From the NCBI GenBank assembly GCA_965218295.1, contig CBDCKN010000009.1, forward strand, positions 448,001-512,000: a stretch of DNA of 64,000 nucleotides. The letters are read 5' to 3'. Under the pieces are notes generated by a model. That model ran no database searches. It was not told the origin of the DNA and saw nothing but the letters and a program-made list of their open reading frames with translations. Source of the stretch: Longimicrobiales bacterium (GTDB lineage Bacteria > Gemmatimonadota > Gemmatimonadetes > Longimicrobiales > Gaopeijiaceae). This document shows, piece by piece, positions 1-64,000 of the stretch (positions within the stretch are counted from its first letter, which is position 1; every line of letters starts with the position of its first letter). Made by a program: the position numbers and the translations under genes.

Positions 1-535
1 GTTCGGTTCACGGACAACTCGTCCGCGGACCTCCGTTACGGTCCACTGGATTCCCGTCCTGTAAGAGGGATTGAATGAGGGGACGGTAGTGTGGGGATGA
101 CCCATATCTATCGTAACAATAATGACTTATGAATATCATACTGCAGCTGATGCAGGAATGGGCCGACTATCTGGACCAGCTTAGGGGCGGTGAGGAGCTG
201 GAGGCCAACGCAGCCGCGCTCTACGGCTTTGGGAAGCCCCGGGCGTTCGTCGGCTGAGATCCCTTGGAGAGGTAGATCCAGCGCCCGAAGAACTGACCCC
301 GGCCCAGCGAACACGGCAGGAGAGGAACGCGTAGGCTCAGGTGCAGAGCAGCTGCAGCGGTTTGAGTGCGAGGTGCACAGCCTTCCCGTGGGATCCGAGG
401 TTGAGCGCCGCGAACCGTGTTCGCGAGAGGCCTCGAGCGCGAGAAGCCCGGAGCAGACCGTTGCTGTATTCTGGAGAAGCGTGTCTTTTCCTAAGTTCGA
501 CCGGGCGCGTCGAAATACCATCCAGAAGGAGTACC

Positions 536-1687
536 GTGCATCACATTCGTTGGGAACTTGAAGCGCTTCGCGAGGCAGCTTTGAGCGCTGATCCGGTAAC
601 AGGTCTTACTCACGGATTCTATCGTTACCCGGCCCGATTCTCTCCTCAGCTTGCGAGAGCAGCCATCCGACTCTTTTCGGAGCCAGGCCAGTTGGTGTTG
701 GACCCGTTTTCCGGCGGGGGCACTACCGTTGTGGAGGCGGCGGCGATGGGTCGGAGAGTGGTCGGTACCGATATCAGCGAACTGGCCACTTTCCTTGCGA
801 GGTTGAAGACGGCCCGCGTTCCACCTCGCGCTGCGACTGTGCTCCGTGCCTGGGCTCAGGATACGGTTCCCCTGCTTCGTTACCGCGACCCGGTTAGCGA
901 GTCGAGCCAACCGCCCCCGGGAACCGATCGGAATCTCTGCGGGCCGGCTACGCGCGCGATCCGTAAGCTGATCGGAGTTGCTCTCTCGAGCATTCCCAAT
1001 GATCCCGATCCGACCGTGGAGACAATCGCGCGTGGGGCTATCCTGGGCACAGCGCAGTGGGCGATAGATGGGCGTCGACAAGTTGCCGAGGTGGGTGCCT
1101 ACCGCAGCCGCCTCCAAGCTACCGTCCACAAGATGCTGGATGATCTCCGACTTCTGTGGGAGCGAGGGGAAGCCGTTGGCGCCAAGACTCCGTACCTCGC
1201 TACCGCAGACGCTCTCCGCGTGGGCTCCGTGTCTCCCCTTGCGGATGGTACGGTTGTCGACCTCGTGGTAACTAGCCCTCCGTACCCTGGGATCCACGTT
1301 CTCTATCACCGCTGGCAGACCGGAGGGGGCAAGGAGACCGCCACCCCGTTTTGGATCGCAGCCGCGAGAGACGGGAAAGGGGAGTCCCACTACACGATGG
1401 GTGGCCGCCGCAGCCGCACCTACTTCGAACGGCTTGGCGTGAGAATGACGGCCATTCGGGAGGTGATGCGGGACGGCGCCTTCCTTGTTCAGGTCGTGGG
1501 TTTCTCCCGACCCGCGGTGCAGTTGAAGCTGTACTTAGAGACCATGCAGGCTAGCGGGTTCATTGAGACACCTCAGCTAGAGGGCGCCAGAATCTGGCGC
1601 GATGTGCCCGGGCGCCGGTGGTACGCGGCCCAACGCCGTGCAACGCCCGCGGCTCGAGAGGTCGTCCTGGTGCACCAAGCGGGCTAG
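536..1687 (+). CDS. Site-specific DNA methyltransferase (amino-MTase, probably N4-cytosine; motif I before motif IV)
   Basis: THGFYRYPARF, DPFSGGGT (SAM-binding motif I) and VTSPPY (catalytic motif IV). GTG at 536 is in frame with ORF 341..1687 and follows an AGAAGGAG RBS. Confidence 0.9.
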   Translation: MHHIRWELEALREAALSADPVTGLTHGFYRYPARFSPQLARAAIRLFSEPGQLVLDPFSGGGTTVVEAAAMGRRVVGTDISELATFLARLKTARVPPRAATVLRAWAQDTVPLLRYRDPVSESSQPPPGTDRNLCGPATRAIRKLIGVALSSIPNDPDPTVETIARGAILGTAQWAIDGRRQVAEVGAYRSRLQATVHKMLDDLRLLWERGEAVGAKTPYLATADALRVGSVSPLADGTVVDLVVTSPPYPGIHVLYHRWQTGGGKETATPFWIAAARDGKGESHYTMGGRRSRTYFERLGVRMTAIREVMRDGAFLVQVVGFSRPAVQLKLYLETMQASGFIETPQLEGARIWRDVPGRRWYAAQRRATPAAREVVLVHQAG

Positions 1688-1691
1688 GCTC

Positions 1692-4211
1692 CTAGTCATC
1701 GTCGCCGACCCCACCCGCTGAGACCTCGTCGGGGCTTAGGGAACCGAGGAAGTCGATCATCGGAAGAAGGAAGGGGGCCAACGCCCTCGTGGTGGAAGCC
1801 ACACGATCTTCCGGCGACTCAGTCGGTTCGGTCCCGTTCTCGTGGTTCGTGCGTGAATCGTTCAGGAGTCCGAGTCCCAGAAGCACATTGGCGAACACGA
1901 ACTTCGCCTCGGCGACCATCGGGTCCTCGCGGCTACTCTTCAGGTCTGTCTCGAAGGACCTGTTAGATGTGTTCACGTAGAACGTTAGCTCGGAGCCGTT
2001 CTCCGGATGCCCGGGGTCGGAGTCATCTACCACCTTACATCCTGTGAAGTGGTCGAATTGGTGGTCTTGCCAGAGCTGGTCGCCCTCCTTCACTAGATGG
2101 ATCTGCGGCAACTGGATCCCTGCGTCCTTGTTCTTCCCCTTCCCACCGTGCCCCCCGCCGCTTTTCGTCGGATCGTTCAAATCGCGCCGCCTATCACGCT
2201 TGCCCTTTCCAGGCTTCCGCTGAGTTGTCGGCAATACGGTAATCACAGCGATCTTCACGAAGGGCTCGATCAGGGTATCGTCCGTAACTGTGCACTGGAC
2301 CGTCAGCTCGTCACCGACGTCAAGTTCGTCGGGGAGGCTGATGCTCCAGTTGGCCACTCCATCGTACAGAACGAGGTTATGCGATAGATCGAGTCCCTCC
2401 ACGGGGCCGTCAAGCACCTCGACGTAGTAGTGACCGGGAACCGACGCCCGCTTGAAATAGTCATTCACCACGTCTGTTTCGAACTTGATCCGACATCTCC
2501 GCCCAGTCTCCGCCGATCGGTGGATTGAGTCGGCCTCGGGCGTCCTCACGAAACGAAAGAAGGTAGGATGGGGCTTCCCCACGAACCCCCCGCCCAGGCC
2601 CGTCCCACTCGCAGATCCGCCTTCCTCGCCCGCTCGATGGGGCCGGTTCAGCCGTTGTCCCTGGAGGAACAGCCGGTTGAGGCTAGGAGAGGTCCGCAAG
2701 ATTGTTCCGAGTACATCCTCCAACGGCTTGGAGTCTTCGAGTCTCTGGGCGATCTCGTTCGCCCTACGGCGTTCACGAAGCTCCTTGAGGCCGTGATGGC
2801 GTCCGATCAGGTCCTCCAGCTCCTCTTCGATTGCCTTCCGGAGCTCTCCATTGCTCAACCGGTCGCGGCTGTTCATGAAGAGGTCCTCGCGCGCGTCTAC
2901 CGACAATCGCGAGCAGTCGACAGCTATTAACAGTGAGTCGCCCAGCCGTCCCATTTTCACTTTTTTCCGGCTGAAGAAGGTCTTCGACAACGCCGCATGA
3001 GTTTGGCCAGTGATCGTGAAGATGATGCCCTCGGTTGAGCGGTACGTGTCTGCCTTTCCGGATTTGAACGCGTAGATCTCGACCGTGAGATCCTCCCCGG
3101 CAACCCGAGCCGACGCCGACGTAGGGAAGCCCTCTTCGAGGTTCTGGCCCCGATTGGCTTCCAGCCGCGCAGAGAGGCCAACCAACGTCGTCTCAAAGCT
3201 CCTCGCCGCCTCACCTCGGTAGGCCCGACACTCATGGACCCGAACGGGCAGCGCAATGCCTGGGAGCATGAGTTCGAGTCGACCTAAGAGCCCGGCCTTC
3301 ATGAACGCGTGGCTGCCGAATCCCTTCATGTCGTACTCATAGAGCTTCAGCACTGAACCCCAATCGAGCGGCCGGGCGTAGGGGATGTTCTTGTCGGGGA
3401 GAGCATCGATACTTGGCGCTGAGAAGTGCAGCACCTCGCCACCGTTCGAGCTCTCTTCAGCTCCCGCCGACGCTAGGTAACGGTAGACCGAATTGCGGAC
3501 TTCCCCGGCCCCATGGGTCGGACGTACTCGTCGGACGACGGTGAACCCCCAGGCAGCCTCTGGTCCGCTCATGCCCCCGGAGATCTCAGGACATCTCCGA
3601 CTAATGATCAGCTGAAGACCCTCGCGGCCGCAGAACTTGAGGGCGCCGGTTCCACCCATGTTGAACTTCCCCTGAACGAACGGGATCCGCAGCTTGTTCT
3701 CGCGGTCGATCGATAGGAACGTATCCGGCATCTTTGCCGGTGTTTGTCCCTCCCCGAGGTCCACGATCGTGATCGAGGTGCCCCCCTCCTGCTTGGGCTT
3801 CGATCCCGTGACAGCGAGGGTGATACTGCGGGACTGTTCGAGCTGCCTCTTGGGAGACCAGAACCGGAGGTCTCCGGCTTCCTCACCGAGCGGCTCGACG
3901 CCCTCGATGAACGTCGCGACCGCCTCCCGCACCGACTGAGGCGCCTCGGCCGAACTCGGGTCGATGCCCCTCTCGAGGCACTCTTTCATCAACCGGGCGT
4001 CCACGGAGTTGACGATCTTTTCGACGAGAGCGGCCTCCGGTCGGCTCTGCTGATTCCCGATCACCGAGAAGTTCCCGTCGCGGTCCCCGTAGAGCCGCCA
4101 GTTCTTGGGATTGTCCCACAGGTCATGCTTCCGGAGGATCGCAATCACATCTGATTCTGAGTCTGCGTGGAGAAGTGAGAGCGCGAGCGCGTGTTTCGTG
4201 TCGTTAGTCAT
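1692..4211 (-). CDS. GHKL (Hsp90/MORC-like) ATPase domain protein, 839 aa
   Basis: GHKL motifs near the N-terminus: EKIVNSVDA (N box), DLGEG (G1), GKFNMGG (G2). Long uncharacterised C-terminal part. Start overlaps the stop of the upstream gene. Confidence 0.8.
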   Translation of the reverse strand: MTNDTKHALALSLLHADSESDVIAILRKHDLWDNPKNWRLYGDRDGNFSVIGNQQSRPEAALVEKIVNSVDARLMKECLERGIDPSSAEAPQSVREAVATFIEGVEPLGEEAGDLRFWSPKRQLEQSRSITLAVTGSKPKQEGGTSITIVDLGEGQTPAKMPDTFLSIDRENKLRIPFVQGKFNMGGTGALKFCGREGLQLIISRRCPEISGGMSGPEAAWGFTVVRRVRPTHGAGEVRNSVYRYLASAGAEESSNGGEVLHFSAPSIDALPDKNIPYARPLDWGSVLKLYEYDMKGFGSHAFMKAGLLGRLELMLPGIALPVRVHECRAYRGEAARSFETTLVGLSARLEANRGQNLEEGFPTSASARVAGEDLTVEIYAFKSGKADTYRSTEGIIFTITGQTHAALSKTFFSRKKVKMGRLGDSLLIAVDCSRLSVDAREDLFMNSRDRLSNGELRKAIEEELEDLIGRHHGLKELRERRRANEIAQRLEDSKPLEDVLGTILRTSPSLNRLFLQGQRLNRPHRAGEEGGSASGTGLGGGFVGKPHPTFFRFVRTPEADSIHRSAETGRRCRIKFETDVVNDYFKRASVPGHYYVEVLDGPVEGLDLSHNLVLYDGVANWSISLPDELDVGDELTVQCTVTDDTLIEPFVKIAVITVLPTTQRKPGKGKRDRRRDLNDPTKSGGGHGGKGKNKDAGIQLPQIHLVKEGDQLWQDHQFDHFTGCKVVDDSDPGHPENGSELTFYVNTSNRSFETDLKSSREDPMVAEAKFVFANVLLGLGLLNDSRTNHENGTEPTESPEDRVASTTRALAPFLLPMIDFLGSLSPDEVSAGGVGDDD

Positions 4212-4848
4212 CGATCAATGCTCCTTCCGAGGCTGGATCCCCACCCAGCTGGGCCCAATGTTCCTTCACGGCGGCAACGGTTAGACGCTCAGGAATGGGG
4301 ACATAGCCTCCGCGCCCTACCTTCTCCACCGCTTTGCAGGCTCGCAGCCAGGCCACCACTAGATAGACCTGATAGGAGGGGACCTCCGTTCCGTCTTCGT
4401 CGCGAACCGGAGTCAGTGCGTCCATCGAGAACTCACTCGACCCCAACCTCTGAAGAGCAGACACTACGGCCGACACCGCGAACGTCAGCGCCCGATGCTC
4501 GTATTCGGTACGGTCCCTCCTTGACCACCCGATCTTCACTAGTCGGTCGCCATCACGAACGAACTTCGGGTAAGTCTCCGCCCGCCCGCCCCGACCGTTA
4601 TCCGCCGGCCGCCCTCGGATCGAGTCGTCCGCTTCGGAATGCGTCACAGCCTTGGCTCGGACAGTGCCTCTCGCGGGCGCCCTCTCGTCCCCGCCCATGG
4701 ATTGGATCAGTTCCTGAACTTGCTGTGAAACTGAGGCTAGCTCGGCCACATCAGAGTATTCCCGGTCCTTCAGCGCCTTCTGAAGTCGCGAGGTGAGCTG
4801 GTCTTCAGCCCGCGTAAGCACGCCTACGATATCATCTCGTATCGCCAC
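4204..4848 (-). CDS. Hypothetical protein, possible C-terminal winged-helix DNA-binding domain
   Basis: GTG at 4848 follows a GGGAGG RBS and is in frame with ORF 4204..4923. Overlaps the ATPase start by 8 bp. The C-terminus (QVYLVVAWL..VEKVGRGGY) looks like helix plus wing (inference). Confidence 0.65.
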   Translation of the reverse strand: MAIRDDIVGVLTRAEDQLTSRLQKALKDREYSDVAELASVSQQVQELIQSMGGDERAPARGTVRAKAVTHSEADDSIRGRPADNGRGGRAETYPKFVRDGDRLVKIGWSRRDRTEYEHRALTFAVSAVVSALQRLGSSEFSMDALTPVRDEDGTEVPSYQVYLVVAWLRACKAVEKVGRGGYVPIPERLTVAAVKEHWAQLGGDPASEGALIDD

Positions 4849-5219
4849 GCTGCCCTCCCTGTGAGCATAAAATTCTACGGTATAACGTACAGGAGGATAG
4901 TGTGCGTGCAACCCCGTGCCCATAGATACGAGTATAGGGCAGATTAGGGTGTGCGGGCCTGAAGCCTTCGGAAGCCTCGTCGCTCCGGGCCTCGTTCATT
5001 GCCTAGTGCCTGCCCCTACCAGCTCCAACCAAATAGCTTGTGCGACGCGCCTTCTGTACGGCGGGCGGCGAACCGCGGTCAGTAGCCAATCACGCACAAC
5101 GAGAACGGCATGGTGATGCGGGAGTGCCCGTAGAGTGCCTGAGCAACGGAGACGGTGTTCTCGTAGTCCTTGCTGGCTGTCACCCTTCCACTCGACTTGT
5201 AGCGGTAGAGAAGGGGCTT

Positions 5220-5241
5220 CAACATAGAGTCCAACATAGAG
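5220..5241. repeat. Tandem 10-bp direct repeat CAACATAGAG x2 (possible integrase arm-type sites)
   Basis: Copies at 5220-5229 and 5232-5241, about 65 bp beyond the tRNA 3' end. Confidence 0.5.
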
Positions 5242-5306
5242 ACCCCTTCTGCCCACCAGGCGAAGCGGTCTCACGTAACGCTATATATCACACCGCTTTA
5301 CCTCAG

Positions 5307-5379
5307 TGGAGCCAGCCGGGATCGAACCGGCGACCTCTGGCTTGCAAAGCCAGCGCTCTCCCAACTGAGCTATGGCCCC
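5307..5379 (-). tRNA. tRNA-Ala (UGC)
   Basis: Reverse complement GGGGCCATAGCTCAGTTGGGAGAGCGCTGGCTTTGCAAGCCAGAGGTCGCCGGTTCGATCCCGGCTGGCTCCA. Anticodon TGC, TTCGA T-loop, G3:U70 pair. CCA tail not encoded. Confidence 0.97.
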
Positions 5380-5863
5380 TCTTCGCGATCGGTGTCGTCC
5401 GGAGAGCTCGACTTGACGAGCCTCCGCTGGAAAGCCGCACAAAGATAGTTCAGAAGGCTTCCCGCTCAACCTTCCGAGGAGATCGTCATTTTGAAGCCGT
5501 CCGGGTCCACCAGGCTGAAGGCTCGCCCACCCCAGGGCATGTCGGCGGGTGGGGACTCCAGCGTGCCGCCCCGCTCCTCGATCCCAGCCGCGATCTCGTC
5601 CACGTCGCCGGCCGTGGCGAGGTGGAGCCGGAACCCCTCACCCTTCCCACGGTCGCGGCCCTTGGCCCAATCGTCCTGTCCAAGGAAGAGGTGGGCCGCT
5701 CCAGCCACGAGAGAGGCGCCCCCTAACTTGCCTTCGTGCTCCCAGGTCTCCTTCACATAGAAGCCCACCACGTCCCGATACCATGCGACGCTCGCGTCGA
5801 TGTCTCCGACCGTCAACGCAGGCGAGATGCTGCTAAGGCGAAGAGTGTCAGGGGTGCTGTGAT

Positions 5864-7241
5864 GAGCTAGGATCAAAGGGTGTGTAAAAAGAGAGGCGAC
5901 GTACCTTTCCGCTGAGTAATAACCAGCGAACTCCGGGTGACAGCCCGGGGGAAAGGAACGACGCCTCGTGAGGAAGAATACGGTGGGACCCGAGGGTGAG
6001 TCCAGGACGCCCGTGTGGGAAGTTCTGGAAGAAGTGGTTCGGGAGAAGGCGCAGGAGTTCATTCAACAGATCTTGGAGGAGGAAGTCACGGAGTTGCTAG
6101 GGCGAGAGAAGTCAGAGCGCAGGAGGGTGGTGGACGCGACCGAGGGCTACCGCAACGGATACGGCAAGCCGAGGCGGCTGGCGATGAGCTCGGGCACGAT
6201 CACACTCCGACGCCCTCGAGTTCGAGGCCTTGAGGAGCGGTTCGAGAGCCGCGTGCTGCCGTTGTTCGCGAGGCGGACGAAGGAGCTGGGCGCTCTGCTT
6301 CCGGAGCTGTATCTGCACGGACTGGCGGAGGGAGACTTCGAGTTGGCGATGCGGGGCCTGCTGGGCGAGGGGGCACCGCTGTCGAAGTCTTCGATTCGGC
6401 GGCTGCGGGCGGGATGGACGGCGGAGTTCGAGGAATGGAGCCAGCGTCGCCTGGAGGGTCGTGAGGTCGTCTACGTGTGGGCGGACGGGATCTATGTGAA
6501 GGCAGGGCTGGAGCGGGACAAAGCGGCGCTGCTGGTGGTGCTGGGTGCCATGCGAGACGGGACGAAAGAGGTGTTGGCCCTGAGAGCGGGCTACCGAGAG
6601 TCGGTCGAGTCCTGGTCCGAGGTGTTGCGGGACCTGAAGGCACGCGGCATCGAGGCGCCCCGGCTTCTGATGGCGGACGGTAACGCTGCGATCTGGGGCG
6701 CAGTACGGCAGGTATGGCCTGAGGCGGGTGAGCAACGGTGCTGGAACCACAAGATGAGGAACGTGCTGGACCGACTACCTCAGCGGGAGCAGGGCGAGGC
6801 GAAGGATCTTCTCCGGGCCGTGGTCTACGCACCGAGCCGGGCCGAGGCCCTGAAGGCCCGCGAGGTGTTCGCCCGACGCTATAGGCCGTGGTATCCGAAA
6901 GCAGTGGACGTACTCGAGGACGACTGGGAGCGGATGGTAGCGTTCTACGACTTCCCCGAGGACCACTGGAAGCATCTACGCACGACGAACGTGGTCGAGA
7001 GCCCGTTCGCCGCGGTACGGCTCAGGACGACAGCAGCGAAGCGGTTCAAGCGGGTCGAGAGCGCTACGGCGCTAATCTGGAAGTTGCTCTTGGTGGCTGA
7101 GAAGCGGTTCCGAAGGCTCGACGCTCCTCACCTCCTCAAGGACGTATTTGAAGGAAGAAAGTTCGAAGACGGAAAGCCCGTCTCACACCAACAGCGGAAG
7201 AACGCCGCCTAATACGTTTACACACCTATTGACCCAACCTC
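5864..7241 (+). mobile_element. IS256-family element type a, copy 1 (1378 bp)
   Basis: Imperfect TIRs GAGCTAGGATCAAAGGGTGTGTAAA / GAGGTTGGGTCAATAGGTGTGTAAA; 8-bp TSD GCTGTGAT (5856-5863, 7242-7249). Confidence 0.95.
5968..7212 (+). CDS. IS256 family (Mutator-type DDE) transposase
   Basis: YRNGY, WADGIY, ADG, QRCWNHK and RTTNVVES motifs. Confidence 0.95.
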   Translation: MRKNTVGPEGESRTPVWEVLEEVVREKAQEFIQQILEEEVTELLGREKSERRRVVDATEGYRNGYGKPRRLAMSSGTITLRRPRVRGLEERFESRVLPLFARRTKELGALLPELYLHGLAEGDFELAMRGLLGEGAPLSKSSIRRLRAGWTAEFEEWSQRRLEGREVVYVWADGIYVKAGLERDKAALLVVLGAMRDGTKEVLALRAGYRESVESWSEVLRDLKARGIEAPRLLMADGNAAIWGAVRQVWPEAGEQRCWNHKMRNVLDRLPQREQGEAKDLLRAVVYAPSRAEALKAREVFARRYRPWYPKAVDVLEDDWERMVAFYDFPEDHWKHLRTTNVVESPFAAVRLRTTAAKRFKRVESATALIWKLLLVAEKRFRRLDAPHLLKDVFEGRKFEDGKPVSHQQRKNAA

Positions 7242-7426
7242 GCTGTGATCTCTCCGGTCGAGTGGCACATCCGATTCGTTGCTCATGGGAGTCTCCATGC
7301 ATGCTCAGGTTGAGTCGGGCGCACGATCGGCAGCTCCCAAGATAGGCGCAAAAGGAGAATCCCGCCCGGGCTGTCGAGTGTGACCCACCCCGAGAGGAGT
7401 GACGGCTAGCCATGCTGGGTAGTCGG

Positions 7427-7942
7427 TCACGACGGAGGAGGTGCCGGCATCTCCCACGTATTGTTCTGTCCGACCCCCAGCGCCTTCTTCAACTGCACGA
7501 TCTGTCCGAGGTGGTACGCGTTGTGGTCCGCCAGGATCAGCGCCTCCCGGAGCAACGTGTGGCCCTCCTCGCTCCACGGAAGCGTCTCGAAGAGGTCCCT
7601 CGTGGGATCGGACACGAGGGCGATCATCTCCTGGAGCCCATTCTTGAAGGCAGCCACGCTCGTCTCCCACGCTTCCTCATCCTCGAGGGCGTCCGACTCG
7701 GGCCAATATCCATCCGGAAAGGCGAGAGAGGTGTGGTTCGGATCTCGGCTGTACTCCACCAGGTCGTCTTGGCAGATCCGGAGGTGCTCAAGCAGCTGCC
7801 AGATCGTATGCGGGTGGCCGAGTGGGCGAGCGCCGCGCTGATCGGGGGGCACACCGGCGATGCCGTCCTCCGGCGTGACGTGCGCCCAGCCGCTCGTGAG
7901 GAGCCTCACCAAGTGATCGCGAAGGGCCGTCTCGGTACTCAT
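7427..7942 (-). CDS. DinB family protein
   Basis: HTIWQLLEHLRI...YWP...LREALILADHNAYHLGQIV, the DinB metal-binding His pattern. Confidence 0.85.
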   Translation of the reverse strand: MSTETALRDHLVRLLTSGWAHVTPEDGIAGVPPDQRGARPLGHPHTIWQLLEHLRICQDDLVEYSRDPNHTSLAFPDGYWPESDALEDEEAWETSVAAFKNGLQEMIALVSDPTRDLFETLPWSEEGHTLLREALILADHNAYHLGQIVQLKKALGVGQNNTWEMPAPPPS

Positions 7943-8084
7943 GGAGCGCAAGATAAACGCCGTCCGTCCTGCGGGTCCACCGTCATCGCCGCGACTGGCG
8001 GCCTCGCTTTACGCCCCTTCCCCATCTCCACCGAAGACTCCATCCTGAGGGAAGGTGGGCAAGGACTGTGATCAGGACGTGTGA

Positions 8085-8645
8085 ATGGAAAAGGTCTTCA
8101 AAGCCATCGAGTTCGCTGTCCAGGCCCATGCCGGCCAATACCGTAAGGGACGGCGGGTCCCCTACATCTTCCATCCCATCGCCACCGCCTGGACGCTGGT
8201 GGAGTTGGGGTGCGGCGAGGACCTCCTGGCAGCCGCGGTGCTTCATGATACGGTCGAGGACACGCACGTGACCCTGGAGGATCTTCGCGGGGAGTTCGGC
8301 CCCGAAGTGGCCGACATCGTCGAGGGCTGCTCGGAGCCCGACAAGACCGCTCCCTGGGAGGAACGAAAGAGGCACACCATCGAGCACCTCCGGTCGGCCC
8401 CAATGGAGGTCGTTCTGGTGACCTGCGCCGACAAGCTCGACAACATCCGCGCCACCCGTGACGACCTGGCCGCGGTGGGAGAGGCGGCATGGTCCAAGTT
8501 CAGCCGCTCGAAGGAGCAGCAGGCGTGGTACTATCGCTCTCTGGTCCGGGCCTTCAACCAGAGAACTCAGGAGGAGCCGGGGACGATCCTGTTCAGGACC
8601 TTCGAGTCCGTGGTGCTCGAGGTCTTCGGGGAAGAGCCCGGGTAG
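8085..8645 (+). CDS. HD-domain protein, stand-alone RelA/SpoT-type hydrolase (SAH/Mesh1-like)
   Basis: HAGQYRK..PYIFHP, AAVLHDTVEDT, ADKLDN. No synthetase domain. Confidence 0.88.
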   Translation: MEKVFKAIEFAVQAHAGQYRKGRRVPYIFHPIATAWTLVELGCGEDLLAAAVLHDTVEDTHVTLEDLRGEFGPEVADIVEGCSEPDKTAPWEERKRHTIEHLRSAPMEVVLVTCADKLDNIRATRDDLAAVGEAAWSKFSRSKEQQAWYYRSLVRAFNQRTQEEPGTILFRTFESVVLEVFGEEPG

Positions 8646-8653
8646 GCGGTTCC

Positions 8654-8863
8654 TAGTGTGGTGTCCCAGAAGTTCGCGAGCCACCGAGAGTGCCGAGGCG
8701 CCGGATCCGGGGTACCCGCGCCGCTAGGCGTGGGTCGGGCGCGACGACGAGGAATAGCAACGCGGGCACCGCGGCCGAAGGCCGTGGTCCGAGGAGGAGG
8801 AACGCCGCAGGGCCGGATGCATCGGTGCTCGAATGGCCGAGACACTTCTGGGACACCACACTA
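8654..8863. mobile_element. MITE-like element, 210 bp, TA at both ends
   Basis: Perfect 20-bp inverted repeat TAGTGTGGTGTCCCAGAAGT / ACTTCTGGGACACCACACTA. No convincing CDS. Related copy at 19771-19936. Confidence 0.75.
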
Positions 8864-9799
8864 AGCCGGTGTGACCTCGGCGACCGAAAGGAACTCCACG
8901 CCCCACTCGGTCATGTCTCCCAGGCCCGCGGGCTCCAGGTAGCGCCGGCGGAGATCGTACCGGTCCCGCGGAGAGAGCACGCGGAATCCGTGCTCTTCCA
9001 GGAATCCCTCCAGGTGCTCCGGATTCGTGCCCCAGTGGAGCGGCTCCCCGATCACCCTCAGCGTGAGCCGCATTAGGCCGCTCAACCTGCCCACGTGGGG
9101 GCGGCCCTTTCTGTCGATCGCCAGATACGTGAACACGAGACGCGTACCCGCACCGCACCCGGATCGGATCGAGTTGAGAAACGTCACGACCTCCGCCTCA
9201 TGGATGTACATCAGGACCCCTTCGGCCACCACGACACTCCGGGCACCGCGATCCCACTCCAGAACGGCTGCCAGCGCTTCGGCGAGGGCAGCCGACGCGA
9301 GGTCGATGTCGAGGATGTGGAGGTTGGGTCGGTTGGCTCCCATATCGGCTATGGCGCGTCGCTTGAGGTTGGCCGTGGCGGGGCGGTCGACTTCCACGAA
9401 GGTGACGTCCGGGAACTCCGGAGCGAGCCGCTCGCAGAGCGTGTCTAACCCGGACCCCACGACCAGCACCTGGGTGGCGCCGTCGGCGATGCCGGCCCTG
9501 GTCTCATCGTCGACGAATCGCTTCCGGAGAGCACTCCCGGTCATCTGGCCGTTAATTGTGGCGCGTTCGAAGAAGGACACCAACCGTTGGAACCAGGGGT
9601 GGCCGTAAAGAGAGACCATCCAAGGCTTGAGGAGTCCGGCCTCGAGCAAGAGGTGTGAGGTTGTTTGGGCAGCGCCTGGCGGGAGGAGCTTGGCCTTCAC
9701 CGGGTCCTCTCCGAGAAAGACGAGGCCTCGGGCGATCTTGACGGCGGTGTGACTGGGGCGGCGATCAACCTGCCTTGAGGAGGCGCTCCAATCTCGCAT
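8861..9799 (-). CDS. Class I SAM-dependent methyltransferase (leucine carboxyl methyltransferase-like)
   Basis: RKRFVD, QVLVVGSGLDT, FVEVD, AEGVLMY motifs. Confidence 0.88.
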   Translation of the reverse strand: MRDWSASSRQVDRRPSHTAVKIARGLVFLGEDPVKAKLLPPGAAQTTSHLLLEAGLLKPWMVSLYGHPWFQRLVSFFERATINGQMTGSALRKRFVDDETRAGIADGATQVLVVGSGLDTLCERLAPEFPDVTFVEVDRPATANLKRRAIADMGANRPNLHILDIDLASAALAEALAAVLEWDRGARSVVVAEGVLMYIHEAEVVTFLNSIRSGCGAGTRLVFTYLAIDRKGRPHVGRLSGLMRLTLRVIGEPLHWGTNPEHLEGFLEEHGFRVLSPRDRYDLRRRYLEPAGLGDMTEWGVEFLSVAEVTPA

Positions 9800-9846
9800 T
9801 CAAAACCTCTTTGCCCGCGGGCGTCCGGAAACCGTCGGGTCGCGAC

Positions 9847-10689
9847 TCACGTCCCGCCATTCCCGCCGCGTTCGATCACCGAGTGCGCCACCAGAAAGTC
9901 CCCGACATCCGCGATGAACTCACTCCAGCTCGGAGGACAGTCGTTGTGGCCACAATCCCACTCGATCAGCTTCGCGTCCGGGCGGGCCCGGGCCAACGCG
10001 CGCGCGTGGGTGAAGGGGATGACCTCGTCCCTGCGGCCGTGCATGAGCAGCACCGGCCCATCGAAGGACTGAATGACCGCCTCGCTGTCGAACGCGTCGC
10101 GGATGAGGAAACCCGGGGCCCTGTATCCCTCCCACGCCATCCTCGACAGTGAGCTGAACGTGGACTGGAGGATCAGCGCCCGGACGGGCCGGGTGGCCAC
10201 CAGATCGGTGACGACCCCTCCTCCGACGGAGCGCCCCATGACCACCACGCGTTCGGGGTCGACCTCCGGGCGCTCCACCAGCCAGTCGTACCCGCCCCGG
10301 AACGCCTCGCCGATGTCCCGTCGGGAAGTCTTGCCTGCCGAGAGGCCGTAGCCCGGAAACTCGATGAGTAGCACGCTCACTCCGAACCGGGTCAGCTCCC
10401 CAAGGCTCGTCCAGTCGTCGATGAGCTCCCCGTTCCCGTGGGCGAAGATGAGTGCCGGCCCGGGTTTATCGCCCTGTCCGGAAGCCAGGTGCCAGGCCTC
10501 CACCGGCCCCGCCGGTAGCTCCAGCCAGACGCGGTGCACGCCCAGCGGGACGGGTGAGGACGCATCCCGCCCGGCATCCCTCTCGCCGCCGGGAAACAGC
10601 ATCCGCCGCTGCATGAGGAACAGGAGAACCGTGTAGCCCACATACGCGAGTACGGCGACCTTGATGATCGAGATCACGAGCTCCCTCAC
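9847..10689 (-). CDS. Alpha/beta hydrolase with N-terminal membrane anchor
   Basis: HGNGE, FPGYG, GRSVGG nucleophile elbow, HGRRDEVIP, GHND. Confidence 0.9.
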   Translation of the reverse strand: MRELVISIIKVAVLAYVGYTVLLFLMQRRMLFPGGERDAGRDASSPVPLGVHRVWLELPAGPVEAWHLASGQGDKPGPALIFAHGNGELIDDWTSLGELTRFGVSVLLIEFPGYGLSAGKTSRRDIGEAFRGGYDWLVERPEVDPERVVVMGRSVGGGVVTDLVATRPVRALILQSTFSSLSRMAWEGYRAPGFLIRDAFDSEAVIQSFDGPVLLMHGRRDEVIPFTHARALARARPDAKLIEWDCGHNDCPPSWSEFIADVGDFLVAHSVIERGGNGGT

Positions 10690-11252
10690 TCCGAGCCGCC
10701 TAGTGGCCTGCCACTAGACGCGAGACGCCCTGATCCAGATGTCGGCGCGGGCCCACGCGGCCTCGGGCATCTCCGGATCGGAGCCCTCCTGGCCGGACGC
10801 ACTCCCCATGACGGTGACGTGGAGGAGAGCGGTGAGGGACGGGGCTCCCGGCGATCTCCGATCCATGGCGGTCTCTCCTATGACGGCGTGTCGGGGCCAG
10901 AGGGTCTTCGAGGGAAGCCCCAAGATGTCCCGGGCCCGGTCCGCCGTCCAGTTTCCAAGCGCCGTGCACGTCGAGACTTCCGGGCCGGACGAGAGCGATG
11001 TCATCCGACTCCTCATGCCTCAAACCGTGTTCCCTGTCCTCTGGAGAGGACAAGCGTCGACGGTTTTCCGTCACCACCAGCTAGTAAATTCAATTACGAC
11101 ACTAGATTGCGTGTCCGTAGGATTTGGCACGGAGGTTGCTTCCGCTGCGACCCGACGGAGCGCCGACCTCTTGCCAGCGCGCCCGTCCGAGGACAGAATC
11201 GGACGTCCCCGCCCGTTCAAGTTCAGGACTCTACTCTCAGGAGAAAGACGCA

Positions 11253-11699
11253 ATGATCCAGATGGGACGAGTGGCGGTGACGCTGGGCCTGGTCATCGTC
11301 ACCACAGGCTGTTACGAGCACACCTACACGGTCGGGCAAGGCGCACCGGCCGGCCCGGTCGTCTACGAAGAGTGGCACAATCACTGGCTGGGCGGCCTCA
11401 TCGGAGAGAAGAACCTCGACGTGGAGCTGCTGTGCCCCTCCGGCAACGCGACCATCCACAACGAGCAGACATTCCTGAACGGCTTGGTCAGCGCCCTGAC
11501 AGCGAGCATCTACACGCCCACCACCGTGAAGATACGGTGCGACAGCGGTCGCTCGGCTGAGATCGACCTCTCGAAGGAGCAGATCTTGGCGATTGTCACC
11601 TCGTCTGCCTTCCTGGAGCGCGTGGAGAGTGTCATGCCCGGACGGTTGCAAGAGGCCCAGCTCGGAGTCCAAGCCCAGGAAGAGGACCTCCAGGACTGA
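11253..11699 (+). CDS. Bor/Iss-like lipoprotein with C-terminal extension
   Basis: Lipobox TTGC. C....QTFLNGLVSALTASIYTPTTVKIRC matches the lambda Bor pattern (QTFVNG...GIYTP....C). AGGAG RBS. Confidence 0.7.
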   Translation: MIQMGRVAVTLGLVIVTTGCYEHTYTVGQGAPAGPVVYEEWHNHWLGGLIGEKNLDVELLCPSGNATIHNEQTFLNGLVSALTASIYTPTTVKIRCDSGRSAEIDLSKEQILAIVTSSAFLERVESVMPGRLQEAQLGVQAQEEDLQD

Positions 11700-11720
11700 C
11701 GCCCGGAGAGCCGGTACGCC

Positions 11721-14075
11721 TCAGCCCCCCTGCTCCTGGGCGAGGAGATTGTTCTCCGTAACGTAGGCCGCCAGCTCACCCCTCGAGCCGAGCTCCAGCT
11801 TCCGGTACATGTTGGAGAGGTGCGTGCTTACGGTGCGCCGGGCGATGTCCAGCTCCTTGGCCACCGCCTTGTCGGACCTACCCATCGCCACGAGCCGGGC
11901 GATCTCGAGCTCACGCTGGGTGAGCCCTCCCGCCCCTACACCGGCCGACATGCTCGGCGGGCGCACATCCAACTCCCGGAACATGACCCTCGTCTTCTGC
12001 AGCTCACCCTCGGCCTTCATCTTCAGGAAGGCGCCGTGGACGTGCCTGAGCTCACGCAGAGCCCCCTCCCGGTCCCCCAGGTCCGCCAACCGCCCGGCGA
12101 GCTGCCGTCTCACGCGAGCCCCGTCGAAGATCATGGGCAGTGCCTCCAGCGCCTCCGCGGCTTCTCGCAGGAGAACGGTGGACCCCTCGATGTCACCGGC
12201 ATGCCACACCTTGATGCCCTCGAACGCCTTGCTCCAGGCCATGGCCAGCCGGTTGCCCATGCGCTTCCCGTATTTGTTCAGGCGTTGCTCGATGTGCGCC
12301 GCCCCGGGGGCATCGTCGAGCTGGAGGTACGCCTCCAAGATGAGGGGTAGGAGACGGTGGACCGCCCAGACGATGAAGCCGGAGTTCTCGGCGATGGCGA
12401 GTCCCTCCTCCCCCACCCGGATCACTTCCTCGTACTCACCCTCGGCCACGTGGTAGGCCGCCTTGCCCATATGCGCGGGAACCACCAGGTGCACCCGGAG
12501 CATATCACCCGCCGCCGCACCCGACCGCTCCCAGGCCTCGTCGACACACGCCTTACCCCGCTCGATCTCGCCCCGGCCGAGATAGATCAGGGAGAGGAAA
12601 ACCAGGAGACGGGGCAGCAGGGCCTCCTGACCGAGAACCTGGGCCTTGGCGACGGCCCGCTCTCCCAGGGCGATCCCCGTGTCCCAGCGGCCCGCGCTCG
12701 CCGCGTGCTCGATGAAGATCTCGGCGGTCCAGAGCTCCAGCACCGGAGATCGGAGCTCTTCTGCCAACTCCTGGCAGCGGTGGATGTGCTCCTCCATCGT
12801 CTCCGGGTAGCCCAAGAACCCCTCGACCACCGCGAGCTGCCAGTACACCCAGTAGGTGACGTGAGCGTCCCCGGCGGCCCGGGAGAGTGGGATGGCCTCA
12901 CGTCCGTGCTCGCGAACCTTCTCGGGATTTCCCAGATAGGTGTGGAGAATCATCAGCCCCCGGTGGACTCTGGCGAGGAGGCCGGGGTCGGAGACCGATT
13001 CGGCCAGCTCCAGCGCGGTTTCCATCTCCTCCTGGGCCTCCTTGGCCCGCCCCAAGGACTGCAATGCATTCCCCTTGTGAAGCCGCAGGTGCGCCTCGAC
13101 CACGGGATCTTTCGCCGCTACCGCTCTCTCCAGACCGAGCTCATACGCCGCCAGGGCATCGTCGTACTGCCCACGGAAGTAGGCGCCCTGCCCGATGCGG
13201 CCGTGGAGTCGGGCGGCCCGGGCGTCCTCTCCCCTCTCGAGGGTCAGAGCCAGCGCCACCGACCAGTGCTCAGCGGCCGCACCGTAGTCCCCGGAGCGTT
13301 GGAGCGCCCGGGCCAGATCCTCCCGCAAGGACAACACGTCCAGGTCCGCATCCTCGTCGCCGCCGTCCCTACCGTCGCCGCCACCACCGTCCCTAGTAAC
13401 GCGAGACAGGGCGTCACCCAGGAAGGCCACGGCCTCGCGATCGGCCCGGCGAGAGAGAAGTGGTGCGCCAACTGGTGCGTTCGGTCATCGAGTGCACTAC
13501 CGATTCCCCGCTCGAGCGCCTCTCCCACGGTACGGTGGAGGCTCCGGGCACGGGCGAGGCCGATCTCGGAGTAGAGGACTTCCTGGATGAGCGGGTGGGA
13601 GAAGCGATAAACGATGTCGCTCCCCTCGGCCGATTCCTCCACGAGCCGCTTCGCCCGCAGCTCGTCAATGCCGCCTAGGAGGGCGTCCTCCTCCAAATCC
13701 GCCACCGCTCCGAACAGCTCATGGGTCGCGCTCGTTCCTGCCACGGCCAGCACATGGGCCACCTGCCGGGCCGCTGGCGACAACTCGCCGATACGAGCGG
13801 CCACAGCCGCGCCCACCGAGTCCGGCAGGTCCAGGTCATCCACCCTCCCACCCCAGCCAGGTGCCGTCCCGGAGGTAGAGGCTTCCCGAATCGACGAGAG
13901 CCTTCAGGATCTCCTCGACGAAGTACGGATTACCTCCGGTCCGCCCGTGGATGCGCGCGGCCAGCCCGTCGGAGATGCCGGGCTCCACGTCGAAAACGCG
14001 CCGGATGAGCTCACCCGAAGCCTCCGCCGAGATGGGGCCGACGTCCAGGACCCGCGCGTTCTCTACCTCGTGGAT
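11721..14075 (-). pseudogene. MalT-like AAA/TPR/LuxR-HTH regulator, frameshifted and 5'-truncated
   Basis: Consecutive pieces in different frames: TGGNPYFVEE (13836-14075), YRFSHPLIQEVLY (13244-13843), TPR plus LTQRELEIARLVAMG..HLSNMYRKL (11721-13430). The N-terminal P-loop is absent. Confidence 0.8.
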
Positions 14076-14086
14076 TGGAGGGACCG

Positions 14087-14527
14087 ATGAACGGCGTGAA
14101 AGTGACCAGTGCGATCGCGGCATTCGCGGTGATGTTCGTGCTGTCTTTTATCTGGCACGAAGTGCTGATGGGCGACTACTACGCGCAGATCCTCGCGAGC
14201 GTGGCGCGGGCCGAGCCGAACCTCGTGCTAATCGGTGCCGGGTATCTCATCACTGCGGTGGTCATGGCGTACGTTTACCCGATCGGATACAAGGGTGGCT
14301 CGGGGGTCGCTGAGGGACTCCGCTTCGGTGCCGTGATCGGGCTGTTGTGGTGGCTGCCGGCCAATGTCGTTCTCGCCGGCGCGTACGAGACCACGCTGAC
14401 TAGCGGTCTGGTCGACGGCGCCTGGCACATCGCAGAGGGAGCTGCCGGCGGGATCGTGATCGGCATGCTCTACGCCCGGGGAGCGGGAGGAACCGCGGCC
14501 GGATCCGCCGAGGCTGGAGCCGGCTGA
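14087..14527 (+). CDS. Small four-helix membrane protein (DUF1761-like)
   Basis: Four hydrophobic segments; GGAGG RBS before ATG 14087. Confidence 0.7.
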   Translation: MNGVKVTSAIAAFAVMFVLSFIWHEVLMGDYYAQILASVARAEPNLVLIGAGYLITAVVMAYVYPIGYKGGSGVAEGLRFGAVIGLLWWLPANVVLAGAYETTLTSGLVDGAWHIAEGAAGGIVIGMLYARGAGGTAAGSAEAGAG

Positions 14528-14682
14528 CGCGTTGGTGGCGGGACCGCCGGGAGGTCCAGGTTCGTTGCATGATCCCGACCGGAGTGGGTTATTCGCCGGC
14601 ATGAGTCTCACACCCTAATAGCCCCTCCATCGGCGAGCCTGGGGAGCTCGTCCAGCTCGTGGTCTTCGACCATGCTGTTGCC

Positions 14683-15696
14683 ATGAAGGCCTACCTCCTG
14701 AACCGCCACGGCTTGCCCGACGTCCTCCGACCCACGGAGCTGCCCGATCCCACCCCCGGACCGGGTCAGGTGGCCGTGCGGGTAGAGGCCGTGGGCATCA
14801 ACTACGCTGAGGTCCTTTCCCGGAAGGGCCTGTACGGCTGGGCCCCCGACCTGCCCTACGTCCTGGGGATGGAGGCCACGGGACGCATCGATTCGGTGGG
14901 CGACGGCGTCGAGCGCCGACCCGGCGAAGCCGTCGTCGTAGGGATGCAGCACGGAGCCTACGCCGAGCGGCTGGTGGTGGACGAATCCAAGGCCTGGCCG
15001 GCGGTGGAAGGGTTCAGCGTGGAGGAGAACGCCGCCTTTGGCGTCAACTACGCCACGGCGTGGGTGAGCCTCGTGGAGATGGGCCGACTCCGGGCCGGCG
15101 ACCGGGTCCTCATCTCCCCGGCGGGTGGCGGAGTGGGCACGGCCGCGGTGCAGATCGCTCACCACTTCGGCTGCTACGTGGTGGGCGCGGCAGGCGCCGA
15201 CCCCAAGCTGGAGCGGATCCGGGAGCTAGGCGCCGACGAGACCGTCAACTACCGACGCCCCGGCTGGCAGAAGGCCCTGGAGGATGCCGCCGGCGCGGAG
15301 GGCATCGACATCGCCTTCGACATGGTAGGCGCCGAGGTCTTCGCCGCCGCCAAGGGCGTGCTGGCTCCCTTCGGCCACGTGGTGGTGGGCGGGTATGCGG
15401 CCCTGGACTACTCCCTCTGGAACCCGTTGTCCTGGTGGCGTACGTGGCAGGGCAAGCCCCGGATGAGCCTGGAGGAGATGTACACGAACGCCCGGGGGAT
15501 GTCCTCGGCCCATCTCGGCTACCTGCTCCCCGCCTCCCGGCGGATGCGGGCCACCTGGGACGAGGTGACGGCCTTCTGCATGGAGCATGGGATCCGGCCT
15601 CAGGTGGGCCACGTCTTCGGCTTCGACGAGGCGGCCCGGGCCCATCGTCTCATCGAGTCCCGGGAGAGCTACGGGAAGGTGGTGCTGCGGGTCTGA
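14683..15696 (+). CDS. MDR-family zinc-binding dehydrogenase / NADPH:quinone oxidoreductase
   Basis: GINYAE..GLY, LGMEATG, AGGGVGTAAVQIA, GKVVL. Confidence 0.92.
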   Translation: MKAYLLNRHGLPDVLRPTELPDPTPGPGQVAVRVEAVGINYAEVLSRKGLYGWAPDLPYVLGMEATGRIDSVGDGVERRPGEAVVVGMQHGAYAERLVVDESKAWPAVEGFSVEENAAFGVNYATAWVSLVEMGRLRAGDRVLISPAGGGVGTAAVQIAHHFGCYVVGAAGADPKLERIRELGADETVNYRRPGWQKALEDAAGAEGIDIAFDMVGAEVFAAAKGVLAPFGHVVVGGYAALDYSLWNPLSWWRTWQGKPRMSLEEMYTNARGMSSAHLGYLLPASRRMRATWDEVTAFCMEHGIRPQVGHVFGFDEAARAHRLIESRESYGKVVLRV

Positions 15697-15751
15697 GGCG
15701 TGTGACGTCGATCCCATGGCGGTGTGGGTCGTGCGCGTACATCTTCTTGCC

Positions 15752-16522
15752 ATGATGCCCCGACTGGCTCGTCGACTCGGGAGCGCGCTGTGCTGCGCGT
15801 TTGGCGTCTCGCTCGCGGCGTGCGCCGCCGGCGCACGGCCGACGACACCGGCACCGACGCCCGACACGGTGGTGGTCGTCGACACGGTGGTGGTTCGCGT
15901 GGGACCGGATCGCGGTCCGGAGCTCGAACAGCGCGCCGCCACCCTCCAGCTCCAACTCTTGGAACGCGCCGCCCAGGTCGAAGACCTCCAACGTCAGCTC
16001 GAAGCGGCGCGACAAGAGATCGTGCGCGCAATGGCACGATTGCAGACGTTGGCCAGTCGTGCGGAAGCGGCGTCGGTGATGGCGGAGGCGGAGATCGGGT
16101 TGGAGGCCCTAACCAGAGCTGCGGGAGATGAGGAAGTGCCCGAGGCCGCCCAGGCGCGGCACCTCCTGGTACTCAGCACGACCGAGTTCGCCGATGAGAA
16201 CTACGGCGGTGCGCTCTACCTTGCGAGCCAGGCCCGCAGGGTGGCCCGCGCGGGCGAGGTCCGGCTCACCATCGGTGAGCGCGGGGACCGGCAGCCCGGG
16301 GAAGTGCTGTTCGCGCTTCCGTTGCCGCTCGAAACGGCGCGGCGCAGCAACGTGCGCGCGGGGCCGGGGCTCGGGTTTCGTGTGCTCTTTACGCTCGATC
16401 CCGCGACGCACCTGGTGGGGCACTCGTATACGGAACAGTGGGTGCGGATCACCGACGACGAGGGACGCGATGGCTGGATCTTTCACAACCTCGTTACGAG
16501 GCCCCGCGAGGGTGGCCAGTAG
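15752..16522 (+). CDS. Lipoprotein with coiled coil and C-terminal bacterial SH3 domain
   Basis: Lipobox LAAC; NVRAGPG...WVRI...GWIF. Confidence 0.75.
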   Translation: MMPRLARRLGSALCCAFGVSLAACAAGARPTTPAPTPDTVVVVDTVVVRVGPDRGPELEQRAATLQLQLLERAAQVEDLQRQLEAARQEIVRAMARLQTLASRAEAASVMAEAEIGLEALTRAAGDEEVPEAAQARHLLVLSTTEFADENYGGALYLASQARRVARAGEVRLTIGERGDRQPGEVLFALPLPLETARRSNVRAGPGLGFRVLFTLDPATHLVGHSYTEQWVRITDDEGRDGWIFHNLVTRPREGGQ

Positions 16523-18148
16523 CTACGACGAGTCCTCCTTCTTCTTCGTCTTCGTCTTCGTTGGTTTTACTGCGGCTGTCTGTCGGCGGCGACTCGAACG
16601 CACCACCCGGTCGCGTCCACCCCGCTTGGCCTGGTAGAGCGCCGCGTCTGCCGAAGCGATCAAGGACTCGGGTGAGTCCCTGTCGGTGGGAAACTCGGCG
16701 ACGCCGGTGCTCAGTGTCAGCGTGACCGACTGCTCCCCGACGGCCACACCGCGCTTGGCCAGCCGCTCATGGATTCGCTCGGCTGCCCTGACCGCGCCGT
16801 CGATGCCCGTTTCCGGCAGCACGACCAGGAATTCTTCCCCTCCGTAGCGCGCGACGCGATCGATCCCGCGCGTCGCCTCCTGCAGGATCTCTGCAACGGC
16901 CTTGAGGGCCTCGTCTCCCGCGATGTGGCCGTGCGTGTCGTTGAACTTCTTGAAACGGTCGATATCCGCCATGAGGATCGCGAACGGCGCTTTCGCGCGG
17001 CTCGCGCGGCCCATTTCGCTCTCCAGCGTCTCCATCAGGTGCCGGCGGTTCGATATCCCGGTGAGCGGGTCGGTCACCACCAGGTGCTCGAGCTGCTGCC
17101 GTCCTTCGCGCAGGCGGTACACCATCCCGTTGAACACTTCGGTGAGGTACCCGACCTCACCCTTGCCCACGGGCAGGTCCACCGCGAGGTCACCCGCGGC
17201 AACTTCCCGGGCACCCGCCGTCAGCCAATCCAGCGGGCGCACGATCAGGAGGCCCAAACGGTACGCGATGAAGCCGACCACGACCAGGAGCCCCATGACA
17301 AGAAGCGCCGTTACGTCGCGCAGCTGCACGATCTGAGCGTAGGCCTCCTTCGCCGGGATCTCCGCCACGACCGCCCAATCCAACCGCGGAATCCGCTTCA
17401 AGGTGCCGATGACCTCGTTTCCATCACGATCGGCGTAAGTGACGGGACTGCCCTCGCTCCCGAACAGGAGTTCCGTCGTGGCGGACGCGAGCTTCCGCTC
17501 GGCGAACGGCCGCGCGTCGCCGCCTGAGCTGACGATCGCGGCCCCGTCCGGCGCGATCACGTACAAGTTGCCCGATTCGCCCGGGGCGAAGACCAGCAGG
17601 ATGGTCAGGACGGCCCGGTACGTGACGTTGGCGACGAGCGCGCCTACGAAGGTGCGGTCTGCTGCGGTGACCGGGACGGCAACGGTCATGAGCGGTTGGC
17701 CGAGCTGCTCGTCCCAGTACGCGTCCCCAATTACCGCCTGGTCTGCCGCCACGCGGTCGAGCCAGCCGGGTGGGAGATGAACGTCGCCGGGGCGCTCGGC
17801 GCTCGTTGCGAGCCGCTGGCCCTGCCGGTCGATGACGAGCAACTCGTTGTAGTCCGGGAACCGCTCCCCGACCGACGTGAGGTAACCGTTGAGCCGAGTG
17901 CCCGCTTGACCGCCGCCATCCGTCCGTCGCGCTCGCTCGATGTTCTCGGTTATCTCGTAGGAGCTCGCGAAGACCCGGACGTCGTAGAGCCGCTCCTTGA
18001 GCCAGAGGTCGATCTCGCGCGCGGTCTGCGCACTCACGCTCTGCAGCTCTTCGTTGATCTTGTCGGTCAGGGCGGCGCGGTTCTGGATGTACGAGATCCA
18101 GGCCATCCCCAGGGACGGGATCAGCGTGGCCAGCAAGGCGAGGCCCAC
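16523..18148 (-). CDS. Diguanylate cyclase (Cache + HAMP + GGDEF)
   Basis: Two TM segments around a sensor domain, HAMP, DPLTG, DIDRFK..ND..GH, RYGGEEF. True start may lie slightly upstream. Confidence 0.92.
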   Translation of the reverse strand: MGLALLATLIPSLGMAWISYIQNRAALTDKINEELQSVSAQTAREIDLWLKERLYDVRVFASSYEITENIERARRTDGGGQAGTRLNGYLTSVGERFPDYNELLVIDRQGQRLATSAERPGDVHLPPGWLDRVAADQAVIGDAYWDEQLGQPLMTVAVPVTAADRTFVGALVANVTYRAVLTILLVFAPGESGNLYVIAPDGAAIVSSGGDARPFAERKLASATTELLFGSEGSPVTYADRDGNEVIGTLKRIPRLDWAVVAEIPAKEAYAQIVQLRDVTALLVMGLLVVVGFIAYRLGLLIVRPLDWLTAGAREVAAGDLAVDLPVGKGEVGYLTEVFNGMVYRLREGRQQLEHLVVTDPLTGISNRRHLMETLESEMGRASRAKAPFAILMADIDRFKKFNDTHGHIAGDEALKAVAEILQEATRGIDRVARYGGEEFLVVLPETGIDGAVRAAERIHERLAKRGVAVGEQSVTLTLSTGVAEFPTDRDSPESLIASADAALYQAKRGGRDRVVRSSRRRQTAAVKPTKTKTKKKEDSS

Positions 18149-18456
18149 GATCCGGCTCTTGATGCTCTCCAGCCGGAATACCTTAGGGATCTTGGTCGAC
18201 GACGGCCGTGCCGATGGGTAACGTGCGTTCGGGCATTCTCAAAAGATAGGTCTCGCGGGAACGACGCGCTTGCGACAAGCCACGTCGTGCTCGAGTGCCC
18301 GGCGACTGCAGCTCGAGCTTCGCCACAACCTCCGGCCATCCTCAAAATCCCCCAGAAGCCCGAAAAGCTATTCCAACCCTTGGCACAGGTGGCGTGCGGC
18401 TGATCGTCGGAATCCTGAGTGACAAATGCCATACTAACGGCGAGCGGAGCTGTCAG

Positions 18457-19770
18457 CTACACGTCATTGGTCCGCGCTAGCGTCTCCGGCATTCGCTTCG
18501 CCACGACAAGCCCGGACAGCCCCGTGAGGATCGCCACCGCCATGATCGCAGCGCGCATCCCGAAGAGGTCGGCCAACGTGCCCGCCATCAACCCGCCTAC
18601 GGCGTAGCCGCTGTCGCGCCAGAGCCGGTACACCCCGACGGCCGAACCGCGCCAGCTTGGATGGGCGACGTCCGCGACGGAGGCTAGTAGTGTCGGATAC
18701 ACCATGGCCGTGCCGACTCCGAGCAGCGCGGAAGCGCCGACCCAGCCACCGAATCCATCCAGCATCGCGATGGCCGCCAGCGCCGCCGCCTGGACAAGCA
18801 TCCCTCCGGAGATCAGCCACTTACGGCCCACCCGGTCCGACCACGCTCCGGTCCAGAGCTGGACGATCCCCCACGTGAAGGGATAGGCGAACGTCAGGAC
18901 TCCGATGTTCGCGACGCCCAATCCAGACGCGGCGAAGAAAAGCGGAAACAGCCCCCAAGCGAGTCCGTCGTTCAGGTTGTTGATCAGCCCGGCATGGCTC
19001 GCGCTGGACAGCGCGGGATCCCTCCAACTCACCATCGCGAAGATTTCCCGAGCACTGAGTACGGCGGGGCCAGGAGGAGAGGGTGCGAGGGTTGGGCCAG
19101 ACCCGGCCCCGCCGTCCGCCTGCTTCGCCTCCAACGCGCTGTGGCCCTGCGTCTCCCTCACGAAGAGGACGGACAATCCCAGGCCGAGCGCTACGAAACC
19201 GAGCCCGAGATAGAAGGGCTCCGGCCGAAGCCCGTACGCCGCGGCAACGTATCCGGTCCCGAGCGCGGACAGGGCCACGGCAACGTAGCCGGCGAATTCG
19301 TTGAGACCCATGGCGAGGCCCCGCTGCCGCGGGCCCGCCAGATCGATCTTCATGATGACGGTCGTGGACCACGCCAGCCCCTGGTTGATTCCGAGAAGCA
19401 CGTTGGCGGCGACCACCCAGGCCCACGATGGTGCGCACATGATCATGAGCGGCACCGGAATTCCCACACACCAGCCGATCACCAGGATGGGCTTCCGTCC
19501 GTAGAGATCTCCCAGCCGCCCCGCGAAGAAATTCGTCGCGGCCTTTACCAGCCCGAAGGAGACCAGGAACGAGAGAACCACCGTACTGGACGCCAGCCCG
19601 AACTCCTCTTCGGCCAGGAGGGGCAGCACGGTGCGTTCGAGCCCGACCATGGCGCCCACGAACCCGTTGATGAGCACCAGGAGGCTGAACTGTTGCCAAT
19701 TCGCGCCCAGCCCAAGCTCGACGGAAGCCGATGGGGGCGCCGCCGGCTCACCGCCCAGGTCGCTCGGCAC
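18457..19770 (-). CDS. MFS transporter
   Basis: Multiple TM helices with GRLGDLYGRK and WSDRVGRK MFS motifs. GTG start abuts the MITE. Confidence 0.9.
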   Translation of the reverse strand: MPSDLGGEPAAPPSASVELGLGANWQQFSLLVLINGFVGAMVGLERTVLPLLAEEEFGLASSTVVLSFLVSFGLVKAATNFFAGRLGDLYGRKPILVIGWCVGIPVPLMIMCAPSWAWVVAANVLLGINQGLAWSTTVIMKIDLAGPRQRGLAMGLNEFAGYVAVALSALGTGYVAAAYGLRPEPFYLGLGFVALGLGLSVLFVRETQGHSALEAKQADGGAGSGPTLAPSPPGPAVLSAREIFAMVSWRDPALSSASHAGLINNLNDGLAWGLFPLFFAASGLGVANIGVLTFAYPFTWGIVQLWTGAWSDRVGRKWLISGGMLVQAAALAAIAMLDGFGGWVGASALLGVGTAMVYPTLLASVADVAHPSWRGSAVGVYRLWRDSGYAVGGLMAGTLADLFGMRAAIMAVAILTGLSGLVVAKRMPETLARTNDV

Positions 19771-19936
19771 TAGTGTCCCGTTACCAAAGTGTCTCGGCCA
19801 GTCGAGGGCACGGTGCATCCGTGGGCTCGGCGTTGGAACTCCTTACCGTAGCTTGCGCTACGCCGCGTCGTCCCGCCTTGACCCCACGGCGCCCCGACCC
19901 TCTTGGTGGCTCGCGAACTTCGGAAACGGAACACTA
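19771..19936. mobile_element. MITE-like element, 166 bp, same family as 8654-8863 in opposite orientation
   Basis: 17/20 inverted repeat TAGTGTCCCGTTACCAAAGT / ACTTCGGAAACGGAACACTA, CTAG at both flanks. Shares subterminal AAGTGTCTCGGCCA and GGTGGCTCGCGAACTT with the first copy. Confidence 0.72.
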
Positions 19937-19997
19937 GGGGCTGGCGGGATCGACGCCGAAGTTCGTCACGCCTGGGCGGGACGGAGATCGAGATTCG

Positions 19998-20741
19998 TCA
20001 TACGTGGGCGGGATCGAGTCCGAGGTTCGTCGCCCGGATCCGTTCGGCGTGGAGCGGCGGTGCCGGGATATCTTCGAGCATGAGGCGGATGAACTCCTCC
20101 TCGTCCTCGAGCGCGAACACGCGGTTGAGCCGGCGCTCGAAGCCGATCGTCGAACTCGGGTTCCCGCTGAGTTCGCGACCGCACACCGACCCGGAGAACG
20201 CCCCGGGGTACACCCCAAGATGGTCGGGCAGTCTCCGTAGCTTCTCCGCGCTCCGGAAAAGCGCCCTCGCCCCCTCCTCGGCCGAGGTGGCCAATTCCGT
20301 CCGCCCCATATCCCCCACCATGAGCGTGTGGCCCGTCACCACGAGCCACGGCTCGTCGCCCCGCCGGTGGTCGGTCACCACCAAAGAGATATGCTCCGGC
20401 GTGTGCCCCGGCGTATGGAGCACCTCGACCTGCGTGTTCCCCATATCGAGGATCTCGCCATCCTCGACCCCCCGGAACGAATAGGCCGTCTCCGTACCGG
20501 CGAAAATCACATACTCGGCTCCGGTCGCCTGGGCGAGCTCCCGCCCGCTGGAGATGTGATCGGCATGCACATGGGTGTCGATCACGTAGCGGATCGACAG
20601 GTTGCCCGCCTCCGACTCCTTCAGGTAACGCCCGATGTCTCCGATGGGATCGACGACCGCCCCGATTTCCCTCGTCGGACATCCGAGAAGGTAGGAAGCG
20701 GCGATCACGGGTTCTCTGTCCAGATATTGGCGAAAAAGCAT
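19998..20741 (-). CDS. MBL-fold metallo-hydrolase (persulfide dioxygenase-like)
   Basis: DTHVHADH, HTPGHTPEH, SSTIGFERR. Confidence 0.88.
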   Translation of the reverse strand: MLFRQYLDREPVIAASYLLGCPTREIGAVVDPIGDIGRYLKESEAGNLSIRYVIDTHVHADHISSGRELAQATGAEYVIFAGTETAYSFRGVEDGEILDMGNTQVEVLHTPGHTPEHISLVVTDHRRGDEPWLVVTGHTLMVGDMGRTELATSAEEGARALFRSAEKLRRLPDHLGVYPGAFSGSVCGRELSGNPSSTIGFERRLNRVFALEDEEEFIRLMLEDIPAPPLHAERIRATNLGLDPAHV

Positions 20742-20783
20742 CGTTACTGCCTCGATTCGTTGAGGATCAGGACTCTTGAATCG

Positions 20784-21459
20784 TCAAGGTGCGGCGCCTA
20801 CCGTCACGGGCAGGCCGCGGATGGTCCAATCAGGAATGCCTTCTTCCAGCCGCCGCGCTCGGAACCCGACCCTGCGGAGCGCCTCGACCGCGCGCACGGC
20901 GTAGATGCAATACGGACCTCGGCAATAGGCGACGATCTCTCCGTCGGACGGCAGCTCTGCCAAACGCTGTTGGATCTCACCCACCGGCATGGAAATCGCC
21001 CCCGGGGGATGTGTCCAGCCGCGTACTCATCCGGCGGACGTACATCGAGCACGGTCACTTCACCGGCACGCAACCGATCGAGGAGATCGGTGGAGTGAAA
21101 CCGGCTCCAGCAGGTCCGGATCATGGAAGTAGTCGTGGATGATCTCTCTCGCCTCGGCCAGTTGCCCACCTGCGATGGCCTGCAAGGACCGCACAAACTC
21201 GTGGACACGGAGGCTGGCGAGTCGGTAATAGACGTGGGCTCCCTCCTTGCGAGTGGACACGAGCGACGCGTGCCTAAGCCCCTTCAGGTGAGCGCTCGTA
21301 TTCCCGACCGTGAGCCCGGCCTGACGCGCGAGGGTCTCCACCGTCTTCTCCCCCTGCGCCAAGAGAATCCAGTAGGACGAGCCGAGGTCGACTCCCGACG
21401 GCCTTGCCCACGCGCGCAAAGTGCTCGAACAGCTCGAGCTTCGCGGCTTTGAGTTCCAT
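20784..21459 (-). pseudogene. ArsR/SmtB regulator fused to rhodanese domain, multiple frameshifts
   Basis: Pieces LFEHFARVGKA; NTSAHLKGLRHASLV..RKEG..VYYRL; VLDVRPPDEYAAGHIP; IVAYCRGPYC, in different frames. Confidence 0.85.
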
Positions 21460-21496
21460 GGTTCATCGCGCCTGAGGAGGTGGATCTGCTTATTGT

Positions 21497-21522
21497 TTCA
21501 AGAATTCTATAGAATATTAGAA
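21497..21522. promoter_or_regulatory. Putative ArsR-type operator
   Basis: AT-rich imperfect dyad TTCAAGAATTCTATAGAATATTAGAA (perfect core ATTCTATAGAAT) about 40 bp upstream of the ArsR gene. Confidence 0.55.
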
Positions 21523-21654
21523 CATGCGGCGCGATGCAAACCCCGTCTCCCTGAACCATCGCTTACTCCCGACCTGACCCCCCTTGCTCCACTCCGCCCC
21601 ATATTATACTATTCCATATAATACTGCCCAGTATCATATCCGGAGAGACATGTC

Positions 21655-22035
21655 GTGGAACACAATGACCGACGCGACGGAGAGCGGATCGAGGACTCGC
21701 TGCCCCTGAAGCCACAGTGGTTCCATATCCTCCTCGCGCTTTCCGAAAAGGCACGGCACGGCTCGGGAATCGTGCGCGCGGTGCTGGAGCAGACGGACGG
21801 GAAGCTGCGCCTATGGCCTGCCACGCTGTACGGCTCGCTGGAGGATGTCGCGGCCAAGGGTTGGATCTCGGAGCTGACCGAACCCGCTGAGCGGCCCAAG
21901 GGCGAGAGCGAGAAGAAGCGCTTCTACGGCATCACGACGTCGGGGGCTCGCATTCTGGCCGCCGAAGCCAACCGGCTTCAGTCACTCGCCAGCGTGGCCC
22001 TGGAGAGGGTGGCCTCGGGCGAAGCGGCCACATGA
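21655..22035 (+). CDS. PadR family transcriptional regulator
   Basis: FHILLALS..RHGSGI...LWPATLYGSL...GWI...KKRFYGIT..G. Confidence 0.88.
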   Translation: MEHNDRRDGERIEDSLPLKPQWFHILLALSEKARHGSGIVRAVLEQTDGKLRLWPATLYGSLEDVAAKGWISELTEPAERPKGESEKKRFYGITTSGARILAAEANRLQSLASVALERVASGEAAT

Positions 22036-22169
22036 TCCACCCGTTGGGCCGTTCGGTCTACCGGCTCCTCCTCCGACTCCTGGTGCCCGAGTTTCGGGCC
22101 AAGCACGGGGCCGAGATGGAGGTGTTGTTCTTCGAAGCCCCCCCGTCGCGCCGGAGGCGCCTCGCGTGA
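22032..22169 (+). pseudogene. N-terminal stub of an ADOP-type ABC permease
   Basis: MIHPLGRSVYRLLLRLLVPEFRAKHGAEMEVLF is the typical start of PadR-associated permeases. ATGA-coupled to padR; ends after 45 aa. Confidence 0.6.
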
Positions 22170-22935
22170 AACTCAGAGGATATCTGGCCGTAGCATTCGT
22201 GGGCCTCTGCCTCCTCGCAGCCGACCTGGCCCAACGGTTGGTCATCACACCGTGGACCTGGCTTCGGCCCTCGCGTCGGATCGCGATCCTCAGCCGGTGG
22301 ATACAGACCATGGCCTGGCTGGTCACGCGGCCCGTGTCGGTCATCGGCAGGGCGCAACTTCCGGTCCCCCCGAAGATCCCCTTCGAGCCCGGGGTCCTCA
22401 TCCTCATGAACCACCAGTCGATGTTCGACGTCCCGATGGTCGTGCAATCCGTAAGGCCCGGACACCCCGGATCGTAACCCGGAAGCGATACACCAGGTGG
22501 ATCCCGCAAATCTCGCATATGACGAGGCTCTATCAATACCCGACGGTTAACCCCAGGGGAACGGCCTCGGAGATGCGGACAGCCCTTGAGGAGCTGCGCG
22601 AAACGGCCCGTACCTCCGAGGTGCCGCTGGCGCTCTTCCCCGAAGGAACACGCGCGAAGGACGGCGAGATCGGGAAGTTCAGGACCTCTGGAATGAGAGT
22701 GATCCTGAGGGCCCGGCCGTGGAGGGTATACGTCCTGGTCGCCGACGGCTTCTGGCATGTGGCGAAGCTCAAGGACTTCGTCGAAGGGGTCTCGAAGCTC
22801 CGGGGACGCGTGGAGCTGGCCGGCGTCCTGAACTGGACGGATCCGGAGGCCGATGCGAGGCCGTTCATCGACCAAGTACGTGAACTGATGGTCCGGACAC
22901 TCGCCGACATGCGCGCCGGAGCGCCGGTCGCGTGA
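22166..22935 (+). pseudogene. 1-acyl-sn-glycerol-3-phosphate acyltransferase (PlsC-like), one frameshift near 22460
   Basis: NHQSMFD (HxxxxD) in one frame and LFPEGTR in another. Confidence 0.8.
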
Positions 22936-23876
22936 GCGATATGTCCTGGCCCGGTGTCGGTGAGCTGGCTGCGGCCCTCGTGGGTGCGACGGGCTCGTCG
23001 GTCCGCGTGATCCTCCTCTACGGATCCCACCTGACCGACGCCAGCCCCGACCGGCACAGCGCGTTCGACTTCGTCGTCGTGGTGGGAGATTACGCGTCGT
23101 TCTACTCGGGGCTCAGCGCCGCTGGAGAGTTGCACCGTCCCGTATGGTTGATGACACAGATGGCACGTGTGCTGCCGCCCAACGTCATCGCGTTCGCTCC
23201 GAACGAGGGCGAGGAGGGTATCGCGAAGTGCGTGATCGTCAGCCGGGATCATCTCACGAAGGTGCTCGGATCCGAGCCGCCCGACCACTTCCTGCTGGGG
23301 CGCATGGTCCAGATGCTGGGGAAGGTGTGGATCGCGAGTCCCGAGGACGAGTCCTGGATCGATGCGCAGCTGGCCGGCGCGCGCGGCCGCGTGCTCGAAT
23401 GGATGGTCCCGTACCTCGACGCGCCCGTGGACGCGGCGGGGTTCGGCCGCCGCATGCTCGAGGTCTGCTACCAGGGCGAGCTCCGGCCCGAGTCACGGGG
23501 CCGGCCCGACCGGCTCTCCGATGCCCAGGACGGCCATTTTCGGGAGCAATTCGGCGCGGTGCTCGCGCGGGGTGAGGAGGACGGCGTCCTGCGCCGGGAG
23601 GGCCAGGCGTTCGTGCTGGCCACCCCCGCACCGGCACATGTCAGGCGACGTTGGCGTCGCCACTTCCGGCGCTCGAAGGTCCACGCCACGCTTCGCTGGT
23701 TCAAGCACATCCTGACCTTCGCCAACTGGCTGCCGTACGTGGTGCGGAAGGTGGAGCGCCACACGGGCCGCCCCATCCACCTGACCACGCTCGAGCGGAA
23801 GCTGCCCCTTATCTTCCTGTGGCCGCGCGCGATCAAGGTCCTCCTGACCCGTCCTCCGCGAGAGATCTCGAAATGA
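22932..23876 (+). CDS. Nucleotidyltransferase-fold protein, Tam41/Mmp37-like (candidate phosphatidate cytidylyltransferase)
   Basis: LLYGS...DFVVVV NTase signature, LPPNV, AKC/GRM.Q. Translationally coupled between PlsC and a CDP-alcohol transferase. Confidence 0.55.
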   Translation: MSDMSWPGVGELAAALVGATGSSVRVILLYGSHLTDASPDRHSAFDFVVVVGDYASFYSGLSAAGELHRPVWLMTQMARVLPPNVIAFAPNEGEEGIAKCVIVSRDHLTKVLGSEPPDHFLLGRMVQMLGKVWIASPEDESWIDAQLAGARGRVLEWMVPYLDAPVDAAGFGRRMLEVCYQGELRPESRGRPDRLSDAQDGHFREQFGAVLARGEEDGVLRREGQAFVLATPAPAHVRRRWRRHFRRSKVHATLRWFKHILTFANWLPYVVRKVERHTGRPIHLTTLERKLPLIFLWPRAIKVLLTRPPREISK

Positions 23877-24607
23877 GAACGGACTTCGTCGTCCTGCTGT
23901 TCATCCTCGGCGTGGCCGTGGGCTCGATGCCCGTCTACGCGTTGGGCCCCGGGCGGAGGTCCGAAGACCCACACGACGTGGCGGACCGGGGGGGCTTCGT
24001 GCTTGGGAGCTTCGTGCGAAGCTGGTTCTACTGGTTTATCCGGCCGGTCGAGGTCGTATCCGTGGCGCTCAGGCTCTCACCGACCGCGTTCAACCTGCTC
24101 GGCGCCGCGTTCGGCATCGCGGCAGGTGTGTGCTTCGGACTCGGATACGTGAACCTCGGGGGCTGGGGGGTGCTCATGGGCGGTGCGGCGGACGTGCTGG
24201 ACGGCCGAGTCGCGCGGGCGCGAGGGATGGCGGACGAGCGTGGGGCCTTTCTGGACTCCACGCTCGATCGTTTCGCCGAGGTCGGCGCGTTCGTCGGCCT
24301 GGCCGTCCTCTTCCGCGACTCGACCCTGGCGCTGACCCTGGCCGTCACCGCGCTGGGCGGATCCCTATTGGTGAGCTATGCCCGGGCGAGGGGCGAGAGC
24401 GTCGGCGTGGTGTGTAAGCTGGGTGTCATGCAGCGAGCCGAACGGCTCCTCCTGATCGGGTTCGGCGGCATCCTCGAGCCGGCCGTGAGCGAGTGGGCCG
24501 GCTGGGCTCCCGGGACGTTGCTCACCGGAATCCTCGGGCTCGTCGCAGTCGGGACGGTAGGCACGGCGGTGTTCCGGACGGTCTGGATCACCAAGCGGTT
24601 GTCGTAA
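23873..24607 (+). CDS. CDP-alcohol phosphatidyltransferase
   Basis: DVLDGRVAR...GAFLDSTLDRFAE signature; VSYARARGE as in PI/PIP synthase-like enzymes. Confidence 0.92.
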   Translation: MRTDFVVLLFILGVAVGSMPVYALGPGRRSEDPHDVADRGGFVLGSFVRSWFYWFIRPVEVVSVALRLSPTAFNLLGAAFGIAAGVCFGLGYVNLGGWGVLMGGAADVLDGRVARARGMADERGAFLDSTLDRFAEVGAFVGLAVLFRDSTLALTLAVTALGGSLLVSYARARGESVGVVCKLGVMQRAERLLLIGFGGILEPAVSEWAGWAPGTLLTGILGLVAVGTVGTAVFRTVWITKRLS

Positions 24608-24861
24608 CCCGCCGTCTGACAGGCCCACCCGCTCCTTCAACTCCTCAAACCAGTTATCGACAAGGATCAATTGAGTGTCGAACTCTCCAACCTTCAGCAT
24701 CACCAATCGCTGGTCATCTGGGCTGATATCGTATCCCGCGTGACCGTTCCCGATTAGGTAGGCGGCCAAGGGAAACAGGACTCGCTGCCCCTCTCTGCCA
24801 ACTTACGTGAGACACAGAGCAGCTAAGGAATTAGAGTAGGGCGAAGGCAGAGAAACCGAGG

Positions 24862-25311
24862 ATGCTGAGACACCGTGAGAGAATGAAAGAGAATGGAATA
24901 GCCCCACCAACCTGGGACGGTAAGCGAAGCGCGGCAGCTCCTGCGGACTCGGAGGTGGTAGATAGGCCGCTGCGCCGGCGGTTCGCTCCGTCGTACAAGC
25001 TGCGGATCGTCGAAGAAGCGGACCGGTGCACGGAGCCCGGAGAGGTTGGCCGACTCCTACGGCGGGAGGGCTTGTACTCGTCGCACCTGACGACATGGCG
25101 CAAGGCGGCGCATAGCGGGTCCCTGAAAGCGCTGTCGAAGAAACGAGGCCGTAAGCGCGAGCGCAATCCGCTGGAGGAGAAGGTGCGCAAGCTGGAGCGC
25201 GAGAACACTCGCCTCGAGAAGGAGCTCCAGAAGGCGCACTTGATCATCGACGTCCAGGGAAAAGTTGCAGGGCTGCTGGGATTGAGCCTCGAGGACGGGA
25301 CGAACTCATGA
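24862..25311 (+). CDS. IS3 family transposase OrfA
   Basis: RRRF...YKLRIVEEAD..LLRREGLYSSHL..WR HTH plus coiled coil. Confidence 0.9.
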   Translation: MLRHRERMKENGIAPPTWDGKRSAAAPADSEVVDRPLRRRFAPSYKLRIVEEADRCTEPGEVGRLLRREGLYSSHLTTWRKAAHSGSLKALSKKRGRKRERNPLEEKVRKLERENTRLEKELQKAHLIIDVQGKVAGLLGLSLEDGTNS

Positions 25312-26315
25312 AGGCGACCCAGGAGCTAGCCAAGCACGTAGGGGTGAAGCCCGCGTGCGATGCGCTCAGGGTGCCGCGAGCCACGTTCTACCGTCGTCGG
25401 AGTGCATCGACCGGGCATCAGCAGCCCCGCCCGACCCCCGCCCGGGCCTTAAGTGAGAGGGAGCGGGACAAGATTTTCGACACCCTGTGTTCGGAGCGGT
25501 TCGTGGACCGGTCCCCAGCCGAGGTGGTGGCGACGCTGCTCGACGAGGACGTCTACCTGTGCAGCGAGCGTACGATGTATCGCGTTCTGGCTTCCCAGGT
25601 GCCGGTTCAGGAGCGTCGAGCGCAGCGGAGTCATCCCAAATACCAGAAGCCCGAGTTGATGGCGAGGGGCCCGAACCAGGTCTGGTCCTGGGATATCACC
25701 CGGCTGCTGGGGCCGAAGAAGTGGAGTTACTTCTACCTCTACGTGATCCTGGACATCTTCAGCCGCTACGTCGTGGGATGGATGGTGGCGGATCGGGAGA
25801 ACTCTGCCCTGGCCAGCCGGCTGATCCAGCAGAGTTGCTTGAAGCATGGCGTCCAGCCCCACCTCCTGACCCTGCATTCCGATCGAGGGGCTCCGATGAC
25901 GAGCCAATGCACGGCTCAACTACTCGCCGATCTCGGCGTGACCCGCTCGTTGGGCCGACCCCAGGTCTCGGATGACAATCCGTTCTCCGAGGCTCAGTTC
26001 AAGACCTTGAAGTACCATCCCTCGTTTCCCGGCCGGTTCGGGGATCAGGGGCAAGCCAAGACCTTCTGTCGCTCGTTCTTCCGTTGGTATAATGCCGAGC
26101 ACCGCCATGGCGGCATCTCGATGCTGACCCCCGAACAGGTCCACTTCGGTCACGCCGATCGGATCATCGCCTGCAGGAAGGCCGTGCTCCGTGAGGCATG
26201 GGCCGCTCATCCCGAGCGCTTCGTCTCCGGTGAGCCGAAGCCTAAACCACTCCCGGAGGCCGTCTGGATCAATCCTCCCACCCCATCCCTCACTACACAG
26301 GAGATTGCTCTCTAA
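25308..26315 (+). CDS. IS3 family transposase OrfB (rve integrase core)
   Basis: WSWDIT, LHSDRG, DNPFSEAQFKTLK DDE triad. ATGA overlap with orfA. Confidence 0.93.
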   Translation: MKATQELAKHVGVKPACDALRVPRATFYRRRSASTGHQQPRPTPARALSERERDKIFDTLCSERFVDRSPAEVVATLLDEDVYLCSERTMYRVLASQVPVQERRAQRSHPKYQKPELMARGPNQVWSWDITRLLGPKKWSYFYLYVILDIFSRYVVGWMVADRENSALASRLIQQSCLKHGVQPHLLTLHSDRGAPMTSQCTAQLLADLGVTRSLGRPQVSDDNPFSEAQFKTLKYHPSFPGRFGDQGQAKTFCRSFFRWYNAEHRHGGISMLTPEQVHFGHADRIIACRKAVLREAWAAHPERFVSGEPKPKPLPEAVWINPPTPSLTTQEIAL

Positions 26316-26961
26316 TTGATTTCCAAGAGTGTCTCACTGGCGTTGACAGGTTCCGGCTGCCCCACAGCGAACGATGGATCTCTGATGATTTCGGCAACCA
26401 TTTGTTCGTCAGCGTTCGCCGTTCCCTGATAAAACAACTCTCGACCATTGTGTGCCCACACGGCCTCATCGCCTCTAGTCGTGGATATCTGCCACCTGCC
26501 CGCATCAACGTCGGGGAAGGGACGCACATACACCTGAATATCGCCGTCGTCCTGGAGCCAGGTGTGGGCTAGCCAGCGACCGTCGGGGGAAAGTGAGATC
26601 TCAAGCGCCGCTCCCTCCGTGACCAATGGAGTCGCTGCGCTGTCCACCCCGGGGCGTATCGCGTAGATGTCGGAGTTCGCGATGAATGCGTCCGATTCCA
26701 CGAAGACCAGCCAGGTGCCGTCGGGCTTGGACGACTGCGATGACAGCGCCGGAGTCGATCCACCTTGCCAACCTCGGGATGATGAGCGCGTAGAACACTG
26801 CCATAATGGCGAGCAAAATGAACGTTTCTTGGTGGGTGAAGAATCCTCTCGATCCATGATTCTCGGTCATCGCGGGCAGCTCGCGCATGGCAGTTACAAG
26901 ATTGTCCTGTTCGTGGGTGGTGCCTGAGCTGAAATCTAGCGGGTTCTCTAGAGACGAGCGC

Positions 26962-27195
26962 CTATTCCATGCGCACATAGCGATAGAGTCGGTACCCATC
27001 ACGCTGCTCGAGGCCGTCGGGTTCGTAGCCTTGGGCGAGTATGGCGTCGAGGACCAACGCCATGCCCGCCCCTATGAGATCCGGATCGCCGTCGAAGGTC
27101 ATCCCGTCCGAGATCGCGAGCTCGAAAGAAGGACCTTCGAGCTTGGTCGCTACGACGTGGGCGTGAGCCGATTCGGCGGACTCGAAAATGGTCAT
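26962..27195 (-). CDS. Hypothetical protein
   Basis: 77 aa, AGGAG upstream, globular-looking composition. Confidence 0.55.
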   Translation of the reverse strand: MTIFESAESAHAHVVATKLEGPSFELAISDGMTFDGDPDLIGAGMALVLDAILAQGYEPDGLEQRDGYRLYRYVRME

Positions 27196-27355
27196 CGTGT
27201 GTCCCTACTCCTGCCGCAACGTCTTCGCCGGGTCCAGGTTCGCCGCCCTTCGGGCCGGTACTTCCGTCGCCAGCAGAGCCGTCACGCACAGGAGTAGAGC
27301 CCGGTCGCCGGTTTTGTCTCTTGCGGCTTGCCCCGGAGGAGTCCAGATACGCTGG

Positions 27356-27796
27356 CTAGCCAGCGCTGGCCCACAGTTTCAGGACGATGTCATCCACTGA
27401 AAGCGGACCTCCTGCACTGTCCACAACAGCTAGCCACTCGGTAGGCATGGTCAGCCCCTGTGGTGGGATGGGTTCCGCGCCTACCGAGTAAGCAAGCGCT
27501 AGAATGACCGGCCCCTCGTGTATCGCAGGCGGCTGTACTAGGCGCGAGAAATCCTGGACCACCACCTTCTCCTCGGGCGACAGAGAATCCGCGACAAGCC
27601 AGAACTGGCATCGAGCATTCGGGCCGAGAGCGACAATCAGTGAGCGAGCGCCGGTGTTTTCTCTCGTGGCGTAATGTGAAGTGAGGACGTCTTGAACGCC
27701 GTTGAGGTATTCCGACAAAGCGTCGGGGCCACCCGACAGACGTGGCGCCATCACTTCCTCTGGTTGGAGGAGAGTTATGTTCTGCAGATGGAACAT
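27356..27796 (-). CDS. Hypothetical protein
   Basis: 146-aa ORF with natural composition (not Arg/Pro-biased like shadow ORFs). Confidence 0.6.
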   Translation of the reverse strand: MFHLQNITLLQPEEVMAPRLSGGPDALSEYLNGVQDVLTSHYATRENTGARSLIVALGPNARCQFWLVADSLSPEEKVVVQDFSRLVQPPAIHEGPVILALAYSVGAEPIPPQGLTMPTEWLAVVDSAGGPLSVDDIVLKLWASAG

Positions 27797-27810
27797 GTCT
27801 TGAAGCGCCC

Positions 27811-28092
27811 TCAGCCGATTCGAAAGACTCGGCGGTTCTCGTTAGGCCGGTACAACAACCACGCATCCGGTGGCACCGCCTCGCGGAGCTCATCGCAGTC
27901 CCCAGGTGGGGGCTGCTGGCCAGGAGGTTCTCCCGGGTGCCAGACGCGGCAGCCTCCGGGAGGTGGCATCTGCCCATGTGGGATGTCGTAGACTTCGTCT
28001 GCTAAAGGATACGCAGGCGCCTCCGCGGTAAGCGCAACGCTGCAACCGCCCAGCACCCCTGCCACCGCGAGTATCCAAAAGGACCTATTCAT
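27811..28092 (-). CDS. Proline-rich small lipoprotein
   Basis: GGAGG RBS, lipobox LGGC, IPHGQMPPPGGCRVWHPGEPPGQQPPPGDC motif. Confidence 0.7.
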   Translation of the reverse strand: MNRSFWILAVAGVLGGCSVALTAEAPAYPLADEVYDIPHGQMPPPGGCRVWHPGEPPGQQPPPGDCDELREAVPPDAWLLYRPNENRRVFRIG

Positions 28093-28292
28093 GTGCCCCC
28101 TCCGATGCCGGACATCTATCCTCCACGAACACAAAATCATCGACCCCAATATAGGCTCACAGCGATCTGACGGCTTCAATCGACGAGACAACCGACTGGA
28201 CCAAGGAAGTCGCCGCAAACCGAGGTGGGCCTCTGTACGCCGACAGTGAGCGACTGCTGCGGGAGCCACTGATGATACTGCTTCTGCCACCC

Positions 28293-28697
28293 CTATCGGT
28301 CCACAACTGTGAAATCGTGGCTCGTTTCGATCTGGCGCCCGCCACTATCCTCGATGCGCAGCGTGACGCGGTACGATCCCGCCTCCATCTCCCTGGGTGT
28401 GATCGTCCGGCTGCGGGAGGTCGCGAACCCGTCCGCGTGATCGTCCCAGCTGATGCGGACTGGGTCTACTGGGTCTGGGGCCCTTCCCAAAAGGCGACGC
28501 ACTCCGCCTACCACACCTCCGTCAGCAATGGGCCTGAGGGTCACTCGCCCCGTGAACGGCTCGTCATCGGGCAGACCGCAGACGATGTACGAGACCTTGA
28601 TCTCCGCACCCTGGAGGACCGTGCCGAGCGGCTCTACGAGCAGTTCGCGATCACCATCGGATGCGTCTCTCCTACGCCTCTGACGACGGATAGGCAT
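28293..28697 (-). CDS. Hypothetical protein or fragment with Ig-like beta-sandwich C-terminus
   Basis: Ends GSYRVTLRIED...SHDFTV. Start uncertain; may be a gene remnant. Confidence 0.4.
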   Translation of the reverse strand: MPIRRQRRRRDASDGDRELLVEPLGTVLQGAEIKVSYIVCGLPDDEPFTGRVTLRPIADGGVVGGVRRLLGRAPDPVDPVRISWDDHADGFATSRSRTITPREMEAGSYRVTLRIEDSGGRQIETSHDFTVVDR

Positions 28698-29098
28698 TCT
28701 AAAGACCCTTTCCGAGTGCGGTACCCTGCTTGAGCGAGGCGAGACCCTCCCCTTGCAAAACTGACCCAGGCTAAGGTGAACGCTCGCCGTCCGGCCATAC
28801 AAGGACGAGACGAGCGGATGCGTGGATGGGCAGCGGTGGATGGAGCGGGGTGGACCCTCAAACCAGAGGGACGAAGGCATGGGGGTGTGCTCTCAGTCTG
28901 AGCCACCATCGAGGCCGAGACATTCGGGGGTCGGATCGTCCTGCGCCGCGGCGGGTCCGAGAGTCGGCAGGACCTGGTCCGCTGATTTTTCGAAGGATGC
29001 AACTTCCGGCGGTGAAATCTCGTCTATAGTTATGACCCGAGTCATGACCATGCGGGGATGCCTTCCCCGAGTCGGTTCACAGAGAAGGAGCAGTAGGG

Positions 29099-29347
29099 AT
29101 GAAAACAAGCGATTCGACACAGGACATGCCCAGGCAACCCAACGATACCCGAGGAGGTGGCACCGTGACCTTCGCCGAGTTCATCGAGTGGAACAGCGAG
29201 GGTCAGATGAAATCGGCAGCAAAGGAAGCAAAGAAAGAGTCGAGGGCCCTGGTGTTCATCGAGGTCACCGGCGTCATCGTCGCTTGCATCGCGATCATCG
29301 CTTCCCTCGCCTATCCCGTCGTGACCGCCGCTTTGTGGGTCGGATAG
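29099..29347 (+). CDS. Small hypothetical membrane protein
   Basis: 82 aa with a C-terminal TM segment; AAGGAG upstream. Confidence 0.5.
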   Translation: MKTSDSTQDMPRQPNDTRGGGTVTFAEFIEWNSEGQMKSAAKEAKKESRALVFIEVTGVIVACIAIIASLAYPVVTAALWVG

Positions 29348-29461
29348 AGACCTCCGTGATCTGGCCGTTGGAGAGCAACCGGAACCGACCAAGACGGACA
29401 ACTGGATCGTACACGGGCGCACTCCGGGATCAGACCGAGGTCAATGTCCTATGAGGGGGCT

Positions 29462-29575
29462 GGTAGGCGCAAGCAGAAGGGTGGAGAACCGCCCTTACAC
29501 GCGCTCTGAGCGTCTTCGGGGTGTATTCGGTATTTGGGTCCGGCTGAAGCGCCCTCGTGGTTTAGAGGGCCGTTA
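29462..29575 (+). repeat. Structured intergenic repeat, copy R1
   Basis: GGTAGGCGCAAGCAGA...CTCTGAGCGTCTTCGG...TTCGGTATTT...GCCCTCGTGGTTTAGAGGGCCGTTA, shared with R2-R4. Confidence 0.8.
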
Positions 29576-29656
29576 TCGGCGTGCTCATGTGTAAGCGACT
29601 ACAGCAACACCCAAGGCGGAACCTGTCAACGCCAGTGAGACACTCTTGGAAATCAA

Positions 29657-30664
29657 TTAGAGAGCAATCTCCTGTGTAGTGAGGGATGGGGTGGGAGGAT
29701 TGATCCAGACGGCCTCCGGGAGTGGTTTAGGCTTCGGCTCACCGGAGACGAAGCGCTCGGGATGAGCGGCCCATGCCTCACGGAGCACGGCCTTCCTGCA
29801 GGCGATGATCCGATCGGCGTGACCGAAGTGGACCTGTTCGGGGGTCAGCATCGAGATGCCGCCATGGCGGTGCTCGGCATTATACCAACGGAAGAACGAG
29901 CGACAGAAGGTCTTGGCTTGCCCCTGATCCCCGAACCGGCCGGGAAACGAGGGATGGTACTTCAAGGTCTTGAACTGAGCCTCGGAGAACGGATTGTCAT
30001 CCGAGACCTGGGGTCGGCCCAACGAGCGGGTCACGCCGAGATCGGCGAGTAGTTGAGCCGTGCATTGGCTCGTCATCGGAGCCCCTCGATCGGAATGCAG
30101 GGTCAGGAGGTGGGGCTGGACGCCATGCTTCAAGCAACTCTGCTGGATCAGCCGGCTGGCCAGGGCAGAGTTCTCCCGATCCGCCACCATCCATCCCACG
30201 ACGTAGCGGCTGAAGATGTCCAGGATCACGTAGAGGTAGAAGTAACTCCACTTCTTCGGCCCCAGCAGCCGGGTGATATCCCAGGACCAGACCTGGTTCG
30301 GGCCCCTCGCCATCAACTCGGGCTTCTGGTATTTGGGATGACTCCGCTGCGCTCGACGCTCCTGAACCGGCACCTGGGAAGCCAGAACGCGATACATCGT
30401 ACGCTCGCTGCACAGGTAGACGTCCTCGTCGAGCAGCGTCGCCACCACCTCGGCTGGGGACCGGTCCACGAACCGCTCCGAACACAGGGTGTCGAAAATC
30501 TTGTCCCGCTCCCTCTCACTTAAGGCCCGGGCGGGGGTCGGGCGGGGCTGCTGATGCCCGGTCGATGCACTCCGACGACGGTAGAACGTGGCTCGCGGCA
30601 CCCTGAGCGCATCGCACGCGGGCTTCACCCCTACGTGCTTGGCTAGCTCCTGGGTCGCCTTCAT
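29657..30664 (-). CDS. IS3 family transposase OrfB
   Basis: Same protein sequence as 25308..26315. Confidence 0.93.
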   Translation of the reverse strand: MKATQELAKHVGVKPACDALRVPRATFYRRRSASTGHQQPRPTPARALSERERDKIFDTLCSERFVDRSPAEVVATLLDEDVYLCSERTMYRVLASQVPVQERRAQRSHPKYQKPELMARGPNQVWSWDITRLLGPKKWSYFYLYVILDIFSRYVVGWMVADRENSALASRLIQQSCLKHGVQPHLLTLHSDRGAPMTSQCTAQLLADLGVTRSLGRPQVSDDNPFSEAQFKTLKYHPSFPGRFGDQGQAKTFCRSFFRWYNAEHRHGGISMLTPEQVHFGHADRIIACRKAVLREAWAAHPERFVSGEPKPKPLPEAVWINPPTPSLTTQEIAL

Positions 30665-31110
30665 GAGTTCGTCCCGTCCTCGAGGCTCAATCCCAGCAGC
30701 CCTGCAACTTTTCCCTGGACGTCGATGATCAAGTGCGCCTTCTGGAGCTCCTTCTCGAGGCGAGTGTTCTCGCGCTCCAGCTTGCGCACCTTCTCCTCCA
30801 GCGGATTGCGCTCGCGCTTACGGCCTCGTTTCTTCGACAGCGCTTTCAGGGACCCGCTATGCGCCGCCTTGCGCCATGTCGTCAGGTGCGACGAGTACAA
30901 GCCCTCCCGCCGTAGGAGTCGGCCAACCTCTCCGGGCTCCGTGCACCGGTCCGCTTCTTCGACGATCCGCAGCTTGTACGACGGAGCGAACCGCCGGCGC
31001 AGCGGCCTATCTACCACCTCCGAGTCCGCAGGAGCTGCCGCGCTTCGCTTACCGTCCCAGGTTGGTGGGGCTATTCCATTCTCTTTCATTCTCTCTCGGT
31101 GTCTCAGCAT
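30661..31110 (-). CDS. IS3 family transposase OrfA
   Basis: Same protein sequence as 24862..25311. Confidence 0.9.
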   Translation of the reverse strand: MLRHRERMKENGIAPPTWDGKRSAAAPADSEVVDRPLRRRFAPSYKLRIVEEADRCTEPGEVGRLLRREGLYSSHLTTWRKAAHSGSLKALSKKRGRKRERNPLEEKVRKLERENTRLEKELQKAHLIIDVQGKVAGLLGLSLEDGTNS

Positions 31111-31354
31111 CCTCGGTTTCTCTGCCTTCGCCCTACTCTAATTCCTTAGCTGCTCCGTGTCTCACGTAAGTTGGCAGAGAGGGCTCCGTGTCTCACGTAA
31201 GTTGGCAGAGAGGGGCCCCCTTCAGACTCGCCCTCACTGTGGGGAACTAACCTCCTCGCATCAGTCCCCTCCAGCCATCGCCCAACCTCATCATCACCCA
31301 TAGCTTGAGCGCATGGGCATGCACTCTTTGGTTTCGCTCAGTTCAACAAGGCGT

Positions 31355-31537
31355 TAACGCCCCTCTAAGCCACGAGGACGCTCCAGCCTACCCCCGAAAT
31401 ACCGAAGACAACCGAAGCCGCTCAGAGCGCGTCTAAGGCACGTACCGAGCATGTGTCGCCAATCCGTTGATCGCAAGGAATACGGAGCCATAAGCCTTCG
31501 ACTCACCCGCCGGAGGAGCCTCTCTGCTTGCGCCTAC
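31355..31537 (-). repeat. Structured intergenic repeat, copy R2 (longer variable insert)
   Basis: Reverse complement GTAGGCGCAAGCAGA...GCGCTCTGAGCGGCTTCGG...TTCGGTATTT...CCTCGTGGCTTAGAGGGGCGTTA. Confidence 0.8.
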
Positions 31538-33105
31538 CCCTCTCTGCCAACTTACGTGAGACACAGAGCAGCTAAGGAATTAGAGTAGGGCGAAGGCAGA
31601 GAAACCGAGGATGCTGAGACACCGTGAGAGAATGAAAGAGAATGGAATAGCCCCACCAACCTGGGACGGTAAGCGAAGCGCGGCAGCTCCTGCGGACTCG
31701 GAGGTGGTAGATAGGCCGCTGCGCCGGCGGTTCGCTCCGTCGTACAAGCTGCGGATCGTCGAAGAAGCGGACCGGTGCACGGAGCCCGGAGAGGTTGGCC
31801 GACTCCTACGGCGGGAGGGCTTGTACTCGTCGCACCTGACGACATGGCGCAAGGCGGCGCATAGCGGGTCCCTGAAAGCGCTGTCGAAGAAACGAGGCCG
31901 TAAGCGCGAGCGCAATCCGCTGGAGGAGAAGGTGCGCAAGCTGGAGCGCGAGAACACTCGCCTCGAGAAGGAGCTCCAGAAGGCGCACTTGATCATCGAC
32001 GTCCAGGGAAAAGTTGCAGGGCTGCTGGGATTGAGCCTCGAGGACGGGACGAACTCATGAAGGCGACCCAGGAGCTAGCCAAGCACGTAGGGGTGAAGCC
32101 CGCGTGCGATGCGCTCAGGGTGCCGCGAGCCACGTTCTACCGTCGTCGGAGTGCATCGACCGGGCATCAGCAGCCCCGCCCGACCCCCGCCCGGGCCTTA
32201 AGTGAGAGGGAGCGGGACAAGATTTTCGACACCCTGTGTTCGGAGCGGTTCGTGGACCGGTCCCCAGCCGAGGTGGTGGCGACGCTGCTCGACGAGGACG
32301 TCTACCTGTGCAGCGAGCGTACGATGTATCGCGTTCTGGCTTCCCAGGTGCCGGTTCAGGAGCGTCGAGCGCAGCGGAGTCATCCCAAATACCAGAAGCC
32401 CGAGTTGATGGCGAGGGGCCCGAACCAGGTCTGGTCCTGGGATATCACCCGGCTGCTGGGGCCGAAGAAGTGGAGTTACTTCTACCTCTACGTGATCCTG
32501 GACATCTTCAGCCGCTACGTCGTGGGATGGATGGTGGCGGATCGGGAGAACTCTGCCCTGGCCAGCCGGCTGATCCAGCAGAGTTGCTTGAAGCATGGCG
32601 TCCAGCCCCACCTCCTGACCCTGCATTCCGATCGAGGGGCTCCGATGACGAGCCAATGCACGGCTCAACTACTCGCCGATCTCGGCGTGACCCGCTCGTT
32701 GGGCCGACCCCAGGTCTCGGATGACAATCCGTTCTCCGAGGCTCAGTTCAAGACCTTGAAGTACCATCCCTCGTTTCCCGGCCGGTTCGGGGATCAGGGG
32801 CAAGCCAAGACCTTCTGTCGCTCGTTCTTCCGTTGGTATAATGCCGAGCACCGCCATGGCGGCATCTCGATGCTGACCCCCCGAACAGGTCCACTTCGGT
32901 CACGCCGATCGGATCATCGCCTGCAGGAAGGCCGTGCTCCGTGAGGCATGGGCCGCTCATCCCGAGCGCTTCGTCTCCGGTGAGCCGAAGCCTAAACCAC
33001 TCCCGGAGGCCGTCTGGATCAATCCTCCCACCCCATCCCTCACTACACAGGAGATTGCTCTCTAATTGATTTCCAAGAGTGTCTCACTGGCGTTGACAGG
33101 TTCCG
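31538..33105 (+). mobile_element. IS3-family element, copy C (orfA 31611-32060; orfB from 32057 with +1 C frameshift near 32880)
   Basis: Same ends and ORFs as copy A; C6 instead of C5 in ATGCTGACCCCC. Confidence 0.93.
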
Positions 33106-33549
33106 GCGAGGTACGCCTCTCATTCGTCAGCGCCGAGGTGGCGTGCGTTCGGTACCTCTTGACGAACCTCATGCTGCATGAGCAGGAGGGTTAGTCGTTC
33201 GTCGTCACCGCTTTCGCAACGCCTATTCGGCGGACCCCGCGGGCAGTCACCCTGCCAAAGCTCATCGTTGAGCCCTGTTGCCTCGGCCTGCCCCGTCCTA
33301 TTGTGCCGGCAATCGACCGCTTCGATTGACACGCATGAAGTAGTCACAGAGCAGCGCTTGCTTGAGATCCTGAACGAAGAGCTTCGCCAGTCGCCAGAAT
33401 GCGAAGGTGCAGAGATCGTGGGTGATTTGTGGCGTATGGACAGGAGCGGCTCAACAACCCAAAGATCACGAAGTGAGGAGCGGGGATCGGGAGAGTGAAT
33501 CCGTGCTGCGGAAGCGCGTTTAGCTACCGCTTTTGAAGAGGAGCAAGCC

Positions 33550-35418
33550 GTGAGATCGTTTGCCGCCTGTCTGCTTCTAGTGGGGACGGTCGTGCTGGTG
33601 CCGTCGACGGCATCGTCGGCCCAGCAAACGGCCCCAGAGGCCATTCTCCACGAGCGGGACCTCATGATCCCGATGCGCGATGGAGTGAAGCTCGCGACCG
33701 ACATCTACCGGCCCGCCCGCAACGGGGTGCCGGTGGAGGAGCGCCTGCCCATTGTCCTCTACCGGACGCCGTACAACAAGACGACTCCCGGGAGGGCGGA
33801 GCAGGCGCAGTTCTTTGCCCGGCACGGGTACGTGGCGGTGGTGCAGGACACCCGGGGCCGGTACAAGTCGGAGGGGAGCTTCCAGAAGTATAACGAGTTG
33901 GATGCGCCGGACGGCTACGACGCCATCGAGTGGCTGGCGAAGCTTCCGTACGCGGACGGCAAGGTCGGGATGTACGGCACCTCGTACAACGCCCACACCC
34001 AGGCCGACGCCGCTAAGATGAACCCGCCGCATCTCACCACCATCGTGGTCAACCAGGGTGGGATCTCCAACGGGTGGAAGAACAGCGTGCGCTGGCACGG
34101 GGCGTTCGAGCAGAGGTGGCAGCTCTCGTGGGCCCTCTCGAACCTGCGGGGCGAGCTCGACAACGACGCCCTGGTGGACGGGATCCTGGCGATCGAAAAG
34201 GCGGACGAGTGGCTCCACGCGCTGCCCCTGAGGAAGGGCCAGAACCCCCTCTCCGTCTCCCCCGACTTCGAGGAGTACTACCTGAAGCAGGCCACCCAGG
34301 GGGACGCCGACTGGTGGAAGGGGCTGGGGGTCAACTGGGAGGAGTACTACGAGCAGACCGCCGACATCCCGATGCTCCAGATCGGCGGATGGTTCGACTA
34401 CTTCTGCGGGGGCACCATCGACAACTTCGTGGGGCTCTCGGCCATCAAGGAGGGACCGATCCGCCTGCTTATGGGCCCCTGGACCCACGGTGGGAACGAC
34501 GAGAGCTTCGCCGGTGACGCGGAGTTCGGGCCCGAGGCCACGATCCGGGACTTCCACACCTACTTCCAACTACGGTGGCTCGACCACTACTTGAAGGGGA
34601 AGGGCACGGGGGTGGAGGACCACCCTCCCGTCCGGCTGTTCGTCATGGGGAGCGGGGACGGACACAGGGACGGGAACGGGCGGCTCTTCCACGGGGGTTA
34701 CTGGAGGGACGAGGAGCGCTGGCCGCTGCCCGGCACCCGGTTTAGGGAGTACTATTTCCACGGGGACGGGAGCCTCAGCACGACGGGGCCGGCCTCCGGG
34801 CCGGAGTCCACGACCTACACCTTCGACCCCGACGATCCCGTCCCCAGCATCGGGGGATCGTTCTACGGCGCGGAAGGCGGCTTCAATCAGCGGGAGAACG
34901 AGGACTGCTTCGGCTGCGAGCCGCCCTACCTGCCCCTGAAGGCCCGGGCCGACGTGGTCGTCTTCCAGACCCAGCCGCTCGAGGAAGACGTGGAGGTCGT
35001 GGGACCCATCGTGGTGAAGCTCTACGCTTTCTCCACGGCCCTGGACACCGACTTCACGGCGAAGCTCGTGGACGTCTACCCCGCGAGCCTGGGCTATCCA
35101 GCGGGCTACGACTTGGGCCTTACCGACGGGATCCTCCGGGCGCGGTACCGGAACTCTCCGTCCAGCCAGGAGTTGATGACCCCCGGTGAGGTCTATGAGT
35201 TTACCATTGAACCGTACCCCACCGCCAACGTGTTCAAGAAGGGGCACCGGATCCGGATCGACATCTCCAGCAGCAACTTCCCCCGGTTCGACGTGAACCC
35301 CAACACCGGGGAATCCCTGGGCATGGAGCGGCGGAAGATCAAGGCGGACAACACCATCTATCATAGCTCCCAGTACCCGTCGCACGTCATCCTCCCCATC
35401 GTTCCCTCCAAACGATGA
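33550..35418 (+). CDS. CocE/NonD family hydrolase, secreted
   Basis: Signal peptide; MRDGVKLATDIYRP, RTPY, QDTRGRYKSEG, GTSY nucleophile, GPWTH, ISSSNFPRF. Confidence 0.95.
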   Translation: MRSFAACLLLVGTVVLVPSTASSAQQTAPEAILHERDLMIPMRDGVKLATDIYRPARNGVPVEERLPIVLYRTPYNKTTPGRAEQAQFFARHGYVAVVQDTRGRYKSEGSFQKYNELDAPDGYDAIEWLAKLPYADGKVGMYGTSYNAHTQADAAKMNPPHLTTIVVNQGGISNGWKNSVRWHGAFEQRWQLSWALSNLRGELDNDALVDGILAIEKADEWLHALPLRKGQNPLSVSPDFEEYYLKQATQGDADWWKGLGVNWEEYYEQTADIPMLQIGGWFDYFCGGTIDNFVGLSAIKEGPIRLLMGPWTHGGNDESFAGDAEFGPEATIRDFHTYFQLRWLDHYLKGKGTGVEDHPPVRLFVMGSGDGHRDGNGRLFHGGYWRDEERWPLPGTRFREYYFHGDGSLSTTGPASGPESTTYTFDPDDPVPSIGGSFYGAEGGFNQRENEDCFGCEPPYLPLKARADVVVFQTQPLEEDVEVVGPIVVKLYAFSTALDTDFTAKLVDVYPASLGYPAGYDLGLTDGILRARYRNSPSSQELMTPGEVYEFTIEPYPTANVFKKGHRIRIDISSSNFPRFDVNPNTGESLGMERRKIKADNTIYHSSQYPSHVILPIVPSKR

Positions 35419-35602
35419 GGGAGGAACGACTCGAACGGGTGAGACGAGTAGCGAAGCAGATCGAAGCATGACACGGCGTACAGTAACCCCCGGCGTGGTC
35501 CTCGTCTTCTCTTGTCTTGTCTCCTGGCGGGTTGTCGGCAACCCGACGGTCTGTACGAGGTAGTGGTCCAGGAACAGGACTTCATGCTCCCGAGAGCGGT
35601 CC

Positions 35603-35716
35603 GGTAGGCGCAAGCAGAGCCACGTCAGACGCTTGTAAAGGCGTTCTGAGCGTCTTCGGGCTTTATTCGGCATCCCTGGGTAGGGCAGAGCGCCCTCGTG
35701 GCTTAGAGGGCCGTTA
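35603..35716 (+). repeat. Structured intergenic repeat, copy R3
   Basis: GGTAGGCGCAAGCAGA...TTCTGAGCGTCTTCGGG...GCGCCCTCGTGGCTTAGAGGGCCGTTA. Confidence 0.8.
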
Positions 35717-35815
35717 GGGGCTCGGCCTCTGCCACGCCATTACAGCCACGCCCAAGGGGCCAATCCCAGCGCGAAGATCATTGCCGTGTGGATCAGGGCC
35801 AACGTTGGTGAAACA

Positions 35816-36109
35816 TCACTTCCCCAACTTGTTGTGCCTCGGCTTGGACCTCTTGATGCTGCGCGCCTCGGCTTCACGCGCCTCAGCGATCGTGCCTTTG
35901 GGGGTGATCTCCACAGTTGTGGCACCCGGAATCGCGTCGGGTCCTCCGGGCAGATGTTCCTTGAGCCGCTCTGCGACACGTCCTCTCTTAGCCACCCCGG
36001 TGTATGTGTGGGTCCCGGCTCGGTTGCGGATCTTGTAGACGACAGGTTTGTCCTGGGCCAGTGATTCGATGCCCGTCTTGCTAAACCGGGCCTTCTTTTT
36101 TCCCGGCAA
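35816..36109 (-). CDS. Minimal GIY-YIG nuclease family protein
   Basis: VVYKI..TYTG..RLKEH..A..AE..I..KPRHN pattern; GGAGGT RBS before TTG. Confidence 0.78.
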   Translation of the reverse strand: MPGKKKARFSKTGIESLAQDKPVVYKIRNRAGTHTYTGVAKRGRVAERLKEHLPGGPDAIPGATTVEITPKGTIAEAREAEARSIKRSKPRHNKLGK

Positions 36110-36145
36110 GATATACCTCCGAGGTAATAGTCATGATCGTCCCTC

Positions 36146-36340
36146 TTACGCCCTGGCCCGATCCAGCAGCGCTTCGATCTCGTCGTCGGTCACGTCGGCA
36201 AGCGGCGTATCCGATCGCACCTCCGCCGTGAACTGCTTCCCCTCCGCCGCGAACGCCAGCACTCCGCGCCGCTCACCCCGTTCGAGCCAGAGCAGCCAGT
36301 GCTTGCCGTCCCTCGGGTCGGTCCAGTCGCGGTGGGTCAT
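36146..36340 (-). CDS. Small hypothetical protein
   Basis: 64 aa, GAGGT directly upstream, co-directional with the GIY-YIG gene. Confidence 0.55.
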   Translation of the reverse strand: MTHRDWTDPRDGKHWLLWLERGERRGVLAFAAEGKQFTAEVRSDTPLADVTDDEIEALLDRARA

Positions 36341-36456
36341 ACCTCGGCTCCGACGACTGATGTCAGTTCCGGCTTCAGCACCTTGAGCGCGACCTTGCGA
36401 TTGTGTTTGAGATCGTTAGCCAGGTAAACGATGGCCATCCCGCCCTCACCCAACTG
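36337..36456 (-). pseudogene. N-terminal fragment of a Hanks-type Ser/Thr protein kinase
   Basis: Translates QLGEGGMAIVYLANDLKHNRKVALKVLKPELTSVVGAE (subdomains I-II), then stops. Confidence 0.8.
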
Positions 36457-36479
36457 GCCTGCGCGCACAGGATAGCAGC

Positions 36480-37925
36480 CTACCTCCTGGGCCGCACCTC
36501 CACCTCCAGATCCTGACGCCTATACATGCAGATCCCGTTCACGTCCTCGCAGACGTAGTAGAGGGCGTATCCCGGTATGGTGATCGGGCCGCGGCCGAGC
36601 TCCTGGGGCGCACGGATCTCAGCCTCGATCACGCGGGTCTCCAGTGACACCACCTCGGGAGGGAGCGGATAGCTGGACATCCTGGTCTCGACTTCCCATC
36701 CCTCGGGCGGATCGAGCCAGAGGACCATCTCCTCGGCCTCGTTGTTCCAGTGCGCTTTCGTCCGCTGGATCGGTCGGAACGAGAAATGCAGCCGCGTGAC
36801 GTCCCCGGGAGCGACCCTGGCCGGGACCGCAACGGCCTCGGCTTCAATGAACTGGTCCTCGTCGCGAAGCACGCGACCCAGAGGGTCGGGCTCTGGGGGG
36901 GCGTCCAGGCCGACGACGAAGTCCCTTTGCGGGCTGGCGAACTCGGAGCCACGAGGCTCGACGGTGAGTGGAGCAGGCTCTTCGCCCCGGGCCTGGATCT
37001 CCTCGCGGGCCGTGACGACCCAGTCGTAGAAGGGGTACGGTTTATCTAGCCGCGGGCCATACTGCTGGATGCGTCTGCGCCAAATGTACTGGTTGGGATC
37101 GATCTCGAGCGCGGCGGACCACTCGTCCACGGCCTTCTGGAAGTCGCCTTTGCGCCGACCGTCCGAGTCGTAGCGCATCCGGTGGGCGACGCCCAGGCGG
37201 AAGTGCGCCATGCCGTCCTCCGGCTGCTCGCGCACCACCCACTCGTACGCGTCGACGGCCTGATCCACTCGGCCGGCTCCACCCCACACGGCGATCGCGT
37301 CACCATAGGCCCTCCACGCCTCCGCGCTGCCCTCGGACCGTGCGCGCGCATAGAGGGCAGCCACGTCCGGCGGAGGAGTGGCTGGCGACGGCTCGCCCCG
37401 CACGGAGCCGAAGCTCTCCTCCAGAAAGTCGTCGCTGACGCTGCCGTCCTTCTGCATCGCCGGCAGAACCTTCCGAATCACGCCGCTCTCGTCGATCGCA
37501 AGGGAGATCGGCACGTAGGGCGCCCCCAGCAGATCGTACGAGTCGACCAAAATGGGCCACCCCATCTGCTTCCACTGCATGAAGAGGAGGGCCCGGTCGG
37601 GGTGCTGCTCCTGGATGATCCCGACCATCTGTACGCTGCCGACGTCCTGGAGGCTCTCGGTCGCGTTGTGCCACCCGGGCACGTGTCGCCTACAGCCTGC
37701 TCACCAGGATGCAAAGATGTGTAGGATGACCTTCTGACCGCGGAAGTCGGCGATAGACGCGGGCCGCCCGTCGTCGAGGGACGGGAGCGACAGAGTGGGG
37801 AACGGTCTGCCCACCTTGAAGCCGTGCGACGGCATGGAGCTCTGCGCACGCGCTTCGCTCGGAACAGCGATGGCGATCAGCAGGAGTAGTGTGACGGCGA
37901 ATTGTCGGGCGGATGTGTTCATCAT
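36480..37925 (-). CDS. Probable selenoprotein: exported TlpA/AhpC-TSA thioredoxin domain (UxxC) + TPR + DsbD-N-like domain
   Basis: ORFs 37701..37925 and 36480..37682 are in frame and joined by TGA 37701-37703, giving FASW-U-AGC. Downstream hairpin GTGCC-CGGGT-GGCAC. Signal peptide; C-terminal YYVCEDVNGIC. Confidence 0.85.
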
Positions 37926-38000
37926 TCCTCCAACTGCACGGCAGCCCTCTCCAGTTTAGCTCGCAGTCGGTCGCACGTCGAGCAAGGGAGCCGAGGTCGT

Positions 38001-38047
38001 TAGGCTGGAGCGCCCTCCTGGCTTGGAGGGCCATTATGGGCGTGCTC
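38001..38047 (+). repeat. Structured intergenic repeat, partial copy R4
   Basis: GGCTGGAGCGCCCTCCTGGCTTGGAGGGCCATTATGGGCGTGCTC matches the 3' part of R1 and its flank. Confidence 0.65.
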
Positions 38048-38249
38048 TCCTCTGAACCCAATACACCACAACAGCATAACGCCTTGCTCAAGCAGGGTGC
38101 CGGACTCGAAAAGGGTCTTTAAAATGCCTATCCCTTATCGAAAACCTAGCTCGCCGGTTCTACGAACCATCCCTAAAGCGAGTAGCCGGTAGGTTTGCGT
38201 GGCGTTCGCTGACGGTGTCACACTCCCGCCTCGTGCTACTCGACCAGAT

Positions 38250-38774
38250 TCAGGATGTCTTCGTGAGCCGGCTGACGATCTCCTCGATGACGGCGTCCGC
38301 CCGTTCTTTGATCTCGGCCGGAGTCCGATCCTGAATCGGGTGTGGGACGAAAACCGCGTCCAGGTCGGGCCGCCCCAGGCGGCTCGCCTGCACCCTGGCA
38401 GCTGTGCGAAACTCCTCCGTGGCGAGGGGCACGGAGGGGATGCCTTCCGCTTCGAGTCGAACGCTGTCGTGCAAACTGCACGTTGTGCAGGAGCCTCAGT
38501 CGGCCAGCGCTTCGATCACCCCATCCACGAAAGCGAGCCTCTCCCGCAGGGCTCTAGGAGCCGGCTTCGTGTAGGTCGGCTTGACCTCGCGAACGATTCG
38601 GGAAACGCCGTAGCGCTCCTTGAGAATCTCCTCCAGCCGATCCAAGAACTCCTTCCCTCGGGGCTTGCTGATGTCGAGCAGGGCGAGGGTCTTGCCCTCG
38701 AGGCTATCGAGCCGGGGCGCAGGAGGCAGCCGGTCTTGGGAGCGTTCATCGAGAGGGTTCACCAACGTGGACAT
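38250..38774 (-). CDS. UGSC family selenoprotein
   Basis: ORFs 38496..38879 and 38250..38474 are joined in frame by TGA 38496-38498, giving ALAD-U-GSCTTCSLHD. GGAG RBS before ATG 38774. Hairpin CGTGCA-GTT-TGCACG downstream of the TGA. Confidence 0.88.
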
Positions 38775-38806
38775 GGAATCTCCTTGTTGCATGTTCTTTT
38801 GCGTCC

Positions 38807-40459
38807 TTACCACTCTATTCGTGTATTTACCAACACCGGATATGTCACGATCTGAGAGCCTCCGGCGCCCGCCAGCCAACCCCCCAGGACTGCGGAAAAT
38901 TTTCCGGCCGTGCCGCCCGCCACGATGATCCGAATCTGCGACGGGTCTTCGAACTTCCGATAGTGGGGCTCACCGTCGATCAGGACTTCCTCGTAGGTAT
39001 CGCGGAGCTGGGTACCCTCCGTGCCCTCGTGGTCGAACGCCCGGAGGGGAACGCCGGTCTGCTCGAAGAGGAAGTCGCGCGCGTCGCTCTTGGAGAATCC
39101 GTCGGAGCTCAAGGTCGCGGCGTGCTCAGGGCACAACACCACCAGCGCGTCGATCCGCCCGCACCGCCTCCAGCTCCAGATCATGGAGAGCGTGGCGCCA
39201 ATCGTGCGGAGCACTCCGGCCCCGGTTCGGGCCGTGTGCTCGCTCACCTCCGTGAGCCCGCCGGCGGCGAACAGCGTGACGGTGCTCTGGTTCTGACCGA
39301 AGCCGAGCTCTACGTGGAGAGGCTCCCAGGGACTCTCCTCGTGATTCTCGGCCACGCAGTACGAGAAGCGTCCCGGACTTCCCAGCGCCGACATGTCGAT
39401 CTCACCCGGGAGAGCACCCCCCAGGTTCGCCATCACGAGTTGGAGCGCCCGGCCCACCGAGCTGTTGGCCCGAGCCACGTTTCCGAACACCCCCGCCCCG
39501 CTCGCGAAGCCCAAGCGCGTGGTGGCCGGCCCGCTCAGGATGATCAACGGAGTGGCCGAGTGGGTCGTCGCCTGCACCCCGTGCAGGTTGAAGCGCTCGT
39601 CGCAAGCGGCCCTGACCACAGGGATCAGAACCTCCATGTACTCCGGCTTGCAGCCCGCCATCACCGCGTTGGCGGCAATCTTCTCGACCGTGGCGGGCCC
39701 GTAGCAGGGCGGGACCAGTCCCACCACACGATCCGGTGAGTGTGGGATCGCCGCCAAGAAGGCGTCGACCCGTTCCGCCGTAGGTGGGACCACGGGAACG
39801 AATGGCGAGAAGCCGGCGCTCATGCAATACTCGTACGGATCTTCGTCCTCGGCCAACGTGAGGCGTGAGGCCCGCGGCGCGCGATCGGGAAGCGGATCGA
39901 TTGGCTCGGGCGGCGCCTCGTCAGACGCTTCGACAGCCCCGACGGCCACCGCCGACTCGAGGTGGCGGGACGCACAGCCGGGCTTCATCATGGGAGCCCC
40001 ATCGTCGAGGTCGGCCACTGTCCGCACCGGAAGTCCGAGGTCAGAGAGCATTCTCTCCGCGGCCGAGTTGAGGTCCCCCTTGTGGAAGCCCACCTCGGAG
40101 AACTCGATCTGTCCCCCGTGGCCCACGAGAAATAGCGCCGGGACGCTGGGCGGATTGAAGCTGCGAGACGCATCCAGATCGACGTCCAAGAGCACCGGGA
40201 AGCTCACGTCATAGGCCTCCACCAGCTCTCGTGTTTCAGGGCCACCGTCCTGCGAGACCGCCACGACCCGATGGCCATTGGGGCCGAGCGCCTCGGCCAG
40301 GCGTTTCAGGTACGGGACCGTAAGGCGGCAGGTGGGACAGTCGGTCTCGATGAATGAGAGGAGGATGGGACCCTCGGTCGTCTCCTCCCCGAGTCGCCAA
40401 TCGGTTCCGTCCAGCCGGGCGAGTGAGAAGTCCGGTGCCGGATCTCCCGGAGCAAGCAT
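38807..40459 (-). CDS. Redoxin (AhpC/TSA, CPTC) fused to the conserved UGSC-associated domain
   Basis: N-terminal APDFSL..DCPTC. C-terminal VVPPT..V, TVEKIAANAVMAGC, RANSSVGRAL, AENHEESPW motifs, which I recognise from proteins encoded beside UGSC genes. Confidence 0.8.
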   Translation of the reverse strand: MLAPGDPAPDFSLARLDGTDWRLGEETTEGPILLSFIETDCPTCRLTVPYLKRLAEALGPNGHRVVAVSQDGGPETRELVEAYDVSFPVLLDVDLDASRSFNPPSVPALFLVGHGGQIEFSEVGFHKGDLNSAAERMLSDLGLPVRTVADLDDGAPMMKPGCASRHLESAVAVGAVEASDEAPPEPIDPLPDRAPRASRLTLAEDEDPYEYCMSAGFSPFVPVVPPTAERVDAFLAAIPHSPDRVVGLVPPCYGPATVEKIAANAVMAGCKPEYMEVLIPVVRAACDERFNLHGVQATTHSATPLIILSGPATTRLGFASGAGVFGNVARANSSVGRALQLVMANLGGALPGEIDMSALGSPGRFSYCVAENHEESPWEPLHVELGFGQNQSTVTLFAAGGLTEVSEHTARTGAGVLRTIGATLSMIWSWRRCGRIDALVVLCPEHAATLSSDGFSKSDARDFLFEQTGVPLRAFDHEGTEGTQLRDTYEEVLIDGEPHYRKFEDPSQIRIIVAGGTAGKFSAVLGGWLAGAGGSQIVTYPVLVNTRIEW

Positions 40460-40614
40460 GGTCAGGTCACAGGATGGAGGGTGAGTACGCCGCCGAACGC
40501 CGCTTCGGGCTTGCGAGCCCAGTATCCTATGGGCTGAGGGTGAGGCGCAAGCCGCCGCGGGAGCAGACCCTGGAGCAGGCCAGTGGAAGCTACTGGTGGA
40601 GCGAGCCTGCCCGG

Positions 40615-47901: not shown

Positions 47902-50850
47902 TCAGCGCTGGATCTCCTTGATCCGAATCCCCCTCCACTGCACCCCGAGCCCCACGTTCTCATCCGGGACGGAGTGGACCTGTAACGCAATGAATCCGCT
48001 CGGTGTGAGCGGGTCCAGGATGTCCGTGACCAGCACACCGTTCACCCAGGTGCGGATGTGATCCCCCACGGCCTCGATGCGGAAGTGATTCCACTCGTCC
48101 TGGCGAAAGGCAGCCTGCGCCGTGGGACGTCCGTCCAGCGGGAAGAGCCACCCGCGCCGGGCCTCATCGTAGAGCCCTCCGGTCCACTTCCGATCCGATG
48201 GGTCGATCTCGATCTGATAGCCGTGAACCCGACCGTTCTGGTACTCCGGTAGGCTGTGGCTCCTGATCTGGACGCCCGAGTTCATGTTCCGATCCACGAG
48301 GAATTCCAGCTCCAGAATGAAGTCGGAATACTCCCGATCCGTGGCCAGGAAACTGTTGGGCGAGTCCGCAACCGAAGTCCCGACAATCCTGCCGTCCCGC
48401 GCCTCGTAGCTGGCCGTGCCGTTCAGGAGGCCCCATCCGTCGAGCGACTCTCCGTCGAGGAGCGGCGTCCACCCCCCTTCGGAAGCGCGCAGCTCTTCAG
48501 CCGTGTACGTCTCCAAGCGTGCCGGCGCACTCGCCCGCACGTCGCCCACGAAGTCCGCCGAGACGGCGGTGGCCTGGTTCCCCCAGGCGTTACGCACGTA
48601 AGTCAGCGCGTCGGCGATCTGTTCGTCCGTGAAGGGCGTGGAGCGCACCGCGGGCATTACACCCACGATCTCTGGCACATCGTACGTCGTTCCGTCCACG
48701 GACACGGGACCACTCATCCCATCGAGAACGAGACGAACGAGGCGATCTGCGTCCTGCAACGCCCACTGCGAGCGCACGAGTGGGGGCGCGGTTGCAGGGA
48801 GTCCCATTCCATCGGTTCCGTGGCACGTCCCGCAATACTCCGAATACACCGCCTCACCGGCTGCGAACTGGGGCGCCAACTCGGCGGGAAGGGGGCGCTC
48901 AGCCACCGGAGTCGCGAGCGCGAGGCCCGCCGCACTTCTCACCGCGCCGACAACCCGCCCTTCCTCGACTCCCGACTCGGAAGCGAACTGCGCGAACGCG
49001 TCTTCACGGTCCTCGAGTGCACCAAGAATGCCATCGATGAGGATGGGGGCCTCGCGGTGCCGGTCAGCCAGTGTGAGCTGAATGCCCCAGGCTCGGTCCC
49101 TATTTGTCGCAGAGAGCGTGGCAGCCGCTGCAGCGATCTGCGGTGCGACTTGGGCCGTAGACGACTCCGCCAGACGCTCCAGCAGGCCCAGCGCCCGTGC
49201 GGCCTGCCCCGTGGGCACTGCAGATGTGAGACCGGCAACGGCCCCAATGAGTCTCGAGTCGCCTGAGGCCACTGCAGATTCCAAAGCCCCCACGCTGAGT
49301 CGCCCAATACCCTCTAGAGTCCACAACGCGTGGAAGCGGGCTCGCGGGTCCGCATGCCCGGCGGCCATGGCCTCCAGTTGCCCCTGTATGTCCATGGCCT
49401 GCCGCTCCACGAGCAACCGCTGTGCCGTGTCCCGCCACCAACCGTTCGGATGGGCGAGATGGCCCACCAGCTCCGAGGACGAGGCGTTCCCGAGGTCCGG
49501 TGCCGGACCAAGCTCCGCTCCAGCCCACTTCACCCGATAGATCCGTCCGAGCCCGATGGGGAGTGCAAGCCCGCGGCTCGCGATCTGGCGCTTGAGGTAA
49601 TCCGTCAGGTAAGTGACGTGCTCAATCACGCCCCTGTACATGTCCACGACGTAGAGGCTGCCGTCAGGAGCCGTATACCCGTTCACCGGCCGGAATCGCT
49701 CATCACCCGAGGTGAGGAACTCCCTTCCCTCGTAGGGGAGTGCACCCTCGACTCGTCCATCGACGTCTTCGAGGAGCACGCGCTTCACGAGATGACCCGC
49801 AGGCTCCTGAACGAACGCGTTCCCCCGATACGCCTCCGGGAAGTTGTCCCCCCGGTAGATGACAGGCCCCGCCGCCGACGTGACGTTGGCCAGGCGCCCG
49901 TTGTCGGCCAGCGTTTGTGGCCGGTAGCCCCGGTTTACGCCCGGAGTGACGCGGCTCGGGAAGACCTGGTTGGAGACCCTTCTCGCACCGTATGGCGAGG
50001 GCGAAGAAGCCCGGTGGTGCGGGTTGCTGAGGAAGGTGCTGGGCGGGAAGTCGTCTCCGCGCAGCGTCGTGCTGTTGTCATTGTAGAAGAGACGCCCCCA
50101 GTCGTCCTGCGTGATGCCCCACTGGCCCCGGAACTCGGTGGTCTCCCTCAACCATTCGCCGTCTTTCAATCGATAGCGAACATCCGATTTCGCGCTGTAG
50201 ATCCAGTTATCGGCCGCGACCAGCAGCCCGTTCGGCTGGTGATCAGGGTTGCCCCCCACCGCGTAGAGCGAGTCGATGATCGTGACCTGCCCCGCTCCAT
50301 AGCCACGCTTCTCCACGAAGAGGAGGTTGGGGGGTTCAGCTACTAGGATCCCCCCGGCGTACACGGCAATCGCTCGCGGGAGAACGAGTTCGTCCATGAA
50401 GACCGTGGAGGACTCGTACCGGCCATCGGAGTCTAGATCGCGGAGAACCACGATGCGTCCCACGGGCTCGTCCTCTCCCGTGCCGTCCAGCGTGGGCATG
50501 TAGCCCCGCATCTCGACGACCCACATCGCTCCGTTTTCATCGAAGGAGAGCGCCACCGGATCGACCACGTCCGGCTCGGCCGCGACCATTTGCACTTCGA
50601 ACCCCGGCTCGAGAGCCAAATCCGCGAGCGCTTCTTCGGCGGAGAGGACTGGGGCGGGAGGAACGCTGTCCGGATGCACCACGTCCACGTTCTGGTCGGC
50701 GTCCCCGGTCTCCGCGGCCGCGACACTCCCGTCGGCATCGGGGCGCGGGTTCGCATCAGGTGCGCTACAGCCCAACATCACCGCACCCATGACCACCCAC
50801 GCACGAGCCGACACCCAGTACTTGAACAGTGGCTCAGGATGGGCAGTCAC
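47902..50850 (-). CDS. PVC-type membrane-bound dehydrogenase-like lipoprotein with cytochrome c and DUF1080 (3-keto-disaccharide hydrolase-like) domains
   Basis: Lipobox MLGC; FEVQMVAAEP..DPV..WVVEM beta-propeller; CGTCH heme motif; NSGVQIRS..GYQIEI..WNHFRI..GFIALQVH. GTG 50850 has a GGGAG RBS. Confidence 0.88.
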   Translation of the reverse strand: MTAHPEPLFKYWVSARAWVVMGAVMLGCSAPDANPRPDADGSVAAAETGDADQNVDVVHPDSVPPAPVLSAEEALADLALEPGFEVQMVAAEPDVVDPVALSFDENGAMWVVEMRGYMPTLDGTGEDEPVGRIVVLRDLDSDGRYESSTVFMDELVLPRAIAVYAGGILVAEPPNLLFVEKRGYGAGQVTIIDSLYAVGGNPDHQPNGLLVAADNWIYSAKSDVRYRLKDGEWLRETTEFRGQWGITQDDWGRLFYNDNSTTLRGDDFPPSTFLSNPHHRASSPSPYGARRVSNQVFPSRVTPGVNRGYRPQTLADNGRLANVTSAAGPVIYRGDNFPEAYRGNAFVQEPAGHLVKRVLLEDVDGRVEGALPYEGREFLTSGDERFRPVNGYTAPDGSLYVVDMYRGVIEHVTYLTDYLKRQIASRGLALPIGLGRIYRVKWAGAELGPAPDLGNASSSELVGHLAHPNGWWRDTAQRLLVERQAMDIQGQLEAMAAGHADPRARFHALWTLEGIGRLSVGALESAVASGDSRLIGAVAGLTSAVPTGQAARALGLLERLAESSTAQVAPQIAAAAATLSATNRDRAWGIQLTLADRHREAPILIDGILGALEDREDAFAQFASESGVEEGRVVGAVRSAAGLALATPVAERPLPAELAPQFAAGEAVYSEYCGTCHGTDGMGLPATAPPLVRSQWALQDADRLVRLVLDGMSGPVSVDGTTYDVPEIVGVMPAVRSTPFTDEQIADALTYVRNAWGNQATAVSADFVGDVRASAPARLETYTAEELRASEGGWTPLLDGESLDGWGLLNGTASYEARDGRIVGTSVADSPNSFLATDREYSDFILELEFLVDRNMNSGVQIRSHSLPEYQNGRVHGYQIEIDPSDRKWTGGLYDEARRGWLFPLDGRPTAQAAFRQDEWNHFRIEAVGDHIRTWVNGVLVTDILDPLTPSGFIALQVHSVPDENVGLGVQWRGIRIKEIQR

Positions 50851-50976
50851 TAGTTGTTCTCCCGTGGAAGTTCCTCTCGCGCATTGCGGAAGCGGGGAGC
50901 ATAATGCCGGGTGCACGAGCGGGGTGGCAAGCTTCGCCCTGCCCTGCCATCTCCAACTCACTCCGGAAGGCTCCAC

Positions 50977-52698
50977 ATGCGACTGCACGTCGTCGATAGC
51001 GGTCTGTTCGTCACCGACTGTCGCACGCGCCTGCCCTTCCGCTTCGGCGCGGTCACCATGACGGAGGCACCCCTGTGCCTGGCCATGCTGGAGATCGAGA
51101 CCGAAGACGGCCGACGGACTCGTGGATATTCGTCGGACCTGTTGGTGCCTAAGTGGTTCGACAAGGATCCCGCCAAGTCCCCGCAGGAAAACTCGCGGGA
51201 CCTCTTGGCCAGCGCCCACGCCGCAGCACGCGCGTTTCGCGATGAGCCACCTTCGACTGTCTTCGACAGCTGGTGGTCGGTTTATCAGCAGCGGGTCGAG
51301 TCGTAGCCGTTCGGCCAAGGGGATCAGCTCGTACGTGGCTTCGGAGTCGCGCTGTGTGAGCGGGCGCTGATGGATGCGGCTTGTCGGGCCGCCGACGTCA
51401 GCTTCTTCACCGCGTGGAGGCAGGACCTGTTCGCGTTCCAGCCCCACCTCCTGTATGCCGCCCTCGCCGGTTGGTTGCTTTCGGCATCGTTGGCCGAGGC
51501 TCCGGCTACTCGGGTCCGTGTTCGTCATACCATCGGCCTGACGGATGCGCTACGTGAGGCCGAGCTGGAGACCCCACTAAACGACGGCTTCCCGCAGGCT
51601 TTGAAGCAAGACATTGCCGTCTACGGACTCGACACCTTCAAGGTGAAGATCGGCGGCGGGCACGACGTGGACGTGGCCCGGTTGCAGTCGCTTGCCGAGT
51701 TCTTCGATGACACGCTCGACGACTATCAGGTCACGGTGGACGGCAACGAGCAGTTCCACACACTCGACGAACTCGTGGCGCTCTTCGAAGCGGTCGGAGA
51801 AGCTGTCCCAACCGTAGTTGAAGGTTCCTGATAGGGGAGAAAGAAAAGTGGTGGCTCCGGGGGTCCCGGGCCGATAGGCTCGGGTAGGCAAAAACCCCAA
51901 CACGGAGCCACCACGATGAAGAGAACGTACGAGGTAAGGGATCGGGCGGACAAGCGCGCGATCAGGGAGTTCCTGAAGCGGGAGGGGCAGTTTCTGCTTC
52001 CGATGCTTGAGCTCGTGGAGCAGACGGAGGTCGCGATCGACGAAGTCATCCAGGTGATGGGACGAGCGACGATCGAAGCGGTGCTGGAGATGAGCGCCGA
52101 GGGTGTGGCAGGCGTGAAGCAGGCAGGTCGGTCACGAGCGGAAGACGACACGGTGTGGTATGGCCGGCAGGGTGGTGTGGTTTACCTGTCGGACCGGAAG
52201 GTGCGTGTGGAGCGGCCACGGCTCAGGCGCCGGGGCGCCGGGGAGGGTGGCGAGGTCGAGGTGCCGGCGTACGCAGCGATGCGGAGACCGGGCGCCGTGG
52301 CGGATCGGATGCTCGAGGTCCTGATGGCGGGGGTGAGCACGCGGAAGTACGGCCGTGTGATCGGTGAGATGGCCGACACGGTCGGGGTGAGCAAGTCGGC
52401 GGTGAGCCGTGAGACGGTCGAGGCCTCGGAGCGCGTGCTGAAGGAGCTGATGGAGCGCCGGCTGGATGCGTGGGACCTCCTGGTGATCTTCATGGAACGC
52501 AACGGCCATCACTATTTCCGTGGGCTCGACCATCTCTCCGAACGGGAGATCGAATACGCGCTGGCAGAGCACCCCGAGTTGTACACGAGACACGACGGCG
52601 GTGCGCGGCTCGACATTCAGGCGGGCGAGTTGAAGCTCCATTCGCTCCAGCGCTCCGGGTATGGCGCTGTTGGCGATCCCGACCTCGAGAGGGAGTAG
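50977..52698 (+). pseudogene. Mandelate racemase/enolase-superfamily protein; internal stop, IS256 insertion and deletion
   Basis: RLPFRFG..T, FKVKIGG, TVDGNEQ, C-terminal ERNGHHYFRG. TAG at 51304; IS fragment at 51799-52489. Confidence 0.75.
51799..52489 (+). mobile_element. IS256-family element type b, 5' half only
   Basis: Left end GAAGCTGTCCCAACCGTAGTTGAAGG. Transposase from 51916 is cut at ...DLLVI and fused to the host gene tail. Confidence 0.9.
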
Positions 52699-52701
52699 TT
52701 C

Positions 52702-54142
52702 GTGGAGTACAAACCACCAGGAAGGCACCGCAGCGTAGCCGACTTCCGTGACCACCTGCGCGCCTTGAATCCGGCGTTCGACTGTGACGAAGAGTTGCTC
52801 GGTGCCGCCGGCCCTCTCGGTCAGACGCTGGACCTCGGTCATCGAAAGCTGGGAAACCGTTTCGCCACTCAACCCATGGAAGGGTGGGACGCCACGGACG
52901 AAGGCCTGCCCTCGGAACAGACGCTTCGCCGTTGGAGGCGGTTCGGCTCCAGCGGTGCCACTCTGATCTGGGGTGGCGAGGCCTTCGCGGTTCAGGCCGA
53001 CGGCCGAGCCAACCCCAACCAGCTGTACATGAACGACGATGTAGACGTCGTCGGGGGTCTCCAGAGCCTCATCGCCGAGGTGCGCGCCGGCCACGCCGAG
53101 CAAGGGCTGGACCCCGAGGATCCGTACATCGGGGCTGCAGTTGACCCACTCCGGGCGCTTCGCACGGCCGAACGGGCCTCTCGAGCCACGCATTGCGTAT
53201 CACCACGAGCCGCTTGAGGACAAATACGGGATCGACAGCGGCATCGAGCCACTCACGGACGCCGAACTCGAGGCAATCGGCGACAACTACGTGATCGCGG
53301 CTGAGGCGGCCGAGCGCGCCGGTTTCGACTTCGTCGACGTGAAGTGTTGCCACGGCTACCTGCTGCACGAGTTACTCGGAGCCCACCGACGTGAGGGCGA
53401 ATACGGTGGCTCGTTCGAGAACCGCACGCGCTTGTTCCGTCGCATCGTGGACGGCATCCGCAGCCGTTGCCCGAAGCTCGACATCGGAGTGCGCGTCTCG
53501 CTGGTCGATGTGTTTCCGCACAGGGCGAACCCGGAAACCCGCCTGGGCGAAGCCGCCGACTGGGAACGACACGTACCGTACGACCTCGGCTTCGGAGTCG
53601 ACGCCGACGATCCGCGCCGCTTCGACTTTGCTGACGGCATGCGCTTCCTCGAGCTGGTCGAAGGCCTCGGCATCCGACTGGTCAACTTGACGCTCGGATC
53701 ACCCTACTACTGCCCGCACTTGCAGCGTCCGGCAACGTATCCGCCCAGCGATGGTTACCTACCGCCGGAAGACCCGCTGCTCAGTGTCATCGCACACCTC
53801 GAGTGCGCGAGGCGGGCCAAGGCGGCCTTTCCCAACCTCGTCATCGTGGGCACCGGGTACAGCTACCTGCAGGAGTACCTGCCGCACGTCGCCCAGCACG
53901 AAGTCGGGTAACGGTCACGTGGACATCGTCGGCCTCGGTCGCATGGCGCTCATCTACCCGGACCTGGCCAAAGACGTACTCGCCCGTAAGCCGCTGGAAA
54001 GAAACGCATCTGCCGGACCTTCAGCGACTGCACCACCGCTCCGCGAAATGGCATGGTCAGTGGCTGCTATCCGCTCGACCCGTACTACAAGGACACCCCG
54101 GAAGCGAAGCGTCTCAAGGAGATCAAGAAGGCACAACGATGA
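52702..54142 (+). pseudogene. NADH:flavin oxidoreductase (Old Yellow Enzyme family), frameshifted
   Basis: QPMEGWD, QLTHSGR, AGFDFVDVKCCHGYLLHE, YGGSFENR, terminal C..FSDC..GCYP spread over several frames. Confidence 0.85.
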
Positions 54143-57069
54143 GCGACCGCAACGTCGACGCCGATCAACTCCGAGAGATGCGACGTGGGCTGCGCATGTC
54201 GCACCCACCCGATCCCGAGAAGCTCGCGGCAGAGAGAGAGCTTCTCACCGAGCTCGAAAGCGCGACTCCTCTGCGGCGCACTCGAGGATTCCTGAAGCTC
54301 ACCGGCCCAGGCTACATGCAGAGCGCCATGACGCTCGGCGGTGGCACCGCAATCGCCTCACTCGGCGCCGGTGGATGGTGTCCCGCTGACAGTTGAAGGT
54401 GGTGGCTCCGGAGAGTCTCCTTGTCAGCCTGCCTTTCTCATTTCGGCAACCGGTTCATGGTCGTCGAGGTGGGCCCTGAGCATCCAGAGCTGGTCGTAGC
54501 CGATGATCCTCCGGTAGCTCTTCTCGGTCTCCACGAACGAGGCCGCAGCCCAGCGCAAGGCCATCGCTCCGTTCTTCCAGTTGGTCACCCTGCGGGTCTT
54601 CTGTCTTACACCCGAGTGGGTGCTGTCGATCAGGTTGGTCGAGCCCAGGCACTTCCTCAGCCGCGGCGGGAGGCCGAGCCGGTTGATCGTGAACATCTCG
54701 CTGAGGCCTTCGCGTAGGCTGGCCGAGGCCGAGGGGTGGTCGCGCTCGAGCCATCGGGCGAGCTGCTCGAGCTTCTGCTCGCCCTGCTTCGCGTCCAGCT
54801 TCATCGCCGCCCGGAACGCCGCCTTCACCTGAGGATGCTGATCCTTCGGCAGATGACCCAGCACGTTGCGGAGCTTGTGGTTGCGGCAGCGCTGGATGGG
54901 GTGACGTTGGCCGAACACCTTCTCGATCGCCTTCCTGAGCGCTTTCGAGCCATCGATCACGAACAGCCGCCGCCTGCCCGGGTCCAGGCCGCGCTCGACC
55001 AGATCCTCTAGGAGCGCCGCTGGTCACCTCGGCGTTCTCACTCGCTCCTTCCCTCACGCCCAGCACGTGCTTCTTTCCGTCTGAGTCCACGCCTACCGCA
55101 GCAAGCACGTGGTGCGAGCCCATCTGGATCCCGTCCAGGTAGATCACCAGGAGGTCCCACGCATCCAGCCGGCGCTCCATCAGCTCCTTCAGCACGCGCT
55201 CCGAGGCCTCGACCGTCTCACGGCTCACCGCCGACTTGCTCACCCCGACCGTGTCGGCCATCTCACCGATCACACGGCCGTACTTCCGCGTGCTCACCCC
55301 CGCCATCAGGACCTCGAGCATCCGATCCGCCACGGCGCCCGGTCTCCGCATCGCTGCGTACGCCGGCACCTCGACCTCGCCACCCTCCCCGGCGCCCCGG
55401 CGCCTGAGCCGTGGCCGCTCCACACGCACCTTCCCGTCCGACAGGTAAACCACACCACCCTGCCGGCCATACCACACCGTGTCGTCTTCCGCTCGTGACC
55501 GACCTGCCTGCTTCACGCCTGCCACACCCTCGGCGCTCATCTCCAGCACCGCTTCGATCGTCGCTCGTCCCATCACCTGGATGACTTCGTCGATCGCGAC
55601 CTCCGTCTGCTCCACGAGCTCAAGCATCGGAAGCAGAAACTGCCCCTCCCGCTTCAGGAACTCCCTGATCGCGCGCTTGTCCGCCCGATCCCTTACCTCG
55701 TACGTTCTCTTCATCGTGGTGGCTCCGTGTTGGGGTTTTTGCCTACCCGAGCCTATCGGCCCGGGACCCCCGGAGCCACCACTTTTCTTTCTCCCCTATC
55801 AGGAACCTTCAACTACGGTTGGGACAGCTTCCGCCGGTGCCGCGTTCGGCTACAAGCTGCTGTGGGTGGCGCCCACTGCGATGCTGCTTGGCATCATCAT
55901 GCTGACGGCTGTCTCCCATCAGACGCTGTCCACCGGCATGCGCCCGTTCGACGCCATGGCGCGCTTCGCGGGCAAGCCCCTGGCATGGGCTTGGGCCATT
56001 GGCGCGTTGATGTCGTCCATCATCTGGCACTTCCCTCAGTACTCGCTGGCATCCGCCGGGCTCGTGGACATCGGCGCGGCCTTCGGTCAGACGTGGCGGC
56101 CACAGTACATGAGCTTCGTGGTTCTGGCCTGGGCCATCGGGCCTGTCCTTGTTGTACGGCAAGTCAGCGAAGTGGGTGCGTCTGTACGAACGCCTACTCA
56201 AGTACATGGTGTGGGGCATCGTGATGTGCTTCGGCTACGTCGTGTTCAAGACGGGTGTCGATTGGTCGGGAGTCGCCGAGGGACTCACGTTCCAGCTTCC
56301 GGAAAGCCGCGAAGGCGTGGCCGCGGTCACGCTGGTGCTGAGCGGACTGTCTGCGGCCGTCGGCGTGAACATGTTGTTCTTGTACCCCTACAGTCTGCTG
56401 GCACGCGGCTGGGGGCGGGAGCACCGCCGCGTGGCCCGCTTCGACCTGTACGTCGGCATGTTCATCCCGTACGTGCTGGCCACCGGTCTCATCGTCATCG
56501 CCTCGGCCAATACACTCTACGATGGCTTCGCCGGCGATTCGATCGGTGCGGTCGATGCCGCGCAGTCGCTGGCGGCAGTCATCGGTCCAAAGCTCGGTCG
56601 AAGCATCTTCGACCTCGGCCTCATTGGGATGGCTCTGAGTTCGATCTCGCTGCAGATGCTCACGTGCGGCTTCGTCGCCACCGAGCTGTTGGGCTGGGAA
56701 GTCGGATCACGAAAGCACCAGTTGGCGATGTTGATTCCGACGCCCGGTGTGCTCGGACCCGTGCTGTGGACGAAGCTGCTGTGGCTGGCGGTGCCAACGA
56801 ACATCCTCTCGGGCTTGTTTCTACCGGCGGCCTATTTGGGCTTCACGTTGCTGCAGCGCAATAAGAGCTACATGGGCGACGATCTAGTGTCGGGCACACG
56901 CGGCCGCGTCTGGTTCGGGGCCATGTTGGCCGTCACCGTCTTCATGGTCGTGTTCCTCGCCTGGTACATGATCCAATACGGCCCGGCTACCTCGACACCT
57001 ACTTTAACCAGGTCGAGGGGTAGGACTCGCGCCTCACCGTGGACACCCCACGTGGCCCGCTCACCATAG
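54139..57069 (+). pseudogene. NRAMP-like membrane transporter interrupted by IS256 and frameshifted
   Basis: GPGYMQSAMTLGGG..ASL.AGA|AFGYKLLWV, AAVGVNMLFLYPY, multiple TM segments. Confidence 0.8.
54374..55831 (-). mobile_element. IS256-family element type b, full length (1458 bp; transposase 54424-55714 with one frameshift)
   Basis: TIRs GATGGTGTCCCGCTGACAGTTGAAGG / GAAGCTGTCCCAACCGTAGTTGAAGG; 8-bp TSD CGCCGGTG. Confidence 0.95.
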
Positions 57070-57564
57070 ATGACCGCCAACTAGACGAGCATCGCGCGCG
57101 CCTCGCGTCGGTCGGCGACGTGCCGCCTGCCCGCCGAGCGTACGCTGCGACACGCGTGGTGATGCGCCCGGACTACGCTGAGCGGGACCATCGCCTAGAT
57201 CATCCGGGCGACGCTGACGAGATCGCTGACGGGATCGACTGGCAGAGCACCATGCAGCTGCGCCGCCACCTCGCTGCTCGTGGCTTCGGGATCGCCGAGG
57301 CGATGGACACCGCGCAGCGCTTCTTCCTGGGTTGGCCGAGCGCAGAGCGCCTGATCCGCGAGTGCGGCGCCCTCGACCTCGAGCACGGCTTCCTTGCGGG
57401 TGCGGGCGTCGATCATCTGAAGACCGTGGACTCGATGACGCAGCTCGTGGATGGTGTCGTCGCACAGGCCAGCCTCATCCAGGAGTGCGGCGGCTCTGTC
57501 ATCCTGCTGCCGCTCGCCCACCTCCCGAAGTCCGGGTCAGACAGCGACAGCTACGTCGATGTCT

Positions 57565-60500
57565 GAAGCTGTCCCAACCGTAGTTGAAGGTTCCTGATAG
57601 GGGAGAAAGAAAAGTGGTGGCTCCGGGGGGTCCCGGGCCGATAGGCTCGGGTAGGCAAAAACCCCAACACGGAGCCACCACGATGAAGAGAACGTACGAG
57701 GTAAGGGATCGGGCGGACAAGCGCGCGATCAGGGAGTTCCTGAAGCGGGAGGGGCAGTTTCTGCTTCCGATGCTTGAGCTCGTGGAGCAGACGGAGGTCG
57801 CGATCGACGAAGTCATCCAGGTGATGGGACGAGCGACGATCGAAGCGGTGCTGGAGATGAGCCCTCTCTGCCAACTTACGTGAGACACAGAGCAGCTAAG
57901 GAATTAGAGTAGGGCGAAGGCAGAGAAACCGAGGATGCTGAGACACCGTGAGAGAATGAAAGAGAATGGAATAGCCCCACCAACCTGGGACGGTAAGCGA
58001 AGCGCGGCAGCTCCTGCGGACTCGGAGGTGGTAGATAGGCCGCTGCGCCGGCGGTTCGCTCCGTCGTACAAGCTGCGGATCGTCGAAGAAGCGGACCGGT
58101 GCACGGAGCCCGGAGAGGTTGGCCGACTCCTACGGCGGGAGGGCTTGTACTCGTCGCACCTGACGACATGGCGCAAGGCGGCGCATAGCGGGTCCCTGAA
58201 AGCGCTGTCGAAGAAACGAGGCCGTAAGCGCGAGCGCAATCCGCTGGAGGAGAAGGTGCGCAAGCTGGAGCGCGAGAACACTCGCCTCGAGAAGGAGCTC
58301 CAGAAGGCGCACTTGATCATCGACGTCCAGGGAAAAGTTGCAGGGCTGCTGGGATTGAGCCTCGAGGACGGGACGAACTCATGAAGGCGACCCAGGAGCT
58401 AGCCAAGCACGTAGGGGTGAAGCCCGCGTGCGATGCGCTCAGGGTGCCGCGAGCCACGTTCTACCGTCGTCGGAGTGCATCGACCGGGCATCAGCAGCCC
58501 CGCCCGACCCCCGCCCGGGCCTTAAGTGAGAGGGAGCGGGACAAGATTTTCGACACCCTGTGTTCGGAGCGGTTCGTGGACCGGTCCCCAGCCGAGGTGG
58601 TGGCGACGCTGCTCGACGAGGACGTCTACCTGTGCAGCGAGCGTACGATGTATCGCGTTCTGGCTTCCCAGGTGCCGGTTCAGGAGCGTCGAGCGCAGCG
58701 GAGTCATCCCAAATACCAGAAGCCCGAGTTGATGGCGAGGGGCCCGAACCAGGTCTGGTCCTGGGATATCACCCGGCTGCTGGGGCCGAAGAAGTGGAGT
58801 TACTTCTACCTCTACGTGATCCTGGACATCTTCAGCCGCTACGTCGTGGGATGGATGGTGGCGGATCGGGAGAACTCTGCCCTGGCCAGCCGGCTGATCC
58901 AGCAGAGTTGCTTGAAGCATGGCGTCCAGCCCCACCTCCTGACCCTGCATTCCGATCGAGGGGCTCCGATGACGAGCCAATGCACGGCTCAACTACTCGC
59001 CGATCTCGGCGTGACCCGCTCGTTGGGCCGACCCCAGGTCTCGGATGACAATCCGTTCTCCGAGGCTCAGTTCAAGACCTTGAAGTACCATCCCTCGTTT
59101 CCCGGCCGGTTCGGGGATCAGGGGCAAGCCAAGACCTTCTGTCGCTCGTTCTTCCGTTGGTATAATGCCGAGCACCGCCATGGCGGCATCTCGATGCTGA
59201 CCCCCCGAACAGGTCCACTTCGGTCACGCCGATCGGATCATCGCCTGCAGGAAGGCCGTGCTCCGTGAGGCATGGGCCGCTCATCCCGAGCGCTTCGTCT
59301 CCGGTGAGCCGAAGCCTAAACCACTCCCGGAGGCCGTCTGGATCAATCCTCCCACCCCATCCCTCACTACACAGGAGATTGCTCTCTAATTGATTTCCAA
59401 GAGTGTCTCACTGGCGTTGACAGGTTCCGGGTCACGCCGATCGGATCATCGCCTGCAGGAAGGCCGTGCTCCGTGAGGCATGGGCCGCTCATCCCGAGCG
59501 CTTCGTCTCCGGTGAGCCGAAGCCTAAACCACTCCCGGAGGCCGTCTGGATCAATCCTCCCACCCCATCCCTCACTACACAGGAGATTGCTCTCTAATTG
59601 ATTTCCAAGAGTGTCTCACTGGCGTTGACAGGTTCCGAGCGCCGAGGGTGTGGCAGGCGTGAAGCAGGCAGGTCGGTCACGAGCGGAAGACGACACGGTG
59701 TGGTATGGCCGGCAGGGTGGTGTGGTTTACCTGTCGGACCGGAAGGTGCGTGTGGAGCGGCCACGGCTCAGGCGCCGGGGCGCCGGGGAGGGTGGCGAGG
59801 TCGAGGTGCCGGCGTACGCAGCGAATGCGGAGACCGGGCGCCGTGGCGGATCGGATGCTCGAGGTCCTGATGGCGGGGGTGAGCACGCGGAAGTACGGCC
59901 GTGTGATCGGTGAGATGGCCGACACGGTCGGGGTGAGCAAGTCGGCGGTGAGCCGTGAGACGGTCGAGGCCTCGGAGCGCGTGCTGAAGGAGCTGATGGA
60001 GCGCCGGCTGGATGCGTGGGACCTCCTGGTGATCTACCTGGACGGGATCCAGATGGGCTCGCACCACGTGCTTGCTGCGGTAGGCGTGGACTCAGACGGA
60101 AAGAAGCACGTGCTGGGCGTGAGGGAAGGAGCGAGTGAGAACGCCGAGGTGACCGGGGCGCTCCTAGAGGATCTGGTCGAGCGCGGCCTGGACCCGGGCA
60201 GGCGGCGGCTGTTCGTGATCGATGGCTCGAAAGCGCTCAGGAAGGCGATCGAGAAGGTGTTCGGCCAACGTCACCCCATCCAGCGCTGCCGCAACCACAA
60301 GCTCCGCAACGTGCTGGGGTCATCTGCCGAAGGATCAGCATCCTCAGGTGAAGGCGGCGTTCCGGGCGGCGATGAAGCTGGACGCGAAGCAGGGCGAGCA
60401 GAAGCTCGAGCAGCTCGCCCGATGGCTCGAGCGCGACCACCCCTCGGCCTCGGCCAGCCTACGCGAAGGCCTCAGCGAGATGTTCACGATCAACCGGCTC

Positions 60501-60802
60501 GGCCTCCCGCCGCGGCTGAGGAAGTGCCTGGGCTCGACCAACCTGATCGACAGCACCCACTCGGGCGTAAGACAGAAGACCCGCAGGGTGACCAACTGGA
60601 AGAACGGAGCGATGGCCTTGCGCTGGGCTGCGGCCTCGTTCGTGGAGACCGAGAAGAGCTACCGGAGGATCATCGGCTACGACCAGCTCTGGATGCTCAG
60701 GGCCCACCTCGACGACCATGAACCGGTTGCCGAAATGAGAAAGGCAGGCTAACAAGGAGACTCTCCGGAGCCACCACCTTCAACTGTCAGCGGGACACCA
60801 TC
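57565..60802 (+). mobile_element. IS256-family element type b carrying a nested IS3
   Basis: Same TIRs as the full-length copy; 8-bp TSD CGATGTCT (57557-57564, 60803-60810); transposase 57683-60752 interrupted and frameshifted. Confidence 0.95.
57862..59637 (+). mobile_element. IS3-family element, copy E, with 208-bp tandem duplication of the right end
   Basis: 2-bp TSD AG inside the IS256 transposase; 59222-59429 repeated at 59430-59637; orfA 57935-58384; orfB has the same +1 C as copy C. Confidence 0.93.
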
Positions 60803-61680
60803 CGATGTCTACACGTCCATCATCGATCAACTCGACGGCCCTCTTCTAGTGCACTGGCTCGGGGAGATGTTCGCACCGCAACTGGCGGGCTACTTCCCCG
60901 ACGACAGCTTCGACGTGATTCTCGATCACGACCCGGAGAAGGTGCGCGGCTGCAAGCTCTCACTGCTCGATGATGCGCTGGAACTCCGCGTGCGTCGTCG
61001 TCTCGCCGAGCAGGGTCAGGTGGTCTTCACCGGTGACGACTTCAACTTCGCGCGCCTGATTCTGGGCGGTGACCCGAGTGCGCCGCCCGCCAGCGTGCCT
61101 ACCATCGAGGGAAGCGCCGACTTCGCCGGGGCCCCGCTGCCCACCGGTGATTTCAGCCACGCGCTTCTCGGCATTTTCGATGGAATCGCCGAGCCGGCCG
61201 GTTTGGCGCTGAGGTTGCTCGCCCACGGTGAAGTCGACCGCTACATGGACATCATGGGTCCGTGTGAAGAACTCGGGCGCCTAGTCTTCGAGGCTCCCAC
61301 GAGTCACTACAAGGCTGGCCTCGCCTTCATCAGTTGGCTCAACGGGTGGCAGGACAACACGATGCTCGTGAATCGCGAAGAGCTGGCGCGCTCGGCAGAG
61401 CACTACTGGCAGGTGGCGCGCTGCGCCGCGGCTGCAGGTGCGTTGCTCGACGCAGAGCTGGCTGCCGAACGACGACTTCGGTTGATGGCCGAGGGGAGTC
61501 GTTGACGTCGCACCGCCAACATCGATTCCGTTGGGCCATGTCTGTGACCGAGACGTTCGGAGCCTCAAGAGGAGCACGTCTGAGACGAAGCCACGCGAAG
61601 CCGTACTTGGAAGGTGCTGGGCCCCAGTGAAGCTGGTGCTCTGCGTGCTCGCTGGAGGAGTGATCGCCTTCACCACCATG

Positions 61681-63057
61681 GAGGTTGGGTCAATAGGTGT
61701 GTAAACGTATCAGGCGGCATTCTTCCGCTGTTGGGTTGAGACGGGCTTTCCGTCTTCGAACTTTCTTCCTTCAAATACGTCCTTGAGGAGGTGAGGAGCG
61801 TCGAGCCTTCGGAACCGCTTCTCAGCCACCAAGAGCAACTTCCAGATCAGCGCCGTAGCGCTCTCCACTCGCTTGAACCGCTTCGCCGCCGTCGTCCTGA
61901 GCCGTACCGCAGCGAACGGGCTCTCGACCACGTTCGTCGTGCGTAGATGCTTCCAGTGATCCTCGGGGAAGTCGTAGAAGGCCACCATCCGCTCCCAGTC
62001 GTCCTCGAGTACGTCCACCGCTTTCGGATACCACGGCCTGTAGCGTCTGGCGAACGCCTCACGGGCCCTCACCGCCTCGGCCCGGCTCGGTGCGTAGACC
62101 ACGGCCCTGAGAAGATCCTTCGCCTCGCTCTGCTCCCGCTGAGGCAGCCGGTCCAGCACGTTCCTCATCTTGTGGTTCCAGCACCGTTGCTCGCCCGCCT
62201 CAGGCCATACCTGCCGTACTGCGCCCCAGATCGCCGCGTTGCCGTCCGCCATCAAAAGCCGGGGCGCCTCGATGCCGTGTGCCTTCAGATCCCGCAACAC
62301 CTCCGACCAGGACTCGACCGACTCTCGGTAGCCCGATCTCAGGGCCAACACCTCCTTCGTCCCGTCTCGCATCGCGCCCAGCACCACCAGTAGCGCCGCC
62401 TTGTCCCGCTCGAGCCCTGCCTTCACATAGATCCCGTCCGCCCATACGTAGACGACCTCACGGCCCTCCAGGCGACGCTGGCTCCATTCCTCGAACTCCG
62501 CCGTCCATCCCGCCCGCAGTCTCCGGATCGAAGACTTCGACAGCGGTGCCCCCTCGCCTAACAGTCCCCGCATCGCCAGCTCGAAGTCTCCCTCTGCCAG
62601 TCCGTGCAGATACAGCTCCGGAAGCAGAGCGCCCAGCTCCTTCGTCCGCCTCGCGAACAACGGCAGCACCCGACTCTCGAACCGCTCCTCGACGCCCCGA
62701 ACCCGAGGGCGTCGGAGTGTGATCGTGCCCGAGCTCATCGCCAACCGCCTCAGCTTGCCATATCCGTTGCGGTAGCCCTCGGCCGAGTCCACCGTACTCC
62801 TGCGCTCTGACTTCTCCCGGCCTAACAACTCCGTGACTTCCTCCTCCATGATCTGTTGGATGAACTCCTGCGCCTTCTCCCTAACCATCCCCTCGAGCGT
62901 CTCCCACATCGGCCTGCTGGACGCACCCTGGGGTCCCGCGATATCCTCTCTCATGAGGCGACGTTCCTTTCCCCGGGCTGTCACCCGGGCTCGCTGGTTT
63001 AAATCTCAGCGCAAAGGTACGTCGCCTCTCTTTTTACACACCCTTTGATCCTAGCTC
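61681..63057 (-). mobile_element. IS256-family element type a, copy 2 (isoform, 1377 bp)
   Basis: Same TIRs as 5864-7241; 8-bp TSD CCACCATG (61673-61680, 63058-63065). Confidence 0.95.
61710..62954 (-). CDS. IS256 family transposase
   Basis: Highly similar to 5968..7212; intact frame; GGAAAGGAA precedes ATG 62954. Confidence 0.93.
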   Translation of the reverse strand: MREDIAGPQGASSRPMWETLEGMVREKAQEFIQQIMEEEVTELLGREKSERRSTVDSAEGYRNGYGKLRRLAMSSGTITLRRPRVRGVEERFESRVLPLFARRTKELGALLPELYLHGLAEGDFELAMRGLLGEGAPLSKSSIRRLRAGWTAEFEEWSQRRLEGREVVYVWADGIYVKAGLERDKAALLVVLGAMRDGTKEVLALRSGYRESVESWSEVLRDLKAHGIEAPRLLMADGNAAIWGAVRQVWPEAGEQRCWNHKMRNVLDRLPQREQSEAKDLLRAVVYAPSRAEAVRAREAFARRYRPWYPKAVDVLEDDWERMVAFYDFPEDHWKHLRTTNVVESPFAAVRLRTTAAKRFKRVESATALIWKLLLVAEKRFRRLDAPHLLKDVFEGRKFEDGKPVSTQQRKNAA

Positions 63058-63121
63058 CCACCATGACGTGATCTTGCCACCCTTGCAAGCACGTAGGAAA
63101 CATGGGACTACTGCGAGGCCG

Positions 63122-64000
63122 CTAGTTGCCCACCCGCTCCTTCAACTCCTCAAACCAGTTATCGACAAGGATCAATTGAGTGTCGAACTCTCCAACCTTC
63201 AGCATCACCAATCGCTGGTCATCCGGGCTGATATCGTATTGCGCGTGACCGTTCCCGATTAGGTAGGCGGCCAAGGGAAACAGGACTCGCTGCTGCCCCA
63301 CAGCGAACGATGGATCTCTGATGATTTCGGCAACCATTTGTTCGTCAGCGTTCGCCGTTCCCTGATAAAACAACTCTCGACCATTGTGTGCCCACACGGC
63401 CTCATCGCCTCTAGTCGTGGATATCTGCCACCTGCCCGCATCAACGTCGGGGAAGGGACGCACATACACCTGAATATCGCCGTCGTCCTGGAGCCAGGTG
63501 TGGGCTAGCCAGCGACCGTCGGGGGAAAGTGAGATCTCAAGCGCCGCTCCCTCCGTGACCAATGGAGTCGCTACGCTGTCCACCCCGGGGCGTATCGCGT
63601 AGATGTCGGAGTTGGTGGTCAAGCCGTCTGATTCCACAAAGATCAGCCAGGTGCCGTCGGGCGAGTAGACGAATTCCTGGATAGGCCGCTCCCTGTCCAG
63701 CACGAGCTCGGCCAGGCCGCTCCCATCCGCTTTCTTTCTCCACAAATCCCCTTGTCCCGCACGATTCGACACGAATGTGACGAATTCCCCGTCCCGCGAC
63801 CACAGAGCCCTGAGGTTCTCCGTTCCCTCGAACGTGAGGCGGAACAAAGGGCCGGTGTCCAGCTGCTTGACCCACAGGTCTGTGGTCCCGTCTGAGTCCG
63901 TAATCGACGTGACGAGCCGGGTGCCGTCGGGGGAAAGCGCAAGACTGGAAAGGTCAAAGTTCCGGGAAACTCCGTTCCGCCGCCCCGGACCACTCCAGGT
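63122..64000 (-). CDS. TolB/PD40 beta-propeller C-terminus, probably of a Ser/Thr kinase-TolB protein (partial, runs off the window)
   Basis: Repeated SPDG/WSRDG motifs; YVRPFP..GRWQIS; WAHNGRELFY; terminal ILVDNWFEELK. Confidence 0.85.
   Translation of the reverse strand, partial: TWSGPGRRNGVSRNFDLSSLALSPDGTRLVTSITDSDGTTDLWVKQLDTGPLFRLTFEGTENLRALWSRDGEFVTFVSNRAGQGDLWRKKADGSGLAELVLDRERPIQEFVYSPDGTWLIFVESDGLTTNSDIYAIRPGVDSVATPLVTEGAALEISLSPDGRWLAHTWLQDDGDIQVYVRPFPDVDAGRWQISTTRGDEAVWAHNGRELFYQGTANADEQMVAEIIRDPSFAVGQQRVLFPLAAYLIGNGHAQYDISPDDQRLVMLKVGEFDTQLILVDNWFEELKERVGN

Follow-up and report, generated by a model that had tools for sequence, protein, structure and literature searches.

A conserved tail-to-tail pair of a GHKL ATPase and an amino-methyltransferase as a candidate restriction-like defence module without a recognisable nuclease

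Here, we found that an 839-aa GHKL ATPase and an amino-methyltransferase, located tail-to-tail in a Longimicrobiales genome, form a conserved two-gene unit. Since the pair is conserved across phyla and comes without a recognisable DNA-cutting enzyme, we propose with moderate confidence that it is a restriction-modification-like defence system in which the restricting part is an ATP-gated clamp and not a nuclease. Within the predicted MORC/paraMORC class the pair represents a variant without a name, and the hallmarks published for MORC proper and for paraMORC2–5 set it apart from these families.

Results

The window is a 64,000-nt stretch of a Longimicrobiales bacterium (assembly GCA_965218295.1, contig CBDCKN010000009.1, positions 448,001–512,000 of the forward strand), to which all positions refer:

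536..1687, + strand: amino-methyltransferase of a dedicated subfamily (N4-cytosine or N6-adenine type), 383 aa; predicted writer of the self-mark
1692..4211, − strand: GHKL ATPase of an unnamed family, 839 aa; predicted restricting clamp
4204..4848, − strand: small protein with predicted coiled coil and winged helix, 214 aa; likely autoregulator of the ATPase operon
5306..5379, − strand: tRNA-Ala(TGC), island border; context, outside the module

The initial annotation described three intact genes just beyond a tRNA 3′ end, and this description proved correct: all three reading frames are open, 4 bp separate the stop codons of the methyltransferase and the ATPase, the 214-aa gene shares 8 bp with the start of the ATPase gene, and the 3′ end of the tRNA-Ala lies ~460 bp from the 214-aa gene.

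Which of these genes belong together? At 71 of 80 related genome loci the cognate methyltransferase family adjoins the ATPase, with a tail-to-tail layout at 64 of 69 loci and a gap of at most 65 bp in 62. Reciprocally, the ATPase family adjoins the methyltransferase at 70 of 80 metagenome loci, and nine of the ten misses have at most 480 bp of contig left downstream. The ATPase is spread patchily over many phyla and occurs in about 1–3% of the genomes sampled (5/401, 4/401, 11/331, 4/281 and 6/281, seeds included); because it is this rare, yet so regularly paired, the association lies far above chance. The conserved unit is thus the ATPase plus the methyltransferase, and the reciprocal linkage supports the earlier proposal of a restriction-like, methylation-linked module. 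The 214-aa gene does not share in this conservation: of the 80 loci, no more than 29 have a member of its family upstream of the ATPase, and at least six unrelated genes take its place elsewhere, so that the trio as the unit is not supported. The distances of the two partners show only a weak correlation (Spearman 0.18, against a permutation maximum of 0.13), which counts against a joint function as proposed here, and the coefficient falls to 0.08 for ATPase pairs below 60% identity.

Among 24 genome matches with context, a DNA-marking gene adjoins the ATPase in 16 (11 cognate methyltransferases; two beta-class enzymes, one of them fused to the ATPase; three Dcm + Vsr). Five of the 24 are without a marking gene, three of these being broken or truncated and one shortened. 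Two intact lone ATPases (L089, G969) lie in incomplete genomes that hold no full cognate methyltransferase, and three more (L094, L095, L102) have no marking gene nearby; intact lone copies argue against strict toxicity in the absence of the mark. We found no description of the pair in the literature covered, which included few subscription papers.

The 839-aa protein belongs, by its motifs and predicted fold, to the GHKL ATPase superfamily, as initially annotated. It matched nothing in Pfam, PADLOC, NCBIfam or the PDB sequences; the assignment nevertheless stands because the motifs are invariant and the fold of the model agrees. Indeed, all of 142 homologues keep E64/N68/D71, D151-x-G-x-G and G181/G186, and in the family alignment D151, G155 and G285 are likewise invariant or nearly so. 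The predicted model (pLDDT 89) retrieved topoisomerase VI-B (top match), Hsp90 and GyrB in Foldseek with E about 1e-9, and has the domain order GHKL, S5, stalk, Ig, helical tail:

residues about 1–330: GHKL domain (model)
residues about 360–470: S5 transducer with invariant R449 (model and alignment)
residues about 456–514: stalk helices (model)
residues about 550–660: Ig-like domain, a beta-sandwich (model)
residues about 700–830: alpha/beta-helical tail, mostly hydrophobic (model)

R449, within FMNSRD, is found in 23 of 23 distant and essentially all of 108 near sequences, and we take it to be the counterpart of the Hsp90 arginine, i.e. the conserved basic residue of S5. Across 131 family members, R449, D580 and R588 are the only near-invariant charged residues of the C-terminal half (D432 less so), and no E-D-ExK, HNH or HxH cluster is present there; past residue 520 the family alignment contains no conserved histidine. 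The initial remark that no nuclease motif could be recognised agrees with Pfam, PADLOC and this alignment. An effector hidden in this half, as the initial annotation considered, is neither demonstrated nor contradicted by these results. By analogy to MORC, MutL and Hsp90, the ATPase may bind DNA and dimerise. A complex prediction of ATPase residues 25–660 with methyltransferase residues 20–382 scored 0.00, which is evidence neither way.

The methyltransferase starts at a GTG preceded by an AGGAG site and carries DPFSGGGTT at residues 56–64 and TSPPY at 246–250; motif I ahead of SPPY corresponds to the alpha order. Motif I, SPPY and the post-SPPY loops are invariant in 62–70 homologues. Pfam assigned N6_N4_Mtase (1.6e-17), PADLOC matched MTase_II over the N-terminal part only, and the best PDB matches, which cover motif I only, are to an N4 enzyme. 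The SPPY motif is associated with m4C, which is accordingly the mark that this sequence suggests. Palindrome avoidance gave no usable target motif. On two phage contigs the methyltransferase occurs alone and intact, without the ATPase. Phages carry lone methyltransferases to evade restriction, and these contigs suggest a pressure on phages. The ATPase itself had no match among 50,697 annotated phage records, and a viral scan with a Devosia relative returned nothing.

The 214-aa protein is predicted to be a winged-helix protein. Its model (pLDDT 80) consists of an N-terminal helical hairpin, a disordered linker and a C-terminal beta-sheet with a predicted winged helix; Foldseek returned winged-helix rows, none reaching E 0.001, the VIA structure search was filled by generic helical hairpins, and no family was matched in Pfam, PADLOC, NCBIfam or the PDB sequences. 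In the family searches of this protein and the ATPase, the ESM Atlas yielded unnamed clusters only, and in some of them HATPase_c_3 or Ig appears as a minority label. The segment KIGWS, which we take to resemble GIY-YIG, was set aside as a sign of such a domain because a strand follows in the model in place of the Arg helix. Between the coil-wHTH, 390-aa and 80-aa upstream families, homology was not detectable (hhalign 2% and 0.1%), and an AbrB-PIN toxin-antitoxin pair occupies the upstream slot at 7 of 80 loci. The 214-aa gene is interchangeable with several other upstream genes and likely autoregulates the ATPase operon. A promoter and terminator scan stayed at chance level.

Both flanks of the module are IS-rich. 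Near-identical IS copies on the two sides were considered as special borders and dismissed, since the element has dozens of copies genome-wide. Integration at a tRNA was rejected as a family trait, a tRNA lying near only 4 of the 43 related loci with enough flank, and neither an att duplication nor a duplicated tRNA 3′ end was found in the genome. The Pfam scan of flanking ORFs covered 80 of 262. Among the neighbours of the 80 related loci there is no helicase, TIR or HNH cluster.

Distant relatives of the ATPase pair with beta-class methyltransferases, with Dcm + Vsr or with the SspBCD phosphorothioation genes. The ATPase lies between Dcm and Vsr at two loci and beside both at a third. Four further loci adjoin sspBCD, and in one of them the stops of ATPase and sspD overlap tail-to-tail. 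These Ssp-linked copies sit in two separate places on the tree; as there are only four such loci, three of which hold other candidate effectors (DUF262/SIR2 or an HEF_HK paraMORC-like gene), the link may reflect island clustering. No PADLOC model matched the Ssp-linked ATPases.

Comparison with known systems

In type II restriction-modification systems with a controller, the C and R genes converge on M. The present locus resembles them in that an operon of regulator and effector converges on a separate methyltransferase with intact motifs, and in that the lone methyltransferase occurs in phages; here, however, the effector slot holds the 839-aa GHKL ATPase without a recognisable nuclease. BREX blocks replication without obvious cleavage. 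BREX and DISARM share with our module the self-marking by a methyltransferase and the ATPase partners, but comprise at least five genes instead of two and use a P-loop ATPase instead of a GHKL one, and no PADLOC BREX or DISARM model matched here.

Prokaryotic MORC and paraMORC1–5 are also close; Iyer, Abhiman and Aravind (2008, PMC2292703) described these ATPases as parts of operons predicted to encode restriction-modification. Common to those families and to this ATPase are GHKL and S5 domains with intact motifs, a sporadic spread, and linkage to DNA methylases and Vsr. In MORC proper, an SFII helicase lies nearby in about 70% of operons (PMC2292703), whereas the neighbours of the ATPase at 80 loci form no helicase cluster; the S5 motif GhXhhpXXRhl of MORC is also missing, the strand here reading G395-IIFTITGQTH with an invariant N-G-Q and no Arg. 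ParaMORC1, which has a C-terminal extension and occurs beside MORC genes or an HNH nuclease (PMC2292703), is similar in its intact motifs and conserved extension past S5; a MORC-like gene lies upstream of our ATPase at two loci (L009, L099) of about 200 examined. The remaining families differ by their described hallmarks: paraMORC2 has ExxxH at the end of S5, whereas E466 and H472 are six apart here and are lost in distant clades; paraMORC3 has a C-terminal E-D-ExK nuclease domain, for which we found neither such conserved residues nor a Pfam or PADLOC match; paraMORC4 has a fused or adjacent TIR, whereas we see a beta-sandwich, a helical tail and no TIR cluster among the neighbours; and paraMORC5 has a C-terminal HxH, a feature without counterpart beyond residue 520. 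In contrast to the MORC and paraMORC families as described there, this ATPase has an Ig-like domain and is paired mainly with a single dedicated subfamily of amino-methyltransferases, arranged tail-to-tail.

Tiamat is an anti-phage GHL ATPase of clamp architecture that is often found near methyltransferases (bioRxiv 10.64898/2026.09.30.754977). It differs in having DUF3684 and a DUF3883 PD-(D/E)xK nuclease, neither of which gave a Pfam or PADLOC match here, and methyltransferases lie near it only together with a helicase, which is absent at our loci. As to SspABCD-SspFGH/SspE, distant relatives of the ATPase adjoin sspBCD, but SspFGH is described as Walker-A and FtsK-like (PMC8092258), not GHKL; together with the missing PADLOC match, this led us to reject SspFGH as the identity of the ATPase.

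Discussion

In the explanation that we favour, the methyltransferase would mark a motif on host DNA. Incoming DNA without the mark would be gripped by the ATPase, acting as a dimeric clamp gated by ATP. Replication or transcription of the clamped DNA would then be blocked, or the cell arrested. Controller proteins delay effector expression in convergent type II systems, and the upstream DNA-binding gene may delay ATPase expression in a similar way. The module would sense the mark and act against phages.

Alternatively, the restriction system might cut DNA after all, either with an active site of the Ig-like domain or the tail that escaped recognition or by way of a recruited host nuclease. MutL recruits MutH or Vsr, and the partner of topoisomerase VI-B, the top structural match, cuts DNA; in addition, the motif T579-D580...R588 is near-invariant. 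For other MORC/paraMORC proteins and for Tiamat, nucleases are described that are fused to the ATPase or act as its partner (PMC2292703; bioRxiv 10.64898/2026.09.30.754977). We regard cutting as unlikely, because the C-terminal half of 131 sequences holds no conserved acidic or histidine cluster and ends in a mostly hydrophobic tail, no recurring nuclease family turned up around the 80 related loci (with 80 of 262 flanking ORFs scanned against Pfam), and a mobile module of many phyla would hardly be tied to one host nuclease; the motif and family searches used would miss a nuclease whose active site is novel. Far less probable still is a larger system of which these genes form the right end, with its nuclease left of position 1, as the initial annotation had considered. 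The 8 kb to the left do contain a fragment of Vsr and a disrupted nuclease-like gene ending in what looks by eye like a PD-(D/E)xK motif, but they belong to an IS-shredded island and recur at none of the 80 related loci, where the module is often flanked by housekeeping genes; these neighbours largely refute such a continuation.

Could the ATPase simply help DNA-marking enzymes, as a loader, a chaperone or a factor of mark-directed repair, within an epigenetic or protective methylation cassette that restricts nothing? Its company with several kinds of writer and its fusion to one, its placement with Dcm and Vsr, which recalls MutL-Vsr, its Hsp90-like fold and its intact lone copies would all fit. 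However, the two genes occupy opposite strands and only the ATPase has a regulator of its own in front of it, the methyltransferase occurs without the ATPase in two phages, and one chaperone for four unrelated writers seems implausible; we therefore consider a helper role improbable. We also give little probability to a selfish addiction module, in which the ATPase would poison cells that lose methylation and so stabilise the island with little effect on phages. The minimal two-gene layout, the AbrB-PIN pair sometimes present upstream and the frequent breakage of lone ATPases agree with it, whereas the phage-borne lone methyltransferases point to phages. Addiction is compatible with the ATP-gated clamp that we favour.

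A wider proposal, which we find conceivable but doubtful, is that a single family of ATP-gated clamps restricts without cutting and has taken up partners that write self-marks of different chemistry (amino-methylation of alpha and beta class, 5-methylcytosine, phosphorothioate). The family would then offer bacteria a minimal equivalent of the silencing that MORC proteins achieve by entrapping DNA, and would give Ssp phosphorothioation an effector of a third kind. An exchange of methylation for phosphorothioation partners would also be informative on how sensors tell marks apart. If the clamp explanation is true, the pair is a nuclease-free two-gene restriction system, simple to clone and to reconstitute, which would show how foreign DNA can be kept out by nothing more than an ATP clamp and would put to a direct test the reading of DNA marks that was predicted in 2008 for the MORC-like ATPases of prokaryotes. 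The ATPase family comprises thousands of homologues (3553 at E ≤ 0.001, with 7997 candidates scored) and, being invisible to the copies of Pfam, NCBIfam and PADLOC searched, is absent from defence inventories of that kind. Of 24 rows of sequencing runs, 20 (11 studies) contain the stretch in whole or in part, and the single RNA run has a share of 0.06.

Results

In the initial annotation, three intact genes had been placed next to a tRNA, and this reading stands: the frames are open, the stops of the methyltransferase and the ATPase are separated by 4 bp, and the upstream gene and the ATPase start overlap by 8 bp.

Features of the module and its flank (window positions)
536-1687, + strand: methyltransferase, open frame with ribosome-binding-like sequence
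1692-4211, - strand: ATPase, open frame with ribosome-binding-like sequence
4204-4848, - strand: 214-aa gene, open frame with ribosome-binding-like sequence
5306-5379: tRNA-Ala

The source genome carries one copy of each module gene, at a GC content of 0.61-0.63 vs 0.65 for the genome. An IS256/Mutator-family element (5863-7241) has dozens of near-identical genome copies, one of them 7 kb left of the window, and short repeats of ~50-65 bp (18-205) have diverged copies on contigs C12, C13 and C15.

Is the gene pair conserved? A GTDB scan returned 469 relatives, and in 71 of the best 80 loci the methyltransferase family adjoins the ATPase, in one of them as a fragment where the contig ends. Conversely, metagenomes gave at least 502 methyltransferase matches, and the ATPase family adjoins 70 of the best 80; both sets, being best hits, are skewed to close relatives and not independent. 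With two duplicate loci excluded, 64 of 69 pairs are tail-to-tail. Six of the nine ATPases without methyltransferase lie on contigs that stop within or just past the gene, one sits on a short contig and is broken by an IS, and L028 and L089 are genuinely alone. In the reverse direction, nine of ten misses have at most 480 bp downstream, and the tenth starts, by eye, inside an apparent upstream-type gene. On viral contigs, 9 of 16 methyltransferase matches were family-level: six with the ATPase, one at a contig end and two alone. The latter (L107:3091-4527, L110:4009-5181) have intact motifs and lie, by eye, amid phage genes; they possibly represent an anti-restriction capture by phage. The pair is a real, widespread, unnamed two-gene module of predicted function. 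Of the trio whose conservation was at issue, the pair held, and the 214-aa gene, whose product is a predicted coil-winged-helix protein, was found in only 29 of the 80 loci.

Elsewhere the upstream slot is occupied by a 390-aa family (13 loci), an 80-aa basic protein (13), AbrB plus PIN (7), HARE-HTH (4) or a 132-aa protein (4), and in other locus sets by a DndB-family protein; where compared, these families are mutually unrelated. Because every occupant with a family label is of a DNA-binding or regulatory type, we favour a regulatory role for the slot. The 390-aa family (L068:8814-9989) has by eye a ribbon-helix-helix-like start and a winged-helix-like end, and the 80-aa family (L075:9672-9917) is helical; neither matched Pfam, NCBIfam or PADLOC.

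The ATPase itself has no match in Pfam, PADLOC, NCBIfam or PDB sequences. We found 3553 homologues among 7997 candidates scored, with 681 representatives at E<=1e-30. A structural model from 142 sequences (pLDDT 89, pTM 0.90) retrieved topoisomerase VI-B, Hsp90 and GyrB at E ~1e-9 in Foldseek, which also gave small viral proteins of Ig-like type at E ~1e-3. Read from its secondary structure, the predicted architecture is GHKL, S5, stalk, Ig-like sandwich and alpha/beta-helical tail, whose YVN motif resembles the beginning of the dimerisation domain in Hsp90. The 131 members compared include clades less than 30% identical; conserved among them are the GHKL motifs, N-G-Q and R449 within S5, and P549, T579-D580, R588, G618, G633 and P702. 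A split form also exists in nature, a GHKL gene (~360 aa) with a separate S5-Ig-tail gene (~610 aa); 15 aligned C-terminal halves match ATPase residues 389-766 (hhalign probability 99%) and likewise show no Pfam domain. At L139:7145-12720, full-length and split members stand in tandem with one methyltransferase in common between them.

In the methyltransferase, motif I precedes SPPY, and the mark could be either m4C or m6A. In 62-70 homologues, the post-SPPY loops and a C-terminal RxVPxRxWY motif show little or no variation, and median identity is 42% even for pairs with ATPases <30% identical, which suggests a common target motif.

Discussion

We consider it an even bet that three activities act jointly: the methyltransferase would mark self DNA, a putative ATPase dimer would close on unmarked DNA in its ATP cycle and block the use of this DNA or arrest the cell, and the upstream protein would temper ATPase expression upon entry into a new host. 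What the data show is the linkage, the motifs and the modelled architecture; marking, sensing, clamping and defence are what we infer. A nuclease, hidden or recruited, would be one rival. No nuclease-like residue cluster is conserved across the 131 ATPases, and no nuclease recurred when all neighbours were clustered or when 80 of 262 flanking ORFs were scanned with Pfam; we regard this rival as rather unlikely. Two other rivals, an ATPase that helps modification or repair and a pure addiction module, are both improbable. The initial annotation had also allowed for a larger system continuing left of the window. On that side, an island of ~10 kb (L001:7975-18000; C9 437975-448000 of the source genome) separates the module from tRNA-Ile(GAT). 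It contains several IS families, a fragment of Vsr and a helical protein split by an IS. The final piece of this protein (C9 446461-447726) has by eye a PD-(D/E)xK-like motif at its end, and PADLOC gave no match in the island at 1e-12. No left-island gene recurs beside related loci, so that the module does not appear to extend leftwards, and a larger system there is very improbable.

The ATPase was present in 5/401, 4/401, 11/331, 4/281 and 6/281 genomes (even draws, seeds included). Among 24 hits with fetched context, excluding the source genome and three seeds, partners were the cognate methyltransferase (11), a beta-class enzyme (2; one fused, one convergent) and Dcm with Vsr (3); in one hit both genes were decayed, two were cut by contig ends and five had no adjacent marking gene. 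Of these five ATPases, three have suffered breakage or truncation, a fourth is shortened and the last is intact. A visible interruption affects one of the 16 that have a partner.

The phosphorothioation genes sspBCD adjoin none of the 24 census ATPases. They do adjoin three of five inspected plasmid hits (seven in all) and the ATPase of one viral contig, where the stops overlap tail-to-tail. In a midpoint-rooted FastTree phylogeny excluding split and short copies, Ssp-linked ATPases occupy two places, and the L099 ATPase is sister to a clade with DndB-regulated methyltransferases (support 0.95). Against partner swapping stand other candidate effectors within three Ssp loci, intact ATPases without partner, and a weak correlation of ATPase and methyltransferase pairwise distances.

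Controller-regulated type II systems have a layout with a restriction slot. The module is laid out alike, with a predicted GHKL clamp in that slot. In its predicted way of working it resembles the restriction-modification operons with MORC/paraMORC ATPases that Iyer et al. 2008 predicted; by the excerpts of that paper available to us (PMC2292703), the ATPase lacks the motifs that define MORC and paraMORC2-5 and is not thereby set apart from paraMORC1. SspFGH and Tiamat were rejected as identities, as the module differs from the available parts of the published description (PMC8092258) and of the Tiamat preprint, respectively. The excerpts of PMC8011034 and PMC7824862 do not describe the module, and our literature search found no paper on this pair.

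Further arrangements were seen elsewhere. A lone intact distant family member lies on a 597-kb viral contig (L102:7980-10400), and one genome (G133; L008, L252) has a shortened lone ATPase without methyltransferase and, 586 kb off, an sspBCD-DndB-like locus. Two alphaproteobacterial plasmids (L092:10494-14996, L093:3276-7651) carry a HEF_HK paraMORC-like gene and an unannotated 635-680 aa gene, which either separate sspBCD from the ATPase or lie next to them. At L009:2-4615, a single operon comprises a MORC-like gene, a 125-aa ORF and a distant family ATPase; the ORF has no Pfam match and is GIY-YIG-like by eye.
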